Source: Myxococcota bacterium (lineage in GTDB: Bacteria > Myxococcota_A > UBA9042 > PHBI01 > JAWLBL01). Taken from it: a stretch of 64,000 nucleotides of DNA. The notes under the pieces were generated by a model. That model was not told the origin of the DNA. It was given only the letters and a program-made list of their open reading frames with translations, and did no database searches. Position 1 is the first letter of the stretch. Each line of letters begins with the position of its first letter. This document shows, in pieces, positions 1-64,000 of this stretch. The position numbers were made by a program, and so were the translations under genes. The stretch covers positions 1-64,000 of the forward strand of contig JAWLBL010000001.1 of assembly GCA_041687695.1 (NCBI GenBank). Direction: 5' to 3'.

Positions 1-1
1 A

Positions 2-214
2 ACGAACGCGGGACGGGACACCCGAGAGGGGCTCATCCCAGCCCAACTACCGGGAAACGACCGCGAGACAAACCCGGGACGGGGAGCCGGGACAGGACAG
101 GGGGGGATCACCGTCCAGACGCCAGACGGTTCGATCACCAGTGCGAACGCCGCAGTGCTCACCCTGACCGGGACCATCACGAGCTGCTCCAGCAAAGTGA
201 AGGCGGTGGACTGA
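2..214 (+). CDS. 3' end of a phage gene, probably baseplate spike/gp45-like (partial)
   Basis: Frame open from the window edge to ...GTITSCSSKVKAVD*. Its TGA overlaps the next ATG, and it lies directly before a gp46-like gene. Confidence 0.5.
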   Translation, partial: TNAGRDTREGLIPAQLPGNDRETNPGRGAGTGQGGITVQTPDGSITSANAAVLTLTGTITSCSSKVKAVD

Positions 215-1650
215 TGCCGACGACCATCCACATCAGCCCGACCGGCAACGACACGACCGGCGACGGCTCCGAGCTGAACCCTTACGCCACGTTCGCCAAG
301 GCGCTCTCTGTCGCAGTAGCTGGGGCGACTGCTGCCTACGGCTCGGGCGACACCATCCAAGCCGCTGCTGGCGTCTACAGCGAAGGGCGCGTGGGGAACG
401 TGGCCAAGCAGGGGATCACGCTTCGGGGCGACCCTGCGGGGGGCACGATCATCGACGCCAGCGGGTCGTTGAACGACGGCTTGAGCTGGTACCACTTCTG
501 GGACTTGTACGACCTGACCGTCTTCGGCGCACCCAGCAACGGCTTCGAGGCCCAAAGCTCCGGCCGAACCGCGCGGCTCACGCGCTGCGTCTCGCACTCG
601 AACGGGCAGGTCGGCATCTGGACGGCGAGCGCCCCCAACGTCGAGGTCTACCACTGCACCGTCTTCGACAACGGGGAGCGGGGTATCGACGGCGGGACGG
701 GCACCGGGTTCCGGGTCAGCCACGCCCTCGTCTACGACAACGGCCGGGACGGCATCTACACGACTGCCGCCGACTCCGTGGTCGAGTTCAGCACTGTGGC
801 CTTCAACAGCGTCGGCGTGACGGGCGGGACCTACGCCATCTACGCGGGCACGGTGCGGTCGTGCATCGCCTTCGGGAACGAGATCGCCTACGGCATCCGG
901 GCCGGGACCTACGACCACTGCCTCGCCTACGGGTCGCACACGACGAGCAACTACTACTCGACGCCGGACGCCGACTCGCTGGAAGACGATCCACTCTTCG
1001 TTGACGCCGACGCGCGGGACTTCCACTTGACGGCTTCGAGCCCGGCCGTCTGGACGGGTGCGGCTTCCACCCTGAACGTCACGACCGACCTTGAGGGCAC
1101 CCCGTTGGCCCCTGTGCCGAGCATGGGCGTCTACGAGTACGTTTCGCCCGATCGCGTCGTCGCCAACCCGCCCTCGTTCGCGCTGACCGTCACCTTGGAT
1201 GGCGAACGGGTCGGGGTCGATCCCTTCTCCGAAGCCCTCTCGCCGCTCGACTTCGCCGTCCTCTCGTCTCTGCTCACCGATAGGAGGGCGGAACCTGAAG
1301 ACACCCTCCCGGTGGACGACGGGGACAGGCGCGGATGGTGGGGTGACGGGTTCGGCACCGACGGCGCCGAGGGTGCCCCAGAGCCCTTCGGCTCCCGCCT
1401 CTGGTTGCTCCATCGGACGACCGCCACCCAGGCGACGGCGACCTTGGCCAGGCTCTACGCCGAAGAGGCGCTGGGCTGGCTCGTTACCGATGGGCTGGTC
1501 GAATCCGTCAGCGTCACCTCGGAGGTCGGAGCCGGAGCCATCATCACCTTGGAGGTATCGTATAAAGCAGCCCGCTCGGCCGAAGAGCCGCGCGTCATGC
1601 GGCTTCTAGTCGACGATCAGTCGAGCACGGGCTCGGGAGTGCACTGGTGA
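214..1650 (+). CDS. Right-handed parallel beta-helix domain fused to a C-terminal Mu gp46-like baseplate domain
   Basis: N-terminus ISPTGNDTTGDGS..NPYAT..KA and repeated DNG..GI coils. C-terminus SLLTDRRA..D..RRGWWGD...GSRLWLL...A..YAEEAL.WL is gp46-like. Confidence 0.8.
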   Translation: MPTTIHISPTGNDTTGDGSELNPYATFAKALSVAVAGATAAYGSGDTIQAAAGVYSEGRVGNVAKQGITLRGDPAGGTIIDASGSLNDGLSWYHFWDLYDLTVFGAPSNGFEAQSSGRTARLTRCVSHSNGQVGIWTASAPNVEVYHCTVFDNGERGIDGGTGTGFRVSHALVYDNGRDGIYTTAADSVVEFSTVAFNSVGVTGGTYAIYAGTVRSCIAFGNEIAYGIRAGTYDHCLAYGSHTTSNYYSTPDADSLEDDPLFVDADARDFHLTASSPAVWTGAASTLNVTTDLEGTPLAPVPSMGVYEYVSPDRVVANPPSFALTVTLDGERVGVDPFSEALSPLDFAVLSSLLTDRRAEPEDTLPVDDGDRRGWWGDGFGTDGAEGAPEPFGSRLWLLHRTTATQATATLARLYAEEALGWLVTDGLVESVSVTSEVGAGAIITLEVSYKAARSAEEPRVMRLLVDDQSSTGSGVHW

Positions 1651-1653
1651 CGC

Positions 1654-2739
1654 ATGGCTGACACAGGTTTCACACGACCAACCCTGAGCGAGCTGGTCAC
1701 CAGGACTTCGCAGGATCTCGAAAACCGCGTCGACGGCTTGGACGCGCGCTTCAAAGGCACCTGGTCGTGGGCTCTGGCTCGGGTGGTGGCCGCAGGCCAC
1801 TACCTACAGCACCAGCACCTGTCCTGGATCGCCAAGCAGGTACTTCCTGACACCGCTGAAGCCGCCTCCCTCGACCGGCACGCGGCCATCTGGGGGATCA
1901 CCCGCCGAGGGTCCGGCAGGGCCACGGGCAACGTCACCGTCAACGGAACCAACGGCAGCGAGATCCCCGTCGCCGCGCTTCTACAACGTGCCGATGGCAC
2001 CGAGTACCGCGTCACCGCCGACGGGGCCGGAACCATCGGCATGGGCGGAACCCTCACGGTCGAAGTCGAAGCGGTCGAGCCGGGCGAAGCTGGCAACGCC
2101 GACGAGGGCGTCGTCCTCACATTCGTGAGCCCGATCGCGGGCGTCACGTCGGCAACGACGGTGCAGGCGGGGGGCATCGTCGACGGCGTGGACGAAGAGA
2201 CCGACGACGCCTTGAGAGAGCGCATCCTGGCCCGGATCTCCGCGCCTCCGCAGGGTGGCTCAGAAGCCGACTACATCGCGTGGACTCGGGAGATCGCCGG
2301 TGTCGATGAGGTCTGGGTCGCGCCTGCGGCCGAAGGCGCCGGCACCGTCCGGGTCCGCTTCTCGATGAAGGTCGAGACGGACGACGACGACCTCGACCGC
2401 ATCCCCGGGTCGGCCAAGGTCGATGAAGTTCAGGCGCACCTGGATGAGGTCGCCCCGGTGACCTGCACGGTCTACGTGGCCGCGCCGACTGCGCAGGAGA
2501 TCGACTTTGAGGTTCAGGTCTTCCCGAACACCGCCGAGGTGCAGGCAGCGGTGACCGCCGAACTGAAGGCCCTCCTTCGTCGTGAAGGCGGACCCGGCAA
2601 GACCATCAAGTCGTCGGTCATCCGAGCGGCGATCAGCGCAGCCGAAGGCGAGCAGTACCACACGCTCGTCACCCCAGCCGGTGACATCACCTCGACGGCT
2701 TCTCAGCTCCCCGTCATGGGATCGGTGACGTTCTCCTGA
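1654..2739 (+). CDS. Baseplate J / Mu gp47 family protein
   Basis: FTRPTL.EL, Q.LPDTA, A.G.V...GT.G, G.D.E.D..LR.R, P.QGG...DY..W motifs. Confidence 0.92.
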   Translation: MADTGFTRPTLSELVTRTSQDLENRVDGLDARFKGTWSWALARVVAAGHYLQHQHLSWIAKQVLPDTAEAASLDRHAAIWGITRRGSGRATGNVTVNGTNGSEIPVAALLQRADGTEYRVTADGAGTIGMGGTLTVEVEAVEPGEAGNADEGVVLTFVSPIAGVTSATTVQAGGIVDGVDEETDDALRERILARISAPPQGGSEADYIAWTREIAGVDEVWVAPAAEGAGTVRVRFSMKVETDDDDLDRIPGSAKVDEVQAHLDEVAPVTCTVYVAAPTAQEIDFEVQVFPNTAEVQAAVTAELKALLRREGGPGKTIKSSVIRAAISAAEGEQYHTLVTPAGDITSTASQLPVMGSVTFS

Positions 2740-3275
2740 TGCTGACCCGCCTGACCGATAGCGAGTACCGCGACCAGCTCGCCCAGCTCCTTCCGAAGGG
2801 GAAGCTCTGGGAGCGCGTCCTTGACGGGCGCTTAGGGCAGGTTCTGCACGCCCTGGCCGACGAGTTCGCCCGGGTTCACGACCGGGCACAGGATGCGCTC
2901 ACAGAAGCCGACCCCCGCACCGCAGACGAGATGCTCGAAGGCTGGGAGCGTGTGGCCGGGCTCGACGGGGACGGGACCGACGACGAGCGCCGCGCCGTCC
3001 TGCACGCCCACCTGGTCGCCCGAGGGGGCCAGTCCTCTACCTATTACATAGGGCTCGCTGCGAACCTCGGGGTCGAGGTCACCATCGAGACCGTGACCCC
3101 GTTCCGGGTCGATGCGGCGACCGTCGAGACGCCCCTCTATGAAGATCCGTGGGCCTTCGTGTGGTGGGTCACCGGGCCGGCTACGACCAGCGCAACCGTT
3201 CAGGCGCAGGTCGAAGCCCTGGTCGAGCTGCACAAGCCGGCGCACACCATCGTCCACTTCGCCTGGACAGCCTGA
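2739..3275 (+). CDS. Mu gp48-like (YmfQ/DUF2313) baseplate protein
   Basis: Y..QL.QLLP.G..W, EADPRT..EML..WER..GL, GGQS..YY..LA, KPAHT motifs. Start overlaps the upstream stop. Confidence 0.9.
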   Translation: MLTRLTDSEYRDQLAQLLPKGKLWERVLDGRLGQVLHALADEFARVHDRAQDALTEADPRTADEMLEGWERVAGLDGDGTDDERRAVLHAHLVARGGQSSTYYIGLAANLGVEVTIETVTPFRVDAATVETPLYEDPWAFVWWVTGPATTSATVQAQVEALVELHKPAHTIVHFAWTA

Positions 3276-3287
3276 GGAGGCGACCCC

Positions 3288-4508
3288 ATGCAACGAATCC
3301 AGCACCCGTCCACTGTCGCCGTCCTCCCTGACATCACAGAGACCGGCGACTACGGCTTCTACACGCCAGGCGATCCCGAGACGGACACGCCTCCGACGAC
3401 GGTCACGGCGGCGGCCCTCAATAGGATCCAAGAGGAGTTGGTCAGTATCGTCGTCGGCGCGGGCTTGAGCCTCGATGCCGAGGACAACGGACAGATCTGG
3501 TCGGTCCTCTCACACATCCTCGGCATCGAGTCCGGCACCTCGTCCGTGACCGCATCGAACACGAACGACCGCGCCGTCCTCGTCTCGGACGCTTCGACTG
3601 CTGATGGCGACCACAGCGCGGCGGTGGCTTCGAGCACGGTGACCGCCCAGGGTGACTACTCGTTCGTGGCCGCAAGCGGGAACTTCGGGCACGCCGACGG
3701 CACCCGATCCGTCCTGCTGGCGAGCAACGGGGGCACGGTCGCCGCAACGAACGGTGCGGCCCTCGCCACCGTCGGGGCCGACGTGCAAGGCACCTCGTGC
3801 GCCGTCGTCGCCGCCAACGACTGCGGGACGGCATCGGGGACGAGCAACAACCTCGTCGTCGCCAGCCAGTACACGATCAACAACGTCAGCAACTCCATCG
3901 CGGGCGGCTACGCGGGCTCCGGCCCTGCGGCCACGGGCAACGTCACCTGGCGGATCGAGAGCCAGGGAGGCAACGCAGCCTTCTCGGGCACGATGACGGC
4001 GAACGGCGTGATCGACTCGGGCGCCGACTACGCCGAAGCGTTCCCGAACCTCGAGCCCGGGGCGATCCCCGTCGGGCGCCTGGTCGCGCTGGATGGTGAA
4101 GCCGTCCGCCTTGCTGGCGAAGGCGACGATGTGCTGGGCGTCGTGTCCCCCGCACCTGCGGTCCTCGGCGACGCGCCCCAGCACTGGCACGGGCGGTACC
4201 TGCGCGACGAGTTCGGCGGGTACGTCCTCGACGAGCAGGGGCAGAAGGTCGTGAACCCCGACTACGACCCCGCTCGTCCCTACGTCCCGCGTCAGCAGCG
4301 CCCGACCGAATGGACGGTGGTGGGTCTGCTCGGAAAGCTGTTCATCGCCGTCGATCACACCGTGGCGGCTGGCGAGTACGTCCGCCCCGGCCCCGAAGGC
4401 GGGCTGGGCACCGTGTCCGAGGAGGCGACCAGGGTGAGGGCGATGAAGGTCACGTCACCCTACGATGCCGCGCGCGGGTACGCGGTGGCGCGGTGCCTCG
4501 TCATCTAG
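3288..4508 (+). CDS. Tail fibre/spike with a C-terminal peptidase G2-like intramolecular chaperone
   Basis: N-terminal fibre motif (LN.IQEEL..IV..AGL), Ser/Ala-rich repeats, ADYAE cleavage motif, Y.PR..R..EW..VGLLG. GAGGAGG RBS. Confidence 0.85.
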   Translation: MQRIQHPSTVAVLPDITETGDYGFYTPGDPETDTPPTTVTAAALNRIQEELVSIVVGAGLSLDAEDNGQIWSVLSHILGIESGTSSVTASNTNDRAVLVSDASTADGDHSAAVASSTVTAQGDYSFVAASGNFGHADGTRSVLLASNGGTVAATNGAALATVGADVQGTSCAVVAANDCGTASGTSNNLVVASQYTINNVSNSIAGGYAGSGPAATGNVTWRIESQGGNAAFSGTMTANGVIDSGADYAEAFPNLEPGAIPVGRLVALDGEAVRLAGEGDDVLGVVSPAPAVLGDAPQHWHGRYLRDEFGGYVLDEQGQKVVNPDYDPARPYVPRQQRPTEWTVVGLLGKLFIAVDHTVAAGEYVRPGPEGGLGTVSEEATRVRAMKVTSPYDAARGYAVARCLVI

Positions 4509-4948
4509 CGAGCCTGGATCTTCAGTCCCCATCCATCGTTGCACCGAGCCTCGGTGAAGCTGAACTCGATCAGGGTGCCGGGCGCGAACGGCCCGGGAAG
4601 CGAGACCGTGCTGTCGATGACGTTCCCCGTGTCCTCCTTGATGGCGAACGCTTCGAGAAGCATGGCTTCGGGGTGCACCTCAAGGATCTCGTAGGTCATG
4701 ATGCAGCCCCTCTTCCCGACCAGGGGGCGCATGCCGCGCAGCTTCACATCGAGCTTTGAGGGCACCCGATCGAGCGAACCTGATGGAGCCTCTGGCGAAC
4801 TGGCCGGCTCCTTGTCGGGGTCGATGCACTGGAGCTTGAGGTTCTCCCACTGAGCCCGCTTCCCCTCGGGGCAGTGGTCGCCGAACACCACGTACGCGGT
4901 TGCTCCGGCGAGGATGCACAGCACTACAAGTAGCCCGCCGATGTTCAT
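4505..4948 (-). CDS. Hypothetical protein with N-terminal membrane anchor (possible moron)
   Basis: Hydrophobic N-terminus and GGGGAG RBS; convergent with the tail fibre gene. Confidence 0.65.
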   Translation of the reverse strand: MNIGGLLVVLCILAGATAYVVFGDHCPEGKRAQWENLKLQCIDPDKEPASSPEAPSGSLDRVPSKLDVKLRGMRPLVGKRGCIMTYEILEVHPEAMLLEAFAIKEDTGNVIDSTVSLPGPFAPGTLIEFSFTEARCNDGWGLKIQAR

Positions 4949-5016
4949 CGGCTCCCCCTATGACGTGTCCCGGTCACGGGGAAGCGACCACGGATGCGGC
5001 CCGAGGTCAACCCGAG

Positions 5017-5649
5017 CTACTTCGCCTTGCTCTTCGCGGTCTCGATCGCCTTCTTGAGCCCGGCATCGAGGTTCGTGGTGAACCGCTCGCGCGTGACCCT
5101 CAGGACGGTCTCCTTCAAGGGCCAGCGCTTGGGCACCTTGACCCTCTTCCTCAACCAATAGAGTAGCTCCAGGCGCTGGTTGTCTCCCTTCCCCTTCATC
5201 CTCCAGATCCCCTTCGCCTTCTTCTTCCCCTTGGGTCCGTCGAGGACGACGACGCCCTTACGCTTCAAGAAGGCGCCGGGCCAGCGGCTCTTCGAGGTCT
5301 TGGCGTCGAGGGTCACGCGGGGCTTACCGGAGCCGACGGCAGGGACCGCAACGTCCTTGCCCTTGGACTTCTTCGGCCCGCCCTTCGCCTGCCGGGCCAT
5401 GTATTCCTCTAGGCTGCCCACCTTGGCGGTCAGGGTCTTCTTCGTGGCGCGCTCGATCCTGATCCCCTTCGCGCTCCAGTTGCTCCTGATCGTGAAGTGC
5501 TGGGGCAACTCCTCGCGCAAGGTCGCCTGCGCGTCCTTCGCCGTCGCCGTGAGGGCGCTGGCGATCCCGAACGGCACCTGTCGGCTGAACTCGCCGAGCT
5601 GCTTCTCCAGCGCTTTCCAATCCCCTGAGACCTTGATCACGTTGGCCAC
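5017..5649 (-). CDS. Basic phage protein, virion morphogenesis (gpZ-like) type
   Basis: GTG start after GGGAGG. KQ..F..A.ALT.TA.D..., IERATK..L.A.V, Q..GG.K pattern typical of this phage family. Confidence 0.65.
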   Translation of the reverse strand: MANVIKVSGDWKALEKQLGEFSRQVPFGIASALTATAKDAQATLREELPQHFTIRSNWSAKGIRIERATKKTLTAKVGSLEEYMARQAKGGPKKSKGKDVAVPAVGSGKPRVTLDAKTSKSRWPGAFLKRKGVVVLDGPKGKKKAKGIWRMKGKGDNQRLELLYWLRKRVKVPKRWPLKETVLRVTRERFTTNLDAGLKKAIETAKSKAK

Positions 5650-5657
5650 CCTCCCCC

Positions 5658-5712
5658 GATGGAACACGTGATTCTTTAGTAGAAGAAGCTCTAAGGAATC
5701 ACGTGTTCCATC
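5658..5712. repeat. Perfect 17-bp inverted repeat (22 bp with one mismatch) around an 11-nt spacer
   Basis: GATGGAACACGTGATTC (5658-5674) and GAATCACGTGTTCCATC (5696-5712). Confidence 0.95.
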
Positions 5713-5797
5713 CTGTGCCCTGACCCCTAAAGGGTACCTCCCCAGGCGGCCCGGTCGCGCCCGTAGGCTGGCGTGCCCCAAGGGTACTCTTTGGGTC

Positions 5798-6577
5798 ATG
5801 CATGACCTCGCCGACCGCCTCGCACGCCTCGCTGATGATCTAGCTTGGATCGCCGATGATCTACGTAGAGGAAGCTCCTCCAAGGCTCCTCTAGCGGTCG
5901 CTGTGCGCCAGGGCGAACGGCTCAAGTCCTTCGCACGCCCGGCCGGGCAGGCGATCGACGAGATCGTTGTGCACGAGTCGGTGAGCGCGTCCGTCGAGTC
6001 GACCCTCACCACGCTGCGCTCGAAGGGCTACGGCGTTCACCTGATCGTCTCGCCGACGGGTGAGGTGACCCAGCACGCGCCCCTCGTCGACGAGTGCGCC
6101 CACGCAGGCGTCGCCGACACGCACCCACCCAGCACGCACAACGATCGCAGCGTCGCCGTCGAGCTGGTCAGCCCCTACTACGAGCCCGAGCAGCTCGAAC
6201 CGGGGCAAGTGGTCATCGACGCCAGGTGGGCTCACCGAGGGCGCTACCTCATGCCCAGCCTGCCGGCCCTGGAAGCGGTCTGGCGGGCCATCCAGTGGGT
6301 TCGGGAGCAGGTGCCGACCATCCCCCTCGCGTTCCCCTCGGTGGACGCTCAGGGCCGGTACCGCTGGGGACGTGACCCTCGTCACAACGTCGGCGGTGGG
6401 GTCAGGGCGCACGCAGCGTGGAACCACAGCGATGGGCACGTCCCGACCTTCTACATCCTGCTCCGCTCCTTGGGCTTTGAAGCCGACGACGCCTACGCGG
6501 AGACGATCCGCGTCGCGTCCTCCGTCCCGGGTTCACGGCTCACGCCGGTGCCCTCTCCGCAGAAGGGGGCCGCATGA
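5798..6577 (+). CDS. N-acetylmuramoyl-L-alanine amidase (endolysin)
   Basis: IVVHES, YGVHLIV...GEV.Q, AHAG, N.RS..VE and late H...D motifs of Amidase_2. Confidence 0.85.
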   Translation: MHDLADRLARLADDLAWIADDLRRGSSSKAPLAVAVRQGERLKSFARPAGQAIDEIVVHESVSASVESTLTTLRSKGYGVHLIVSPTGEVTQHAPLVDECAHAGVADTHPPSTHNDRSVAVELVSPYYEPEQLEPGQVVIDARWAHRGRYLMPSLPALEAVWRAIQWVREQVPTIPLAFPSVDAQGRYRWGRDPRHNVGGGVRAHAAWNHSDGHVPTFYILLRSLGFEADDAYAETIRVASSVPGSRLTPVPSPQKGAA

Positions 6578-6882
6578 GCGACCAGAACTTCCTGACCCAA
6601 CAGCTCCAGCGCCTCAACGACAAACTCGACGAGGTCTTCAGATCCCTCGCTGACATCGGCGCACGCCTGGCCCGGCTCGAAGAAGGGCGTGACCAAGCGA
6701 AGGCGGTTGAAGCTCGGGTTACCGCGCTCGAAGCCCGAGTCACCAGCGTTGAAGGCGAGGTCAAGGAAGGCAAGGCGCGCGACCGGCTGATGATGGCCGG
6801 GCTGGTCGCCCTCGGCTCCCTGCTCGGCATCGGAGGTTCGGAAGCCGTCAAGGCGATCGCCAAGGTGCTGGGGGCCGGCTGA
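6574..6882 (+). CDS. Coiled-coil protein with C-terminal TM segment (holin-like)
   Basis: ATGA overlap with the amidase gene; RVTALE heptads followed by a hydrophobic tail. Confidence 0.65.
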   Translation: MSDQNFLTQQLQRLNDKLDEVFRSLADIGARLARLEEGRDQAKAVEARVTALEARVTSVEGEVKEGKARDRLMMAGLVALGSLLGIGGSEAVKAIAKVLGAG

Positions 6883-7229
6883 TGAAGCCCTGGATCGTTG
6901 CGCTCGCCCTCGGGCTGTCCGCGTGCTCTGTCGACCTACAGCGCCGGCCCGATCCCCTGTTGCCGATCGACCTGGGCACCCACCCATGCGTGGTCACCAT
7001 CACGACCGGGCATACGACCGTCACCCTCGACCTCGGTGAGGTCGGCGCGGTCGCCGTGCGCGAGGCAGCGGGCCGGGCCGTGGACGCTATCCAAGGCGCA
7101 GGGGTTGCGGTGCCTCCCGTCCTTGTTCAGCTCGCCGCTGGGCTGGCTCAGGCGGGCGTCGACGAAGGGCTATGCCGGGCGTTCGCGTACGTGGCTGACC
7201 GGATCGATGGAGTGCGGGTTGATCGGTGA
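6882..7229 (+). CDS. Phage lipoprotein (possible lysis accessory)
   Basis: MKPWIVALALGLSAC lipobox; coupled to the upstream gene. Confidence 0.7.
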   Translation: MKPWIVALALGLSACSVDLQRRPDPLLPIDLGTHPCVVTITTGHTTVTLDLGEVGAVAVREAAGRAVDAIQGAGVAVPPVLVQLAAGLAQAGVDEGLCRAFAYVADRIDGVRVDR

Positions 7230-7782
7230 CCTGGCTCTACGTCCCGCCCCCTTCAACGTGCTCTCCCTGTGCAGCGGCTACGACGGACTCGGACTCGGAA
7301 TCAAGCTCGCCGTCCCCACCGCCCGTACCGTCGCTCACGTGGAGAGGGAAGCCTATGCAGCCGCGTGCCTGGTCAGCCGCATGGCGGAAGGGTGGCTGGA
7401 TCAGGCGCCTGTCTGGGACGACGTGCTCACCTTCGACGGCGCAGCGTGGCGTGGAGCAGTGGATTGCATCACTGCGGGGTTCCCCTGCCAACCCTGGAGC
7501 CGGGCAGGAGACCGCCTCGGCGCCGACGACGAGCGGTGGATCTGGCCGGCGATCGCCCGCATCTGTGACGAGGCGCTACCGCCGAGCGGTGCACCGGAAC
7601 CCGGGTACGTCTTCTTGGAGAACGTTGCTGGGCTCGCAGACGGCGGCGGGCTCGACCTCGTCCTCAGCGACCTTGCGCGCCTCGGGTTCGATGCGGCGTG
7701 GGATCTGTTTCGATCGGAAGACGTTGGGGCCACGCACGCCAGGGCACGGATCTTCATATTGGGAAGGCGCGGTGGTAGTTGA
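7207..7782 (+). CDS. C5 DNA methyltransferase, N-terminal polypeptide (motifs I-VIII)
   Basis: LSLCSGYDG (I), AGFPCQPWS (IV), FLENV (VI), H.RARIF (VIII). Start is ATG 7207 or TTG 7219 after GGAG. Confidence 0.85.
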   Translation: MECGLIGDLALRPAPFNVLSLCSGYDGLGLGIKLAVPTARTVAHVEREAYAAACLVSRMAEGWLDQAPVWDDVLTFDGAAWRGAVDCITAGFPCQPWSRAGDRLGADDERWIWPAIARICDEALPPSGAPEPGYVFLENVAGLADGGGLDLVLSDLARLGFDAAWDLFRSEDVGATHARARIFILGRRGGS

Positions 7783-8170
7783 TCACGGAGCCCGACCTCG
7801 ATTGGGGTGGCGTCGACGACATCTGGGCGGGCGAGGTCTGGCTCTGCAACGGCGACCTGCTCGACGTGGTGACCCCTTCGGGCGACGTGGAGCCCTTCCC
7901 GATCGAGTGGGCGACGCTGCTCAACGGCACGGGGCGTTGGCCGACGCCGACCTGCAACGACGCGCGGAATGCGGGCGGCCCGGCTCAGCGACGGCGACGG
8001 ACCTGGGCGGTCAACGCAGCCATCGGCGGGCCATTGGCGCCGGAGTTCGTCGAGTGGATGATGGGGACCCCACAAGGTTGGACCGGCTCAGGATGCTCGG
8101 AAACGGAGTGGACCCGCTGGCTGCGGGCTTCGCGTTCGCAACTCTCTCGGCTCGCATGGATGGGCGCTGA
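7226..8170 (+). CDS. Overlapping +1-frame ORF ending in the C5-MTase motif X-like segment
   Basis: GTG start overlaps the lipoprotein stop (GTGA). Ends RLDRLRMLGNGVDPLAA. Confidence 0.65.
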   Translation: MTWLYVPPPSTCSPCAAATTDSDSESSSPSPPPVPSLTWRGKPMQPRAWSAAWRKGGWIRRLSGTTCSPSTAQRGVEQWIASLRGSPANPGAGQETASAPTTSGGSGRRSPASVTRRYRRAVHRNPGTSSWRTLLGSQTAAGSTSSSATLRASGSMRRGICFDRKTLGPRTPGHGSSYWEGAVVVDHGARPRLGWRRRHLGGRGLALQRRPARRGDPFGRRGALPDRVGDAAQRHGALADADLQRRAECGRPGSATATDLGGQRSHRRAIGAGVRRVDDGDPTRLDRLRMLGNGVDPLAAGFAFATLSARMDGR

Positions 8171-8225
8171 GGCCGACCTGAGCGTATCACCCGTCACCAA
8201 ACAGAGTTCACACCGGGGAAGCTAG
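7779..8225 (+). CDS. Third-frame ORF carrying the C5-MTase motif IX-like segment
   Basis: TTG start overlaps the TGA of 7207-7782. Contains WPTP and LAPEFVEWMMGTPQGWT. Confidence 0.65.
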   Translation: MITEPDLDWGGVDDIWAGEVWLCNGDLLDVVTPSGDVEPFPIEWATLLNGTGRWPTPTCNDARNAGGPAQRRRRTWAVNAAIGGPLAPEFVEWMMGTPQGWTGSGCSETEWTRWLRASRSQLSRLAWMGAEADLSVSPVTKQSSHRGS

Positions 8226-8237
8226 GCGCGCACCTGG

Positions 8238-9524
8238 CTAGCTCCTACTCTCTGGAACCTCATCCCTCGGCTCAAGTGGTTCTTCCGTTTCGTCGTCACT
8301 TGGAACTGCTTCGGCCGAGTACTCGGCCAGGATTGCGGGGGGAGGGAGGTTCAACGGCGGGAGGGCTCGCTCAAGACCGCCAACACGGTCTTGCCATTCG
8401 CGTATCGCCTGGGCTGAGGCTAACGGAATGGAGAGACCTGAAGTTGCTCCCGTCAGGGCTTTGATTCCCGGGAAAGCCAATGAAGCGCTCAAGGCTTCTA
8501 TCGGACGGGTGATCTCGTCCATCGACCGTATGGCTTCCTGGACTCGACGGGCACCAGGAGACTCCAAGTACTGTGAGACCGCCGCCATCTTGGCGGCTAG
8601 CCCAGAGTCGAGTCCGGCTGAGAACATCCTCACCTTACGAGCGTTGGCTTCCCACCGCGCTTGCGCCCTAGACATACGTTCGGCACGTTCTAGCTGTCTC
8701 GCCACCAAGCCCAACTGAACCGAACCTTGATCGTGCAGTCTCTGTGGAGCCTCCGGCACGCGAGCCGCTTGGCTGGCTGGCTCCAACACCCTTCGAGCCA
8801 ATGCGAGTACATCGTCGAGAGTCTGAACGCGGTCGCGTCTCTCCAGCCGCGTCGTCTCCAGCACAAACTGGTTCCATGGTCCGTCAGGAGCCCTAGGGAT
8901 GTTTGGGGCCAGCTTCACACCCCGACACCATGCTACCACGCGACCCAACCCGAAGATGTCGGTCCGAACATCGGCGTCATGAGCATCGTCCCAGCACTCC
9001 GGCGCTGCGAACTGGTCGGTTCCGTACATCCCCCCTACAACGGTTAGCGCTGCTGTAGTCTGACCTGGTGCCTTCCTCGCGAGACCGAAGTCTGAAACGA
9101 CCCAGCGTCCCCGGCCGTCTTCTTCGATCCGAAGAACGTTTCCCGGCGTCACGTCTCGGTGCGCGCCGTGGACCGAGTGGAGGGCCTCTAGCGCGCTCAC
9201 GACGTGCTCTACCACCTCCAACAGTTCCGAGTCCGTGAGTCCTTGCCCGACATCATGAAGCGAATAGGCAGCCCACGGCATCGTGTACCACAGAGGCTGG
9301 TCGCCGCTTTCCTCATCGACATCTAGAACGGGGACGATGTTTGGATGCGACAGAGATCTCAGCACTTCGATCTCGCGTCGGAACCGTGCCTTCGTCTGGG
9401 TGCCCAGCTTCGACTTCTTGAACGCCACGGTTCGGCCAGAAGCCTTGTGAAGCCCTCGATAGATCCGTGCCTGGCCTCCGACAACGTACTCGCGGGACAG
9501 TCGGTAGTCCTTCCTCGTCCCCAC
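8238..9524 (-). CDS. Hanks-type Ser/Thr protein kinase
   Basis: GGQARIY, VAFK, FRREIE, HRDVTPGN, DFGLA, APE, DIFGLG motifs. GAGGAG RBS. Confidence 0.92.
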   Translation of the reverse strand: MGTRKDYRLSREYVVGGQARIYRGLHKASGRTVAFKKSKLGTQTKARFRREIEVLRSLSHPNIVPVLDVDEESGDQPLWYTMPWAAYSLHDVGQGLTDSELLEVVEHVVSALEALHSVHGAHRDVTPGNVLRIEEDGRGRWVVSDFGLARKAPGQTTAALTVVGGMYGTDQFAAPECWDDAHDADVRTDIFGLGRVVAWCRGVKLAPNIPRAPDGPWNQFVLETTRLERRDRVQTLDDVLALARRVLEPASQAARVPEAPQRLHDQGSVQLGLVARQLERAERMSRAQARWEANARKVRMFSAGLDSGLAAKMAAVSQYLESPGARRVQEAIRSMDEITRPIEALSASLAFPGIKALTGATSGLSIPLASAQAIREWQDRVGGLERALPPLNLPPPAILAEYSAEAVPSDDETEEPLEPRDEVPESRS

Positions 9525-9545
9525 CTTCGTACTCCTCAGCTTGGT

Positions 9546-10442
9546 TCAGCTACCGACAGGGGAGCCGGTGTTCGCGATGGTTATCGTGGAGGCTTTCCCG
9601 AGCATGTAGGACACGAAGCCTGAGCACAGCACGAGCATGAACTGGGCGTCGTGAAGGTCGGGGTCCAGCTCGCCCTTGCTCGTATGTCGGATTCCCGTGT
9701 CCGAAGTCCATCCGTAGAGCTGGCTCATGCCGCCCAGGAAAGCACCGTGGGCCGGGAACCTGTCCTTGAGGCGCTTGATAGCGTCGCCCATCGTCACGGA
9801 CGGGTCGCCGAGCACGATCCGGCAGACGCCTTCGACCGCGCTGATGGACTCCTTGATCGAATTCGTGAAGTCCGGGTTGTCCCGATCGCTCAGGAGCGCC
9901 AGGGCGTTCCGCAGATGCTTCCGAACCTCGGCGAACTGGTCGGTAGCGGCGAGGGCGCCCTCCACCGCTTCAACGTCGATCGGTGAGGTGATCGTCGTGA
10001 TCTCGCCATCGATGAAGCGGTAGCCGGCCAGGTTAGCTTCAAGGACCTCGTTGACCTTCGCCTCGAACCGTTCGCCTATCTCACGGCGAACTTGGGGTTT
10101 GAGGTCGGACTCGTCCATGAAAGCAGCCCTACAGACCTCAAGGAAGTCATAGACCTCGTTCCACGGCGCCGTTTTCAAGATCCAGGCGCTGATCGCCTTC
10201 GTTGCTTCCTCGGTCCAGGTTGGAAACCCGTTCATGGGCAGACGTGCGATCTCACACCACCACGCCTCGGTGATCCGCCTCCCCAGCTCATGCCCCTTGA
10301 GCATAGGTCGTTGAGGATAGAAGGCTTCCCGGACAATGAAGTTCCACAGATCAGTGCGAAGCCCGTGGTCCGCCTGCTTGATCTGCACGTCTAGAACCGG
10401 CGTCAAGCCTTGCCGCTCTGAGAACGTCCCCTTTAACGCCAT
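9546..10442 (-). CDS. AbiJ N-terminal-domain-like protein with HEPN-like C-terminus
   Basis: FSER.G, LR..LWN, WNEVYDFLE, YRFI.G.I, NSIKESISAVE, LYGWTSD.GIRH pattern. Confidence 0.75.
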   Translation of the reverse strand: MALKGTFSERQGLTPVLDVQIKQADHGLRTDLWNFIVREAFYPQRPMLKGHELGRRITEAWWCEIARLPMNGFPTWTEEATKAISAWILKTAPWNEVYDFLEVCRAAFMDESDLKPQVRREIGERFEAKVNEVLEANLAGYRFIDGEITTITSPIDVEAVEGALAATDQFAEVRKHLRNALALLSDRDNPDFTNSIKESISAVEGVCRIVLGDPSVTMGDAIKRLKDRFPAHGAFLGGMSQLYGWTSDTGIRHTSKGELDPDLHDAQFMLVLCSGFVSYMLGKASTITIANTGSPVGS

Positions 10443-10536
10443 CGCCGCACCCCTCTCCACCTGTTCAGGTGGATCTGAGCACAACCAGGCATCCCATCGC
10501 AACACCCCTGACCGCTTCGGCTCGGTCGCTCCGATG

Positions 10537-10565
10537 CAAGAAGGGGCGCCCGTGTGGACGCCCCT
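10537..10565 (-). terminator. Intrinsic terminator-like hairpin downstream of the acyl-CoA dehydrogenase gene
   Basis: Minus strand AGGGGCGTCC-ACAC-GGGCGCCCCT followed by TCTTG. Confidence 0.6.
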
Positions 10566-10583
10566 CCGATCCCGATCACTCGA

Positions 10584-10607
10584 CTACTGAGGACCCTACT
10601 GAGGACC
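10584..10607. repeat. Tandem 12-bp direct repeat at the prophage border
   Basis: CTACTGAGGACC x2, one base from the host stop codon. Confidence 0.9.
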
Positions 10608-10608
10608 C

Positions 10609-11751
10609 TCAGCCGCCCAGCAGGTGCCGGGCGATGATGAGGCGCTGGATCTGGCTGGTGCCCTCGTAGATCTGGAAGATCTTCGAGTCGCGCATGAGCT
10701 TTTCGACCGGGTACTCGGTGTTGAAGCCGTAGCCGCCGAAGACCTGCACGGCGTCGGTCGCGATGCGCATCGCCTCGTCGGCCGCGAAGCACTTGGCGAT
10801 GGCGGCCTCCTTGCTGTTGCGCTTGCCCTGGTCGATGAGCCAGGCGGCCTGCCAGCAGAGCAGGCGCGAGGCCTCGATGCTCTTGGCCATGTCGGCCAGC
10901 ATGAAGCTGATGGCCTGGAAGTTGGCGATGGGCTGCCCGAAGGCCTTGCGCTCCTTGGCGTAGGCGATGGCCTCGTCCATGGCGCGCCGCGCGACGCCGA
11001 CCGCCACCGACGCCACCACCGGGCGCGTGTGGTCGAAGGCCGCCATGGCCGCCTTGAAGCCCTGCCCGACGCCGCCGACGATGTTCTCCTCGGGGACGGC
11101 CACGTCCTCGAAGGTGATGCCGCGGGTGTCGGAGGCCCGCTGGCCCATGTTCTTCTCTTTCTTTCCGACCGTGACGCCGGGGGTGTCGCGCGGGACGACG
11201 AAGCCGGTCATGCCGCGGTGCCCCGCCGCCGGGTCGGTGTGGGCCAGCACGAAGTACCAGTTGGCCTTGGCCGCGTTGGTGATCCACATCTTCTGGCCGT
11301 TGATGACCCAGTGGTCACCCTTCTTGACGGCCGTCGTCCGGATGCCCGCCACGTCCGACCCGGCGCCCGGCTCGGTCACGGCGTACGAGGCCATCTGGAA
11401 CTCCTCGGTCATCGGCCCGAGGAAGCGCTTCTTCACGCTGTCCGACGCGGCGACGATGAGCGGCGCCTCGGCCAGGTTGTTCGCCTCCATCGCGGTCGTG
11501 ATGCCCGAGCACCCGTAGCCGCACTCCTCGCTGATGAGCACGCCCTCGAAGGTGCCGAGCCCCATCCCGCCGTAGGCCTCGGGGATGTGGACGTTCATCA
11601 GCCCGGCGTCCCAGGCCTTCTTGCAGATCTCGACCGGGAACTCGCCCGTCTCGTCGTGATGGGCGGCGTTCGGGGTGATCTCCTTCTTCGTGAAGTCCCG
11701 CGCCAGGTCGCGCAGCATCTGCTGCTCTTCGGTCAGGCTGAAATCCACCAT
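10609..11751 (-). CDS. Acyl-CoA dehydrogenase
   Basis: [33 protein letters not shown] motifs. Confidence 0.96.
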
Positions 11752-11905
11752 CGCAGTCGCTCCGTGCTCGGTTTCTTGGGCGGCCGCTTGCATAGCAGAG
11801 CACCGCCCGATCTCAAAGGCCCGCCGCCACCTTCGGCTCCGGCCTTCGAAACGCCGACGGCCGCGGAGAGGTCCCCCGCGGCCGCGTCACCGGTCCCGCC
11901 GAGCG

Positions 11906-12301
11906 CTACTTGAGCGCCTTGACGAACTTGCTGACCGCGTCGAGCTGCTCGGCCGACAGCTTCTTGCCGTAGGCCTTCATCTTGGTGTCCGCGATCCCGT
12001 CGCGCACGATCTCCAGCACCCGCTCGAAGCTGTGCCGCCCCTGCCAGTCGCTGGTGGTCATGTCGGGGATCTTGAACTTCTGCCCCATCTTGGTCTGGCC
12101 CTTGCCGTCCTCGCCGTGACACTTGGCGCACTGGTCGACGAACACCGCCTTGCCGTCGGCCGCGGGCGCCTCGGCCGGCTTCTCCGTGGCCGGGGCCGGC
12201 TTCTCGGGCGCCTCGTCCCCCGCGAACGCCGGCGCCGAGACCAGAGCCGCGCCCATCAGCGCCGCCGAAACCCAAGCTCCGATGCGAGTCGTCGTCCTCA
12301 T
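11906..12301 (-). CDS. Monoheme cytochrome c
   Basis: Signal peptide, CAKCH, distal Met (KMKAY). Confidence 0.92.
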   Translation of the reverse strand: MRTTTRIGAWVSAALMGAALVSAPAFAGDEAPEKPAPATEKPAEAPAADGKAVFVDQCAKCHGEDGKGQTKMGQKFKIPDMTTSDWQGRHSFERVLEIVRDGIADTKMKAYGKKLSAEQLDAVSKFVKALK

Positions 12302-12458
12302 CGCTGTCCTCCGTGCCGATCGTGATCCAGATCAAACGTGCGTCGCGGGCGAAGCATAGGGCGGCCGCCCCCACGGCGACAACCCCGAGCCAGCGCGAAC
12401 GGGGCGTCGACGCCCGCGCCGCGCCGCCTATTCAGAGGGCGTCGCGGCAAGGCCACTC

Positions 12459-12575
12459 GGAGTGCGCGAGCTTGCTCGCGCCCCAACGCCGGCGGCTTGC
12501 CGCCGGGAGTCTCGCCGCCGTCCGGGCGCAGCAAGCTGCGCCGAGTCGGGGCTCCAGCAAGCTGGAGCACTCCAA
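12459..12575. repeat. REP/REPIN-like four-hairpin element, copy 1
   Basis: GGAGTGC...GCACTCC ends enclosing four hairpins; homologous to 19394-19509. Confidence 0.85.
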
Positions 12576-12607
12576 GGCTGATGTCGGCGCGGTCCATTCG
12601 ACATCAC

Positions 12608-13681
12608 TCATTCACCCGGCTTGTCGGCCACCGGCAGCGCCGTCACCACCACCGCCCGCCCGTCCGGCAGCCGCAGCGCCGTCCCCGGCTCGGCCTGCTT
12701 GCGCTTCAGCACCGCCAGCGCCACCGGCGCCGCCCGCTCGGGCGTCCGCACCGCCGTCCCGACCACCCCCGCGTCCTTGCCCTCGGCCGTCGTCAGCGCC
12801 GTCCCCGGCGCCGGCAGCTCACCCTCGGGCAGCTCCAGCCCCCGCAGGTGCTTGTTGGGCCGCCCCCGGTAGTGGGTCATCGCGATGACCTCCTGCCCGA
12901 TGTAGCAGCCCTTGTCCCAGTTGACCGTCGCGTACAGCCACCCGCTCTCCAGCGGCGAGTTCGCCTCGCCGATGTCGACCCCGTCGGCCGGCACCCCCTC
13001 GACCACCCGCAGCGCCTCCCACGCCTCGAACCCGATCGGCGCCGCCCCGTGCTCGCGCAGCGCCTGCCAGGCCGCCGGCGCGTCCTGCCGGGCCGTCGTC
13101 ACGTCCCAGGCCACCCCGACCAGCCGCCGCGGGTTGCGCCGCACCCTCACCGCGACACCCCCCAGATGGGTGTCCTGCCAGTCGAAGTCCCGCGCGATCC
13201 CCGGCGGCCCCATCGCCGCCCCCAGCACCGCCTCGGCCTGCGGCCCGACCAGCGTCATCACCGTCCGGTCCGCCTCCACCGCGAACTTCACGTCGTCGGC
13301 CACCCGGAACCGCTCCAGCTGCCCCTTCACCGCCTCGACCCGGTCCCGCGCCAGCTCCATCACCAGCCGCTCGGGCTCGGCGTCCACCACCAGCTGCGCG
13401 ACCACCTTGCCGCCCCCGTCGACCACCATCCCGAAGGCGCCCTGCCCCGCCTCCAGCTTCTTCACCTCGCAGGTCGTCATGTTGTGCACGAACCGCGCCC
13501 GGTGCCGCCCGGTCGCCACCAGGTGCGCGACCCACCCCAGATCCACCAGCGCCGCCCCCTCGCGCGCCGCCGCGATCTCCTCGGCCAGCCCCTCGAAGCG
13601 CCTGGGCACCGCGACCCCGCGCACGTCCATCATCTCCACGCCCTCGGGCATCAGGTGCTTGGCCAGCGGCGTCTCGTCCAT
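12608..13681 (-). CDS. ygfZ: YgfZ/GcvT-family folate-binding protein
   Basis: KGCYIGQE signature. Confidence 0.88.
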   Translation of the reverse strand: MDETPLAKHLMPEGVEMMDVRGVAVPRRFEGLAEEIAAAREGAALVDLGWVAHLVATGRHRARFVHNMTTCEVKKLEAGQGAFGMVVDGGGKVVAQLVVDAEPERLVMELARDRVEAVKGQLERFRVADDVKFAVEADRTVMTLVGPQAEAVLGAAMGPPGIARDFDWQDTHLGGVAVRVRRNPRRLVGVAWDVTTARQDAPAAWQALREHGAAPIGFEAWEALRVVEGVPADGVDIGEANSPLESGWLYATVNWDKGCYIGQEVIAMTHYRGRPNKHLRGLELPEGELPAPGTALTTAEGKDAGVVGTAVRTPERAAPVALAVLKRKQAEPGTALRLPDGRAVVVTALPVADKPGE

Positions 13682-13760
13682 CGCTCCCTCCTCCTCCACC
13701 GTGCGTTCCGCCCCGTCCCGCGCTGGACCGCGGCCCGCGGGGCGACATACATTCCCGCCC

Positions 13761-14530
13761 ATGCCGCGCTACGTCTACTACACCTTCTATGGCAAGCATC
13801 GTTGGGGGCGGGTCGTCGACGACGGCTTCATCAACATCGAGGGCACCCCCTTCGACTTCGAGACCAAGGACCAGGGCAGCCCCATCCCCTGGGATCTCCC
13901 GGTCCTCGACCCGCCGGTGCGCCCCACCAAGATCGTCTGCATCGGCCGCAACTACCGCGATCACGCCGCCGAGCTGGGCAACGCCGTCCCGGCCGAGCCG
14001 TTGATGTTCCTGAAGCCCCCCAGCGCCCTCGTCGGCCACGAGGGCCCGATCAAGTACCCCACCGGACTGACCGAGCTGGTCCACCACGAGGGCGAGCTGG
14101 CCGTGGTCATCGGCCGCCGCACCCGCCGCGTGTCCGCCCAGGACGCCGCCGACCACATCCTCGGCTACACCCTGATGAACGACGTCACCGCCCGCGATCT
14201 GCAGCGCAAGGACGTCCAGTTCACCCGCGGCAAGGGCCTGGACACCTTCGCCCCCCTCGGCCCCTGGCTCGACACCGACTTCCGCCCGGCCGACCAGCGC
14301 CTGACCGTCACCGTCAACGGCCAGCTCCGCCAGGACGGTCGCCTGTCCGACATGATCTTCGACGTCCCCACCCTGGTCGCCTACGTCAGCCGCCACATGA
14401 CCTTGGAGCAGGGCGACGTCATCGCCACCGGCACCCCCGCCGGCGTCGGCCCGCTGCTCCCCGGCGACGTGGTCGAGGTCTCCTGCGAGGGCCTCGGCAC
14501 CTTGCGCAACACCGTCGTCGAGGACCCGCT

Positions 14531-14534
<4 letters not shown>
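13761..14534 (+). CDS. Fumarylacetoacetate hydrolase family protein
   Basis: KIVCIGRNY..H, EGEL.VVIG, NDVTARD, GD.I.TGTP motifs. Confidence 0.93.
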
Positions 14535-15505
<971 letters not shown>

Positions 15506-15507
15506 GC

Positions 15508-16716
15508 GTGGCCGGCTCCACCCACGCGCCCAGCCCGGCGCTGACCCACCGCCAGGTCCGCCGCCTGGGCCGCGCCCTGCCGCGCCGCCTGGTCCTCACC
15601 CGCGAGGGCAAGCTCTTCATCCTGCTGACCGTCGGCATCGGTTTCGCCGCCATCAACAGCGGCAACAACCTGCTGTACCTGGTCTTCGGCCTGCTGCTGT
15701 CGCTCATCCTGGTCAGCGGCCTCCTCAGCGAGGCCAACCTGCGCGGCCTCACCGCCCTGCGCCACCCCGCGCCCCAGCTCGAGGCGGGCACCCCGTCTCT
15801 CGCCGCGGTCACCCTCACCAACCCCAAGCGCCGCCTGCCCAGCTACGGCGTCGAGGTCCACGAGCTGCTGCCGGCCGAAGCCGCCGACGTGTGGGGCGCC
15901 AGGCAGCGCCGCGGCTACGTGCTGGTCCTGCCGCCCGGCGGCTCGCAGACCGCCTACGTGCGCCTGACCGCCGCCCGCCGCGGCGTCCTCACCAGCGCCG
16001 GCCTGCGCGTCAGCACCCGCTTCCCCTTCGGCCTGTTCGAGAAGAGCCGCTTCTTCCCGCTGCCCGCCCGCTTCACGGCCCTGCCGGCGGCACGCCCCTC
16101 GCCGCTCGACGCGGTGCGCCCCGCCGGGCACGGGCTCGAGGAGCACCTCGCCGGCGTCGGCTCGGGCGACGAGCTGCACGGGCTGCGCGACCACCGCGCC
16201 GGCGACGACGCCCGCACCATCGCCTGGAAGGTCTCGGCACGCCGCGACCGCCTGGTGGTGCGCGAGCACGAGCGCCCCGGTACCCGCAAGGTCGTGCTGG
16301 TCTTCGCCAACGTGGTCCCCGCCGACCTGCCCCCGGCCGCCGACGCCGCCGCCCGCGAGGCCCTCGAGGCCGCCATCACCCGGGTCGCCGGCCTGGCCAG
16401 CGCCTACCTCGAGGCGGGCTGGGCGGTCGGCCTGGCCACCTGCGACGGCGGCCTTTCGCCCGAAGCCGGCCGCGCCCTGCTGCCCCGGATCGGCGAGCTG
16501 CTCGCCCAGCTGCCGGTCCGCGCCGCCCCCCAAGGCGCCCAGCCGCCCCTGTGGGACGGGGCCAGCGACAGGGCCGCGGGCCCGGCCGGCCGACGCGCCG
16601 AGCGGGTCGCCGTGGTGACCACCGCCCAGCAGCGCGCGGGCCTCGCCCCGGCCGCCGACCGGGTCGTCGTCGCCGACGCCGACGACGCCGCCACGACCCG
16701 CGAGGCCGCCGCGTGA
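15508..16716 (+). CDS. DUF58 protein
   Basis: N-terminal TMs with GNNLLY, FPFGLF, LR...GDD.R.I.WK; follows moxR. Confidence 0.9.
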   Translation: MAGSTHAPSPALTHRQVRRLGRALPRRLVLTREGKLFILLTVGIGFAAINSGNNLLYLVFGLLLSLILVSGLLSEANLRGLTALRHPAPQLEAGTPSLAAVTLTNPKRRLPSYGVEVHELLPAEAADVWGARQRRGYVLVLPPGGSQTAYVRLTAARRGVLTSAGLRVSTRFPFGLFEKSRFFPLPARFTALPAARPSPLDAVRPAGHGLEEHLAGVGSGDELHGLRDHRAGDDARTIAWKVSARRDRLVVREHERPGTRKVVLVFANVVPADLPPAADAAAREALEAAITRVAGLASAYLEAGWAVGLATCDGGLSPEAGRALLPRIGELLAQLPVRAAPQGAQPPLWDGASDRAAGPAGRRAERVAVVTTAQQRAGLAPAADRVVVADADDAATTREAAA

Positions 16717-18950
16717 GCTTCGAGCGCCTGCAGAAGTGGATCACCTACGGGGTGGTCGTCTTCGGGCTCTTGCCCCTGGCGCTGTCGGGCGAGATCCCGC
16801 CGCCGGTCCTGGTGCTGTCCTTCGGCGCCGTGCTGGCCAGCTGGTTCTACACGCCGCCACGCCAGCGCGGCCCGACCAGCGTCCGCGCCTGGAACTTCGT
16901 CACCGTGGCCGCCTTCGCCGTCCTGGCGCTGCTGGGCCAGATGAGCGGCAACTGGCTGCTGTACGCCATCCTCTTCGCCCTGTTCATGGTCATCACGCGC
17001 CTTTACGCCGGCCGCGGCGCGCGTGACCTCTTCCAGCTCTACGCGCTCAGCTTCGTCGCCGTCATCGCGGGCGCCGTGGTCAACCCGGCGTTCTCGTTCA
17101 TCTTCACCTTCCTCGGCTACGTGGTCCTGCTGACCTGGGCGCTCATCCTGCTGCACCTGCAGCGGGATCTAGAGGCCCTGGCCGCCGACGACGACGCGCC
17201 GGGCGAGAGCCGCGCCGAGGCCGGCCGCGTCTGGCAGGCGCGCAGCATCGTCACGCCCCGCTTCCTGTTGGGCACCAGCGGCCTCGCCCTGGGCGTCTTC
17301 ACCTGCAGCCTGGCCATCTTCTTCTTCTTCCCGCGCCTGGGGATGGGCTTCTTCTTCGGCCAGGGCCGCCAGGGCCAGCAGGTCTCGGGCTTCGCCGACC
17401 AGATAGAGCTGGGCCACTTCGGCACCATCAAGGACAACCTGCGGGTCGTCATGCGGGTCGAGCTGCCCGACGAGCCCGACGGCCGCCAGCCCGGCGGGCT
17501 GCGCCTGCGGGGCATCTCCTTCGACCACTACGACGGCCGGGTCTGGTCCAAGACCACCCGGCGCTCGGCCGAGCTGCCCCGCGGCTTCAAGGGGACCTGG
17601 CGCGTCCCCACGGCCGAGCTGCCGCGGCCCTACGACCAGCGCCTGAAGACCAAGCGCCTGGTCCAGGACGTCTACCTCGAGCCGCTGGACATGGACCAGC
17701 GCATGATCTTCGGCGAGCCGCGCCTGGCCGAGCTGAGCATCGACAACCCCAACCTCGACCGCTTGAAGCGCGACCGCACCCGCTTCCTCCAGGACGCCGC
17801 CGGCGACGTCTCGACCGACGGACGCACCGACACCGCCCTCAAGTACCGGGTCGAGTCGCTCAAGGTCCTCCCCGAGGGCGCCGTCCTGGCCCCGGCCCCC
17901 CCATCGCGCGGAGCGCAGGCCGACGCCGAGATCCCCAAGCCCATCGCCGATCTGTACCTGCAGCTGCCCGACACCCTCGACCCTCGCGTCGCCCAGCTGG
18001 CGGCCGAGGTCACCCGTGACGCCAGGACCCCCTGGGACAAGGCGCGCGCCATCGAGCGCCACCTGAGCCGCCAGTACACCTACTCGACCGAGGGCGGCCA
18101 CAGCCGCGACGCCCCGCTCGAGGACTTCCTGTTCAACCTGCGCCGCGGCCACTGCGAGTACTTCGCCAGCGCGATGGTCATCCTGCTGCGCACCCAGGGC
18201 ATCCCGGCCCGCCCGGCCAACGGCTTCCTCGGCGGCGCCTGGAACGAGTTCGGCCGCTACTACGCCGTCCGCCAGGCCGACGCCCACTCGTGGGTAGAGG
18301 CCTACTTCCCGCCCTACGGCTGGATGACCTTCGACCCCACCCCGGCCGGCGCGGCCCTGGTCCCCGACCCCACCGGCGCCTTCGCGGCCATCGACGAGTG
18401 GTTCGATAGCCTGCGCCTGTCCTGGTACAAGTGGGTGGTCGAGTACAACCTCGAGAAGCAGCTCGACTTCTTCCGCGAGGTCGGCGAGCTGCTCTCGGGC
18501 CTGCTGCCCACCCCCACCGGCGGCTCCTCGACCAGCCCCAAGGCCTGGAAGCAGGGCGTCGAGGACTGGGCCAACCGCACCACCACCTGGGTCGCCTTCG
18601 GCGTGCCCCTCGCCCTCCTGCTGGCCTGGCGCCTGGGCCTGCTCGCCGCCCTCCGCCGCCGCTGGCTCCTGTGGCGTCTGGCTCGCCTCGCCCCCCGCCC
18701 CGGCGGCCCGGCCGGCGATCTGTACCGCCAAATGCTGCGCCTGCTCGACCGCCAGGGCGTCGGCCGCCTGCCCACCGAGACCCCCCGCGAGCTGGCCACC
18801 CGCCTGACCGCCGCCACCTACCCCGCCGCCCCCGCCGTCGCGACCCTCACCGCCGCCTACGAGCACGCCCGCTACGCCGAGACCTCGCCCCCCGACCTCT
18901 CGACGCTCACCCAGGCCCTCGAGACCATCCGCACCGTGCGCCTGCGCTGA
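16713..18950 (+). CDS. TgpA-like membrane transglutaminase-domain protein
   Basis: Multiple TMs, GHCEYFASA, AHSWVE, FDPTP. GTGA overlap. Confidence 0.92.
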   Translation: MSFERLQKWITYGVVVFGLLPLALSGEIPPPVLVLSFGAVLASWFYTPPRQRGPTSVRAWNFVTVAAFAVLALLGQMSGNWLLYAILFALFMVITRLYAGRGARDLFQLYALSFVAVIAGAVVNPAFSFIFTFLGYVVLLTWALILLHLQRDLEALAADDDAPGESRAEAGRVWQARSIVTPRFLLGTSGLALGVFTCSLAIFFFFPRLGMGFFFGQGRQGQQVSGFADQIELGHFGTIKDNLRVVMRVELPDEPDGRQPGGLRLRGISFDHYDGRVWSKTTRRSAELPRGFKGTWRVPTAELPRPYDQRLKTKRLVQDVYLEPLDMDQRMIFGEPRLAELSIDNPNLDRLKRDRTRFLQDAAGDVSTDGRTDTALKYRVESLKVLPEGAVLAPAPPSRGAQADAEIPKPIADLYLQLPDTLDPRVAQLAAEVTRDARTPWDKARAIERHLSRQYTYSTEGGHSRDAPLEDFLFNLRRGHCEYFASAMVILLRTQGIPARPANGFLGGAWNEFGRYYAVRQADAHSWVEAYFPPYGWMTFDPTPAGAALVPDPTGAFAAIDEWFDSLRLSWYKWVVEYNLEKQLDFFREVGELLSGLLPTPTGGSSTSPKAWKQGVEDWANRTTTWVAFGVPLALLLAWRLGLLAALRRRWLLWRLARLAPRPGGPAGDLYRQMLRLLDRQGVGRLPTETPRELATRLTAATYPAAPAVATLTAAYEHARYAETSPPDLSTLTQALETIRTVRLR

Positions 18951-19044
18951 CGTCGGCCGCCGCAGCCCTGCAACGCGAAGAGGGCCGGGCGCCGTAGCCA
19001 CGGGGCTCGCGCCGCCTCGTCGCCAGCGGACAGAGGTCGTGCCC

Positions 19045-19337
19045 GCCATGCCGGCGCTATGGGGTGCGCGGGTTCGGAGGAGGTGCGAACATCGCATAGC
19101 GCAGGCATGGCCTGCGCGGTCCACAGCCGCCTGCGGCGGCGGAACGACAGCCGGGCGCGTCGTTCGTCGTCGTGCCCCGCGCCGGCCGCGCCGGCGCTAT
19201 GGAGCGCGCCGGCCATGCCGGCGCTATGGAGTGCGCGCAGATGTAGAGGAGGTGCGAACATCGCACAGCGCAGGCATGGCCTGCGCGGTCCACAGCCGCC
19301 TGCGGCGGCGGAACGACAGCCGGGCGCGTCGTTCGTC
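19045..19337. repeat. Intergenic direct repeat (169-bp period) built from CAT/ATG-loop hairpins
   Basis: 19077-19168 matches 19246-19337 with one mismatch. Hairpins GCGCAGGC-ATG-GCCTGCGC and GCGCCGGC-CAT-GCCGGCGC. Confidence 0.9.
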
Positions 19338-19393
19338 CGATCGCAGGCGGCCGGCTGGAAGAGGGTGTCGTATTGATGCCGGCTGAGGCGGGC

Positions 19394-19509
19394 TTGGAGT
19401 GCTCCGGCTTGCCGGAGCCCCGGCCCCGGCGGCTTGCCGCCGGGATCTGGCCGCCAACTTGGCGCAGCAAGCTGCGCCGGATGGGGGCTCCACCAAGGTG
19501 GAGCACTCC
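19394..19509. repeat. REP/REPIN-like four-hairpin element, copy 2
   Basis: Same architecture as 12459-12575, with compensatory changes. Confidence 0.85.
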
Positions 19510-19603
19510 GGTGGGCCCTTCTGCGACACCCTCTGGAAGCCGGCGGTCCCTGGGGGCCGGAGCGAAGGCGCCTGCGGGGGCGGACGTCGAGGTTCGAAAC
19601 GAC

Positions 19604-19630
19604 GAGAGCCCGCCGGGTGGGCGGGCTCTC
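19604..19630 (-). terminator. Terminator-like hairpin
   Basis: GAGAGCCCGCC / GGCGGGCTCTC 11-bp stem just after the stop at 19654. Confidence 0.65.
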
Positions 19631-19653
19631 GGAGGGTGAACCCCGGGTGGGGA

Positions 19654-20673
19654 TCAGTAGGCCGGGATGTACATGTAGAAGGCCTTGCCGCCGCGGAACT
19701 GCGGGGCGAAGCCCTGGGCGCCCTCGGGCTCGGGGCCGACGTCGGTCTCGATGGCGTCACCGGTCGCCGTGTCCTCGGTGGCCGTGTCCTCGGTCGCCGT
19801 GTCCTCGGTCGTGGTGTCCTCGGTGGCCGTGTCTTCCTCGACCACGTCCTCGATGACCTCCTCCTCGACGTCCTCGATGACGTCGGTCGGGCCGGCGTCG
19901 GGCTCCATCTCGGGGTCGGGGTCGGGCTGGGGCTCGATGCCGGTCTGGCAGACGTTCAGCACGTCGGCGCACTCGGCGCCCAGGGCGTCACCGATGCAGG
20001 CCTGGATCTGCGCCTGGGGCACGTCGCTGCACGCGTCCTGCAGGCAGAGCTCGACGCGCTGCAGCTGGATGTTGGCCTGCTGCGAGGCGCTCGAGTAGCA
20101 GTTGCGGATGCACTCGGCCGTGGGCGCCTGGCCGCAGGCCTGCTGGCACTGCACGATGCCGATGCAGCCGCCGCTGCCGAAGGTGCCGCCCGCGTTGCAG
20201 GCCGAGATCTCGTCGAGGCAGTTGGCCTCGACGCAGGTGAAGTCCAGCGCGTTGCCGTCGACGCAGCCGTTCTGGCAGGTCAGCATGGCCTGCCACAGGG
20301 TCGCCTCGGTGTTGCTGGCCGGCTCGCAGGCGCCGTTCGGGCCCAGGGCCGTGCCCAGGCAGGCCTGGGTGACGTTGGCGCCGCACGCTTCGACCACGCA
20401 CTCGGTCAGCTCGGGGCAGATGAGCTTGTCGGTCGGCTGCGGGCCCTCGTCGGGGACCACGTCCGGCGTGACGTCGGGGCCGGTGTCCGGGCCCGCGTCG
20501 GGCTGCGCCGTGTCTTCCTCGGCGGTGTCGTCGCCGACGTCGCCGGTGGTGGTGTCGCCGCCCTGGTCGGGGGCCACGTCGGCGGTCGGCGTGCCGTTGG
20601 TGTCGTCGCCACAGGCGACCAGCGAGGGGGCCAGCAGCAACGCGGCCGCGGCGGCGAGGCTTCGAATCCTCAT
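19654..20673 (-). CDS. Cys-rich secreted lipoprotein with acidic linkers
   Basis: LVAC lipobox, repeated C..C helical units, EDTAT-type repeat x5 (15-bp units, 19763-19837). Confidence 0.85.
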   Translation of the reverse strand: MRIRSLAAAAALLLAPSLVACGDDTNGTPTADVAPDQGGDTTTGDVGDDTAEEDTAQPDAGPDTGPDVTPDVVPDEGPQPTDKLICPELTECVVEACGANVTQACLGTALGPNGACEPASNTEATLWQAMLTCQNGCVDGNALDFTCVEANCLDEISACNAGGTFGSGGCIGIVQCQQACGQAPTAECIRNCYSSASQQANIQLQRVELCLQDACSDVPQAQIQACIGDALGAECADVLNVCQTGIEPQPDPDPEMEPDAGPTDVIEDVEEEVIEDVVEEDTATEDTTTEDTATEDTATEDTATGDAIETDVGPEPEGAQGFAPQFRGGKAFYMYIPAY

Positions 20674-20821
20674 GAGGCGTCTCCAGACGGGTAGGTGGTG
20701 TGCGGGGCGGAAAGCTACGGGCGCGGGCTCGCGGGTGTCAAGCGCGGCGACGCAGTGGACCGTCACGACCCGGTCACCGGATCGTCACCGGCCGCGGCGG
20801 CGCGTCGCTCGACCGTGCCGC

Positions 20822-21979
20822 TCAGGCGTAATCGAGCAGGCGGGCCACCGGGTGGTCGGCGTCCCGGCCGCGGAAGAAACGCCGCAGCGCCTGGGCCACC
20901 AGCAGCGACTCGGGGGTGGCCAGGTCCAAGTGCACGGCGCGGGCGTCGAGCCCCGGGTCCGAGCGCTCCCACTCGCTGGCCAGCGCGCCCTGCAGCGAGG
21001 TCGGCCCGTTGAGCGTGAAGACCAGCGGCGGCACCCGCGCCGCGCTGGGGATGAGCGCCACGAAGACGCGGGTCGCGTGCCCGTGGTGGCCCGGGGCGTG
21101 GCCCACCTGGCGGCCCTTGCAGGCGACCTCGCGGACCCCGTCCAGGCGGTAGTGGTGCACCTGCCCGTCGCGCGCCACGGCGAAGCCGTCCTCGAGCACC
21201 TCGACCGCCTCGTGGGCCAGCTCGAGCCGCGGCGACAGGGTGCGGGCGTCGCGGTGCGCCTCGAGCAGGTCGATGAGCGCGTCCACCGCGGCCAACGTGG
21301 CCGCGCCCCGGGTCGTCACCTCGAGGGGGGCCCGCGCCACGGCGCCCTGGCGCGACGACACGCAGCGCCGGAGATCGCGCCCGCCCCGCAGGTCGGCCTG
21401 GGCGCTGCAGCGACAGCGGTCGGGGATGGGCGCCACCAGGTCGACCCGATGGACCTCGCCCCGGGGCGGCAGGGCGCCGTCGGCGGTCCCCAGGTCGGCC
21501 GCGGGCTGCTCGAGGCGGACCAGCAGCCGCCCCCGCTCGGGAGAGCGCAGGACGAAGGCTCGGTGCGGCCGGCGGAGATCGAAGGCGGTGGCGCGCCCGG
21601 CGGGGTCGCGCAGCTCGATGACGTGGAAGCCCCAGGTCATGCGCCACCGCGGCAGGCGCTGGAGGCGAGGCGCCACGTAGGCGGCATAGAGCCCGGTCAC
21701 ACCGGCAGCCGTGCCCAGGGCGGCGGCGCCCAGGACCGGCAGCAGCGACAGGTCCGCGGCCTGGGCGGCCAGCGCGGCCAGCGTCCCGCCGACGGCGGCG
21801 GCCGGCAGGGACCACAGCCCGAAGCGCCGGGTGAGGTCGGCGGCGCCGGAGGCGCGCAACGCCAGCGAGAGCGCCTGCGGCTCGGCTGCGGTCGTGCCAG
21901 CGCCGGCGTCGGGGGCGTCGGGGCCGGCGTCGTCCGGGGACGGCGCGAGCGGGGGCTGGTGGCGGTGGCCCAGGGTCAA
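20822..21979 (-). CDS. Hypothetical membrane protein
   Basis: Two hydrophobic segments and host-like codon pattern; start uncertain. Confidence 0.6.
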   Translation of the reverse strand: MTLGHRHQPPLAPSPDDAGPDAPDAGAGTTAAEPQALSLALRASGAADLTRRFGLWSLPAAAVGGTLAALAAQAADLSLLPVLGAAALGTAAGVTGLYAAYVAPRLQRLPRWRMTWGFHVIELRDPAGRATAFDLRRPHRAFVLRSPERGRLLVRLEQPAADLGTADGALPPRGEVHRVDLVAPIPDRCRCSAQADLRGGRDLRRCVSSRQGAVARAPLEVTTRGAATLAAVDALIDLLEAHRDARTLSPRLELAHEAVEVLEDGFAVARDGQVHHYRLDGVREVACKGRQVGHAPGHHGHATRVFVALIPSAARVPPLVFTLNGPTSLQGALASEWERSDPGLDARAVHLDLATPESLLVAQALRRFFRGRDADHPVARLLDYA

Positions 21980-22114
21980 CGGCGGCCGTCCCGGTGGGCC
22001 GAGGCTAGGACCCGGCCCTCGTGGCGGAGGGGCGGCCTTTGGCGAGCGCGGCTCATGCTGCGGCCATCGTTCGCGCGGGGCGCCTCGCCTGTCAATTGTT
22101 GCTTTGCGCGCGCC

Positions 22115-24148
22115 TCAGCGCGTTCGTGACCGGCCGGCGCGCGGGCGGTCGGCCTTGCGCCGGGCGTCGCGGTCGCAGCCGGCCGTTGCGGGTGACGCGG
22201 GCGGGCGCGCGGGCTTGTTGCTGGTGGGGCCACGGCCGGAGCGTCGCGAGGAGCCGCCCTCCTCGGGGGGCACCAGGCAGTGGGGCGAGCGGCCGATGAG
22301 GTCGTGGCGCCCGGCGCGGGCGAGCGCCTCGCGGGCGAGCGGCCAGTGCTGGGGGTCCCAGTAGAAGACCAGCGCCTTCATCATCTTCTTCTCGCGCAGG
22401 TCCCTGGCCGTGTAGACCGGCTCGCCGGTCATCGGATCGACGCCGGTGTGGAACATCGCGGTGGCGATGGCCATCGGGGTCGGGATGAAGTCCTGCACCT
22501 GCCGCGGGCGCATGTTGTTGCGCTTCAAGTACAGCGCCAGATCGATAGTGTCGGCGAGGGTCGAGCCCGGGTGCCCGGTGATGAGGTAGGGGATGAGGTA
22601 CTGCTCTTTGCCCGCCGACTCGCTGGCCTGGCAGAAGGCCTGGGCGAAGCGCTCGTAGTGCGCGATGGGGGGCTTTTTCATCTTGGCGAGCACCTCGGTG
22701 TTCGAGTGCTCGGGCGCGACGGAGACCTGGCCGCCGGTGTGGTGCTCGGCCAGCGCGCGGATGAACGCGGGGCTCTCGTTGGCGAGATCGTAGCGGACGC
22801 CCGAGGCGATGAAGACGCGGCGGATGCCCGGCTCGGTGCGGACGCTCTCGAGGAGATCGAGCAGCGGCCCGTGGTCGGTGTTCAGGTTCTCGCACACGCC
22901 GGGGTACACGCAGGACAGGCGCCGGCAGGCCTTCTCGATCTTGGGGTCCTTGCAGGCCAGCTTGTACATGTTGGCGGTCGGGCCGCCGACGTCGGAGATG
23001 ACGCCGCGGAAGCCCTCCATGCGCGACAGCTCGCGCACCTCGCGCAGCACGCTGTCCTTCGAGCGCGACTGGATGATGCGGCCCTCGTGCTCGGTGATGC
23101 TGCAGAAGGTGCAGCCGCCGAAGCAGCCGCGCATCGTGACGATGGAGTGCTTGACCGTCTCGAAGGCGGGGATGGGCTCGGTGTAGCCGGGGTGGGGGCG
23201 GCGCTGGAACGGCAGGTCGTACAGGCCGTCCATGTCGTCCTCTTCGAGCGGGTCGGCCGGCGGGTTGAAGTAGACCGCCTGGTCGCCGTGGGGCTGCATC
23301 AGCGGCCGCCCGTTGCGGGGGTTGGTCTCCATCTGGAAGAGCTTGGACATGCGGGCGAAGGCGGCCTTGTCGCGCTCGACCTCCTCGAAGCTGGGCAGGA
23401 CGACCAGCTTGCCGTCGGTGGTGAAGCGGCTCTGGTCGGCCAGCAGCGGCTCCCACTCGCCGCGGTTCTTCTTGATGTGGGCCGTGCCGGGGACGTCGGT
23501 GAGGTCGCGCACGTCCTCGCCGGCGTCCAGGCGCCTCGCGATGGCCCAGGCGGCGCGCTCGCCCATGCCGAAGACCATCAGATCGGCCTTGCTGTCGAGC
23601 AGGACCGAGCGGCGCACCTTGCCCGACCAGTAGTCGTAGTGGGCGATGCGGCGCAGCGAGGCCTCGATGCCGCCGATGACCACCGGGACGCCCGGGAAGG
23701 CCTGCTTGACCAGGCCCGTGTAGACGATGGTGGCGCGGTTGGGGCGCATGTTGGTGCGGCCGCCGGGCGAGTACTGATCGTCGGACCGCACCTTCTTCTG
23801 GGCGGTCAGCTTGTTCAGCATCGAGTCCATGTTGCCGGCGCTGACGCCGACGAACAGGCGCGGGCGGCCCATGCGGCGGACGTCGTCGGGGCTCTGCCAG
23901 TCGGGCTGCGCGATGACGCCGACCCGGTAGCCGCGCCCTTCGAGGAAGCGCGCGATGAGGATGGGGCCGAAGGCCGGGTGGTCGACGTAGGCGTCGCCGG
24001 TGACGATGAGGACGTCCAGCTCGTCCCAGCCGCGGGCCTCCATCTCGGCCCGGGTGGTCGGCAGGAAGGCCGCGGCGGCCGAGGCCTGGGGGCCGCGACG
24101 CCCCATGGAGACGGGCACGGGCTTGGAGCTGGGCGATGGCATGGACAT
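22115..24148 (-). CDS. ygiQ: YgiQ/UPF0313 radical SAM protein
   Basis: GDAYVDHP, EASLRR.AHYDYW, RGCFGGCTFC motifs. Confidence 0.93.
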   Translation of the reverse strand: MSMPSPSSKPVPVSMGRRGPQASAAAAFLPTTRAEMEARGWDELDVLIVTGDAYVDHPAFGPILIARFLEGRGYRVGVIAQPDWQSPDDVRRMGRPRLFVGVSAGNMDSMLNKLTAQKKVRSDDQYSPGGRTNMRPNRATIVYTGLVKQAFPGVPVVIGGIEASLRRIAHYDYWSGKVRRSVLLDSKADLMVFGMGERAAWAIARRLDAGEDVRDLTDVPGTAHIKKNRGEWEPLLADQSRFTTDGKLVVLPSFEEVERDKAAFARMSKLFQMETNPRNGRPLMQPHGDQAVYFNPPADPLEEDDMDGLYDLPFQRRPHPGYTEPIPAFETVKHSIVTMRGCFGGCTFCSITEHEGRIIQSRSKDSVLREVRELSRMEGFRGVISDVGGPTANMYKLACKDPKIEKACRRLSCVYPGVCENLNTDHGPLLDLLESVRTEPGIRRVFIASGVRYDLANESPAFIRALAEHHTGGQVSVAPEHSNTEVLAKMKKPPIAHYERFAQAFCQASESAGKEQYLIPYLITGHPGSTLADTIDLALYLKRNNMRPRQVQDFIPTPMAIATAMFHTGVDPMTGEPVYTARDLREKKMMKALVFYWDPQHWPLAREALARAGRHDLIGRSPHCLVPPEEGGSSRRSGRGPTSNKPARPPASPATAGCDRDARRKADRPRAGRSRTR

Positions 24149-24282
24149 GGGGCCCCCGGGGGTCACGACGCGACGGAGGCGACCCTAGACGGCGGCGCCG
24201 AGCGCCGCAAGGACGGTCGCTGCGCACGCCGCTGAGAGCCTCGATGGGGGCCCAACACCGCCGCGGCGGGCGCCCTTCCGGC

Positions 24283-24729
24283 TCAGAGCTGCTGGGTCGC
24301 CACCGAGAAAGAGCCCTGCAGGCACACCGGCTCGCAGTCGGGGCCGTTGGGGCGGACCTCCTCGACGTCGGGGGCGCCGCTGCCGAAGGCCTCCCACATC
24401 GCGACGTTGCCGCTGGCGGCCACCTCGACCGTGCTCGCCGTGGTCAGGAGCTGGAAGCCGGCCGCGTCGCAGGCGATCACCTGCCCGCCGCCGCCCACGA
24501 CCTGGCCGTCCTCGCAGTCGAAGCCGACGATGGCGCCGTCGAGGACGAGCTGCACGTCGTAGTCGTCGTCGACGGGCGGGGAGAAGGCGACGGTCAGCAT
24601 GTCGTGGCAGCCGATGAGCGTGCACTCGCCGCCCACGATCTCGCCGAACCCCTCGATGTCACAGGCGCTCAGCCCGCCCACGGACAGGGCTGCTCCCACG
24701 AACAACACGACTCGCCACGACGCTCGCAC
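24283..24729 (-). CDS. Hypothetical lipoprotein
   Basis: GGAGG RBS, LSAC lipobox, CTLIGC and PNGPDCEPVC. Confidence 0.75.
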   Translation of the reverse strand: MRASWRVVLFVGAALSVGGLSACDIEGFGEIVGGECTLIGCHDMLTVAFSPPVDDDYDVQLVLDGAIVGFDCEDGQVVGGGGQVIACDAAGFQLLTTASTVEVAASGNVAMWEAFGSGAPDVEEVRPNGPDCEPVCLQGSFSVATQQL

Positions 24730-24898
24730 CACCAGACCTCCATGGAAGGTCGGCGAGCATACGGAGCCGGTGAGGCCAGAGCAATGGGCCCCCGAGCCCA
24801 GACGCGCGAGGGCGGCCACGCGCTCGGCGCAGCCGCCCTCGAGGGAGCGATCCGGGGCAAGCCCGGGTCGGTCGGTCGGGCGCTTCGGCCCGGGTCGG

Positions 24899-25657
24899 TC
24901 AGACGGGCTCCTCGCGCAGACCACTGTAGCCGGTGGTCGTCTCGCGCTCGCGCGTGGTCCCGTGCTTGCCCTTGATGTCGCCGGGGGCGCCGGCGCGGGC
25001 ACCCAGGATGCCGCCGCCGAGGCCGAGCAGGCCGCTGACGAAGAACCACCACATGGCCGCGGCGCCCACGTCGGCCGCCTGACCGGAGATCTCCGTCACC
25101 TGCTGCTGCAGCTGCTGGCCCTCGGGCAGCGCCTGCTGCGCCTGCTGGCCCAGCTGCTGCGCCTGGGTCGGGCTCACGCCCTCCGCCGCCGAGCCGACGG
25201 CCTGCGCCGTCCCGCCCACCAGCGGGGCGAGCGTGTTGGCGGTCGTGCGGGCCGCCATGCCCCCCATCCAGCCGGCGAAGAGCAGCATCCCGACGAACGA
25301 GACCGCCCAGATGGCCACGCCCTCGGCGCCCGCGGCCTTCTTGGTCCGCACGCGCGACGACCGGAGGCCGACGAACGCGCCGCAGAAGGTCGCCACGCCG
25401 ATGGCCAGCGCGGTGTAGATGCCCGTGGCCCACACGTTGCCCTGCCCGAACTCGCCGGTGCGGGCGTCGAAGGCCGTCAGGCCGATGGCCGCGCCCAGCG
25501 CCATGAGCAGGATGCCGATGGCGAGCGTGGTGAAGGCGCCGACGAAGATGCCGCCCCAGCTGACGCGCGGCAGCGCGCGGCCGTACCGGTCGACATCGAG
25601 GTGATGGGGCCCGGCGACGCCACCGGCCGTCGTGTGGGTGGTCGTGTACTCAGCCAT
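24899..25657 (-). CDS. Hypothetical membrane protein
   Basis: RVSWG.I..G motif, four TM segments, GAGGAG RBS. Confidence 0.85.
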   Translation of the reverse strand: MAEYTTTHTTAGGVAGPHHLDVDRYGRALPRVSWGGIFVGAFTTLAIGILLMALGAAIGLTAFDARTGEFGQGNVWATGIYTALAIGVATFCGAFVGLRSSRVRTKKAAGAEGVAIWAVSFVGMLLFAGWMGGMAARTTANTLAPLVGGTAQAVGSAAEGVSPTQAQQLGQQAQQALPEGQQLQQQVTEISGQAADVGAAAMWWFFVSGLLGLGGGILGARAGAPGDIKGKHGTTRERETTTGYSGLREEPV

Positions 25658-25860
25658 GTCGTCTCCTCCTCGTCCGTCGCCGAGGCCCAGTCCGAGGCGT
25701 TGCCCCGCCAGCGGCTAGCCCCGCGGCGGTCCTCGGCAGGCTCATCGGCGCATCGTTCGTCACGCGCCGGAGCTCCCGACGCGCCAGGTTGCATCGCGGC
25801 GTCCACGGGGCCCGACGCGATCACACGGCTGTCCCGAAGATCCTAAGATCGCACGCGTTT

Positions 25861-26514
25861 TCAACAACCCTGCGCGTCGCCCGGCAGCAGCGGCGCCTTG
25901 ATGAGGGCCGCGATGAGCCGGGGCGTGGCGGGGTCCGCGAGGATCTCGGGGCGCTCGACCTTGGCCGCGTTGAGGGCGGCCTCGGCGGCGCGGCCCGCCA
26001 GGAAGGTGGCGCGCTCGAGGGCGACCGGGTCGCGGGCCAGCTCGGGGCGCAGCTCGTCGGGGCGGCGAGCCAGGAAGGCGACGAAGCGGTCGTGGACGCG
26101 CGCGACGTGCTCGCGGACCAGGCGGGCGCGGTCGACGGCGTCGACGAGCGGCAGCAGGTGCTCGTGCAGGGGCTGCTTGGCCCGGGTCGCGGCGACGAAG
26201 CCGAGGGCGAAGGCGTCGAGGGCCTCGGGCAGGGGCAGCGGCTCGAGGCGCCGCAGCATCTCGGAGGCCAGGGCCAGATCGCGCTCGAGCTCGCGCTCGA
26301 TCACGGCGGCGACGAGCGCGGCCTTGTTCGGGAAGTACTGGTATAGCGAGCCGACGCTGACGCCGGCGACCTCGGCGATGCGGTTGGTGTTGACCGCGTC
26401 GGGGCCTTCGGCGGCCAGAATGCGAGCCGTGGCCTCGACCAGGGCGTCGACGGTGACGCGGGCGCGGCGCTGGGCGGGCTTTTTGCGGGGGTCGGCGGGG
26501 GGTCGGGGCGGCAT
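25861..26514 (-). CDS. TetR family regulator
   Basis: P.Q.RA..TV..., TN.IA..AGVS.GSLYQYFPNK. Confidence 0.92.
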   Translation of the reverse strand: MPPRPPADPRKKPAQRRARVTVDALVEATARILAAEGPDAVNTNRIAEVAGVSVGSLYQYFPNKAALVAAVIERELERDLALASEMLRRLEPLPLPEALDAFALGFVAATRAKQPLHEHLLPLVDAVDRARLVREHVARVHDRFVAFLARRPDELRPELARDPVALERATFLAGRAAEAALNAAKVERPEILADPATPRLIAALIKAPLLPGDAQGC

Positions 26515-26608
26515 GGGCGGGCGGCCTGGATGCGAGTAGGGGCGCGGGCGGTGCGGGGCTAGGATCCAGGGCGAAACCGACATGGTCAAACGGAGCGGAG
26601 GTGACGGC

Positions 26609-27751
26609 ATGAGCGCGAGCATCATCGTGGCGGGCGGCGGCATCGGCGGGCTGGCGGCGGGCGCAGCCCTGCGGCAGGCGGGGTGCGAGGTCGAGATCTT
26701 CGAGCGGGCGCCGGCGGGGCGGCCCGAGGGGTCGGGGATCACGGTGCAGGCGAACGCGATGCTGGTGATGCGGGCGCTGGGGCTCGAGCAGCGCGTGATG
26801 GCCGAGGGGTGCGTGCTGACCGAGGGCGCCTTGTTCGACCACGAGGGGCGCGTGCTCGAGCGGATGGATCTGGCGGCGATGACGCCGGTGGACGCGTGCG
26901 GGGTGGCGATCCACCGGACGCGGCTGCTCGACGCGCTGCGCGAGGCGGCGCCGCCGGTGACGCATGGGGTGGCGGTCGAGGGCTTCGAGCCGACGGAGGC
27001 GGGCGTCGTGGTGCGCCTGTCGGACGGGTCGACGCGGCGGGCCGACGCGCTGGTCGGGGCGGACGGGCTGCGATCGCGGGTGCGTGCGGGGCTGCTGGGT
27101 GACGAGCCGCTGCGCTACGCGGGGTACACGACCTGGCGGGGCGTCGCGCGGGGCGTCGCGTCGGACGGCCGCGCCACGGGCGAGTACTGGGGGCCGGGCG
27201 CGCGGTTCGGGGTCGTGCCCATCGGGCACGGCGAGACCTATTGGTTCGCGGTGCGCAACGCGCCCGAGGGCGGGAGCGACGAGGGCGACCCGCGCGAGGG
27301 CCTGCTGGGGCTGTTCGGCGGGTGGCCGGAGCCCATCGGGGCGTTGATCGAGGCGACGCCGCGTGAGGCGGTGATCCGGACCGACACCTTCGACCGGCCG
27401 CCGAGCCCGAAGTGGGGCGCGGGGCGGGTGACGCTGCTGGGGGACGCGGCGCACCCGATGACGCCCAACCTGGGCCAGGGCGCGGCGCAGGCGCTGGAGG
27501 ACGCGCTGGTGCTGGCGCGGCAGGTCGAGGCGACGCCGGGCGACCTCGAGGGCGCGCTGCGGCGGTACGAGGCGCAGCGCCAGCCGAGGGCCGCCTGGAT
27601 GGTCGAGGCCAGCTGGCAGATGGGGGCCATCGGGCAGTGGGAGGGCGCCTTCGCGCGCGGGGTCAGGAACCTCCTGCTGAGGATGACCCCCAAGGGGGCG
27701 GTCAAGCGGCGCCTGGCCAAGGTGTACGCGGCGCCGCTGGAGGCGGCGTAG
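26609..27751 (+). CDS. FAD-dependent monooxygenase
   Basis: GGGIGG, GADG..S.VR, GDAAH.M.PNLGQG motifs. Confidence 0.93.
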   Translation: MSASIIVAGGGIGGLAAGAALRQAGCEVEIFERAPAGRPEGSGITVQANAMLVMRALGLEQRVMAEGCVLTEGALFDHEGRVLERMDLAAMTPVDACGVAIHRTRLLDALREAAPPVTHGVAVEGFEPTEAGVVVRLSDGSTRRADALVGADGLRSRVRAGLLGDEPLRYAGYTTWRGVARGVASDGRATGEYWGPGARFGVVPIGHGETYWFAVRNAPEGGSDEGDPREGLLGLFGGWPEPIGALIEATPREAVIRTDTFDRPPSPKWGAGRVTLLGDAAHPMTPNLGQGAAQALEDALVLARQVEATPGDLEGALRRYEAQRQPRAAWMVEASWQMGAIGQWEGAFARGVRNLLLRMTPKGAVKRRLAKVYAAPLEAA

Positions 27752-27754
27752 GGC

Positions 27755-29062
27755 TCAGGGCCGCTGGGCGAGGCGCTCCAAGTGGGGGCGTAGATCGGGG
27801 TGCACGCAGACCAGGCGCTGCGCGTGGCGGAGGCGCCCCAGCATGTGCACCACGTCCGAGCGGTCCTCGATGAAGCAGCCGCGGCCGGCGGAGTCGACCA
27901 TGCGGATGGAGCGGGCCGCCGAGTCGGGGCCGGTGAAGGGCCGGTAGGGCGAGTCGCGGGCCTCGTCGACCAGGACGTGGTGGTCGGGCTCGAAGCCCTT
28001 GACCCGGGCGACGGAGCGGGCGGCGTCGACCATCTCGCCGGCGCGCTGCGGGTCGCCCAGCGGCAGGGGCAGCGTCTTCCACAGGCGGCGCTCGACCAGG
28101 CCGGCGGAGAGATCGGCCAGGGCGCGGTCGGACTCGGCGGCCCAGTGCTTGAGGCAGACCCAGACGTCGTAGTCGTCGAGGCGGGCGAACTCGGGGTGGT
28201 CGAGGTCGCCGCCGACCAGCAGCTTGCCGAGCGGGTCGGGGGGCCAGTAGGCGAAGGCGTGGCCGGCCTGCTTCAGGGCGCCGGCGCGGCGCAGGACGGC
28301 CTCCAGCATGCGCTCGGCGGCGCGCGAGGCCTTGTGGAGGTAGACCTGCTTGTACATGTGGTAGCGGGCCAGGAGGTAGCCCTCTACGGCCTCCTGCGCG
28401 CCGGTGTGGACGGCGAGGTGGCCGTCGTCGACGTCGAGCATGGCCAGGATGCGGCCGAGGTCGAACAGGCCGATGCGGACGCCGGTGGCGTGGCCGTCGC
28501 GCAGGATGTAGTCGAGGCGGTCGGCGTCGAGCTGGCTGGAGACGACGTCCGAGAGGAAGCCGAGCGGGCCGAGGGCCTGGCGGTCCTTGCCGGCGACGCG
28601 GTCGGCGACGCGCTGGGGGAGCGCGGGGTCGAGGGCGGCGAGGGCGCGGTGGACGCCGGTGTCTTCGTGCAGGATGAGGCCGATGGAGCGCAGCTCGTGG
28701 CGGACGCCGGTGACGGCCTCGAGGGCGTGGCTGAAGGGGCCGTGGCCGACGTCGTGGAGCAGGGCGGCGGCGCGGGTGACGAGGCGCTCGTCGGCGGGGA
28801 TGGGGTGGCGGCGCTCGAGCTGGCCGAGGATGCGGATGGCGAGCCAGGTGACGCCCATGGAGTGGGAAAAGCGCGAGTGCTCGGCGCCGTGGTAGACGAG
28901 GAAGCTGAGGGCCAGCTGGCGGATGCGGCGCAGGCGCTGGACCTCGGGGGTGTCGATGAGGGCGAGCAGCAGGCGCCCCTCGTCCGAGTCGGGCGCGAGC
29001 GTGATGATGTCGTGGATGGGGTCGCGGAAGAGCTTGGGCTTGGGGTGCGGGGTGGCGGTCAT
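27755..29062 (-). CDS. HD-domain dNTP triphosphohydrolase-like protein (YwfO/SAMHD1 type), paralog B
   Basis: RDPIH, QRLRRIRQL, HSRFSHS, LLHDVGHGPFSH, DADRLDY, MYKQVY.H. Confidence 0.9.
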   Translation of the reverse strand: MTATPHPKPKLFRDPIHDIITLAPDSDEGRLLLALIDTPEVQRLRRIRQLALSFLVYHGAEHSRFSHSMGVTWLAIRILGQLERRHPIPADERLVTRAAALLHDVGHGPFSHALEAVTGVRHELRSIGLILHEDTGVHRALAALDPALPQRVADRVAGKDRQALGPLGFLSDVVSSQLDADRLDYILRDGHATGVRIGLFDLGRILAMLDVDDGHLAVHTGAQEAVEGYLLARYHMYKQVYLHKASRAAERMLEAVLRRAGALKQAGHAFAYWPPDPLGKLLVGGDLDHPEFARLDDYDVWVCLKHWAAESDRALADLSAGLVERRLWKTLPLPLGDPQRAGEMVDAARSVARVKGFEPDHHVLVDEARDSPYRPFTGPDSAARSIRMVDSAGRGCFIEDRSDVVHMLGRLRHAQRLVCVHPDLRPHLERLAQRP

Positions 29063-30486
29063 GCGGCGGCGACCTCGTCGGCGACCTCGGCCTCGAGGCG
29101 GGCGCGCTGGGCGGACAGGGCCGGGGCGAAGTCCGGGTGGACGAACAGGCGGATCTTCTTGACCACCTTGACGAAGTCCTCGCCGATGCCCTGGGCGATG
29201 CGCGAGCTGCGGGCGAGGGTGGTGTAGGCGGCGCCGCCCGCGCCGGCCCGGGGGTGGTGGACGGCGATGTCGGGCAGGACGTCCTTGTCGCGGGGCGGGA
29301 TGTCCAGGATGAGCCCGCCGTCGGGGATGGGGCGCGACAGGCGCGACAGGCGGGCGCGCAGGCGCTCGAGCAGGCGCCCTTGGGCGTCGGGGCCGAGGCG
29401 GTACAGGCGGTCGTAGGCGGCGCGCTTGTCGGGGTCCTCGTAGACCTGTGACCAGGTGATGAGGCGCTTGTACAGGCCGCGGCGGTCGCCGGTGAGGCCG
29501 TGGAGCAGGCGGGCGGCGACGCTGGCGGGCGGGGCCTCGGCGGCGAGGGTGGCCAGCAGCTCGTCGTCGCCGGCGGCCAGCAGGCGCGAGGCGAGGTCGC
29601 CCGGGTCGGGGTCTTCGCGGGCGACGAGGTCGGCCCAGGCCAGCTCGAGCATGGCCGAGGCGCTGCGCACGGCGTGGTGCCAGTAGACCTCGGAGAACAT
29701 GGTGTAGCGGGCGAAGAGGAACTGCTCGACCGAGGTGAGGCCCTTGGAGGTGACGGCGATGGACTCGCCGTCGGCGTCGAGGGTCAGGGCGCCGAGGAGG
29801 CGGTCGCGGTCGTAGTTGCGGCCGTAGGGGACGCCGAGGTGGACCGAGTCGCGCCACATGTAGTCCATCTTGTCGGCGTCGATGGCGCTGGAGATGACGG
29901 ACTGCAGGAGGCGATCGCGCGGGGGCAGGTCGCGGCGCTTGGAGGCGATGAGACGGACGACGCGATCGGGGTCGACGCCGACCTCGCGCTCGAGCACGGC
30001 GGCGAGCGGGGCGCGGACGCGGGCGAGGCCGGGGGCGCGGCCCATGACGATGCGGGCGGCCAGATCTTCGTGGCGCGGGGTGTCGCGGCCCTTGAGGTGC
30101 AGGGCCTCGAGGCTGTGCGCGTAGGGGTAGTGGCCGACGTCGTGCAGCAGGGCGGCCATCAGGACCGCGCGCAGGTCGGCCTCGGTCAGCGACTGGGCGA
30201 CCGAGGGCTGCCCGAGCAGCACGCGCAGGTACTTGATGGCCGTGCCGTAGACGCCGAGGCTGTGCTCGAAGCGGGTGTGGACGGCGCCGGGGTAGACCAG
30301 CCACGTCGGGCCGAGCTGGCGGACGCGGCGCAGGCGCTGGAAGTGCGGGTGGTCGATGACCGCCTGGGTGGCGGCCGTCAGCGGGACGCTCTCGAGCTCG
30401 GGCAGCCGCAGGACGGGCTGCCCGGGGCCGGGTGGCGCCAGCTCGGGCAGGCGCCAGGGCGCCCACCCTGCCGGAGGCGCGCTCAC
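29059..30486 (-). CDS. HD-domain dNTP triphosphohydrolase-like protein, paralog A
   Basis: FQRLRRVRQLG, HTRFEHS, LLHDVGHYPYAH, DADKMDY, MFSEVYWH. Confidence 0.9.
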   Translation of the reverse strand: MSAPPAGWAPWRLPELAPPGPGQPVLRLPELESVPLTAATQAVIDHPHFQRLRRVRQLGPTWLVYPGAVHTRFEHSLGVYGTAIKYLRVLLGQPSVAQSLTEADLRAVLMAALLHDVGHYPYAHSLEALHLKGRDTPRHEDLAARIVMGRAPGLARVRAPLAAVLEREVGVDPDRVVRLIASKRRDLPPRDRLLQSVISSAIDADKMDYMWRDSVHLGVPYGRNYDRDRLLGALTLDADGESIAVTSKGLTSVEQFLFARYTMFSEVYWHHAVRSASAMLELAWADLVAREDPDPGDLASRLLAAGDDELLATLAAEAPPASVAARLLHGLTGDRRGLYKRLITWSQVYEDPDKRAAYDRLYRLGPDAQGRLLERLRARLSRLSRPIPDGGLILDIPPRDKDVLPDIAVHHPRAGAGGAAYTTLARSSRIAQGIGEDFVKVVKKIRLFVHPDFAPALSAQRARLEAEVADEVAAA

Positions 30487-30491
30487 CGACG

Positions 30492-30815
30492 TCAGACGGT
30501 GAACGAGCTACCGCAGCCGCAGCTCTTCTGGGCGTTGGGGTTCTCGAAGTGGAAGCCGCTGAAGCTGAAGGTCTCGACGTAGTCGACCTTGGTGCCCTCG
30601 AGGTAGGCCATGCTCATCGGGTCGACGAAGAGCTTGACGCCCTCGTGCTCGTAGACCTCGTCGCCGTCCTTGGCCTCGGTCTCGAAGTCCATGTCGTAGG
30701 TGAGCCCGGAGCAGCCCCCGCCGACGATCATGACGCGGACGCCCGCGGTCGACATCTGGTGCTGCTCGGCCATGGCGCGGATCTTGTCGGCGGCGGCCGT
30801 CGTGATGGTCAGCAT
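30492..30815 (-). CDS. iscA: A-type Fe-S carrier (IscA/HesB)
   Basis: GGCSG, NPN...CGCG.SF. Confidence 0.93.
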   Translation of the reverse strand: MLTITTAAADKIRAMAEQHQMSTAGVRVMIVGGGCSGLTYDMDFETEAKDGDEVYEHEGVKLFVDPMSMAYLEGTKVDYVETFSFSGFHFENPNAQKSCGCGSSFTV

Positions 30816-30909
30816 CGGCAGTTCCCTCTTCGGCTGGTCTGGTGCGCGCGTCGCGAGGCGACGAACGCCGGGTCGGCAAGGGAGCATCCTAGGACCCGGC
30901 CGGTCCGAG

Positions 30910-32352
30910 TCAAGGACCAGCCGAGCCGTCGCCGCTCGGAGCCTCCCGGCGGGGGCGCAGCTCCCGGATGGACTCGACGGTGAACGGGTGCTCCTCGGGG
31001 ATCCAGGCGGCGCCGAGGAGCGACCAGCCCGGCCCCATGGCGCGCAGCGTCCGCTCGTCGCCGCCAGGGGCGCGAACCACGACGGAGCCGTCGACGACGC
31101 CGATGGCGCCGCACCCCGGAGGTCCCGGGACGAACCCGCGGTCGTCGACCGTGGCCACCGACCCCACCATGGCGAGCTGCTCGCCCAGCGGGATGACGAG
31201 CTCCCGACCGTCGCCGCCCCGCGTGAGCAGCTCGAGCCCCTGCGCGCCCAGGCGCAGCGCGGCTGCGGCGAAGTCCTCGTACACAGGCAGGTGGGTGGGG
31301 TCGCGCCGGGCGCCGTCGCTCCAGCTCAGGACCGCGCGCCAGGCCGCCCCGGTCAAGCCATCCAGAGGATGGACCCAGTCCCCGGCCGGGGCCGAGAGCG
31401 TTTTGTGGCGCCGCTCGCCACCCGTGCGGGGTGCCGCGTGGAGCTCGCGGAGGCCCACCTGCGCGCCGAGGAGGCTCGTTACCTCGAGCAGCGTCGTCTC
31501 GGGATCGTCCTCGCGCCAGGTGCGGGGGGGGCCATCGGGCCAGGTCCTGGCGACGAGGAGGCGCCGCGTCGTCCCACCGGGCGCGCGGGAACGCGGCAGG
31601 GTCAGGACGAGGAGCGAGCGGCCATCCTGAAGCACGAGGGTCCCCGCGGACACTCTGACGGATGGCTCCGGCCCGAGGCGCACGTCGGCGACGGCCTCGC
31701 TCGGCGCGCGCGGACCGATCAGCCACGCCTTGCGCAGGGGGCGACCGAAGTTCACGAGGGCGCGGCAGCGGCGGTCGGTCGGCGCCTGGGCGGCGGCGGG
31801 AGGAGGGGCGTGGCGGTCGAGGACGGCGACGGGCGGGTCCGCAGCGACCTCGAAGGAGGCGGCCCCGAGGAGGCGGCCGTCGGCGGCGGTGACCACGGCG
31901 CGCCAGGCGCCCAGGTCGGACGGGCGCACGGGTTGGCGAGCCCAGGCGCGGAAGGCGGCGCCGGTGCCGATGTCCAGGGGAACGCGGGCGAGCTCGCGGC
32001 CGTCGAGGGTCCAGGTGACGTGGACGCGGGTCGGGGGGCCCGGGTTGTGCATGCGGAGCCAGAGCCAGACGTGCCCGACGTCGGCGGGGAAGCGCTTGCC
32101 GGCGCCGAGGGGCTCGCGGCCCTCGACCCGGCGGGCGACCTGCGTCTCGAGCAGCCACGGGCCGCGGCGGTGGTCGGCCGGGAGGACGCTGGCGGCCGGG
32201 ATCTCGGCGGCCAGGTCCAGCGCCTGGTGGGTGGCGCGGGTGGGCGGCGCGGGCGCCGGCGTCGTCTGCGGCGCCTGCGCCGGCCGGGGCGGCGGGTCGC
32301 AGGCGACCAGCGCGGTCGACCACAGGGCCAGGGCCGCGCCGAGCCGGCTCAC
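30910..32352 (-). CDS. Lipoprotein with DUF2914-like domain
   Basis: LVAC lipobox; V..REP....F, W...G, G.WR..V pattern; GTGA overlap. Confidence 0.7.
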   Translation of the reverse strand: MSRLGAALALWSTALVACDPPPRPAQAPQTTPAPAPPTRATHQALDLAAEIPAASVLPADHRRGPWLLETQVARRVEGREPLGAGKRFPADVGHVWLWLRMHNPGPPTRVHVTWTLDGRELARVPLDIGTGAAFRAWARQPVRPSDLGAWRAVVTAADGRLLGAASFEVAADPPVAVLDRHAPPPAAAQAPTDRRCRALVNFGRPLRKAWLIGPRAPSEAVADVRLGPEPSVRVSAGTLVLQDGRSLLVLTLPRSRAPGGTTRRLLVARTWPDGPPRTWREDDPETTLLEVTSLLGAQVGLRELHAAPRTGGERRHKTLSAPAGDWVHPLDGLTGAAWRAVLSWSDGARRDPTHLPVYEDFAAAALRLGAQGLELLTRGGDGRELVIPLGEQLAMVGSVATVDDRGFVPGPPGCGAIGVVDGSVVVRAPGGDERTLRAMGPGWSLLGAAWIPEEHPFTVESIRELRPRREAPSGDGSAGP

Positions 32353-33476
32353 TGGGGTCGCGCCTCGGGCTTGCGGGCGGTGACGACCTTCGAGACCAGG
32401 TGGACCTCGCTGCGCTCGACCTCGAAGCCGGCCGCCTCGAGCAGGGGCTCGAGGTCGTCCTTCAGGTAGTGGCGGTAGTAGGGCTCGTGATAGAGCGCCG
32501 GGAAGTTGGTGATGGACCACTCGAAGCCGCTGCGGTCGCCGAGCTGCACCGAGTCGACGAGGACGAAGCGGCCGCCGGGGGCGAGGACGCGGAAGGCCTC
32601 GGAGACGACCCGGCGGCGCACGGCCGCGGGCAGCTCGTGGAAGAGGTAGATGGACGTCACGACGTCGAACGAGGCGTCCTTGAGCGGCATGGACTCGGCG
32701 TTGTCGGCGATGAGGCTGACGTCCGGGATGTCGGCCAGCACCTCGCGGGCGCGCTGGATGTACCAGGGGCTGAGATCGAGGCCCCACAGGCGGGCGCGCG
32801 GCAGGGCCTGGTGGAGCTGCTTGAGGAAGCGCCCGGTGCCGCAGGCGACGTCGAGGACGCGGGGCGCCGGGAGGTCGCGGGTGGCGTCGACCACCGGCGG
32901 GATGGCCATGCGGCGCATCACGTCGGCCGTGCCGAGGAACAGGAACTCGACGCCGACGTCGTACATGCGCGCCGACTTGCGGCTGAGCCAGCCGTCGCTC
33001 TGCCAGTGGAAGGTGCGTCGGTAGTAGCGGGGGTAGCGGGCCAGGTCGACGCCCTCGGGCAGCTCGGCGTAGCGGCGGCCGCGCTGGCGCATCAGGACGC
33101 GCGGCATCTCGGCGAGGCCGGTCGGCAGGCAGCGCAGGTACTCGCCGAACGGGAACTGCACGAGCAGCTCGCCCGGGTAGTAGCCGGCCTCGACGTTGTG
33201 CAGGTCGCGCGCGAGCAGGTCGCGGAAGCGCCGCTGCCAGGTGACCTGCTCGGCGACGGGCAGCCTGGCCCAGGGGGCCATCAGCAGGTGCCACAGGCGC
33301 ACGCCGAGGGCGCCCGACACGAACAAGCCCGCCTGCTGCAGCTGATAGCGGGCGCGGAGCAGGCCGTGGCCCAAGCGCCCGCGTACGCGCTCGAGGGCGC
33401 CCGCGGCCAGACCGGCGCCGGCCCCCATCACCGAATCGGCGGTCTGGACCGACGAGGTGGCTGAAGACGTGGTCAT
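32349..33476 (-). CDS. Class I SAM-dependent methyltransferase
   Basis: LDVACGTG, FH.Q.DGWLS, LFHELP. Confidence 0.9.
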   Translation of the reverse strand: MTTSSATSSVQTADSVMGAGAGLAAGALERVRGRLGHGLLRARYQLQQAGLFVSGALGVRLWHLLMAPWARLPVAEQVTWQRRFRDLLARDLHNVEAGYYPGELLVQFPFGEYLRCLPTGLAEMPRVLMRQRGRRYAELPEGVDLARYPRYYRRTFHWQSDGWLSRKSARMYDVGVEFLFLGTADVMRRMAIPPVVDATRDLPAPRVLDVACGTGRFLKQLHQALPRARLWGLDLSPWYIQRAREVLADIPDVSLIADNAESMPLKDASFDVVTSIYLFHELPAAVRRRVVSEAFRVLAPGGRFVLVDSVQLGDRSGFEWSITNFPALYHEPYYRHYLKDDLEPLLEAAGFEVERSEVHLVSKVVTARKPEARPQ

Positions 33477-33582
33477 GCGCTCGTCCTCCTGTCGACCGCT
33501 CGCCGGGAGGGGCGAGCTGTCAGCATCATACGAACGCGGCGGCGGGTTGGCAGCGTGCGGGGCGTCGGGCGCGACGGTCGGC

Positions 33583-34227
33583 TCAGTCCTCGGCCTCGCC
33601 GACCATGGGGCCGAAGGTGGCGGTGAAGGCCTCGGGCGGCAGGACGGTCACGACCTCGTCGTCGCCCTGGCGGCTGAGGACGTGCAGGCGCTGGTCGCGC
33701 TCGCCGACCGGCATCACCAGGCGGCCACCCACGCGCAGCTGCCCGACGAGGGGCCACGGGACGTCCGAGGCGGCGGCGTTGACGACCACGGCGTCGAAGG
33801 GCGCCTCATCGCTCCAGCCCTGGAAGCCGTCGCCCACCCGGAAGGCCACGTTCGGCAGGCGCATCTGGTCGACCAGCAGCTTGCGCGCGCGCGCCGACAG
33901 CTCGGGCAGGATCTCGACCGTGTAGACCCGGTGGACCAGCGTCGCCAGGAGCGCCGTCTGGAAGCCCGAGCCGGTGCCGACCTCGAGGACGCGCGCCTGA
34001 GGGGTCAGGCGCAGCTCCTGCAGCATGCGCGCGATGGCGTAGGGCGCGGTCAGGGTCTGTCCGAGGCCGATGGGGAGCACCTCGTCGGCGAAGGCCTGGT
34101 GCTGCAGGTAGTCCGGCACGAACGGCCGCCGCGAGACGCGGCGGAAGGCCCGAATGACCTCTTGATCGCTGATCCCGCGGCTGACGAGCTGCTGCTGGAT
34201 CATGCTCTCGAGGGCGAAGTCGATCAT
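33583..34227 (-). CDS. pcm: Protein-L-isoaspartate O-methyltransferase
   Basis: PIG.GQT, VLEVGTGSG.Q, GDG..GW...APFD. Confidence 0.92.
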   Translation of the reverse strand: MIDFALESMIQQQLVSRGISDQEVIRAFRRVSRRPFVPDYLQHQAFADEVLPIGLGQTLTAPYAIARMLQELRLTPQARVLEVGTGSGFQTALLATLVHRVYTVEILPELSARARKLLVDQMRLPNVAFRVGDGFQGWSDEAPFDAVVVNAAASDVPWPLVGQLRVGGRLVMPVGERDQRLHVLSRQGDDEVVTVLPPEAFTATFGPMVGEAED

Positions 34228-34390
34228 GGGCCCCCCCAGGCTGGCGCTTGGCGATCGGCGAAGGCGGCGCCACCCGGGCAGGACAGGGCTCGTGAAGGCG
34301 GCGTCGGTGCTCCGACTCTACACCCTGGCACCGGGTGTTGGAAACCCGGCCTCCGTGGCGCTCGCGGTGCGCTCGAAACCGACGAGGCGG

Positions 34391-34472
34391 CCAGGCGGAC
34401 GGCCAGCCGCGCGAAGCGTCAGCGGACGATGACCCGCGCGAAGCGTCAGCGGACGGTGACCCGCGCGAAGCG
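34391..34472. repeat. 27-bp tandem duplication of the tyrS 3' end
   Basis: 34446-34472 (gene end), 34419-34445 (one mismatch), degenerate third copy 34391-34418. Confidence 0.9.
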
Positions 34473-35696
34473 CTTCTTGCCGACCTTGAGCACGTAGGGG
34501 CCGCCCACCTCGAGGCGGAAGTCGGTGTCCGGCACCCGCGCGCCGTCGACCGAGACGCCGCCCTGCGCGATGAGGCGCCGCGCCTCGCCGCCCGAGGCCG
34601 CGAGGCCGCTGTCCTTGAGGACCGCCGTGATGACGACGCCGCCGCCCTCGCCCGCCAGCGTCACCTCGGGCATGTCGCTGGGCAGCTCGCGCGCGCTGAA
34701 GATGCGCTGCCACTCCTCGCTGGCCCGCGCCGCCGCCTCGGCGCCGTGGTAGCGGCCGACGATCTCGCGGCCCAGCTCGACCTTGGCGTCCTTGGGGTGC
34801 ATGCGCCCCTCGGCGACGTCGGCCTTCAGCGCCGCCAGCGCGGCGGTCGACCGGGTCGACAGGAGATCGTAGTAGCGCCACATCAGGTCGTCGGTGATGG
34901 ACATCAGCTTGCCGAACTGCTCGAGCGGCGCCTCGCTCACCCCCACGTAGTTCCCGAAGGACTTCGACATCTTGGCGCCCACGATGGCGCCGCCCTCCAG
35001 CTTGGCGTCCAGCCCCTCGAGCAGCGGCGTCGTCACGATGCACTGCGGCTCGAGCCCGTACTCCTTCATGACGTGGCGGCCCATCAGCAGGTTGAAGAGC
35101 TGGTCGGTGCCCCCCAGCTCGACGTCGGCCTTCAGCGCCACCGAGTCGTAGCCCTGAACCAGCGGGTAGAGGAACTCGTGGACGCTGATGGACTGGCCGG
35201 TCTGGTAGCGCGTGCGGAAGTCCTCTCGCTCCATCATGCGCGCGACGTTGTACTTGGCGGCCAGCTCGATGAGGCCGGCCGCGCTCATCGGGTTCATCCA
35301 GGTGCTGTTGAAGGCGACCTCGGTCCGGTCGCGGTCGAGCACCTTGAAGACCTGCTCCTTGTAGGTCTCGGCGTTGGCGGCGACCTCCTCGCGGGTGAGC
35401 GCCTTGCGGGTCGCGCTGCGGCCGGTCGGGTCGCCGATCATCCCGGTGAAGTCGCCGATGAGGAAGACGACCTGATGCCCCAGCTCCTGGAACTGGCGCA
35501 TCTTGGTCAGCAGCACCGTGTGGCCCAGGTGCAGATCCGGCGCGGTCGGGTCGAAGCCGGCCTTGATGCGCAGGGGCGTGCCGGTCTTGCGGCTGCGCTC
35601 GAGCTTGGCGCGCAGCTCGCTCTCGACGTGCAGGTCGACCGTGCCGCGCAGGATCAGCGCCAGCTGCTCGTCGGGGCTCGCGAACGCGTGGGCCAT
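34446..35696 (-). CDS. tyrS: Tyrosine--tRNA ligase
   Basis: [19 protein letters not shown]-terminal S4 domain. Confidence 0.97.
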
Positions 35697-35766
35697 GGCC
35701 CTGTCCTCCGGTTCTCGTTGGGGCCGCGCAAGTAGCACAGGGCCGGGCCGGTGTCAGCCCGCCGGT

Positions 35767-36348
35767 TCAGATTTCCCAGCGCCCGCCGCGGGCCTGGCCG
35801 CGCTCGGTGAGCACGACCTCGACCTCGCGGTCGTGCCCCTCGGCTGGCACGCAGGCGACCACCTGCGCGGCGTAGGCCAGCCCGACCCGCAGCGCCCGCA
35901 GCGCCGGGTCCGCCAGCAGCCGGTCGTAGTAGCCCCCGCCCTGCCCTATGCGCCCGCCGCGCCGGTCGAAGGCCACCCCCGGCACGACCAGCAGATCCAG
36001 CTCGGCCGGCGCGACCCGGGGCGCCGCCGCCGCCGGCTCGCGGATGCCCCGGAACCCGGGGACCAGGTCGTCCGCCGAGCGCACTCGGTGGAACCCCAGC
36101 CCGCCGGCCTCCTCGACCCGCGGCCAGGCCACCGACCCGCCGGCCTGCAGCCACCGCCGCGCGAACTCGCCCGGGTCGGCCTCGTCGGCCGTCGCCGCGT
36201 AGACCCCGACCACCCGCGCCCCGACCTCACGCGAGAGCGCCATCAGCCGCTCGCCCATCGCGACGTGCGCCCGCTCACGCGCCCAGCCCGGCAGCGCCCG
36301 CCGCGCCGCCCGCGCCCGCCGACGCCACGCCTCCTTGGCCTCCTCCAC
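35767..36348 (-). CDS. ygfA: 5-formyltetrahydrofolate cyclo-ligase
   Basis: VPGVAFD..G.RIG.GGGYYDR. Confidence 0.93.
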   Translation of the reverse strand: MEEAKEAWRRRARAARRALPGWARERAHVAMGERLMALSREVGARVVGVYAATADEADPGEFARRWLQAGGSVAWPRVEEAGGLGFHRVRSADDLVPGFRGIREPAAAAPRVAPAELDLLVVPGVAFDRRGGRIGQGGGYYDRLLADPALRALRVGLAYAAQVVACVPAEGHDREVEVVLTERGQARGGRWEI

Positions 36349-36366
36349 CGGCTCAGCCCCGGCGCT

Positions 36367-36657
36367 TCAGCGCGCGTCGGCCCGGTCGTCCATCCGCGCC
36401 AGCAGCGCCCGCGACTGCGCGCGGATCTTCTCCTTGAGCGCGTCGTGGCGCGCCCGCTCGCGCAGCAGCTCGTCGGCCATGCTCATCGACGCCAGCAGGA
36501 GCACGTTCTGGATGGGCAGGTGCCGCTTGCCGCCCGCCATGCCCTCGATGAGCTGGTTGACGTAGCGCGCGGCCGCGTCGATGTGCTCGGGGTCCTCCGG
36601 CGAGCGGATGCGGAACTCCCGACCCATGAGCTTGACCTGATGCGACTCCGAAGCCAT
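36367..36657 (-). CDS. zapA: Cell division protein ZapA
   Basis: V.LMG.EF.I, A.YV, LLA...ADE plus coiled coil; synteny with ygfA. Confidence 0.85.
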   Translation of the reverse strand: MASESHQVKLMGREFRIRSPEDPEHIDAAARYVNQLIEGMAGGKRHLPIQNVLLLASMSMADELLRERARHDALKEKIRAQSRALLARMDDRADAR

Positions 36658-36697
36658 CCCCGACATACCCTACCCCGCTCCATAGGCTTGCGGGGCG

Positions 36698-36726
36698 AGC
36701 ATCCGGGCAGCGCGGATCGCCGTCAA
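36698..36726 (-). promoter_or_regulatory. Putative sigma70 promoter of zapA
   Basis: TTGACG-17 nt-GATGCT with an upstream T tract. Confidence 0.5.
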
Positions 36727-36735
36727 AAAAACGAT

Positions 36736-37356
36736 TCACCGCGCCGAATCGATGTGCGCGAAGCGCGCGCGGGTGCCCGGCCCCACGCCGAATCGCCTGG
36801 ACCACCCCCCGGGCACCTCGAGCACGTAGCGCGCGGGGACGCCGACGCGGCGCGCGGTCAGGGTCTCGGGCTCGGCGCGCTCGACCACGCCGACGACGCG
36901 GCCGTCGCCGGCGATGTGGATCATGTCCAGCTCGATGAGCGTGTTCTTCATCCAGAAGGTCTGGACGGCCTCGCCAGGGAAGACGAAGAGCATGCCCTGC
37001 CCGTCCGGCAGGTACTGGCGATACATCAGCCCCTGGGCCTGCTGCTCGGGTGTCAGCGCCAGCTCGACCGTGACCGGGACCTGGCCCCGGTCGGTCTCGA
37101 AGACGACGGTCGGCCGCTCGAAGCGCGCGGCCAGCTCGGGCGGCGCGGTCGGGTCGGCCGGGGCGCGGGCGACCTCGGCCGTGGCGACCTCGGCGGCGGG
37201 CGTGGCAGGCGGCCTGGGCGGTTGGCGGGCGGCCTCGGACCGCTCGAGCGCCTCGCGTGGGGTCGGCGGGGGCGGCTCGGCCGGCGGGGCGGAGCGGCAG
37301 CCGGCCAGCAACGCCGCGGCGGCCACGGCGAGCAGCGCCATCGACGGCGCGCTCAT
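36736..37356 (-). CDS. DUF192 lipoprotein
   Basis: LAGC lipobox, GLMYR, GMLF.F, FWMKNT, VLEV.GG. Confidence 0.9.
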   Translation of the reverse strand: MSAPSMALLAVAAAALLAGCRSAPPAEPPPPTPREALERSEAARQPPRPPATPAAEVATAEVARAPADPTAPPELAARFERPTVVFETDRGQVPVTVELALTPEQQAQGLMYRQYLPDGQGMLFVFPGEAVQTFWMKNTLIELDMIHIAGDGRVVGVVERAEPETLTARRVGVPARYVLEVPGGWSRRFGVGPGTRARFAHIDSAR

Positions 37357-39245
37357 GGGTCCACCGGCAGGATGCGCTGCAGGTAGTCGCGGTTGAAGGG
37401 CGAGAAGACCGCCGGCCCGAGGCCGTCGAGCTCGGCGCGCTCCTCGAAGGGGCGATAGAGGCCCGCGTCCATGATCCACCCCGGGTTGTCGCCGGTGTTG
37501 TGGAACTGACCGTCGATGGCGGTCAGCCCCAGGCTGTGGCCGACCTCGTGCGAGACCGTGTTGCCCACCAGGTTGCCTAGTACCCGAACGGCCTCGCGGA
37601 TGGCCAGCGCGCGGTCGCCGTCGCCGTCGGCCTCGCCCGGGGCGGCCGGCACCCCGCCGAGCCCAGGCACCACGGCGGCGAAGACGGCGTCGAAGCGCGG
37701 CGTGGCGATGGGCTCGTCCGACAGGGTCGGCGAGAAGTTGAGGAACTCGGCGGCGAAGATGCCCCCGTAGGCGGCGTAGCCCCGGGCCCGCGTCTCGGCG
37801 TTGAAGCCGCCGATGACGTCGTCGAAGCGCCGGTTGCCGACGTCCTTGCCGGCCGTGTTGTCCAGGCCGAACAGCTTGGTCCCGTTCGGGTCGCGGCCGC
37901 CGATCTCGACCACGCCGTACTCCTCGAAGTCGGTGGGGCGGTCGAAGGTGAAGGCGATGTTGACGCCCTCGTAGTCGCGGGAGACGACCTCGAGGAGGCG
38001 GCGCGCGACGGCCTCGCGCTCGGCGTGCAGGCCGAACTCGAACAGGGCGTCGTCGAAGCCGGCGAGCAGGCGCAGCCAGACGACCTGCAGCTGCGGGGCG
38101 ATGGTCAACGTCACCGGCCGGCCGACCCCGGTGACGCGGTCGGGGCCGGCGACCAGCACGGGGGTGACGGTCCCCTCGAACACGCCCGGGGTGTGGCCGA
38201 GGCCGACGAGCTGGCCCGAGATGTCGGTCGCGACGCGCAGGACGAGGCTGGCCGCGCGGTTGCCGTCGTGGTCGTCGGGGTAGACGGCCAGCGCGTCGAC
38301 GCCGGTCCAGGTCTGGTCGGCGCCGCGGACCGGGTCGAAGGTGCCGTCGAAGACCAGCAGGGTGGCGGCCTGCAGCAGGCCGTCGGGAGGCAGCAGCCCG
38401 CGGCCGGTCGCGGTGACCCGCTGGCCGCGCGAGGCGGTGGCGGGGCCGAGGTCGCCAACGAAGGGGCGCTCGAGCGGCAGCGAGGGGACGGCGAGCGGGT
38501 CGGAGGCGGTCTCGTCGCCGGCGTGGGTGACGTTGACGACGGTGACGGTGCCCTCGAAGGCGCCGGGGCGGATGCCGAAGACGTCGGCGGTGAGGGTGAA
38601 GGTCAGGGCGTCGCGGGTGAGCGGGTCGGCCGGCTCGGCCGGGACGACGAGGCCGGCGATGGTGTGGACGCGGGGCGGCGAGGTGACGACGAAGCGGCCG
38701 TCGAAGCGGACGAGGGCGGCGCCCTCGGCGGGGTGCAGGAAGTCGGCGCCGGTCAGGGTGACGACGTCGCCCGGGTAGAGGGTCGCGGGGGCGAGGGCGG
38801 TCAGCCGCGGAGCGAGGGTGCTGGCGAGCGAGAGCTGGACGGCGAGGCTGGCGCGGTCGGGGGCGCCGGCGGCGACCGGGTGGCGGGTGACGACGACCTC
38901 GCCGGTGAAGGTGGCGGCGGTCAGGGTCGGGGAGAAGAGGGCGTCGGCCAGCGGGCCGGTGACGGGGACGACCAGGCCGAGGGCGTCGACGCGCTCGGGC
39001 GTGACGGTGACGTCGACGGGGGCGCCGTCGACCGCGCCGCGCAGGGTCACCGAGAGGGTGGCGACCTCGGGGGGGACGAAGCCGGCGCCCTCGAGGCGTA
39101 GGCGCGTGCCCGGGACCAGGGGCGCGGGGCCGACCTCGTCGAGGGCGAGCGGGGGCAGCAGCGTGCCGGCCTCGCCCTCCTGGGGGGGGCCGCAGGCGGC
39201 GACGAGGGCCCACGCGAGGGCGAGGAAGAGGGGCAGCGGCCTCAT
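37353..39245 (-). CDS. Lipoprotein with Ig-like repeats and C-terminal zincin motif
   Basis: VAAC lipobox, HEVGHSLGL...H, downstream Met. Confidence 0.8.
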   Translation of the reverse strand: MRPLPLFLALAWALVAACGPPQEGEAGTLLPPLALDEVGPAPLVPGTRLRLEGAGFVPPEVATLSVTLRGAVDGAPVDVTVTPERVDALGLVVPVTGPLADALFSPTLTAATFTGEVVVTRHPVAAGAPDRASLAVQLSLASTLAPRLTALAPATLYPGDVVTLTGADFLHPAEGAALVRFDGRFVVTSPPRVHTIAGLVVPAEPADPLTRDALTFTLTADVFGIRPGAFEGTVTVVNVTHAGDETASDPLAVPSLPLERPFVGDLGPATASRGQRVTATGRGLLPPDGLLQAATLLVFDGTFDPVRGADQTWTGVDALAVYPDDHDGNRAASLVLRVATDISGQLVGLGHTPGVFEGTVTPVLVAGPDRVTGVGRPVTLTIAPQLQVVWLRLLAGFDDALFEFGLHAEREAVARRLLEVVSRDYEGVNIAFTFDRPTDFEEYGVVEIGGRDPNGTKLFGLDNTAGKDVGNRRFDDVIGGFNAETRARGYAAYGGIFAAEFLNFSPTLSDEPIATPRFDAVFAAVVPGLGGVPAAPGEADGDGDRALAIREAVRVLGNLVGNTVSHEVGHSLGLTAIDGQFHNTGDNPGWIMDAGLYRPFEERAELDGLGPAVFSPFNRDYLQRILPVDP

Positions 39246-39371
39246 GGGCGGTGGATAGCATGGGGAGGGCCGACGAAGCCACCGATGGAGCGGCGATGGC
39301 GAGCCACCCGCTGGCGCCGCGGCGGCATGGCTGCTAGTGTCTGCCGGCGCAGGGCAAGGAGCGACGAGCGC

Positions 39372-40175
39372 ATGGCGCAGCAGCAGACCGAGGAGATCCG
39401 AAAGCTCATCACGACCCGCGGCGAGCTGGCCGAGAAGGGCGACTACTTCGGCGTCCTGGGGCTGCCCGAGGGCGCGCCGGTCGCGGACGTTCGCGCCTCG
39501 TACTTCGCCCTGGTCAAGCAGCTGCACCCCGATCGCCTGGGGCAGATCGGGCTGGCCAGCATGCAGAAGGAGGCCGCGCGTCTGTTCCACACCATGACGC
39601 AGGCCCACGAGACGCTGAGCGATCCCAAGCGGCGCGAGGAGTACGTCCAGCTGCGCGCCCGCGGGGGCGGGCCGATGACGGCGACCGCGCGCGTGGCGGC
39701 GGCCAACGAGGAGGCCGCGAAGATCGCCGCCCACAAGGGCAGCGTCATGATGAAGAAGGCGGACTTCGCCGAGGCCGAGAACTTCTTCCGCGAGGCCTGC
39801 GCCGCGCGGCCGGACGTGGCGCGCTATTGGCAGAGCCTGGGCTGGGCCATCTTCCACAACGACGAGCGGCCAGAGGACAACCGCCTCGACGAGGCGGCGC
39901 GCTGCTACGAGAAGGCGCTGCAGATCGACGCGGAGGACGCGCAGACGCACTACAGCGTGGCGCTGCTGTGGAAGGCCAAGGGTGAACAGACCAAGGCCCG
40001 GCGCGCGCTGGAGAAAGCCATCGCGGCCAAGGCGGACTTCATCGAGGCCAAGCGCGAGCTGCGCCTGATGGACATGCGCAGCCGCAAGGGCACCGACCCG
40101 GTCGGGCGCGTGGCGCCGAGCGGCGGCGGCGGCGGCCTGCTCGACAAGATCAAGCAGGCCTTCAAGAAGCGCTGA
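39372..40175 (+). CDS. J-domain plus TPR protein
   Basis: DYF.VLG, HPD, TPR-like helices. Confidence 0.88.
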   Translation: MAQQQTEEIRKLITTRGELAEKGDYFGVLGLPEGAPVADVRASYFALVKQLHPDRLGQIGLASMQKEAARLFHTMTQAHETLSDPKRREEYVQLRARGGGPMTATARVAAANEEAAKIAAHKGSVMMKKADFAEAENFFREACAARPDVARYWQSLGWAIFHNDERPEDNRLDEAARCYEKALQIDAEDAQTHYSVALLWKAKGEQTKARRALEKAIAAKADFIEAKRELRLMDMRSRKGTDPVGRVAPSGGGGGLLDKIKQAFKKR

Positions 40176-40235
40176 CGCCAACAAGCGCTGACGCTGGCCC
40201 CCGAGCCTTGGTCCGGCCCCGCGGGGCCGGGCAGC

Positions 40236-41195
40236 TCAGTCGACCAGGACGGAGTCGCGGGTCAGGACCAGGACCTGGCCCTCGGGCAGCCCGTCGGCGG
40301 CGAAGGGCGCGGTGCCGAAGCGCGTGACGGTCAGGCGGTCGGTCTGATCGCGGCCGTAGTCGGGCAGGCGCGCGACCAGGGCCTCGGGGAGCGTGAACTG
40401 CCCGTCGTCGGCGACCGTGCAGGCCAGCGTGGCGGTGCGATCGTAGCCGCGGCGCACCAGCTCGACGACCAGCAGGCCGTTGCCGGCGCGGTGCGGGGCC
40501 GACCAGGTGACGTCGACGCCGCCCTCGGTGCGCTCGGGAGCGTGGCGCAGCGCCACGCGGTGGCCGACGACCTCGCGCCCGGCGACGGAGGCCAGGCGGA
40601 CCGGCTCGGGCGGGGCGACCTCGACGTTGAAGGGCCCGACCTCGCCGCTGCCGTGGCCGACCACGCGCAGGTCGGGGCCGCTCATGAAGGCGAGCCCGTT
40701 CTGGACGCTGCCCTCGTAGACCAGGCCGGCGACCTCGGGGTAGACGTCGGGGAACCAGGCGCTGTCGAGCGCGAGCCCCTCGTGGCCGACGTCCACCGTG
40801 ACCTCGCCGGCGTCCATGAAGTAGACCGAGCCGCCGTCCAGGCCGCTCGCCGGGGCGTCGTGGCCGATGGCCCGGACGCGCAGCTCGCAGGTGTCCAGGT
40901 GCGCGGGCGCCCGCTCGCTGACCAGCGGCACGTTCAGCAGGCGCAGGACCTCGCGCTGGGGCATCTCGGTGTGCTCGACGAACCAGGCCGAGCCGTTCAG
41001 CTGGTCGCGGACGCGCCAGTTGTCGCGGTTTTCGGAGAAGGTCAACACGACCAGCCCGAAGCGCCCTTCGGCGCCGCCCACCGTCACCCCGTCGCGCGAC
41101 GTGCCGTCCTCGACCGCCGACTGGCCGCAGCCGGCCACGCTCGCGGCCAGGGCGAGCGGCAGGAGGAGGCGGCGGCAGGTGCGCGCGAGGGTCAA
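40236..41195 (-). CDS. Hypothetical lipoprotein
   Basis: GGAG RBS, TTG start, VAGC lipobox. Confidence 0.8.
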   Translation of the reverse strand: MTLARTCRRLLLPLALAASVAGCGQSAVEDGTSRDGVTVGGAEGRFGLVVLTFSENRDNWRVRDQLNGSAWFVEHTEMPQREVLRLLNVPLVSERAPAHLDTCELRVRAIGHDAPASGLDGGSVYFMDAGEVTVDVGHEGLALDSAWFPDVYPEVAGLVYEGSVQNGLAFMSGPDLRVVGHGSGEVGPFNVEVAPPEPVRLASVAGREVVGHRVALRHAPERTEGGVDVTWSAPHRAGNGLLVVELVRRGYDRTATLACTVADDGQFTLPEALVARLPDYGRDQTDRLTVTRFGTAPFAADGLPEGQVLVLTRDSVLVD

Positions 41196-41434
41196 TGCGG
41201 CTCCGTGGGAGGGAGAGGGACACGTCGCGGAGTCCGCGACGCTTCCGGCGAAGGCGGCACCCGAACGGTGCGCCGCGACGAGGGCGAGGCCCTCCGGCCA
41301 GTGGTCCCATTATCGGCCGGGCCCGCGTCCTGTCAATCTCGTCGCTCGTTCGCCTCCCGGCCCGCCCCCTCCACGCGACCCGGGCGCCGCCGCGGACTTC
41401 TCGACCGAGCCCAGCCGGGCTACAACTGCCGCCG

Positions 41435-42349
41435 ATGACGCTGCTCTCGCTCGCGACGGCCCTGGCCCTGACGCTCCTCGGCGCTCCGCCGCCGGCCCCC
41501 GACCCCGCGCTCGGCCACGTCTCGGGCCTGCCGGTCACCGCCGGCGACCTCCGCGCCGCGCTCGGCGCCGCGCCGCCGACCCGCGCCAGCCTGGCCGCGG
41601 CCCTCGACCAGGTCATCGCGGAGCGCCTCCTCGCGGCCGAGGCCCACGCCCAGCTGGGCGAGCGCGCGCGCCAGCTGCCCCTGTCCGAAGCCGCGCGCCT
41701 GTTCGCCGCGCGGGTCTTCGACCCGGCCCAGCGGTGCGGCCACATCCCCGAGCCGTTGCGCCGCCAGCACTACGCCGAGACCGTCTGGCGGTTCGTCGCC
41801 CCGCCGGCCTACCGCGTGCAGGACCTCCAGCTGCTGTGCTGCAAGGACCCACGCCGGTGCGACACGCCCGAGGTGGGGGCCTGCCTAGACGCCACCGAGG
41901 CCGGGGCCCGGGCGCTGCGCGGCGAGCTGCCCGCGACCGCAGACCTGCCTGCGCTGCAGCGGGCCTTCGAGCGCCTCCGCGAGCGCCACGCCGAGCTGTA
42001 CCTGAAGACCTACACCTTCTACTACGACGCCGAGCGGCCCGAGGCCCCGGTCCACGCCCGCCTGCAGACCGTCGACGCGCCCGTCGCGCGCGCCGGCGCC
42101 GCCCTCGCCCCCGGCGAGCTCTCGCCCGTGGTCCGCACCCGCTTCGGCCACCACGTGCTGCGGCTCGACGCCGTCCGCCCCGGGATCGCCCTGCCCTTCG
42201 ACGACCCGCGCACCCAGGCGCTGCTGCGCACCGAGCTGTGCCCCGCCTACCTGCTCACGCTCCGCGAGCAGGTGGTCGCGGACCTCCGCGCCAACGCCGC
42301 CATCGACCTCGACAAGGACGCGCTGCGGGCCGCCTTCCCCGAGCTCTGA
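41435..42349 (+). CDS. PpiC/parvulin-like exported protein
   Basis: Signal peptide, L.PGELSPVVRTRFG.H motif. Confidence 0.7.
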   Translation: MTLLSLATALALTLLGAPPPAPDPALGHVSGLPVTAGDLRAALGAAPPTRASLAAALDQVIAERLLAAEAHAQLGERARQLPLSEAARLFAARVFDPAQRCGHIPEPLRRQHYAETVWRFVAPPAYRVQDLQLLCCKDPRRCDTPEVGACLDATEAGARALRGELPATADLPALQRAFERLRERHAELYLKTYTFYYDAERPEAPVHARLQTVDAPVARAGAALAPGELSPVVRTRFGHHVLRLDAVRPGIALPFDDPRTQALLRTELCPAYLLTLREQVVADLRANAAIDLDKDALRAAFPEL

Positions 42350-42358
42350 GGCGGCGAC

Positions 42359-43315
42359 TCACCAGGCGTCGACCTCGAGCAGGGCCCGCAGGCCCCAGCG
42401 CCCCTCGACACCGCCGAAGCTCGCGGGCACCCACGGCGACGCGTCGGGCTGCGGCGACCACAGCCAGGTGCCGTCGACGTCACCCGAGTCGTCCGAACCC
42501 AGCAGCGGCGGGCCGCCCCCCGGCTCGCACGGGCCCTGGTACACGAGGCCGAGGCGCCAGGGGCCGGCCGTGACCCACACGTCCTCGGCGAAGAGCATCA
42601 GCTGGGGGTCGTCGCTGGCCGTCAGCGGCTGCGCGGCGCCGGTCCACGTCGGCTCGTTCGGCCAGCCCTCCTCGGCGAGCAGCGGCCACACGGCCGGCGC
42701 GAAGTCCCCGCACGACTCCGGCTCGAAGCCGTTGCCGAGCACGAGCTGCAAGCCCATCAGCCGCCCGGGCAGGGGCAGCGCGAGCTCGGTCACCCAGCCG
42801 TCGCCGGGGCTCAGGCTCAGGACGCCGGCGCCCGGACTGGTCGCGGCCTGGTCGTCTCCGATGAGGAAGAGCCACTTGGTCGGGCCGGCGTCCGCGTCGG
42901 GGCCGGCGTCGGCCGGGGCGTCGGGTTGGACGTCGAGCGCGACGTCTCCGAGCCCGTCCAGGTCGGCGTCGAGCGATGCGCCGTCGTCCTGGGCGTCGTC
43001 CAGGGGGACGGAGCCGTCGGGGGCGGCGGCGTCGTTGGGCCAGGCGTCGAAGGCGAGCGCGTCGGGGCCGGGCGGCGGCGTCACGTGGCCGGGCCAGCCC
43101 CAGGGGCGGCACTGTCCGTCGAGGCAGACCAGCCCGGGCTCGCAGGCCACGGCGGGGCCGCACGCCGCGTCGCGTCCGGCCAGGGGCGGCGAGGCGTCCG
43201 GCCGGGCGGGCGCCGGGCCGTCTCCGCAGGCCGCGAACAGCGCCAGCACGGCGGCGGGGGCCGCGGCGGGACGCGGGGGACGACGCCGATGGCGTTGCAC
43301 GGAGGGCCTCGTCAC
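42359..43315 (-). CDS. Hypothetical lipoprotein
   Basis: FAAC lipobox, small Cys module, DA-rich linker; GTGA overlap. Confidence 0.7.
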   Translation of the reverse strand: MTRPSVQRHRRRPPRPAAAPAAVLALFAACGDGPAPARPDASPPLAGRDAACGPAVACEPGLVCLDGQCRPWGWPGHVTPPPGPDALAFDAWPNDAAAPDGSVPLDDAQDDGASLDADLDGLGDVALDVQPDAPADAGPDADAGPTKWLFLIGDDQAATSPGAGVLSLSPGDGWVTELALPLPGRLMGLQLVLGNGFEPESCGDFAPAVWPLLAEEGWPNEPTWTGAAQPLTASDDPQLMLFAEDVWVTAGPWRLGLVYQGPCEPGGGPPLLGSDDSGDVDGTWLWSPQPDASPWVPASFGGVEGRWGLRALLEVDAW

Positions 43316-45006
43316 AGGCGCAGGAGGAGTCCCACGCCCAGGTCGTAGTCGGTGACGGTCTCGAAGCGCCGCTCGCCCGGGACCTCGCTCTGCGTGTTCA
43401 GGCGCCACTCGTTGGCGAGCCGGAAGCGGATGAAGAAGAGGTCCGCGACGGCGTAGCGGCCGCTGACCGCGAAGATGGTGTCGTTGGCGTCGAACAGGTC
43501 GTCGAAGCCGCCGAAGCCCAGGCGGCCGAAGAAGAGGTTGAGGCGGAGGCCGGCCAGCTCGGGGAACTGCAGGCGCATGAGCAGGTCGGCGTTGTTCGGC
43601 CCCTCGGCGTTGGCGAAGGTGACCGCGTAGCGCATCAGGCCCGACAGGCGGAACTCGGTCTCGGCGTACAGGCCGTTGCGGGCCTCGTCCAGGCCCTGCT
43701 CGCGCAGCCAGCGCAGCTTGGGGCCGTGGTCGCGGTACTGGACGCGCTGGATCTCGTAGAAGGGAGAGACGTAGCCGGGCTCGTACCCGGGGCCCATCGC
43801 GCGGAACTCGAGGCGGCTGCGCAGCTCGGCGAGCGGCGAGAAGCGGACGTTGAAGAAGGTGCCGGCGTGCAGGCCCACGCCCTCGAAGTCGACCGTGGCC
43901 ACGTCGATGTACGGCACCAGATCGACGCGCTCGTTGCTGACGACGGGCATCTCGACGTCGGCCGAGAACAGGCCCATCACGCTGGTGTCGCGGACGATCG
44001 GGTGGAAGTCCTCGTCGATGCGGACCTGGTCGTGCTCGTCCAGCTCCATGGCCACCGGCGCCGCGAAGTCGCCCCCGATGGACAGGCCGAACTTGACCAT
44101 GCGCAGGGCCCACGGCAGGTCCTGCTTGACGAAGGGCCGGGTGAAGGGGCGCGCGAGCAGCAGGTTCGGGTCGAGCAGGTTGTCGACCATCGCCTCGACG
44201 CCGACGATCTCACCGTCCCACTGCCCGTAGAGCCCGCCCTGGTAGCGGTCGATGTCGACGGTGTTGAAGTACCGATGGACCAGCGAGCCGTGGCCCATCG
44301 AGACGCCGTTGAGCTCGCCGTAGCGGAAAAACAGCGGGTCACCGACGACGCCGTACTGCACGAAGGCCAGCACGCGCGCCCAGTCGCTGACCTCGTCCCA
44401 GTCCTCGCGTCGCACGAAGGAGTCGTCGTCCACCCGCGCGCCGTCGTCGTCGTAGCGGGGCTCGTCCCAGACCCGGATGCGCAGCGGCAGGCGCGGCGCG
44501 ATCTGCCAGCGGTCGGACACGATGACCGTGCCCAGGTTCAGCATGACGAAGTGGTCCTCGCCGATCTTGCCGAACCCGATCTGCGCCGCGCCGCGGCCGA
44601 CCGCGCCCTCGCCCACCTGGATGAGGTCGGCGTCGATGTGGGGCACCGTGGGCCGCTCGCCCCGCCCGCGCAGGGGCAAGACCGGCTCGAGCCGCTCCTG
44701 CCCGTCGTCGACGGCCTCGCCCGTGCGCGCGTCCGTGGGCCGCGGATCGTCGCTCAGCGGCTCCATCGGCGCGGTGGGTGTCCCATGGTCGCGCTTGGGC
44801 TCCGGCGCGTCGTCCTCGGACGGCGGCTCGACCGCGTGGTCCTCGGGGTCCGGCTCGACGTCCGGGTCCTCGTTCGGCTCGACGTCCTCGGGATCGACGT
44901 CGGGGTCGAAGTCCTCGTCGGCCCAGGCGGGTCCCCCGGCGAGCGGCGACGGGACCGCGACCGACAGGACCCACGCGAGGCCGGCGCGCGCGAGGAATCC
45001 CCTCAT
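43312..45006 (-). CDS. Exported, probable outer-membrane beta-barrel protein
   Basis: Signal peptide, acidic linker, amphipathic strands, terminal VGLLLRL. Confidence 0.75.
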   Translation of the reverse strand: MRGFLARAGLAWVLSVAVPSPLAGGPAWADEDFDPDVDPEDVEPNEDPDVEPDPEDHAVEPPSEDDAPEPKRDHGTPTAPMEPLSDDPRPTDARTGEAVDDGQERLEPVLPLRGRGERPTVPHIDADLIQVGEGAVGRGAAQIGFGKIGEDHFVMLNLGTVIVSDRWQIAPRLPLRIRVWDEPRYDDDGARVDDDSFVRREDWDEVSDWARVLAFVQYGVVGDPLFFRYGELNGVSMGHGSLVHRYFNTVDIDRYQGGLYGQWDGEIVGVEAMVDNLLDPNLLLARPFTRPFVKQDLPWALRMVKFGLSIGGDFAAPVAMELDEHDQVRIDEDFHPIVRDTSVMGLFSADVEMPVVSNERVDLVPYIDVATVDFEGVGLHAGTFFNVRFSPLAELRSRLEFRAMGPGYEPGYVSPFYEIQRVQYRDHGPKLRWLREQGLDEARNGLYAETEFRLSGLMRYAVTFANAEGPNNADLLMRLQFPELAGLRLNLFFGRLGFGGFDDLFDANDTIFAVSGRYAVADLFFIRFRLANEWRLNTQSEVPGERRFETVTDYDLGVGLLLRL

Positions 45007-45072
45007 GTCTCGCCTCGTTGCATGCCTACTTTCATCCTTGCTCCGGCCCTACGGGTCAAGTAACTCTCTGCC

Positions 45073-45756
45073 ATGCGCGTGACCGAGCTGTTCCTGAGCG
45101 TCCAAGGTGAAGGCGTCGACGCCGGCCGCCTGTGCACCTTCATGCGGTTCACCGCGTGCAACGTCCGCTGCGGCTACTGCGACACGCCGTACTCGTTCCA
45201 GGGCGGCGAGGACCGCACCATCGACGAGCTGGTCGCCGAGGCCGAGGCCCACGGCGCCCCGATGGTCTGCCTGACCGGCGGCGAGCCGATGCTGCAGCGG
45301 GACATCGTGCCGCTGATGGAGCGCCTGCTCGAGCGCGGCTTCCACGTCGCCCTCGAGACCAACGGCGTCATCCCGCTCGCCAAGGTGCCGCGCGCCATCG
45401 TCAAGGTGATGGACGTCAAGACGCCCGGCGCCTTCCGCCGCCCGGACAGCCCGCCGGACTTCGCGAGCAGCGAGGCCTTCCGGCGCATGCACCTGCACTA
45501 CCCCAACCTCGAGACCCTGACCCCGAACGACCAGGTGAAGTTCGTGCTGTGCGACCGCGAGGACTACGAGTGGGCGCGCGCCTTCATGGCCGACCACCGC
45601 CTGGCCGACCGCGTCGCCCACGTCCTGCTGTCGCCCAGTCACGGACAGCTCGACCCGCGCGATCTCGTCGCCTGGATGAAGGAGGACCGGGTCCCGGCGC
45701 GCCTGAACCTGCAGGCGCACAAGTACATCTGGGGCGCCGACGTCAGCGGGGTCTGA
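45073..45756 (+). CDS. queE: 7-carboxy-7-deazaguanine synthase (radical SAM)
   Basis: F.SVQGEG, CNVRCGYCDT, TGGEP, ETNG, Q.HKYIW. Confidence 0.92.
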   Translation: MRVTELFLSVQGEGVDAGRLCTFMRFTACNVRCGYCDTPYSFQGGEDRTIDELVAEAEAHGAPMVCLTGGEPMLQRDIVPLMERLLERGFHVALETNGVIPLAKVPRAIVKVMDVKTPGAFRRPDSPPDFASSEAFRRMHLHYPNLETLTPNDQVKFVLCDREDYEWARAFMADHRLADRVAHVLLSPSHGQLDPRDLVAWMKEDRVPARLNLQAHKYIWGADVSGV

Positions 45757-45781
45757 GCCCGGGCCGCAGCGCGAGCCGCAA

Positions 45782-47275
45782 TCAGTACGTGCTCTTGCGC
45801 GGCAGCGAAGACGGCAGGGGCGCGGCCTTCTCGCTGGCCCCCTCGTCGGCGGCCCCCTTCTTCGCCGCGGCCTTCCGCTTGGCCATCTCGGACGCCGCCT
45901 TCTCGGCCGCCGCCTTCTCGGCCGCGACCTTCTCGGCCTTGGCGACCTCGTCCAGCTTCTTCTTGGCGTCCTTCTCGTAGCCCGGCAGCGCCGCCAGCTT
46001 CTGCAGCGCCTCGCGCGCCTTGGCGTAGTCGCCCTTGGCCAGGTGATCCTCCGCCGCCTTGCCGAGGCGCGCGGCTTCGGTCGCCGGCGCCTCGGGCTTG
46101 GCCTCCTCGGCCTCGGCCTTCTTGGGCGCCGGGGCGTCGGCCCGCGAGGCCTCCGCCACCTGCTCGGCCTTGCTCGACGCCGTCTTCGCGTCGGGCTCCG
46201 GCCGCGCCGGCGCCGGGGCCGAGGGCGGCGGACCCGCGTCGTTGTCGGCCAGCTGGACCTTCGGCGAGACCTTGGGCGCGGCCGCGCCCCGCTCGCGGGC
46301 CGCTCCTTCAGGCTCGCTGGCGGGCTCGTTGGCCGCCTCGTCGGCCAGGGCGACCTGGTCGTCCCACGCGTCGGAGGGGACGTTCAACGTCTTCTTGCCG
46401 GCCCTCAGCTCGGCCACGTCGAGCTCGCGGCGGTCCTTGGCGGCCTGCTGCTCGGCCGGCTTGGCCTTCGCCGCGCCGGTCCTCGCCGCCCGCGTCCCCA
46501 CGTCCTTCTTGGCCCGCGGCCGCGCCCGCTCCTCCCAGACCTCGGCAGCGGCCACCTCGGCCTCGGCCGCCTGCTTGGCCTGGTCGGCCGCGAAGCCGGC
46601 CTGGGCGTTGGCGCGCTCGGCCTCCGCGGCGCGGGCCACCAGCTCCTCGTGCGCGCGGGCCCGCTCGGTGTCCAGCCCCGCCACCATGGTCTCGCCGGGG
46701 ACGGCGGGGGCTTCGGCCTCGGGTTCGACCGCGGCCTTGTCGGCCACCGACGTCGGCTCGGCCGCGACGGGCGCCGCCGCGGGCCGTGCCGTCGCTTCGC
46801 TCACCACCGGCGGGCTGACGGCCACGTGGGGCGCGACGGGCCCTTGCCGCGTGTCCCCGCGCAGCCCGGCCCACACGCCGACCACCAGGACGGCCGCGAC
46901 CGCGGTCGCGAACGCCGGCTGCGCCATCAGGGCCAGCAGCCGCTGCCACCACGAGGGCCTGGAGGCCGCGGCGTCGGCCTGACCCCGAGCCTGCGCCGCC
47001 TCGGGCGCCTGGGCCGTCTGTCGGGCCGCCGCGTCGGCCGCCTCGCGCGCCGCCGCCATGACCACGTCCTCGAGCCGCGCCATCGCCGCCGGAGGCAGCG
47101 TCGCCTCGGGCAGGCTGGCCGCCACGCGCCGCGTCATGCGGTGCGCCGCCACCTCGGCCTCGAGCTCGGGGTGCTCGTCCAGCGCCTGCTCGAAGCGGAG
47201 GCGCTGCTCGTCCGAGAGCTCGTCGTAGAGGTAGTCGACGAGCAGCTCGTCGAGTTCTGGGCGGGTCAGCTTCAC
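45782..47275 (-). CDS. Putative anti-sigma factor
   Basis: LL.DYLY.EL N-terminus, one TM, Ala/Glu/Lys-rich tail; follows an ECF sigma gene. Confidence 0.75.
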   Translation of the reverse strand: MKLTRPELDELLVDYLYDELSDEQRLRFEQALDEHPELEAEVAAHRMTRRVAASLPEATLPPAAMARLEDVVMAAAREAADAAARQTAQAPEAAQARGQADAAASRPSWWQRLLALMAQPAFATAVAAVLVVGVWAGLRGDTRQGPVAPHVAVSPPVVSEATARPAAAPVAAEPTSVADKAAVEPEAEAPAVPGETMVAGLDTERARAHEELVARAAEAERANAQAGFAADQAKQAAEAEVAAAEVWEERARPRAKKDVGTRAARTGAAKAKPAEQQAAKDRRELDVAELRAGKKTLNVPSDAWDDQVALADEAANEPASEPEGAARERGAAAPKVSPKVQLADNDAGPPPSAPAPARPEPDAKTASSKAEQVAEASRADAPAPKKAEAEEAKPEAPATEAARLGKAAEDHLAKGDYAKAREALQKLAALPGYEKDAKKKLDEVAKAEKVAAEKAAAEKAASEMAKRKAAAKKGAADEGASEKAAPLPSSLPRKSTY

Positions 47276-47392
47276 GGCTTCACTATACCGGCTCGTGCTC
47301 GTGCAACGTGAGAGTCGTTCCTTCTGTGCCCGCGGCCACCTGGCCGCGCGCGTCCGTGGGTTCCGTCGTGGGGTGGCGCCCGGCGGCGCCGC

Positions 47393-47989
47393 TCAGTTCA
47401 GGGTCTCGGCGAAGCTCGCCAGGTGCAGGCGCAGCGCCTCGAGGGCGTAACGCATGCGGCTCTTCACGGTGTTCTCGGGGATGCCGACGATGTCCGCGAT
47501 CTCTCGGAACTTCAGCCCGTCCACCTCGCGCATCACGAAGACCTCGCGCTGCTCGTCGGGCAGCCGGGTCAGCGCGTCTTCCAGCGCGACGCGGAAGCGG
47601 TGGTCACGGGTCTGCACGTCCTGCCCGGGGCGCGTGTCGGCCACCCGGTCGAGCAGCGTCGCGCCGCCGTCGTCGTCTCGGGACAGCGGCGCGTCGAGCG
47701 GGACGGTCTTGCGGAACTTGCCGCGGCGGCGGGCGTCGATGCACATGTTGCGGGCGATCGTATAGAGCCACGTCGTGAACTTGGACTGTCCCTGGAACGT
47801 CGCGGCGCTGCGCACGACGCGCAGCATGACCTCCTGGAGCAGATCCTCGGCCACTTGTGGGTCCCCCATGGTGCGCAGGATGAAGTTGTAGATCTTCTGG
47901 CCGTGGCGGCTCAGCAGCGTCTGGAAGGCGCTCGCGTCGCCCGCCAAGTACCGCTTCATCAGATCTTCGTCGCTCAGGTCCTCGTGCAC
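47393..47989 (-). CDS. ECF RNA polymerase sigma factor
   Basis: AEDLLQE, F.TWLY.IARN, EIA......TVKSR. Confidence 0.93.
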   Translation of the reverse strand: MHEDLSDEDLMKRYLAGDASAFQTLLSRHGQKIYNFILRTMGDPQVAEDLLQEVMLRVVRSAATFQGQSKFTTWLYTIARNMCIDARRRGKFRKTVPLDAPLSRDDDGGATLLDRVADTRPGQDVQTRDHRFRVALEDALTRLPDEQREVFVMREVDGLKFREIADIVGIPENTVKSRMRYALEALRLHLASFAETLN

Positions 47990-48226
47990 GGGCTCAGACC
48001 CTCCGCTCCCATGCCGTGACCATGGCGCCATGAGACGCGTGGCCGCGGCGATCGATCTGAGCCGGGTCGGCCGAGAGCGACGATTGCAGGACGGGGGCGC
48101 GCGCGGAGCGCCGGCTGGGGGGTGAGGTGGCGTCCATACCGGGCGCGGAGCATAGCAGGACGGGCGCCGCTTGTCTTGCGGCGGAGGGCCCAGATAAACG
48201 CAATGATTCCAAAACCTTGCGTCTAC

Positions 48227-48889
48227 CTAGTTGATCCAGGGCGCCTCGTCGCCCGCCGCCTGCTCGGTCGCGATGAGGGCGCGCGAGAGCCGGTCGACGA
48301 GCAGCTCGCAGCGCGCGAGCGGCGAGCGCATCTCGAGGGTCCGCTGGCGCTCGAGCGCGTCGTCGAGCACGACCGACGCCAGCCGATGGCTGAGCACGGC
48401 CGGGTCGCTGGTCGAGGCCAGGACGCGCGCCATGGCCTCGCCGCCGTCGCCGCGGGCGCGCATCAGGCCGGCCGAGACCGAGACCAGGCGCCGGTAGGCG
48501 GCCTCGAGGGGCGCGGCGTCGTCGCTGTCCGGCAGGTCCTCGAGCGGCGCCACGTCGGCCATCGCGTACTCGGCGTCATCGATGTGGCGCAGGATGCGGA
48601 CCCGTCCGATGCAGTGCACGAAGATGTTGTAGCGCCCGTCGTGGAACCGGCGGTCCGACAGCACGCGGCCGAGGCCGGCCACCTCGTGCACCGGCGGCAT
48701 CGGCCCCGAGCGCCAGCCCGGCCGCAGCCCGGCGACGATCAGCAGCCGGCGCCCGACCAGGCAGTCGTCCAGCATCGCCCGGTAGCGCGCCTCGAAGACG
48801 TGGAACGGCACGAGCGTGTGCGGGAAGAGCACCACCTCGGGCAGCGCGAACACCGGCAGCCGGCGTAGCGAGTCGGGGGCCTCTTGCAT
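48227..48889 (-). CDS. LON peptidase N-terminal-domain protein
   Basis: LPVF.L..VLFP....P.HVFE.RY. Confidence 0.88.
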   Translation of the reverse strand: MQEAPDSLRRLPVFALPEVVLFPHTLVPFHVFEARYRAMLDDCLVGRRLLIVAGLRPGWRSGPMPPVHEVAGLGRVLSDRRFHDGRYNIFVHCIGRVRILRHIDDAEYAMADVAPLEDLPDSDDAAPLEAAYRRLVSVSAGLMRARGDGGEAMARVLASTSDPAVLSHRLASVVLDDALERQRTLEMRSPLARCELLVDRLSRALIATEQAAGDEAPWIN

Positions 48890-49000
48890 GCGCGCTCCGG
48901 TCGGTCGTCGTCCGGCCCGCATCGTCGCGACAATCGGCCGCCGGTCAAAAAAACCTGCCGAACCCGCTGGTTTCGCGGTCCGGGGCGGCGGCGGCGCGGC

Positions 49001-49486
49001 CTACTTGGGGCAGGCGACCAGATCGTAGGCCGAGCGGGCGCGGGTGATGCACTCGACCGAGGCCTTGGTGCCGACCTCGCGGCAGCGCTTGGGGCAGTCC
49101 TCGCGCAGGACGCGCTCGACCTCGGCCCGCATCTCGGGCTTGGCGTCGGGGGGCAGCTCGCGCATGGTGATGGTGAGCGCGTTGTCGCAGGCGGCCTTGC
49201 ACTCCTCTTCGCCGACCTGCGGCGGCGCGGCCGGCGGCGGTGCCTCGGCCACGTGGCCCGCGTCGGCCTCTTCGGTCGAGGGCGCGCCGGCGTCCGACTC
49301 GGCGGGCGGCGGCGTGGCGGACGCGGCGTCGGCGGAGGCCTGGGGCGTGGTCTGCGGCGGCACGGCCGCGGACGGCGTGGCGTCGGCCGACGGCTCGGCG
49401 CGTCCGCACCCGAAGGCGAGCGCGGTCGACAGGGCCGCGGCGGCCAGGGTCTTCAGTAGCGTGGCGTGTCGCCCGGACGTGCGCAT
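49001..49486 (-). CDS. Six-Cys lipoprotein
   Basis: AFGC lipobox; EEECKAACDN...C...C...GTK...C...C. Confidence 0.8.
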   Translation of the reverse strand: MRTSGRHATLLKTLAAAALSTALAFGCGRAEPSADATPSAAVPPQTTPQASADAASATPPPAESDAGAPSTEEADAGHVAEAPPPAAPPQVGEEECKAACDNALTITMRELPPDAKPEMRAEVERVLREDCPKRCREVGTKASVECITRARSAYDLVACPK

Positions 49487-49521
49487 GGTGCCTCTCGGGT
49501 CGCGTGCGGCGGCGTGGGCGG

Positions 49522-49857
49522 TCAGTTGCAGGTCTTGATGTCCGCGACGGTCTTGGCGGCGGCGAGGCACTGGGCCTGCTTCTTGGTGCCCTTCTGGCGG
49601 CACTCCTCCTCGCACTCCTCCTGCAGCCCGGCGGCCATCTGGCTGGCCAGGTTGCCGGCGAGCTCCTTGCCGCCCTCGCCCGCCTCCTTCAGCTCGGGGT
49701 CGGTCTGCAGCTGCGTGTTCACCTCGCCGACCGCGACCTTGCCGACGTTCTCGCACGCCGCGCGGCACTCCTCCTCGGACGCCTTGGAGGCGCAGCCAGC
49801 AAACGTGGAGCCGGTGACGAGCAGGGCGGCGGCGAGGGTGAGGACGTCGAGACGCAT
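49522..49857 (-). CDS. Six-Cys lipoprotein, paralog of 49001-49486
   Basis: FAGC lipobox; EEECRAACEN...C...C...GTK...C...C; GGAGG RBS. Confidence 0.82.
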   Translation of the reverse strand: MRLDVLTLAAALLVTGSTFAGCASKASEEECRAACENVGKVAVGEVNTQLQTDPELKEAGEGGKELAGNLASQMAAGLQEECEEECRQKGTKKQAQCLAAAKTVADIKTCN

Positions 49858-50073
49858 GCGGAGACCTCCGGACCGGGCGGCGAGGCGGGGCTGCGAGCGC
49901 CCCGCGCGTGCGAGGGCCGCGACGCGCCGACCCGGGTGGGGCGGAAACGACGCGGACCGTCGGTTTGGCGCTATAGTTCGCCGCAAGGTCGCTGCCATGT
50001 CAATGAAGGTAGACCGGCGAGGCGCGCGAGCCGCCTCCTTCCCGACGACGTCCCCCCGGAGGAGACAGCCCCG

Positions 50074-50937
50074 ATGAAGGTCCCCTTTCTTGCCCGCGCC
50101 GCTCGCGCCCGCCTCCTGCACGCCCTCGCGCTCGCCCTGTCGATGGGGTTCATCGCCTCGGCTTGCGGGGGCCCCCGCCCCGGCACCAGCGCGTGGGAGC
50201 AATCGGTCCGCGCCCAATCGACCGACGTGACGCTGGTGAACCGCACCCGCGACACGCTGGAGATCCGCGTGACCCGCGACGGCAAGACCGAAACGTTCGG
50301 GTCGGTGGCGCCGCTGTCGCGCATGGCCCTGACGCGCCTCGCTCCTGGGCCCGTGGTCATCGAGCTGGCGACCTTCGATGGGCAGGTGCTGCATCGCCAC
50401 GCCGTCGAGCTGGTCGGCGGCCGGCCCGTCACCCTCGATCTCGAGGCCCCGATCGCCACGCTCGAGGTCGTCAACCCGCTCGACGTCGACGTGGACGTCC
50501 TGGTCGACGGCCGGCGCGTCGGGCGCGTCTCGCGCGGCCAGACCTCCCGCTTCGACGCGCTGCCCGCCGGACGGCGCGTCCTGGTCGCCCGCGCCGTGGT
50601 CGGGCCGCTGGCCATCCAGCAGCCGCAGGTGCTCGAGCCGGGGCAGACCTTCGTGTGGCGCCTGCCCCAGCCCGAGGCCGAGGTCGGCCCCGCGGGCGGG
50701 CCGACGGCCCCGCCCGGGATGGCGCTGCTGGTCTTCACCAACCAGGGATCGTCCGAGATCGAGCTGGTGGTCGACGAGCAGGTCCACGGGCGCGTCGCGC
50801 CTGGTCAGGCGACGCAGGTGCCGCTGACGCCGGGCGCCCACCGGGTCTACGCGCGCATCCCGGGCACGCAGATCCGCACCGAGCAGTCGCTGACCGTGAC
50901 GAGCGGCCAGGTGGCGCGCTGGGAGTACGGGCGCTGA
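50074..50937 (+). CDS. Lipoprotein with three PEGA-like beta-sandwich repeats
   Basis: GGAGGAG RBS, ASAC lipobox, three L...N......V.VD....G.V..G repeats. Confidence 0.8.
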   Translation: MKVPFLARAARARLLHALALALSMGFIASACGGPRPGTSAWEQSVRAQSTDVTLVNRTRDTLEIRVTRDGKTETFGSVAPLSRMALTRLAPGPVVIELATFDGQVLHRHAVELVGGRPVTLDLEAPIATLEVVNPLDVDVDVLVDGRRVGRVSRGQTSRFDALPAGRRVLVARAVVGPLAIQQPQVLEPGQTFVWRLPQPEAEVGPAGGPTAPPGMALLVFTNQGSSEIELVVDEQVHGRVAPGQATQVPLTPGAHRVYARIPGTQIRTEQSLTVTSGQVARWEYGR

Positions 50938-50982
50938 CAGCGAGCGCGGGCCGTCGTATGCTGGCGGTCTGAGGAGGGGCCG

Positions 50983-51318
50983 ATGGCGGAGCGAGACGAC
51001 ACGACGAAGCCGGCCGAGGACGCGATCGACGAGCCGACCCACTACCAGGGGCTGGTGCGCGTCCGCGCCGTCAACTCGGTGACCGAGATCATCGCCCGGC
51101 CCGAGCCCCCCCAGCGCGATCCCGACGAGCCGCCGCCGCCCAAGCCCAACTTCCATCGGGAGATGGTCATCGTCGCGGCGCCGGGCCCCGCCGAGCCCGA
51201 GGAGCCCAAGCCCAAGCCGAACCTCCGCAACGACTTCGTGGTGCTGTCGCCGCACCGGACGCGGACCAAGGTGGCGCCCAGCATCGGCAGCATGCCGGTC
51301 CCGGGCGGGCGCAAGTAG
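50983..51318 (+). CDS. Small Pro-rich hypothetical protein
   Basis: GAGGAGG RBS; internal PKPN repeat. Confidence 0.65.
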   Translation: MAERDDTTKPAEDAIDEPTHYQGLVRVRAVNSVTEIIARPEPPQRDPDEPPPPKPNFHREMVIVAAPGPAEPEEPKPKPNLRNDFVVLSPHRTRTKVAPSIGSMPVPGGRK

Positions 51319-51329
51319 CCGCCGCGGGC

Positions 51330-51503
51330 GCGCTCCGCCTCGCTCGGGCGGGGTGCCGGCGGCCCTACTTCTCGAGCTCGGCCAGGGCCTCGTCGATGGC
51401 CCGCTGCAGGCTGCCTGCGCTCCGCCTCGCTCGGGCGAGGTGCCGGCGGCCCTACTTCTCGAGCTCGGCCAGGGCCTCGTCGATGGCCCGCTGCAGGCTG
51501 CCT
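51330..51503. repeat. 87-bp tandem duplication spanning a gene 3' end
   Basis: 51330-51416 matches 51417-51503 with one mismatch. Confidence 0.95.
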
Positions 51504-52801
51504 TCCATGCCGGGCTCACCGCGGCGGGCCCGTAGGAAGGCGATGCCCTCCTCGCGCTTGCCGACCAGGCGCACGGCGTTGTGGAAGCTGGCGATGCCGC
51601 TCGAGCGCTCGGCCAGCTGCACGAAGCTGACCCCGGCCCACCACCAGGCCTGCCGCAGCTGCGGGTCGACGGTCAGCGCCCGGATGGCGTAGTCCAGGAC
51701 CGGCTCCCAGCGGTCGGCCGCGGCGTGGATCTGCGCGAGGCCCAGCAGGACCTGGGGCTCGTAGGGGAAGAGGCGGTCGAGCTCCTCGAGCTTCTTGCGG
51801 GCCGCCGTGTGCTGGTCCTTCTGGAGCTGCGACAAGGCCTGCACCAGCTTGCGCTCGAAGTCGGCGGGCTTCTTGACGTGCTCGAGCACGCCGGCGCGGA
51901 CCCGGCGCATGGCCTCGACCTTCTCGGTCAGGATGGCCTGCTTGGCGTCGTAGTGGTCGATGAGGTCGCCCAGCAGCGCCGGCAGGGTCTGCTCGTCGTG
52001 GTAGCGCGGAAAGCGCCGATCGGCCGGCGAGAACTGCGCCCCGTCCCACTGGTGCAGGTGATCGATGTACGTCCACTGGTAGGCGGGGCCGCGGCGGCCG
52101 ACGCGCTCGCGAACGACGATCTCGGGGCGTCCGTTGGAGTCGAGATCGACGTAGTGGATGGAGTCGTTGTGCTTGACCGCCAGCGAGACGAAGCCGCCCG
52201 CCGCGAAGCCGATGAGCTCGTGGAACTGGTAAGCGCCCTGGCGGCCGGCCTCTCCGCTGACCAGGATCTCGGGGGCGCCGTCGCCGTTGAGATCCCGCAC
52301 GTCGACCACCCGGTAGCGCTCGCCCGGGAGCTTGTCGCTGCTCCAGACCGCGCGGTAGCCCGCCTCGCCCAGCTCGAGGACGGTCACGGCGTAGCGCCGA
52401 CCGTCCTCGAGCTGGGCCGGCTCGGCGACCAGAACCATCTCGGGGACGCGGTCGCGGTCGAGGTCGACCCGGTAGACGCTGACGAGCTCGGCGGGCGCCC
52501 GATGCGGGAAGCGCGCGGTGACCTCGGACGCCTTGACGAAGCGGCCCTTCTGGTCCTTGTCCATCCAGTTGGCGGACTGGAAGCGGAAGAGGACGGCCGT
52601 GGGCTCGGCCAGGACGGCCTCGGCCTCGGCGCCGCGCAGGCGGTAGGGCTCGCCGTCGTTGAAGCCGAGGACGTCGAGGTCGTAGCGGACGGACTGCCGC
52701 TTGGGCTTGGGCGCGGCGGACGCGGGCGACGGCAGGGCGGGCACGGCGAGCGCCGCGACCGCCACCAGGGTGGCCGCCCACGCGCGCGCGCCGCGGCTCA
52801 T
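51452..52801 (-). CDS. Exported FG-GAP-like/TPR protein
   Basis: Signal peptide, three DLD/N.DG..E loops, C-terminal TPR-like helices. Confidence 0.82.
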   Translation of the reverse strand: MSRGARAWAATLVAVAALAVPALPSPASAAPKPKRQSVRYDLDVLGFNDGEPYRLRGAEAEAVLAEPTAVLFRFQSANWMDKDQKGRFVKASEVTARFPHRAPAELVSVYRVDLDRDRVPEMVLVAEPAQLEDGRRYAVTVLELGEAGYRAVWSSDKLPGERYRVVDVRDLNGDGAPEILVSGEAGRQGAYQFHELIGFAAGGFVSLAVKHNDSIHYVDLDSNGRPEIVVRERVGRRGPAYQWTYIDHLHQWDGAQFSPADRRFPRYHDEQTLPALLGDLIDHYDAKQAILTEKVEAMRRVRAGVLEHVKKPADFERKLVQALSQLQKDQHTAARKKLEELDRLFPYEPQVLLGLAQIHAAADRWEPVLDYAIRALTVDPQLRQAWWWAGVSFVQLAERSSGIASFHNAVRLVGKREEGIAFLRARRGEPGMEGSLQRAIDEALAELEK

Positions 52802-53010
52802 GCCGAGGTCCCCGACCGGGGCTCCGGCGTCTCGGCGGGCGCCTCGGCCGGCGCGGGCGCGGCCGAGGCGGCGGCGCGGCGGGCGGCCAGCTGGCGGCGG
52901 CGCTCCTCCTCCTCGAGGGCGACCAGGGCCGAGCGGCGCCCGATGACGAGCCCGATGACCAGGCCGACGATCAGGATGAGCGGGATGTAGAAGAGATGGC
53001 CGGTGGTCAC
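52798..53010 (-). CDS. Small membrane protein
   Basis: H..YIP.I...G.V.G hydrophobic N-terminus; overlaps both neighbours by 4 nt. Confidence 0.75.
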   Translation of the reverse strand: MTTGHLFYIPLILIVGLVIGLVIGRRSALVALEEEERRRQLAARRAAASAAPAPAEAPAETPEPRSGTSA

Positions 53011-53369
53011 GAGGCCTTCTCCCGGACGCTGGCGACGCGCTCGCGCAGCTCGTAGACGTCGGCCAGGAGTCGGCGCTGGCCGCGGCGGACGACGAAGAGG
53101 AACGAGACGAGCACGATCCACAGGGCGAGGTAGGCGGCGCCGAGGTAGGGCACGCCGACGGCGTCGGTCTTGCAGGCCTCGAGCTGGCGGTCGCACTCGG
53201 CGAGCATCGCCCGATAGTCGCCCTGGGCGGGCGCGGTGGCCTGGGCGACCGGCTCGGCCTGGAAGGTCTTCGACTCGGCGAAGGCCGCGGGCGCGGCGAG
53301 GGTCAGGGCCAGGGTGATGGCGACCGCGGCGAGGGGCGCCGATAGGGCGCGGAGCAGCTTTGGCATCAT
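53007..53369 (-). CDS. ccmD: CcmD-like protein with N-terminal extension
   Basis: YL.AAY...W..L......R.Q..L pattern directly after ccmC. Confidence 0.7.
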   Translation of the reverse strand: MMPKLLRALSAPLAAVAITLALTLAAPAAFAESKTFQAEPVAQATAPAQGDYRAMLAECDRQLEACKTDAVGVPYLGAAYLALWIVLVSFLFVVRRGQRRLLADVYELRERVASVREKAS

Positions 53370-54166
53370 CGGCGCTCGTCCTCCAACTCGGAGAGCTCGA
53401 GAAACAGGCCTTCCGTCTCGTCGCGCAGCTTGTGGTGCTGGTAGCGGAGGAAGACCAGGTAGCCCACGAGGGTGAAGATCGCGATCAGGCTGACCACGAA
53501 GGTCGTGACCATGTCGGGGTGCGCGAGGCCGCCGCCGTTGCCGGTGATCACGGTCGGGTGGTTGCCGCCCCACTTCTCGACGGCGATGTGGATGAGGTAG
53601 GTCGCGGGGGCGCCGATGGTGGCGATGCCGGCGCTGAGGCGGCGGCCGGTCTCGTCGCCGGCCGCGTAGCCGCGCAGGGTCAGGTAGCCGATGAAGAGGA
53701 AGACCGTCAGCAGCGTGAGGGTCAGCCGCGGCTCCCAGGTCCAGTAGGCGCCCCAGGCGGGCTTGGCCCAGATGGGCCCGGTCACGAGCACGATGATGCC
53801 GAAGAGGACGCCGATCTCGCCCATGGCGCCGGCGAGGCGGTCGGCGGCCTGCGCGAGGGGGCCGAAGCCACGCATCCGGCGCATCACCAGGTAGCCGACC
53901 GACATCAGCGAGCAGGTGAAGAAGAGCAGGAGCGTGATGATGGCGCTGGGGACGTGGAAGTAGAAGATGCGATAGACCTCGCCCATCTGCGCTTCGCGCG
54001 GCGAGTGGAAGAACGTCAGCCAGATGGCGGCCAGGACCAGGGCGCCGACCACGAAGGGCATCCAGATGACGCCCTGGCCGCGGCGCGGCGCGGCGCGGGC
54101 GCGGTCGGGCGGTGACGGCGCGGACGCGGCCACCGGCGGGTGGGCGGGCTGGGCGGACGGAGACAT
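53366..54166 (-). CDS. ccmC: Heme exporter CcmC
   Basis: IFYFHVP, W.KP.WG.YWTWEPR, HP. Confidence 0.93.
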   Translation of the reverse strand: MSPSAQPAHPPVAASAPSPPDRARAAPRRGQGVIWMPFVVGALVLAAIWLTFFHSPREAQMGEVYRIFYFHVPSAIITLLLFFTCSLMSVGYLVMRRMRGFGPLAQAADRLAGAMGEIGVLFGIIVLVTGPIWAKPAWGAYWTWEPRLTLTLLTVFLFIGYLTLRGYAAGDETGRRLSAGIATIGAPATYLIHIAVEKWGGNHPTVITGNGGGLAHPDMVTTFVVSLIAIFTLVGYLVFLRYQHHKLRDETEGLFLELSELEDERR

Positions 54167-54323
54167 GGTTGTCCTTCAGACCTGCTGATGCGTCGCCCCG
54201 GAGGGGGCGGCCAAGGCGCGTCCCAGAGAAATGGCCGCCGCTATAGCACGCGCAAATTTAGCGGTCGACATCGGGGGGAGGAACCGGCCGCCGGCGGCGG
54301 CCATTCCGGGGGGCGAGGGTCGA

Positions 54324-55004
54324 TCAGTCCATCATGACGCGACCGAACACCCAGGGCGGGACGATGAGGTAGAGCAGATCGAAGCCGATCATCAGCTCGA
54401 GCCAGCCGCCGGCCTCCTCGGGGAGGCCGCCGCCCATCGCGATGGAGGTCAGCTTGACGCCGGCGATGATGACCGGGACGACCACGGGGTAGACGACGAC
54501 CGGGACCAGGACCTCGCGGAGGCGGGCGTTGGCCAGCATGGCGCCGAACAGGGTGCCGACCAGGGCGAAGCCGAGGGTGCCCAGGACCATCGCGCCGACG
54601 AGCAGGCCCAGGCCGCCGGGCGGCGGGCCGAGGCCGATGAAGGCGAAGATGAGCGGCGTCGTCAGCAGCTCGGCCGCGAGGACGAACAGGAACAGGCCCG
54701 CCACCTTGGCGATGTAGACCGCCTTGGGGCCGCCGGGGGCGAGCAACAGCGCGTCGAGGCAGCCGTTGTCGCGCTCGCGGTCGAACAGGCGGGTGAGCCC
54801 GAGGGTGCCCGAGAAGAGGATGACGACCCACAGGATGCCGGGGCCGACCAGACGGGCGCGCGTCTCGTCGACCGAGAAGGCGAAGGCGAAGACGACCACG
54901 AGCAGGATCGAGAACAGGACCATGGTCGCCAGCACCTCGCGGGTGCGCAGCTCGATGACGAGGTCCTTCTTGAGGATGAGCCAGACGGTGCGGGCCAGGG
55001 TCAC
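54324..55004 (-). CDS. ccmB: Heme exporter CcmB
   Basis: KDL..E.R, F..ER..G.L..L; six TMs. Confidence 0.92.
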   Translation of the reverse strand: MTLARTVWLILKKDLVIELRTREVLATMVLFSILLVVVFAFAFSVDETRARLVGPGILWVVILFSGTLGLTRLFDRERDNGCLDALLLAPGGPKAVYIAKVAGLFLFVLAAELLTTPLIFAFIGLGPPPGGLGLLVGAMVLGTLGFALVGTLFGAMLANARLREVLVPVVVYPVVVPVIIAGVKLTSIAMGGGLPEEAGGWLELMIGFDLLYLIVPPWVFGRVMMD

Positions 55005-55693
55005 GCGGCGGCCTCCTGGGCGCGCAGGCGGCCTGCGTCGAGGACGAGGACGCGGTCGGTCACCCGGGCGACCGACTCGGGGTCGTGGGTGACCAGGGCG
55101 ATGGCGCGCCCCTCGGCCTTGCCGCGGGCCAGGACGTCCACGAGCAGCGCGCGGCCCTGCACGTCGAGGCCCGTGGTCGGCTCGTCGAGCAGCCAGATGC
55201 GCGCGTCCTGGGCCATCAGGCGCGCCAGGGCGAGGCGCTGCACCATGCCGCGCGAGTAGGTGCGGGCCGGGCGGTGGGCCGAGGCCCGCAGGCCGACGAA
55301 GTCCAGCAGCTCGGTGAGGCGGGGCTCGTCGGCCGGGCGGCCGTAGAGGCTGGCCATGAAGCGCAGGTTCTCGACGCCTGTCAGCTCGGGGTAGACGAAC
55401 GGCAGGTGCCCCAGGATGCCCAGCTGCTGGCGCAGGGCGGCGCGGTCGGGCGGGTCGTGCAGATCGGCCCCGAAGGCCAGCACCTGCCCTTCGTTGGGGC
55501 GCAGCTGGCCAGACAGCAGGCCCAGCAGGGTGCTCTTGCCGGCGCCGTTGTGGCCGAGCAGCGTCGTGACCGTGCCCGCGGGGAAGGCCACGTCGACGCG
55601 GCGCACGGCCCAGCGCCGGCCGAAGCGGCGCGAGACGTCGCGGGCCTCGAGGAGGACGTCGAGGACGCGCTCGGCCCCGTCCGCCTCAGCCAT
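55001..55693 (-). CDS. ccmA: ABC ATPase CcmA
   Basis: GHNGAGKS, SRGM.QR, LLDEP; ccm context. Confidence 0.9.
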   Translation of the reverse strand: MAEADGAERVLDVLLEARDVSRRFGRRWAVRRVDVAFPAGTVTTLLGHNGAGKSTLLGLLSGQLRPNEGQVLAFGADLHDPPDRAALRQQLGILGHLPFVYPELTGVENLRFMASLYGRPADEPRLTELLDFVGLRASAHRPARTYSRGMVQRLALARLMAQDARIWLLDEPTTGLDVQGRALLVDVLARGKAEGRAIALVTHDPESVARVTDRVLVLDAGRLRAQEAAA

Positions 55694-56798
55694 CCCGGCG
55701 GCGCCCCACGAGCAGCAACAGCCCGAAGGCGACCACCGCGACCAGGCCGCCCGCCAGCGCCACGCCGCGCTGCACGTCGAGGCCGCGCGGCAGGCGGTCG
55801 ATCCGCAGCAGGGCCATCTGGCCGGCCGTCGGAGGCGTCTTCCAGCGCATCAGGCGCTGCACGTTGCCGCCGGCGGCGCGCTCGGCCACGGTGAAGGGCG
55901 CGGCCGGGAAGATGCGCGGGGCGACGCGCTCGTTGAAGGCCGTCGAGACGATGAGGCGGCTGAGGTCGACCGGCGCCCGCAGGGCCAGGTCGAGGCGGTC
56001 GTGGACCATCGGGATGGCGAAGCGGACCTGCAGGGACAGGGGCTCGCCCGGCACGATCGGGCCGCGGTAGGCGACGCCGCCGCCCTCGAAGCTGAACCGG
56101 CCCCGGTCCGGGTCGCGGCGGAGGCTCATGTGGCGCGCCGAGGTCGCGGGCGGCAGCAGGCCGGGGTCGAGGGCCTGGTCGAAGGCCGCCGGCAGCAGGA
56201 GCGGCAGGCGCAGCCCCCGGGCGGCCGCCTCGAGGTCGACCACGCGCGGGCCGCGGTTGGTCACGGTGAAGGTCTGCTCGACGATGAGATGCGCCTCCTG
56301 GACCTCGAAGCCCGAGAAGACGTCGAGGGACAGGTCGTCGAGCGCGGTCGTCGGCTCGTAGACGCGCAGGAGCGTCGGGGGCGCGCCGTGCGGCGAGCGG
56401 GCCACATCGGCGCGGAAGCTGACCCCGCGATAGATGACCGTGGCGACCCAGGTGGCCGTCGTGCCGGGCTGGGTGTCGTCGGGGAAGCGGACGCGGCCAT
56501 GGGCGTCGGTGCGCTGGGCGAAGGCCGCGTCGAGGCGCGGGCCGCCGGACGCGCTGGTCGCGCTGGGCGGCGGTTGGATCCAGCGCTCGAGCACGACCTC
56601 GGCGCCTTCGAGCGGCGCGACGGGGCCCTCGGGAGAGACGCGCTGGACCTCGACCTGCAAGCCGGCGGCGGCGGGCGCGCCGTGGGAGGCGGACGGCATC
56701 GGCGGGTGGCCGGCCGGCATCCCGCCGGGCAGCGCCGAGGCGCCGAAAGGGACGCAGAGGAGCCCGACGAGGGCGGCGGCGGCGAGCAGACGCGTCAC
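55686..56798 (-). CDS. Exported membrane-anchored hypothetical protein in the ccm operon
   Basis: Signal peptide, MPAGHPPM, C-terminal TM. Confidence 0.75.
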   Translation of the reverse strand: MTRLLAAAALVGLLCVPFGASALPGGMPAGHPPMPSASHGAPAAAGLQVEVQRVSPEGPVAPLEGAEVVLERWIQPPPSATSASGGPRLDAAFAQRTDAHGRVRFPDDTQPGTTATWVATVIYRGVSFRADVARSPHGAPPTLLRVYEPTTALDDLSLDVFSGFEVQEAHLIVEQTFTVTNRGPRVVDLEAAARGLRLPLLLPAAFDQALDPGLLPPATSARHMSLRRDPDRGRFSFEGGGVAYRGPIVPGEPLSLQVRFAIPMVHDRLDLALRAPVDLSRLIVSTAFNERVAPRIFPAAPFTVAERAAGGNVQRLMRWKTPPTAGQMALLRIDRLPRGLDVQRGVALAGGLVAVVAFGLLLLVGRRRDG

Positions 56799-57115
56799 GA
56801 GAGGGCCTCCGTGGGCCGGCCGTGCGCGTCGAGGGCCGCCATGAGGCGGACCGCCTCGTGCTCGTAGAAGCTGCGCAGCTCCTCGTAGTCGCGCTCGTCG
56901 AGCTTGCCCATGCGGAACTCGTGCTCGAGATCCTTGAGCGTGGTCAGGGCGCGATCGCGCGCGTCCTCGAGGGCGATGCGGTCGGCGTCCTCTCGGGCGA
57001 CGCGGGCGCTGGCGGCGCTGTCGCCCCAGCTGCGGGCGAGGCGCACCACCATGGCGGCCACGACCAGCAGGACGGCGGCGAGCATCGGGGTGAGCAGCAG
57101 GGTGGGCAGCGACAT
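56795..57115 (-). CDS. Small CcmI-N-like protein
   Basis: TM followed by L.DLE.E...GK....DY..L. Confidence 0.7.
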   Translation of the reverse strand: MSLPTLLLTPMLAAVLLVVAAMVVRLARSWGDSAASARVAREDADRIALEDARDRALTTLKDLEHEFRMGKLDERDYEELRSFYEHEAVRLMAALDAHGRPTEALS

Positions 57116-57119
57116 CGGT

Positions 57120-60100
57120 TCAGCTCCCCTCGAAGGCCTCGAGCTCGTCGTCGAGGCGCGCGCGCTGCGCGTCGGAGAGGGCGCCGGCGCGCTGGCCCTG
57201 GGCCTGGCGGTCGCTGCCGACGTGCTGGCCGGGCGAGGCGGCGGCGAGGCGGCGGCGGCGCCCGACCCGGACCATCAGGACGATGAAGGCGGCGGCGAAG
57301 CCGGCGATGAGCGCGGCCGGGAAGGCCCAGCTGAGGGCCTTGTCCGGGTGGGCGCGGAGATCGTCATACGTCCAGGGCTCGCCCTCGGCCGACGTGACGT
57401 TGTTCTCGTCGACGTAGAAGCGGAAGACCTGCTCGGCGGGCACGCCAGCGGCCAGCATGACGCGGAAGCGCGGCAGCCACTTGTTGCGGACGGTGCAGGC
57501 GAGCTGGCTCTGCGACAGGACGAGCCCGCGCTCGCCCGGGCAGGTCGTCTTGGTGGTCGTCTTCAGGTGATCGTAGGCCGCCGTGTCGTAGCGCAGGCGC
57601 TCGTCCCAGCGCTGGTCGAGGGCGACGAGCTCGTACAGGACGTCCAGCTTGGCGCGGCCGGAGCGCTGGTCGGCCTCGGGCCGCTTTCGGACCAGCTCGG
57701 TCACCAGGGCCCGGTCCTGCTCGGCCTTGGGGCTCGCGCAGCCCGGGTCGCCCAGCGGGAGGACGCGCATCGCCTCGGTCGTGCCGGCGGGGCCGCAGGA
57801 CAGGGCCGCCAGGGCGTCGCCGACCGCGTCGCCGTCGGGGGGCGCGGCCATGCCGCGGGGCTCGGGCAGCGCGTCACCGTGGGCGTGGGCGGGCGGGGCC
57901 GCGGTCAGCGCGAGGGCGGCCAGGGCCGCGGTCAGCGCGAGGGCGGCGGCCTCGGCCACCGGGAGCCGGCGGCGCGAGCGGGTCATCGCGATGAGGGTGC
58001 GCGACAGCCACCGCGGCGTCAGGCAGATGATCGTGCCGAAGACGAGCGTGATGCCGCCCAGCCACAGGAGGCTGACCAGCGGGAAGACGACGGTGAGCAG
58101 GTTCACCGACGGCTGGGCGAAGCCGGCGATGGTGCCCATGTCCATGCGCGGGCGGATGGCGAGGTACAGGTCCTCCCACGGGAGCGAGGAGATGCCCGCC
58201 TCGGTCGTCGGCGTCTCGTGCTTGGCGTAGTAGCGCACCTCGGGGACCAGGTGCGTGCCGGTGCGGCGGTCGATGAGCTCGATGGCGCCGCTGTCGGGGT
58301 CGAAGCCGCCGTGCAAGAGCGTGTCGGGGACGGTCGCCTGGGCCACGCGCTGCTGGAAGGCGGCGGCGGCGGCGGGCGCGTCGAAGGTCAGCGCGAGCTC
58401 GGTCGAGCCGGGGGTCAGCTCGACCCGGGCGCCGATGGTCGAGCCCGGCCCGAGCGCGACGCGGGCCTCGCGCAGCGCCTGCATGGCCAGCATCGGCATG
58501 ACGCGCAGCAGGCCGTCGTCCTGCAGGCGATAGGTCAGGCGGGCGCCGCCGTCGGCGACGAGGGCGAAGTGGTCCCGGAAGTCCTGCGCCAGCCACAGAT
58601 CGTCGCGCAGCCGATCGCGGGCGTCGACGTCGGCGACGCGGACGCGGATCTTGGGGCTGTCCAGGCGCGTCTCGACGTGGAACGGGACGGTGAGGCGGGT
58701 CTGCAGCCAGGCGACGGTGTCGTTCACCTCGCGGTCGGCGACGGTCTCGCCCTCGTGCATGATCGTGAAGGTCGCGCGCAGGGCGGCGAACCCGCCGTCG
58801 GGGTCCCAGGCCTGCGTGCGATCGGAGAAGGTCAGCCGGTAGTCGCGGGCGGGCAGCTCCTCGCCGACGGCGATGAGGCGCTCGGGATCCTCGGACTTGA
58901 AGACCTTTCCGGTGAAGCCGACGAACATCAGCATCACGCCGAAGTGGATGATGTAGCCGCCGTAGCGCCGCGGGTTCTTGAAGGTCAGCGCCAGGACGCT
59001 CGCCAGGTAGCCGTCGTCGCCCTTGCCCTCGCGGACGCGGGCGCCGATGTGGAACTCGCGGGCGATGGTCCAGCCGACGAAGACGCAGAACAGGTAGCAC
59101 AGGACCGTGTAGACGTCGGCCAGCACCAGGCTGTCGGCCCAGTTGTCGTAGGCCTGCCCCATGGTCAGCTCGTACAGGTCGGCGATGCGGCGGATGCTGA
59201 AGAACGACCAGACGGCGGCGCCGATGGCCGTGATGACCAGCGAGCCGGCCAGGGGCCTGCGGAAGTTGCGCTCGAAGTTCTTGGCGGTGGCGCGGCGCCA
59301 CGAGATGAGCGGACCGACGCCCATCAGGAACAGCAGGACCAGGCCGATGGGCGCCATGACGCGGTTGAACCACGGCTCGTCGAGGCTGACGGCCTGCGTC
59401 AACAGATCCAGCTCGCCCAGGACCAGGCCGAGCGAGGCGTTCCAGCCGCCGGCGACCTGGTTGTAGATGGCGCGGACGCTCTCGGCTTCGCTGATCTTGG
59501 GAAAGAGCGTGCCCCACAGGACGATGAAGGCGCAGCCGACGAGGAAGACGTTGTTGAGGACGAAGAAGCTCTCGCGGCTGAGGAACGACTCGATGCGCGC
59601 CTCGCCCTCGAGGGCCTTCCAGCGCCAGGCGATGAGGATGACCGACACGATGGCCAGGACGATCATGTAGCCGATGAAGTACTCGGCCAGGGTCGAGTCG
59701 GCGAAGGCGTGGATGCTGTCGATGAGCTGGCTGCGCGTGAGGAAGGTGCCGAAGATGGTCAGCAGGAAGGTCAGGCAGACCAGGACGGCGTTCCACCGCT
59801 TGAGCATGCCGTAGCGCTCCTGGATCATCACCGAGTGCAGGAACGCGGTGCCCGTGAACCAGGGGATGAGGCCGGCGTTCTCGACCGGGTCCCACATCCA
59901 CCAGAAGCCCCAGCCGATCTCCTGATAGGCCCACAAGGCGCCGAGCAGCAGGCCGACGGACAGAAAGGCCCAGGAGACGATGGACCAGCGGCGGGTGTCG
60001 GTGATCCACTGGTCGTCGAGCTTGCCCGTGACCAGGGCCGCGGCGCCGAAGGCGAAGGGGATGGTGAAGGTGATGTAGCCGGTCAGCAGGCTCGGCGGAT

Positions 60101-60617
60101 GGAAGGCCATCGTCGGGTTCTGGAGCAGGGGGTTGAGCCCCTTGCCGTCGGTCGGCCCGCCGGAGGTCGCGAAGGTCTCGAACGGGCTCGACTCGAAGAC
60201 CATCAGGACGTTGAAGAAGAACAGGCACAGCATCAGGACCGCGGTGACCCAGGCCATGTAGACCGGGGCGCGCTCGCGGTTGGTGTGGATGGCGATGGCG
60301 CTGAAGATGGCGAGCGAGGTCACCCAGAACAGGAGCGCGCCCTTCTCGCCGCCCCAGAACGAGGCGAGGAGGTAGAGCGTCGGCATCGACCGGTCGGAGT
60401 AGGTCGCGATGTACTTATTGGAGAAGTCGTGGGTGAGGAAGCCGTGGGTGAGCACGATGGCCATGGCCACGGCGAGCCACGCGACCCCGTAGGCGCCCCA
60501 GCGGGCGCCGCGCATGAGGGCGTCGTTACGGGAGACGGCGCCCGCGATGGCGGTGAGCGCCGTCAGGAGCGTGACGAAGAAGCTGACGAGGAGCAGCAGC
60601 TGGCCGAAGTCCTGCAT
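57120..60617 (-). CDS. ccmF: CcmF with an insertion and C-terminal CcmH-like repeats
   Basis: GLNPLLQ, HPP, WGFWWMWDPVENA, SIHAF; 1165 aa. Confidence 0.93.
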   Translation of the reverse strand: MQDFGQLLLLVSFFVTLLTALTAIAGAVSRNDALMRGARWGAYGVAWLAVAMAIVLTHGFLTHDFSNKYIATYSDRSMPTLYLLASFWGGEKGALLFWVTSLAIFSAIAIHTNRERAPVYMAWVTAVLMLCLFFFNVLMVFESSPFETFATSGGPTDGKGLNPLLQNPTMAFHPPSLLTGYITFTIPFAFGAAALVTGKLDDQWITDTRRWSIVSWAFLSVGLLLGALWAYQEIGWGFWWMWDPVENAGLIPWFTGTAFLHSVMIQERYGMLKRWNAVLVCLTFLLTIFGTFLTRSQLIDSIHAFADSTLAEYFIGYMIVLAIVSVILIAWRWKALEGEARIESFLSRESFFVLNNVFLVGCAFIVLWGTLFPKISEAESVRAIYNQVAGGWNASLGLVLGELDLLTQAVSLDEPWFNRVMAPIGLVLLFLMGVGPLISWRRATAKNFERNFRRPLAGSLVITAIGAAVWSFFSIRRIADLYELTMGQAYDNWADSLVLADVYTVLCYLFCVFVGWTIAREFHIGARVREGKGDDGYLASVLALTFKNPRRYGGYIIHFGVMLMFVGFTGKVFKSEDPERLIAVGEELPARDYRLTFSDRTQAWDPDGGFAALRATFTIMHEGETVADREVNDTVAWLQTRLTVPFHVETRLDSPKIRVRVADVDARDRLRDDLWLAQDFRDHFALVADGGARLTYRLQDDGLLRVMPMLAMQALREARVALGPGSTIGARVELTPGSTELALTFDAPAAAAAFQQRVAQATVPDTLLHGGFDPDSGAIELIDRRTGTHLVPEVRYYAKHETPTTEAGISSLPWEDLYLAIRPRMDMGTIAGFAQPSVNLLTVVFPLVSLLWLGGITLVFGTIICLTPRWLSRTLIAMTRSRRRLPVAEAAALALTAALAALALTAAPPAHAHGDALPEPRGMAAPPDGDAVGDALAALSCGPAGTTEAMRVLPLGDPGCASPKAEQDRALVTELVRKRPEADQRSGRAKLDVLYELVALDQRWDERLRYDTAAYDHLKTTTKTTCPGERGLVLSQSQLACTVRNKWLPRFRVMLAAGVPAEQVFRFYVDENNVTSAEGEPWTYDDLRAHPDKALSWAFPAALIAGFAAAFIVLMVRVGRRRRLAAASPGQHVGSDRQAQGQRAGALSDAQRARLDDELEAFEGS

Positions 60618-60635
60618 CTACGGCGGCCCCCCGGC

Positions 60636-61142
60636 TCAGGACGTCGGGCCCGACGCGGGTCGGGCCGGGCCGTACTTCTTCTCGTAACCGGGGTCCTGCT
60701 CGTCGCCGGGGTGCGTGCCGCCCTCGGTCTGGTACTTCGACGGGCACTTGACCGTCAGCTTGGTGCACTGGATGGTGCCGTCCTTGCCCATGATGCCCTC
60801 GACGATGCACTCACGCCCTTCCTTGTAGGGATCGGGCGGCAGGTGCGGATAGGCGACCGGGAGCTCGTTGCCCAAGCCGTCGTGGATGACGAAGCGCAGC
60901 TCCTGCGTCGAGCCGCGCGTGACGTTCTCCGTCGTCCCTTCCTTGATCTTGCCGACGATCTTGACCTCACGCCCCACGAAGCGGTGCGGCTCGGCCTTGA
61001 TGGCGGCGATGTCGAGGCTGTAGCGGCCGCTCGAGAAGCTCGACTGCACGACGAGCAGCGCCCCCAGGCCGACGATGACCGCGATGATGGTCGAGTAGCC
61101 GGCTCTCTTGCGCCGCGTGGCGGCCTTGGGCGTTTCGGTCAT
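60636..61142 (-). CDS. ccmE: Heme chaperone CcmE (CxxxY type)
   Basis: PD.Y.EG...IVEG, KCPSKY. Confidence 0.92.
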   Translation of the reverse strand: MTETPKAATRRKRAGYSTIIAVIVGLGALLVVQSSFSSGRYSLDIAAIKAEPHRFVGREVKIVGKIKEGTTENVTRGSTQELRFVIHDGLGNELPVAYPHLPPDPYKEGRECIVEGIMGKDGTIQCTKLTVKCPSKYQTEGGTHPGDEQDPGYEKKYGPARPASGPTS

Positions 61143-61541
61143 GGGACTCTCCTCGTTTGGGTCGGGGTGCCCCGAGCCCGTTGTCCCCGGCCTCGGCGGG
61201 TCCGGATCCTCGGCACCGACCGGGGTCGAGTCCAGGGCCTCGCTCGGAGCGACAAACCCGGCGCGCGGCGGGGGGCATTCCGGGGTTCTGCCAGAGGTCG
61301 GCGCCCGGGTCCATGAATACCGGGCCGCAGGGCGCCGGCCGGCGGGTCGGGTCGTGAGCCGACACCGTACCGCAACCCGGGCCGCCCGTCGAAGGTCCGC
61401 GTCGTTGACAAGCGCTCGGACCGTCCACCATCATCCGCGCCTTCCCAAGGACCGCCCGCCGCGCGCGCGACGGGCAACGACGGCCGTGGCGCTCCGTGCG
61501 ACGACCGCCGCCCTCCCCCTCCTCCCGAGCGGAGCCCCGCC

Positions 61542-62201
61542 GTGCTCGACGACTTCAAGGACAAGGCGCTCAAGAAGGCCGGTCAGTGGATTGGCTCGCC
61601 GGCCGCGGTCAGCGTGCTGTCGAACCCGCAGGTCCAGGGCGTCCTCAAGCGGGCCATCAACCTCCGGTCGGATCTGCGCGACGAGCTCGACCGCAAGGTC
61701 GAAGACCTCGCCCGCAGCTTCAACCTGGTCACCCGGGCCGAGGTGAAGACCCTCAAGCGCTCCATCCGCGAGCTCGAGAACCAGGTCGCGACCCTCGAGC
61801 ACCAGCTCAAGCAGCAGACGCTGCGGGCCGACAAGGCCGAGCAGGCCGCGAGCGAGGCCCGACGGAAGCTCGACGAGGCCGCCAAGGCCCCGGCGCCCGC
61901 CAAGACCGAGGCCGCGCCCGCGCCCGCCGCGGCGGCCGTCAAGCCGGCCGCGCCCGCCAAGGCCGCCAAGGCCGAGGCCGCTGCCAAGCCGGCCGCCAGG
62001 CCCGAGGCCGCTGCCAAGCCCGCGACGACCGAGGCCGCGACCAAGCCGGCCGCCAAGTCGACCGCCAAGGCTGGGGCCGGCCGCGGCGCCGCCAAGCCCG
62101 CGCCGGGCTCCAATGGCGAGACCAAGGCCAAGCCCGCCGCCAAGGCCGAGGGCAAGCCGGCCGCCAAGCGCGCGCCGGCCAAGAAGGCCCCCAAGGAGTG
62201 A
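61542..62201 (+). CDS. Phasin-like coiled-coil protein with AAKP histone-like tail
   Basis: NL.TR.EV..L...I..LE motif and AKPAA repeats. Confidence 0.7.
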   Translation: MLDDFKDKALKKAGQWIGSPAAVSVLSNPQVQGVLKRAINLRSDLRDELDRKVEDLARSFNLVTRAEVKTLKRSIRELENQVATLEHQLKQQTLRADKAEQAASEARRKLDEAAKAPAPAKTEAAPAPAAAAVKPAAPAKAAKAEAAAKPAARPEAAAKPATTEAATKPAAKSTAKAGAGRGAAKPAPGSNGETKAKPAAKAEGKPAAKRAPAKKAPKE

Positions 62202-62356
62202 CCCCGGCCCCCGGGCGGGCAGGCGCTCGCGCGTCGCCCGTCCGCGGATCGACGCGGAACGAGCGACCGGAAGTTTGCCCAGCCAGGCGGCTCGGGCCAC
62301 CCTGAGCGTCGTGGGAGACCACCGCGCGGGAGGCTCCGCGCGCCCGACAGGCAACC

Positions 62357-64000
62357 ATGATCGCTCGACCCCTCGCCGCCCTGCTCCTCGCGGCCCTCAT
62401 GCTCGGGCCGCCCGGCCCGGCCCGGGCCGACGCCCTCCCCGACGTGCTCGAGCGCGCCCGCGCGCAGCTCGACGCCGGTGACGCCGCCCAGGCGGCCGCC
62501 GCCCTGCGCGCGGCGCTGGACGCTGCCCCCGAGGGGCCGGACCGAGCCCTCGCCCAACACCTGCTCGGCCGCGCCCTGCTGGACGCTGGAGACGCCCAGG
62601 GGGCGGTCGCCGCGCTCGAGGGCGCCCTGGCCGACGGGCGCACCGCCGTGCCCGACTTCGTCCGCTACGCGCTGGCCCGGGCCCACGGCGCGCTCGGCGC
62701 CCACGCCGACGCCGCCGCAGCCTATCGGTTGGTCGCCCTGGACCGCCACAGCCCGCTGCGCATCGCCGCCGCCTTCGAGCACGCCCGCGCCCTCGAGGCC
62801 GCGGGCGACGCCGACGCCGCGCGCGCCGCCTACGGGCGCTTCGTGGACGACTACCCCGACGCGCCCGAGGCCCGCGACGCGCGGCTCCAGCTGGCGGCCC
62901 TCGAGGTCGACCGCGGGCGTGCCACGGAGGCGGCGCCCATCCTGCGCCGGGTGCTGGTCGAGGCGCCGCGCAGCCGGGCCGGGCTGGCGGCGCGCGCGAT
63001 GGCCGAGCGGCTGCGGACGCTGGGGCACGCCGCCCTGGTGGCGCTGACGCCCGAGCGCGAGCTCGAGCGGCTCGAGTGGCTCGTCAGCGAGCGTCGCTTC
63101 GAGGAGGCCGAGGCCGACCTGGCGGCGCTGCGCGCGCTAGCGGCCGAGCGCAAGGAGCGCGATCTGGAGGTGCGCGCGACGGAGCTGCTCGCCCGGGTCT
63201 ACCGGGAGACGCGGCAGGAGCCGCGGGCGCTGGAGCTGTACGAGTGGCTGGCGACGCGCGGCGTGTCGACCCCGTCCTTCGCGCACGTCGCGGAGATGCA
63301 GGCCCTGGGCGGCGACTTCGAGACGGCCGAGCGGACGCTCCTGGCCGGCTACGGGCGCCGACGCACCAACGCCTATTGGGAGGCGCTGGGCGACCTGCGC
63401 TTCGAGTTCGGCCGGTACGAGGACGCCCTGGCGGCCTACAAGCGCTCGAGCCGTGCGCGGCGGGCCGTCAAGGGCGTCCCCGCCGAGCTGAGCCTGGCTT
63501 GGAAGGTGGGGTGGTGCCACATCCTGACCGGGCAGGTCGAGGCGGCGGCCCCGATGTTCGCGCCGCGCAGGTCGTGGCGGCGCCGTGACGCGCAGTGGCC
63601 GCGCTATTGGAAGGCCCGCTCGCTGGCCATCGCCGGCCGGCGGGACGAGGCGCTGGCCCTGTACGACGCGCTGGCCGAGGAGGGGCCGCTGGACTACTAC
63701 GGGGTCCTGGCTGCCAGCCGGGCGGCCGAGCTGCGCGGCGAGGTGCCCGCGCCGGCGCAGGCGCCGGGGCCGCCGAGCGGCGACGTCGTGACCGTGTCCG
63801 CGGAGGACGGCGAGTCGGGGCCGGCGCGGCGTCCGACCGTCGCCTGGTCGGACGAGGCCCTGGAGGGCGCCTTCGAGCGGGCGCCGGGGCCCGCCGAGCG
63901 CGCGGAGCGACAGGCGGCGCTCGAGCGGCTGGCCGCGCGATGGGGCGACGTGGCCCCGGAGGCGCGCCGGGCCGCCGAGCTGCACCGCCTGGGGCTCGTC
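62357..64000 (+). CDS. Exported TPR protein, probably the N-terminus of a soluble lytic transglycosylase (partial)
   Basis: Signal peptide, TPR-like repeats, YW.AR and P.DYYG motifs; runs off the window. Confidence 0.7.
   Translation, partial: MIARPLAALLLAALMLGPPGPARADALPDVLERARAQLDAGDAAQAAAALRAALDAAPEGPDRALAQHLLGRALLDAGDAQGAVAALEGALADGRTAVPDFVRYALARAHGALGAHADAAAAYRLVALDRHSPLRIAAAFEHARALEAAGDADAARAAYGRFVDDYPDAPEARDARLQLAALEVDRGRATEAAPILRRVLVEAPRSRAGLAARAMAERLRTLGHAALVALTPERELERLEWLVSERRFEEAEADLAALRALAAERKERDLEVRATELLARVYRETRQEPRALELYEWLATRGVSTPSFAHVAEMQALGGDFETAERTLLAGYGRRRTNAYWEALGDLRFEFGRYEDALAAYKRSSRARRAVKGVPAELSLAWKVGWCHILTGQVEAAAPMFAPRRSWRRRDAQWPRYWKARSLAIAGRRDEALALYDALAEEGPLDYYGVLAASRAAELRGEVPAPAQAPGPPSGDVVTVSAEDGESGPARRPTVAWSDEALEGAFERAPGPAERAERQAALERLAARWGDVAPEARRAAELHRLGLV

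Follow-up and report, generated by a model that had tools for sequence, protein, structure and literature searches.

Phage C5 DNA methyltransferases encoded in overlapping reading frames probably include enzymes made of three polypeptides: judged from their sequences, the members of a class of 15 unique loci appear to encode an alpha chain with motifs I-VIII, a whole beta chain with motif IX and a gamma chain that carries motif X and has a start of its own. A relative of these genes resides in the window, by which we mean the entire stretch of 64,000 nucleotides analyzed here (positions 1 to 64,000 of contig JAWLBL010000001.1 from a Myxococcota bacterium), and has motif blocks I-VIII, IX and X all intact, one in each of three frames (ORF list and profiles). 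For this copy we lean, on balance, towards an M.EcoHK31I-type two-frame phage gene that acquired one extra base and has recently been damaged in a defective prophage. The three-polypeptide class among the relatives is a result worth testing and, with good confidence, better supported than a function of the window copy.

M.EcoHK31I from E. coli HK31 (YGGCCR; motifs I-VIII and X on one chain, IX on the other) (PMC2836561, PMC3404938) and M.AquI (CYCGRG; I-VIII on one chain, IX-X on the other) (PMC3404938) are presented, in the sections of these papers that deal with them, as exceptions to the single-chain C5-MTases. Work on permuted and artificially split C5-MTases, as covered in parts of PMC5944983 and PMC3404938, indicates that breaks in the variable region are compatible with the fold and that fragments complement each other; these constructs consist of one or two chains, unlike the three-piece window gene. 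The HNH insertions treated in the relevant part of PMC11855218 have no bearing on it. No three-polypeptide C5 methyltransferase was found in the literature covered, most subscription journals and REBASE lying outside its scope.

The window methylase and its prophage setting

Frame A (Table 1) matches positions 1-162 of the 324 in PF00145 (E 3.7e-25, Pfam search), with motif I at 7261, GFPCQ at 7477, LENV at 7615 and motif VIII at 7732; catalytic PC and ENV are present together with motifs I-VIII, as in a C5 DNA methyltransferase of this family. It stops five residues past the end of the I-VIII profile and likely starts with TTG 7219, which is preceded by GGAG 6 nt upstream, ATG 7207 being the alternative. 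Motifs IX and X were labeled with profiles built here from homologues, and by these the order VIII<IX<X is kept in 22 of 22 single-chain relatives. The opening of frame B resembles homologous beta chains, which start MxWLYVP, and its LGNGV is found at 8096, about 20 residues short of the ORF end. Frame C contains EWMMG at 8052, and homologous beta chains likewise end with an EWxMG motif. The sequence-only reading of this DNA had placed motifs I-VIII in 7207-7782, motif X in the +1-frame ORF 7226-8170 and motif IX in the third-frame ORF 7779-8225, and all three placements hold. Its suggestion to align the three frames to methylase HMMs worked for frame A; frames B and C are not recognized by Pfam, and Pfam and PDB searches miss these short pieces.

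Table 1. Features of the window methylase locus and examples of separate motif X genes in related loci
Feature	Position	Strand	Content	Basis
Mu-like tail genes	1..4508	+	gp46 fusion, baseplate J, gp48, fibre; left cut inside gp45 at repeated contig end	
Lysis-like cassette	5798..7229	+	amidase (PF01510), coiled-coil membrane protein, lipoprotein-like ORF; upstream of methylase	
Frame A	7219..7782	+	catalytic piece, C5-MTase motifs I-VIII	PF00145 1-162, phrog_363
Frame B	7226..8170	+	+1 frame; chimera of beta N-terminal part (7226-7777) and former alpha linker with motif X (7781-8170)	
Junction	7776..7782	+	interval that must contain the extra base	paralog alignment, single-base scan
Frame C	7779..8225	+	+2 frame; beta C-terminal part with NGD module, WPTPT repeat and motif IX	phrog_1008 261-298, alignment
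Candidate internal start in frame B	8042..8170	+	GGAG, 8 nt, GTG 8054, giving a 38-residue motif X peptide	
Gamma ORFs	L386:3335-3652, L388:3371-3631, L119:3677-3943		examples of a separate motif X gene	

Two four-base overlaps link neighboring ORFs, GTGA (7226-7229) joining the stop of the lipoprotein-like ORF to the start of frame B and TTGA (7779-7782) the stop of frame A to the TTG start of frame C. In the PHROGs collection, phrog_1008 is matched in two parts, by the first half of frame B (positions 33-134) and by the whole of frame C (261-298), and so is phrog_32758, by the end of frame A (5-42) and the end of frame B (66-138). Two families each split across two frames are the signature of a single frameshift. 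Frame C matched 1805 representatives at E<=0.001, and a word-index search with it among proteins of 81-259 residues gave no match. Its AlphaFold model is of low confidence (mean pLDDT 50). The WPTPT repeat is preceded by a small, beta-rich NGD module at residues 5-45 (7790-7910), and the alignment places the start of frame C within the first strand of this module. The NGD module is shared by a few beta chains (P0133, P0135, P0136, P0140, P0186).

The methylase is the last gene of a Mu-like prophage segment made up of tail genes, the amidase, two small ORFs and the methylase itself; the holin and lipoprotein labels of cassette ORFs are putative and were given from sequence and position only. 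The prophage is truncated within gp45, and the only match to the gp45 family and the only Mu-like sheath in the assembly belong to a separate tail operon on contig C9. No restriction nuclease gene was recognized beside the window methylase. Among 40 genomes of host relatives, DNA matches were short and at chance level only; a catalytic-domain homologue at E<=1e-25 occurs in 5 of 400 genomes of the phylum, the beta profile matched none of 17 genomes of the order, and a search for sister prophages with the amidase found none.

Several further features of the segment deserve mention. The ORF at 214-1650 fuses a beta-helix (pectin-lyase-like) domain to a Mu gp46 baseplate wedge domain, and a related beta-helix ORF is located at C19:130991-131815. 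The tail fibre (3288-4508) carries a C-terminal Peptidase_G2 self-cleaving chaperone domain. A lysine-rich ORF without Pfam match (5017-5670, minus strand) sits inside the tail-lysis region, and a 37%-identical homologue occupies the same position in the C9 tail operon. Facing the methylase, a Ser/Thr kinase gene (8238-9524, minus strand) and a gene with an AbiJ_NTD4 domain (9546-10505, minus strand) are lower in GC and are possibly defence genes at the prophage edge. Positions 1-99 are a contig end common to four other contig ends; contig C62 (G000) carries ORFs that we take to resemble IS21 istA/istB.

One extra base and the same-genome paralog

Deletion of any one base within 7776-7782 reopens both frames in a single-base scan, and no homopolymer in this interval is longer than 2. 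A paralog at C1:495619-496092 on the minus strand, a 5'-truncated copy at the opposite end of the same contig that is also cut by a repeat, spans window positions 7680-8154 with 414 of 476 bases identical (87%). It is two-frame, both frames being continuous through the junction, and the fragment thus keeps the alpha continuity of the M.EcoHK31I type (motifs I-VIII and X on one chain), whereas frame A in the window stops at 7782. The EcoHK31I-like dual-coded origin with all motifs kept, as proposed in the sequence-only reading, stands. Downstream of the paralog fragment, an ORF with Myb-like helix-turn-helix repeats is encoded (L059:18322-19056, minus strand).

Window and paralog differ before the junction by 7 changes that are silent in frame A and 2 that are not, and after the junction by 16 that are silent in frame C and 9 that are not. 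Over motif X, 4 changes are silent and 3 not in frame B, as against 1 and 5 in frame C. Because the changes are mainly silent in frame A, in frame C and in the X part of frame B, all three coding parts were under selection, the timing of which relative to the shift is undatable from this pair. In the beta frame, most of the differences flanking the junction are silent or conservative, so that no remodelling after the shift is needed. We considered such remodelling on account of clustered junction substitutions and rejected it, as equal clusters occur elsewhere and the pattern fits selection on beta before the shift.

Gene layouts among related loci

With profiles for motifs I-VIII, IX and X, we classified 477 loci including the window, leaving out own-genome and chance-hit loci (L048-L059, L409-L415, L496-L498). 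Eighteen have no catalytic domain in the stretch examined, and the remaining 459 collapse to 435 unique loci, of which 83 have a layout that is not assignable (truncated or too distant) and 352 have all three motif blocks resolved. The latter comprise 284 two-frame loci, 21 single-chain genes, 13 with I-IX and X on separate chains, 9 with I-VIII separated from IX-X and 25 three-ORF loci, counts that are not frequencies because three-ORF clades were targeted in later searches; before this enrichment, multi-stop three-ORF loci made up 4 of the 208 resolved loci of the first set. Among the best 120 catalytic-domain homologues listed, a motif X-like segment is on the same chain in 107 and motif IX in 1. 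The family beta start, where frame B opens, is conserved in 144 of 188 two-frame loci, and the +1 frame is open over motifs I-VIII in 162 of 224 loci versus 2 of 11 single-chain genes. On a quick tree built from 130 catalytic domains, the window falls into none of the three-ORF groups; its nearest rows are two-frame, with identities of about 57-61%.

Like the window gene, M.EcoHK31I encodes its motif IX chain in an overlapping alternative frame, and its main frame holds I-VIII together with X, the arrangement that underlies the window gene, the paralog and the 284 related loci. It differs from the window and from the 15 natural three-ORF loci in that these have motif X off the I-VIII chain. 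Its target-recognition domain is placed in alpha in the parts of PMC2836561 and PMC3404938 concerned, whereas the variable repeat region of the window family, which we take for this domain, would belong to beta. M.AquI shares with the window a natural split after motif VIII but has IX and X together on its second chain, whereas the window has them in different frames (IX in +2, X in +1). The nine loci of M.AquI-like layout (L158, L260, L267, L370, L400, L401, L403, L172, L244) have an alpha that stops after VIII, with a tail of 5-11 residues in 7 of 9, and a +1-frame chain that carries IX and X together.

The probable three-polypeptide class comprises L071, L119, L306, L307, L313; L238, L249, L384-L390; and L404. 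In 15 of 15 loci alpha ends 4-9 residues past motif VIII, the old linker holds 3-28 stops, beta is uninterrupted between its start and motif IX, and motif VIII is intact, as are PC and ENV; motif X follows downstream in the alpha frame as a separate gamma ORF. In 9 of 15 loci the gamma ORF is preceded by an ATG whose anti-SD duplex reaches <= -7.5 kcal/mol, versus 10 of 196 two-frame loci (7 of 66 among two-frame controls below 56% GC), and at -4.5 kcal/mol the numbers are 13 of 15 and 29 of 196, a contrast that Fisher values overstate because the class loci are related. The strongest ribosome-binding sites are those of L386-L389 and L404, and L238 has no such ATG. Gamma ORFs begin alike, with MAD or MGN, and have in common motif X and a PPGP segment, which occurs in 11 of 11 aligned natural gamma chains; the filler between varies. 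L071 and L119 differ at six codons within 72 bases of motif X, and each of these differences is silent in gamma but changes beta; other pairs show the same tendency less cleanly. These features point to translation of gamma. Frameshifting from beta into motif X is conceivable as an alternative for the class but leaves the upstream PPGP segment and the ribosome-binding sites unexplained. Mapped onto the tree, the three-ORF label cannot be explained with fewer than 3 changes, and well-supported branches force 2 of these; two-frame relatives stand between the groups. The state likely arose several times, with reversals possible.

The combination of IX in +2 with X in +1 that marks the window was met again in just 5 loci, all from one clade (L421-L465) with a run of G11-G15 after motif VIII, about 45 bases past it. 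Run length sets the frame joining in this clade (two-frame in 14, minus-one in 10 and plus-one in 5 of 29 loci), and the run is either a phase-variable slippage switch or assembly noise. The search for homologs of the same frame layout, put forward in the sequence-only reading, thus returned these five; no relative among the 435 unique loci has a fixed junction like that of the window. The same reading had named homologs that are all two-frame, together with an inactive copy here, as speaking against its proposal; 284 of the 352 resolved loci are two-frame and 25 are three-ORF.

Damaged copy or working enzyme

In the parent state, alpha, with motifs I-VIII, a filler linker and motif X, would have been read from one frame, and beta, composed of an N-terminal part, a variable recognition region and motif IX, from the +1 frame. 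An extra base just past motif VIII would stop alpha there; frame B would then run from the first part of beta into the end of alpha, and frame C, the remainder of beta, would need a new start. The change would be recent, with frame C made in too small an amount, or assembling too poorly, for selection to keep it. The truncated prophage and the absence of any sign of selection after the shift make a damaged copy more likely than a working three-chain enzyme. The coupled starts on which the sequence-only reading relied are present, but TTGA carries little weight as functional evidence, since any TGA that arises after a +1 shift is overlapped by an NTG codon of beta; when +1 shifts were simulated in 240 relatives, a coupled NTGA restart upstream of motif IX appeared in 137 of them and, above 62% GC, in 58 of 89.

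It is possible, though we hold this more tentatively, that the window gene is a newly born working three-chain enzyme, in which frame C would be made by restart on the overlapping TTG, motif X would come from frame B (from 7226 or GTG 8054) and the pieces would assemble. All motifs are intact, and the cut lies at the natural split site: of 274 insertion points simulated in the linker of the paralog, only 18 left an alpha tail of <=11 residues, and the five residues in the window fit the 4-9 of the class, whose 15 loci demonstrate alpha ending after VIII and X on another ORF. Since frame B opens at the conserved family beta start, motif X would likely be translated in the window. GTG 8054 is preceded by an SD-like site, noticed after the fact, that scores -6.1 kcal/mol and that the paralog lacks (-1.7 there); -6.0 is reached at the equivalent site by 2 of 86 two-frame loci. 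The pertinent part of PMC3404938 documents complementation between fragments of C5-MTases, and the prophage genes from 214 to 7229 show no further lesion. On the other hand, beta is cut into frames B and C, unlike the whole beta in 15 of 15 class loci, the released linker in frame B contains 0 stops compared with 3-28, the 38-residue peptide lacks the PPGP segment, and neither sister loci nor a relative with this fixed junction were found among the 435 unique loci. The start coupling is expected by geometry, the weak TTG start of frame C falls inside the first strand of its module and is at least as structured as the average of the locus, and the prophage is truncated. For M.EcoHK31I, the Introduction of PMC2836561 states that N-terminal deletions of beta of at least 42 residues abolish activity in vitro, whereas its Results describe the first 42 as dispensable. 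The three-polypeptide enzyme of the sequence-only reading accordingly finds its counterpart in other loci with a different frame layout rather than in this copy. The wider proposition, that the splitting of phage C5 methyltransferases into three polypeptides, all read from a single overlapping gene of 1-1.5 kb, happened repeatedly and that the window copy works and was caught at birth, strikes us as rather doubtful as a whole.

An assembly error, with the organism carrying an ordinary two-frame gene, is improbable. One base separates the two states, and no reads confirm the junction: in the one public read run, 5% of words are shared, its contigs match 6500-6714 at >=99%, and none of the pieces listed crosses the junction; no RNA data set containing this sequence was listed. 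However, the 97 bases shared by contig ends suggest a short-read graph assembly, which together with a site free of runs longer than 2 makes such an error unlikely, and the neighboring genes are unbroken. Programmed recoding, in which ribosomes would shift by +1 where frame A ends and so rejoin alpha, or phase variation by a slippage switch, is very improbable. Although a poly-G run at the corresponding site yields all three phases among the 29 related loci, the window has neither a homopolymer nor a recognizable slippery site, the paralog has none either, and even after a shift from A to B, frame C would require a start of its own.

The damage we favor for the window copy offers a cautionary lesson, namely that geometry alone predicts a coupled start after a frameshift. 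The three-polypeptide enzymes of the class, with catalytic alpha, recognition beta with motif IX and small gamma with the motif X helix, would go beyond the one- and two-chain enzymes, to which the C5-MTase literature covered is confined. In single-chain C5-MTases the motif X helix is part of the cofactor-binding domain; a three-chain form, if true, would mean that a small protein of its own can provide this helix. Such a form would also explain phage methylase genes that look like pseudogenes and provide natural cut points for split-methyltransferase engineering. The overlap itself would supply the new starts, because Trp codons of beta give ATG or GTG in the alpha frame and because a TGA after a +1 shift overlaps an NTG of beta, and overlapping genes may thus survive nonsense and frameshift changes by means of ready-made restarts.

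What the first reader, a model, noticed from the sequence alone, without database searches (positions are those of the whole stretch)
7759..7940. 178-nt TTGG-bounded segment whose removal repairs both overlapping MTase frames
Seen: TTGG occurs at 7759-7762 and 7937-7940. Deleting the 178 nt between them gives RIFIL-ADADLQ...LGNGV in one frame and GSSYW-PTPT...EWMMG in the other, i.e. the two-frame layout. The segment carries a stop for the main frame, a new TTG start and ~53 codons with GC-rich third positions. Inference: an insertion with a 4-bp duplication, an excisable or spliced element, or a matched-codon translational bypass (TTG/TTG, TGG/TGG; compare T4 gene 60). Any of these could act as a methylation switch. 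A 4-bp match alone could be chance.
Basis: partly seen in the sequence, partly recalled or inferred. Interest (0 to 1): 0.75.

Follow-up and report, generated by a model that had tools for sequence, protein, structure and literature searches.

The report
Barrel domain inserted in phage methylase
The stretch is an inserted coding piece, predicted to fold as a small protein barrel, inside a prophage DNA methylase gene read in two frames; a second copy in the same genome carries it in frame, so this copy likely just gained one base that breaks the gene and is probably not a switch.

Summary
In detail: TTGG at 7759 and 7937, and removing 178 nt joins both frames. It is a true insertion: the junction restores the 25-nt spacing from motif VIII to the first WPTP box seen in 45 of 66 scored homologues.

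The switch reading fails. A paralogue on the same contig (about 87% identical) carries the segment at 177 nt, with both frames open across it.

The segment codes protein in the second (beta) frame: 9 synonymous to 5 conservative changes there, 0 to 14 in the catalytic frame. It belongs to an unannotated, acidic family of about 55 residues, predicted as an SH3/Tudor/KOW-like barrel. The family occurs alone and fused to other methylase chains: 7 of 13 long carriers, four at this same position.

The window copy has one extra base at 7776-7781 that cuts off the barrel's first strand; most likely a recent inactivating frameshift. A working three-chain enzyme (0.15) or an assembly error (0.10) remain open; no reads were examined.

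The scan has found the two-frame layout often on other DNA; one word search found no note on the barrel.

The parts
7219..7782 (+). Alpha-N: catalytic chain of a C5 cytosine methyltransferase, motifs I-VIII (start TTG 7219 or ATG 7207), ended early by TGA 7780-7782
   Evidence: PF00145 E 3.7e-25; phrog_363 E 1.5e-44; ORF list
7226..8170 (+). ORF B (314 aa): N-half of the overlapping beta chain (MTWLYVP...GSSYWEGAVVV), which after the extra base runs into the alpha frame and ends with motif X (LGNGV, 8096-8110)
   Evidence: phrog_1008 over aa 74-178 and phrog_32758 over aa 229-298
7779..8225 (+). ORF C (148 aa, TTG start overlapping the alpha stop as TTGA): truncated barrel, WPTP cassette (7938-7949) and motif IX-like EWMMG (8052-8066); the C-half of the beta chain
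7760..7937 (+). Inserted segment: 177 nt (59 codons) in the paralogue, 178 nt here
   Evidence: spacing 25+178 against 25 in 45 of 66 homologues; paralogue alignment
7763..7919 (+). Coding sequence of the acidic SH3-like barrel (EGAVVV...NGDLLDVVTPSGDVEPF..EW) in the beta frame; first strand upstream of the frameshift, the rest in ORF C
   Evidence: independent HMM covers the paralogue segment from its second codon, iE 8e-11; AF2 pLDDT 81.6, five strands; fold matches
7776..7781 (+). Site of the single extra base relative to the paralogue; creates the TGA stop and the TTG
7759..7762 (+). Left TTGG (Leu codon in alpha, Trp codon in beta); CTGG in the paralogue
7937..7940 (+). Right TTGG (Leu in alpha frame, Trp of WPTP in beta); CTGG in the paralogue
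214..7229 (+). Context: Mu-like prophage tail and lysis genes (GP46, baseplate J, gp48, tail fibre, amidase) directly upstream of the methylase
   Evidence: Pfam, PHROGs

Best explanation
The segment is a coding insertion, 177 nt and in frame in the paralogue, that adds a predicted SH3-like barrel to the second (beta) chain of a two-frame prophage cytosine methylase, and the window copy likely carries a recent, inactivating one-base gain. Shown: the insertion point just before the first WPTP cassette, the in-frame paralogue, selection on the beta frame only, and the same domain in other methylase chains. Inferred: in the intact gene the alpha frame reads through the insert as unconstrained linker, while the beta chain folds barrel + recognition cassette + motif IX and pairs with alpha as in M.EcoHK31I. 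The barrel is acidic (net -12 in the paralogue), so it would more likely dock a protein partner than bind DNA, and it is not needed for catalysis, since most homologues lack it. The extra base stops alpha after motif VIII, diverts beta-N into the motif X frame and leaves the barrel without its first strand. With no dedicated restart signal, this most likely gives little or no enzyme.
For: - Paralogue: 177 nt, both frames open across the segment.
- Over 52 gap-free codons: beta 9 synonymous / 5 non-synonymous (I-V, P-A, I-V, A-C, T-V); alpha 0 / 14.
- Spacing 25 nt in 45 of 66 homologues; 0 of 85 methylase homologue loci carry the domain.
- 19 of 28 HMM hits are true members. P0019 and P0025 carry it at the same place in beta chains; P0014 and P0026 carry it right before the PT box in single-chain methylases.
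- An HMM built without the two genome copies starts at the segment's second codon. G3 and V6 of the first strand are at least 90% conserved and lie upstream of the extra base.
- The six codons before the break still read WEGAVV in both copies, so the shift is recent.
- An IS end abuts the prophage genes at the contig start and truncates the paralogue.
Against: - No reads were examined, so the extra base is not verified.
- All conserved motifs survive across three ORFs, the TTG overlaps the stop (TTGA) behind an SD-like GCGGTG, and 6 of 66 homologues naturally stop alpha at this place. The allele may therefore work.
- Both flanks change together (TTGG/TTGG against CTGG/CTGG), as a maintained repeat would; I read this as two Leu-silent changes.
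- The paralogue lacks its 5' half, so it is not an intact control.
- Fold scores are all under Z 8. The barrel's function is untested.
Confidence: 0.72

Rival explanations
1. The extra base is real and the enzyme still works as three chains: alpha-N (motifs I-VIII), the beta-N/motif X fusion, and ORF C (recognition cassette + motif IX) restarted at the TTG that overlaps the alpha stop. Only the barrel is lost.
For: TTGA stop/start overlap and SD-like GCGGTG upstream. Six of 66 homologues end alpha 15-20 codons after the motif VIII His, carry 4-14 stops before motif X, and restart an 87-88 aa motif X peptide at ATG behind GAAGGTG/GAGGGTG. [quoted passage not shown] The barrel is absent from 85 of 85 homologue loci, so it is dispensable.
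Against: No second example of this split was found. The natural three-piece clade keeps beta whole, whereas here beta is cut between its conserved N-part (kept before the barrel even in single-chain P0014 and P0026) and the cassette. The TTG and TGA are automatic products of the extra base, and the break falls inside a selected domain.
Confidence: 0.15
2. The extra base is an assembly or consensus error, and the real prophage gene carries the 177-nt insert in frame and is intact.
For: Codons on both sides of the break stay conserved in the beta frame; the catalytic motifs and the upstream tail genes are open; a single base explains everything.
Against: The assembly looks short-read (96-99 nt repeats at contig ends) and is 99.27% complete. 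The site is not a long homopolymer (sequence). Such indel errors are uncommon (own knowledge).
Confidence: 0.1
3. The segment is a programmed switch: excised from DNA, spliced from RNA, or skipped by ribosomes between matched codons, turning methylation on.
For: Removal at the TTGG pair restores the family spacing exactly, and the 4-bp flanks stay matched in the paralogue as CTGG/CTGG.
Against: The paralogue needs no removal. The segment is selected as protein. No stop follows the take-off codon: alpha's stop is seven codons on and beta has none, while gene 60 has the stop at once and a 50-nt non-coding gap (PMC7026636 passages). RNA folding z is -1.29 and +0.47; no Rfam family; best terminal inverted match 8 and 9 of 15; only two copies, both at the same site of paralogous genes. 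P0019 and P0025 have no Trp-Trp repeat at the barrel's ends.
Confidence: 0.03

Closest known systems
M.EcoHK31I (E. coli HK31, YGGCCR), alpha/beta C5 methyltransferase; seen only through passages of PMC2836561 and PMC3404938
   Same: Beta chain encoded in another frame inside the alpha gene; alpha has motifs I-VIII and X, beta supplies motif IX.
   Different: Here beta spans the whole gene, carries a WPTP cassette and an inserted SH3-like barrel; the papers place the TRD in alpha; the window copy is frameshifted into three ORFs; no activity is measured.
M.AquI and complementing fragments of M.BspRI, M.BsuRI, M.HhaI, M.SssI (passages of PMC3404938, PMC5944983)
   Same: A catalytic chain that ends after motif VIII can be completed in trans.
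   Different: Those are two pieces with motifs IX and X together; here IX and X lie on different chains.
SH3-like small beta-barrels: PHF19 Tudor (6wau), Spt5/NusG KOW, PWWP, Hpy99I N-terminal barrel, YorP
   Same: Five-stranded barrel; Z 7.8 (rmsd 2.4, 51 aligned), 7.5, 7.2, 7.1 and 6.1.
   Different: No Pfam, PHROG or PDB sequence match; 10-26% identity among the listed fold matches; strongly acidic; no single family stands out.
T4 gene 60 translational bypass (passages of PMC7026636)
   Same: Matched codons flank an interval whose skipping restores the frame.
   Different: No stop at take-off, interval 3.5 times longer and coding, two frames would have to be bypassed, and an in-frame paralogue exists.

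Membership tests
Two-frame C5 methyltransferase (M.EcoHK31I type) | Motifs I-VIII in the alpha frame | tested here: met
   PF00145 E 3.7e-25; TIGR00675 66.6 bits, below its 100.65 cut-off for this half protein
Two-frame C5 methyltransferase (M.EcoHK31I type) | Motif IX in an overlapping second frame | tested here: met
   EWMMG at 8052-8066 in the frame overlapping motif X; phrog_1008 match; the label 'motif IX' is recalled, not from a call
Two-frame C5 methyltransferase (M.EcoHK31I type) | Motif X on the same chain as motifs I-VIII | tested here: not met
   Window: alpha stops at 7782. In the paralogue motif VIII and X share one open frame, but its 5' half is missing
Two-frame C5 methyltransferase (M.EcoHK31I type) | Both chains needed for methylation | not testable with these tools
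   needs an assay
T4 gene 60-type bypass | Matched take-off and landing codons | tested here: met
   TTG/TTG and TGG/TGG; CTG/CTG in the paralogue
T4 gene 60-type bypass | Stop codon directly after the take-off codon | tested here: not met
   alpha stop is the seventh codon after TTG; beta frame has no stop (definition)
T4 gene 60-type bypass | Non-coding gap of about 50 nt | tested here: not met
   178 nt, under selection as protein
T4 gene 60-type bypass | Take-off stem-loop | tested here: inconclusive
   only whole-segment folds were run: z -1.29 and +0.47, different structures in the two copies
IS / MITE / excisable element | Terminal inverted repeats | tested here: not met
   best 8 and 9 of 15
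IS / MITE / excisable element | Copies at unrelated target sites | tested here: not met
   two copies, both at the same site of paralogous genes
IS / MITE / excisable element | Target-site duplication | tested here: inconclusive
   4-bp match in both copies, but three of the four bases are Trp codons of the beta frame
Self-splicing intron | Rfam intron or ribozyme structure | tested here: not met
   one chance hit, E 4.4, outside the segment, in 7000-8400
Intein | N-terminal Cys/Ser, C-terminal His-Asn, then Cys/Ser/Thr (recalled definition) | tested here: not met
   segment reads W/E...GTGR followed by W; 59 aa
SH3-like barrel fold (Tudor/KOW/PWWP class) | Five-stranded barrel with a short 3-10 turn before the last strand | tested here: met
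   AF2 pLDDT 81.6, strands 5-8, 22-30, 33-37, 43-47, 51-53; the top VIA-align rows are Tudor, KOW, PWWP and related barrels
Tudor methyl-lysine readers | Aromatic cage | tested here: inconclusive
   judged only from the alignment: the third strand DVVTPSG lacks the aromatic residues I recall for Tudor cages; the model itself was not inspected

The most novel reading that the evidence does not exclude
An unnamed acidic SH3-like barrel is a dedicated accessory domain of phage cytosine methylases, recruited more than once: inside the second-frame chain, at its N-terminus, in single-chain giants, and as a separate gene coupled to a methylase stop codon. It docks the enzyme to a phage or host partner. 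It shows that a whole folded domain can enter a double-coded gene through one frame while the other frame reads it as linker. Within this reading the window allele could also be a working three-chain enzyme (about 0.15 on its own).
Probability: 0.35. Interest if true: 0.65.

Novelty: new variant of a known kind. Interest (0 to 1): 0.4.

Why it matters
The proposed methylation switch is not there, which removes the main reason the finding was flagged. What remains is useful. It is a clean case of a folded domain inserted into a double-coded gene, selected in one frame and tolerated in the other. It also exposes an unannotated barrel family that keeps turning up attached to phage cytosine methylases. 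If the barrel is a docking module, it gives a direct handle on how orphan phage methylases are targeted or regulated, testable by deleting it and by pull-down. The homologue survey also turned up a clade with a natural three-piece layout (motif X on its own small gene).

Tried and rejected
- Word-index protein searches with the paralogue segment found nothing at near or longer lengths; only the full HMM scan found the family.
- No barrel relatives in IMG/VR with single queries (the loci have no barrel), in GTDB contigs, in GenBank phages, or in 17 order and 400 phylum genomes other than the window's own. One of two metagenome loci (L049) was a chance match.
- Nine of the 28 HMM hits (P0001-4, P0016, P0020-23) were set aside as repeats or weak matches.
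- The single-sequence AF2 model was poor (pLDDT 57, best Z 3.8) and was replaced by the alignment model. Foldseek gave no match at E 0.001 or better in pdb or viral.
- Atlas neighbours (YorP, DUF4314, SH3-C_UBE2O at 0.86) are leads only.
- phrog_12600, the other frequent fusion partner, could not be shown to be a methylase: hhalign probability 0.1, no Pfam, no PDB match. One phage record labels a relative 'putative DNA methylase'. I do not count it as a methylase.
- Complex prediction of alpha-N with the barrel gave no verdict.
- Programmed frameshift or slippage at the break: no shifty codon pair or homopolymer run is evident in the sequence (judged by eye against recalled motifs). No promoter or terminator in 6800-8400.
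- The barrel tree has 60 columns and long branches; only its starred branches were used.

Full report
Observation. TTGG stands at 7759-7762 and 7937-7940. Removing the 178 nt gives RIFIL-ADADLQ...LGNGV and GSSYW-PTPT...EWMMG. As it stands the locus has three ORFs. Alpha-N ends at TGA 7780-7782 and matches PF00145 at E 3.7e-25. ORF B, 7226-8170, starts as the overlapping beta chain and ends in motif X. ORF C, 7779-8225, starts at TTG and holds WPTP and EWMMG. The gene follows Mu-like tail and lysis genes. The 4-bp repeat is weak evidence alone: five frame-restoring 4-bp pairs lie near these ends, and 1293 of 2000 random prophage positions have one within 15 nt of both ends; an exact-position match occurs in 58 of 20000.

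It is a true insertion. I collected 85 homologous methylase loci; 66 could be scored and 19 could not. In 45 of the 66 the first [WL]PT box lies 25 nt after the motif VIII His codon, in 19 the first box lies at 28-49 nt, and in two my pattern missed a variant box at 25. The window has 25+178.

The decisive comparison is in the same genome. A second copy lies at C1:495619-496092 (-), 87% identical over 476 nt. It has the segment at 177 nt, with both frames open: alpha runs from RIFILG to LGNGV, and beta reads GSSFW-EGAVVVVTE...GTGR-WPTP...EWLMG. The window copy has one extra base at 7776-7781, which makes both the stop and the TTG. The paralogue's flanks are CTGG/CTGG. The matched change could suggest a maintained repeat, but both positions are silent Leu sites in alpha and the other three bases are Trp codons in beta. 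The paralogue's 5' half is replaced by the end of a multi-copy IS; the other end of apparently the same IS forms window 1-99. Its 5' half was not found elsewhere in the assembly.

The segment codes protein in one frame. Over 52 gap-free codons the copies differ by 9 synonymous and 5 mostly conservative changes in beta, and 0 and 14 in alpha; 12 of 19 differences are at beta third positions (binomial p 0.007). The flanks show the double constraint of the family: upstream alpha 6/2 and beta 0/6; downstream alpha 11/14 and beta 10/14.

The peptide belongs to a family. A metagenome locus (L048) has a 72-aa relative as a separate gene overlapping the stop of a single-chain C5 methylase. An HMM scan of 1.84 billion representatives gave 28 hits, 19 confirmed by a profile built without the two genome copies: 11 short free-standing proteins, one tandem pair, six methylase-chain fusions and one phrog_12600 fusion. 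A second search added five longer proteins. Of 13 long carriers, 7 are C5 methylase or beta chains, 4 are phrog_12600 and 2 are other. P0019 and P0025 (40% and 48% identical to the paralogue's beta stretch) carry it at the same place. P0014 and P0026 are single chains ordered I-IV-VI-VIII-X, a beta-N motif, barrel, PT box, IX. P0011, P0015 and P0043 carry it at the beta N-terminus. The tree groups the paralogue weakly with P0019 and P0025 (68/86), and starred branches force at least two changes of the methylase label. The query came from a methylase, so the enrichment is biased, and no DNA context was seen for the P proteins. None of the 85 homologue loci has the domain, so it is rare and dispensable.

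Fold. AF2 on the 21-row alignment gives pLDDT 81.6, pTM 0.67 and five strands. VIA-align ranks PHF19 Tudor (Z 7.8, rmsd 2.4, 51 aligned), DSIF KOW (7.5), a PWWP (7.2) and the Hpy99I barrel (7.1); none reaches Z 8, and Foldseek has no significant hit. This fixes the fold class, not a family or function. All 47 domain copies examined are net acidic, -1 to -13. The profile starts at the segment's second codon, and G3 and V6 are at least 90% conserved; both lie before the extra base.

Mechanism. Shown: insertion point, in-frame paralogue, beta-only selection, family, one-base difference. Inferred: in the intact gene alpha reads the insert as linker and beta gains an acidic barrel ahead of its recognition cassette, likely a protein-docking module; the chains pair as in M.EcoHK31I (passages of PMC2836561, and PMC3404938; the 1995 paper was not read). 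The extra base is recent, since WEGAVV is still intact before it, and most likely inactivates this copy (0.72).

Rivals. A working three-chain enzyme (0.15) has real support. All motifs survive, TTG overlaps the stop behind an SD-like GCGGTG, splits after motif VIII complement well, and 6 of 66 homologues naturally stop alpha here and restart a motif X peptide. But those keep beta whole. An assembly error (0.10) cannot be excluded without reads. A programmed switch (0.03) fails on the gene 60 features, RNA structure, terminal repeats and copy pattern.

Novelty. The two-frame layout is known from M.EcoHK31I and has been noted many times by this scan on other DNA. One word search of the scan's notes for the barrel found none. 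One literature search for an SH3 or Tudor insert in phage methylases listed two papers, neither relevant by title and abstract start; searches on split or overlapping methylases listed none on this insert. Subscription papers are not covered and no supplements were read. Verdict: a new variant of a known kind; the switch is not supported; interest 0.4.

Noticed in passing
L055, L059, L060, L062 (viral contigs), L091, L095 (genome contigs), about 2000-3600 (L095 about 570-2000): A clade of two-frame methylases with a natural three-piece layout: alpha stops 15-20 codons after the motif VIII His, 4-14 stops follow, and an 87-88 aa motif X peptide restarts at ATG behind GAAGGTG/GAGGGTG; beta was intact in the four read in full.
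   Followed up: partly
P0014 (835 aa) and P0026 (2010 aa): Large single-chain proteins in which the two-frame enzyme's parts are fused in the order I-VIII, X, beta-N motif, barrel, PT box, IX, among other domains (a PAPS-reductase-like domain in P0026).
   Followed up: partly
P0018, P0044, P0045, P0046: The barrel is fused at either end of phrog_12600, a phage family of unknown function with HPPC and EHP motifs; one relative is labelled putative DNA methylase in GenBank, but my comparison found no similarity to C5 methylases.
   Followed up: partly
window 1-99 and L046:12092-12190: Ends of a multi-copy IS: five contig ends carry each end; one copy interrupts an IS21-like istB gene (label recalled) with a 5-bp duplication, and three pairs of flanks do not match, suggesting rearrangements.
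   Followed up: partly
G000:C9:171474-176632 and G000:C19:130805-138655: Two further prophage-like regions share tail or lysis-module genes with the window's prophage at 32-52% protein identity.
   Followed up: no
L047 (G000:C10 about 17900-19100, minus strand): An intact single-chain C5 methylase, 26% identical to alpha-N, with no barrel and no open second frame.
   Followed up: partly
window 8238-10505, minus strand: A Ser/Thr kinase gene and an AbiJ N-terminal-domain gene at lower GC (0.62) directly after the prophage methylase; possibly a defence pair.
   Followed up: no
L096:2350-3700: A two-frame methylase homologue interrupted after motif IV by a long repeat-rich insert, resuming near motif X.
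   Followed up: no
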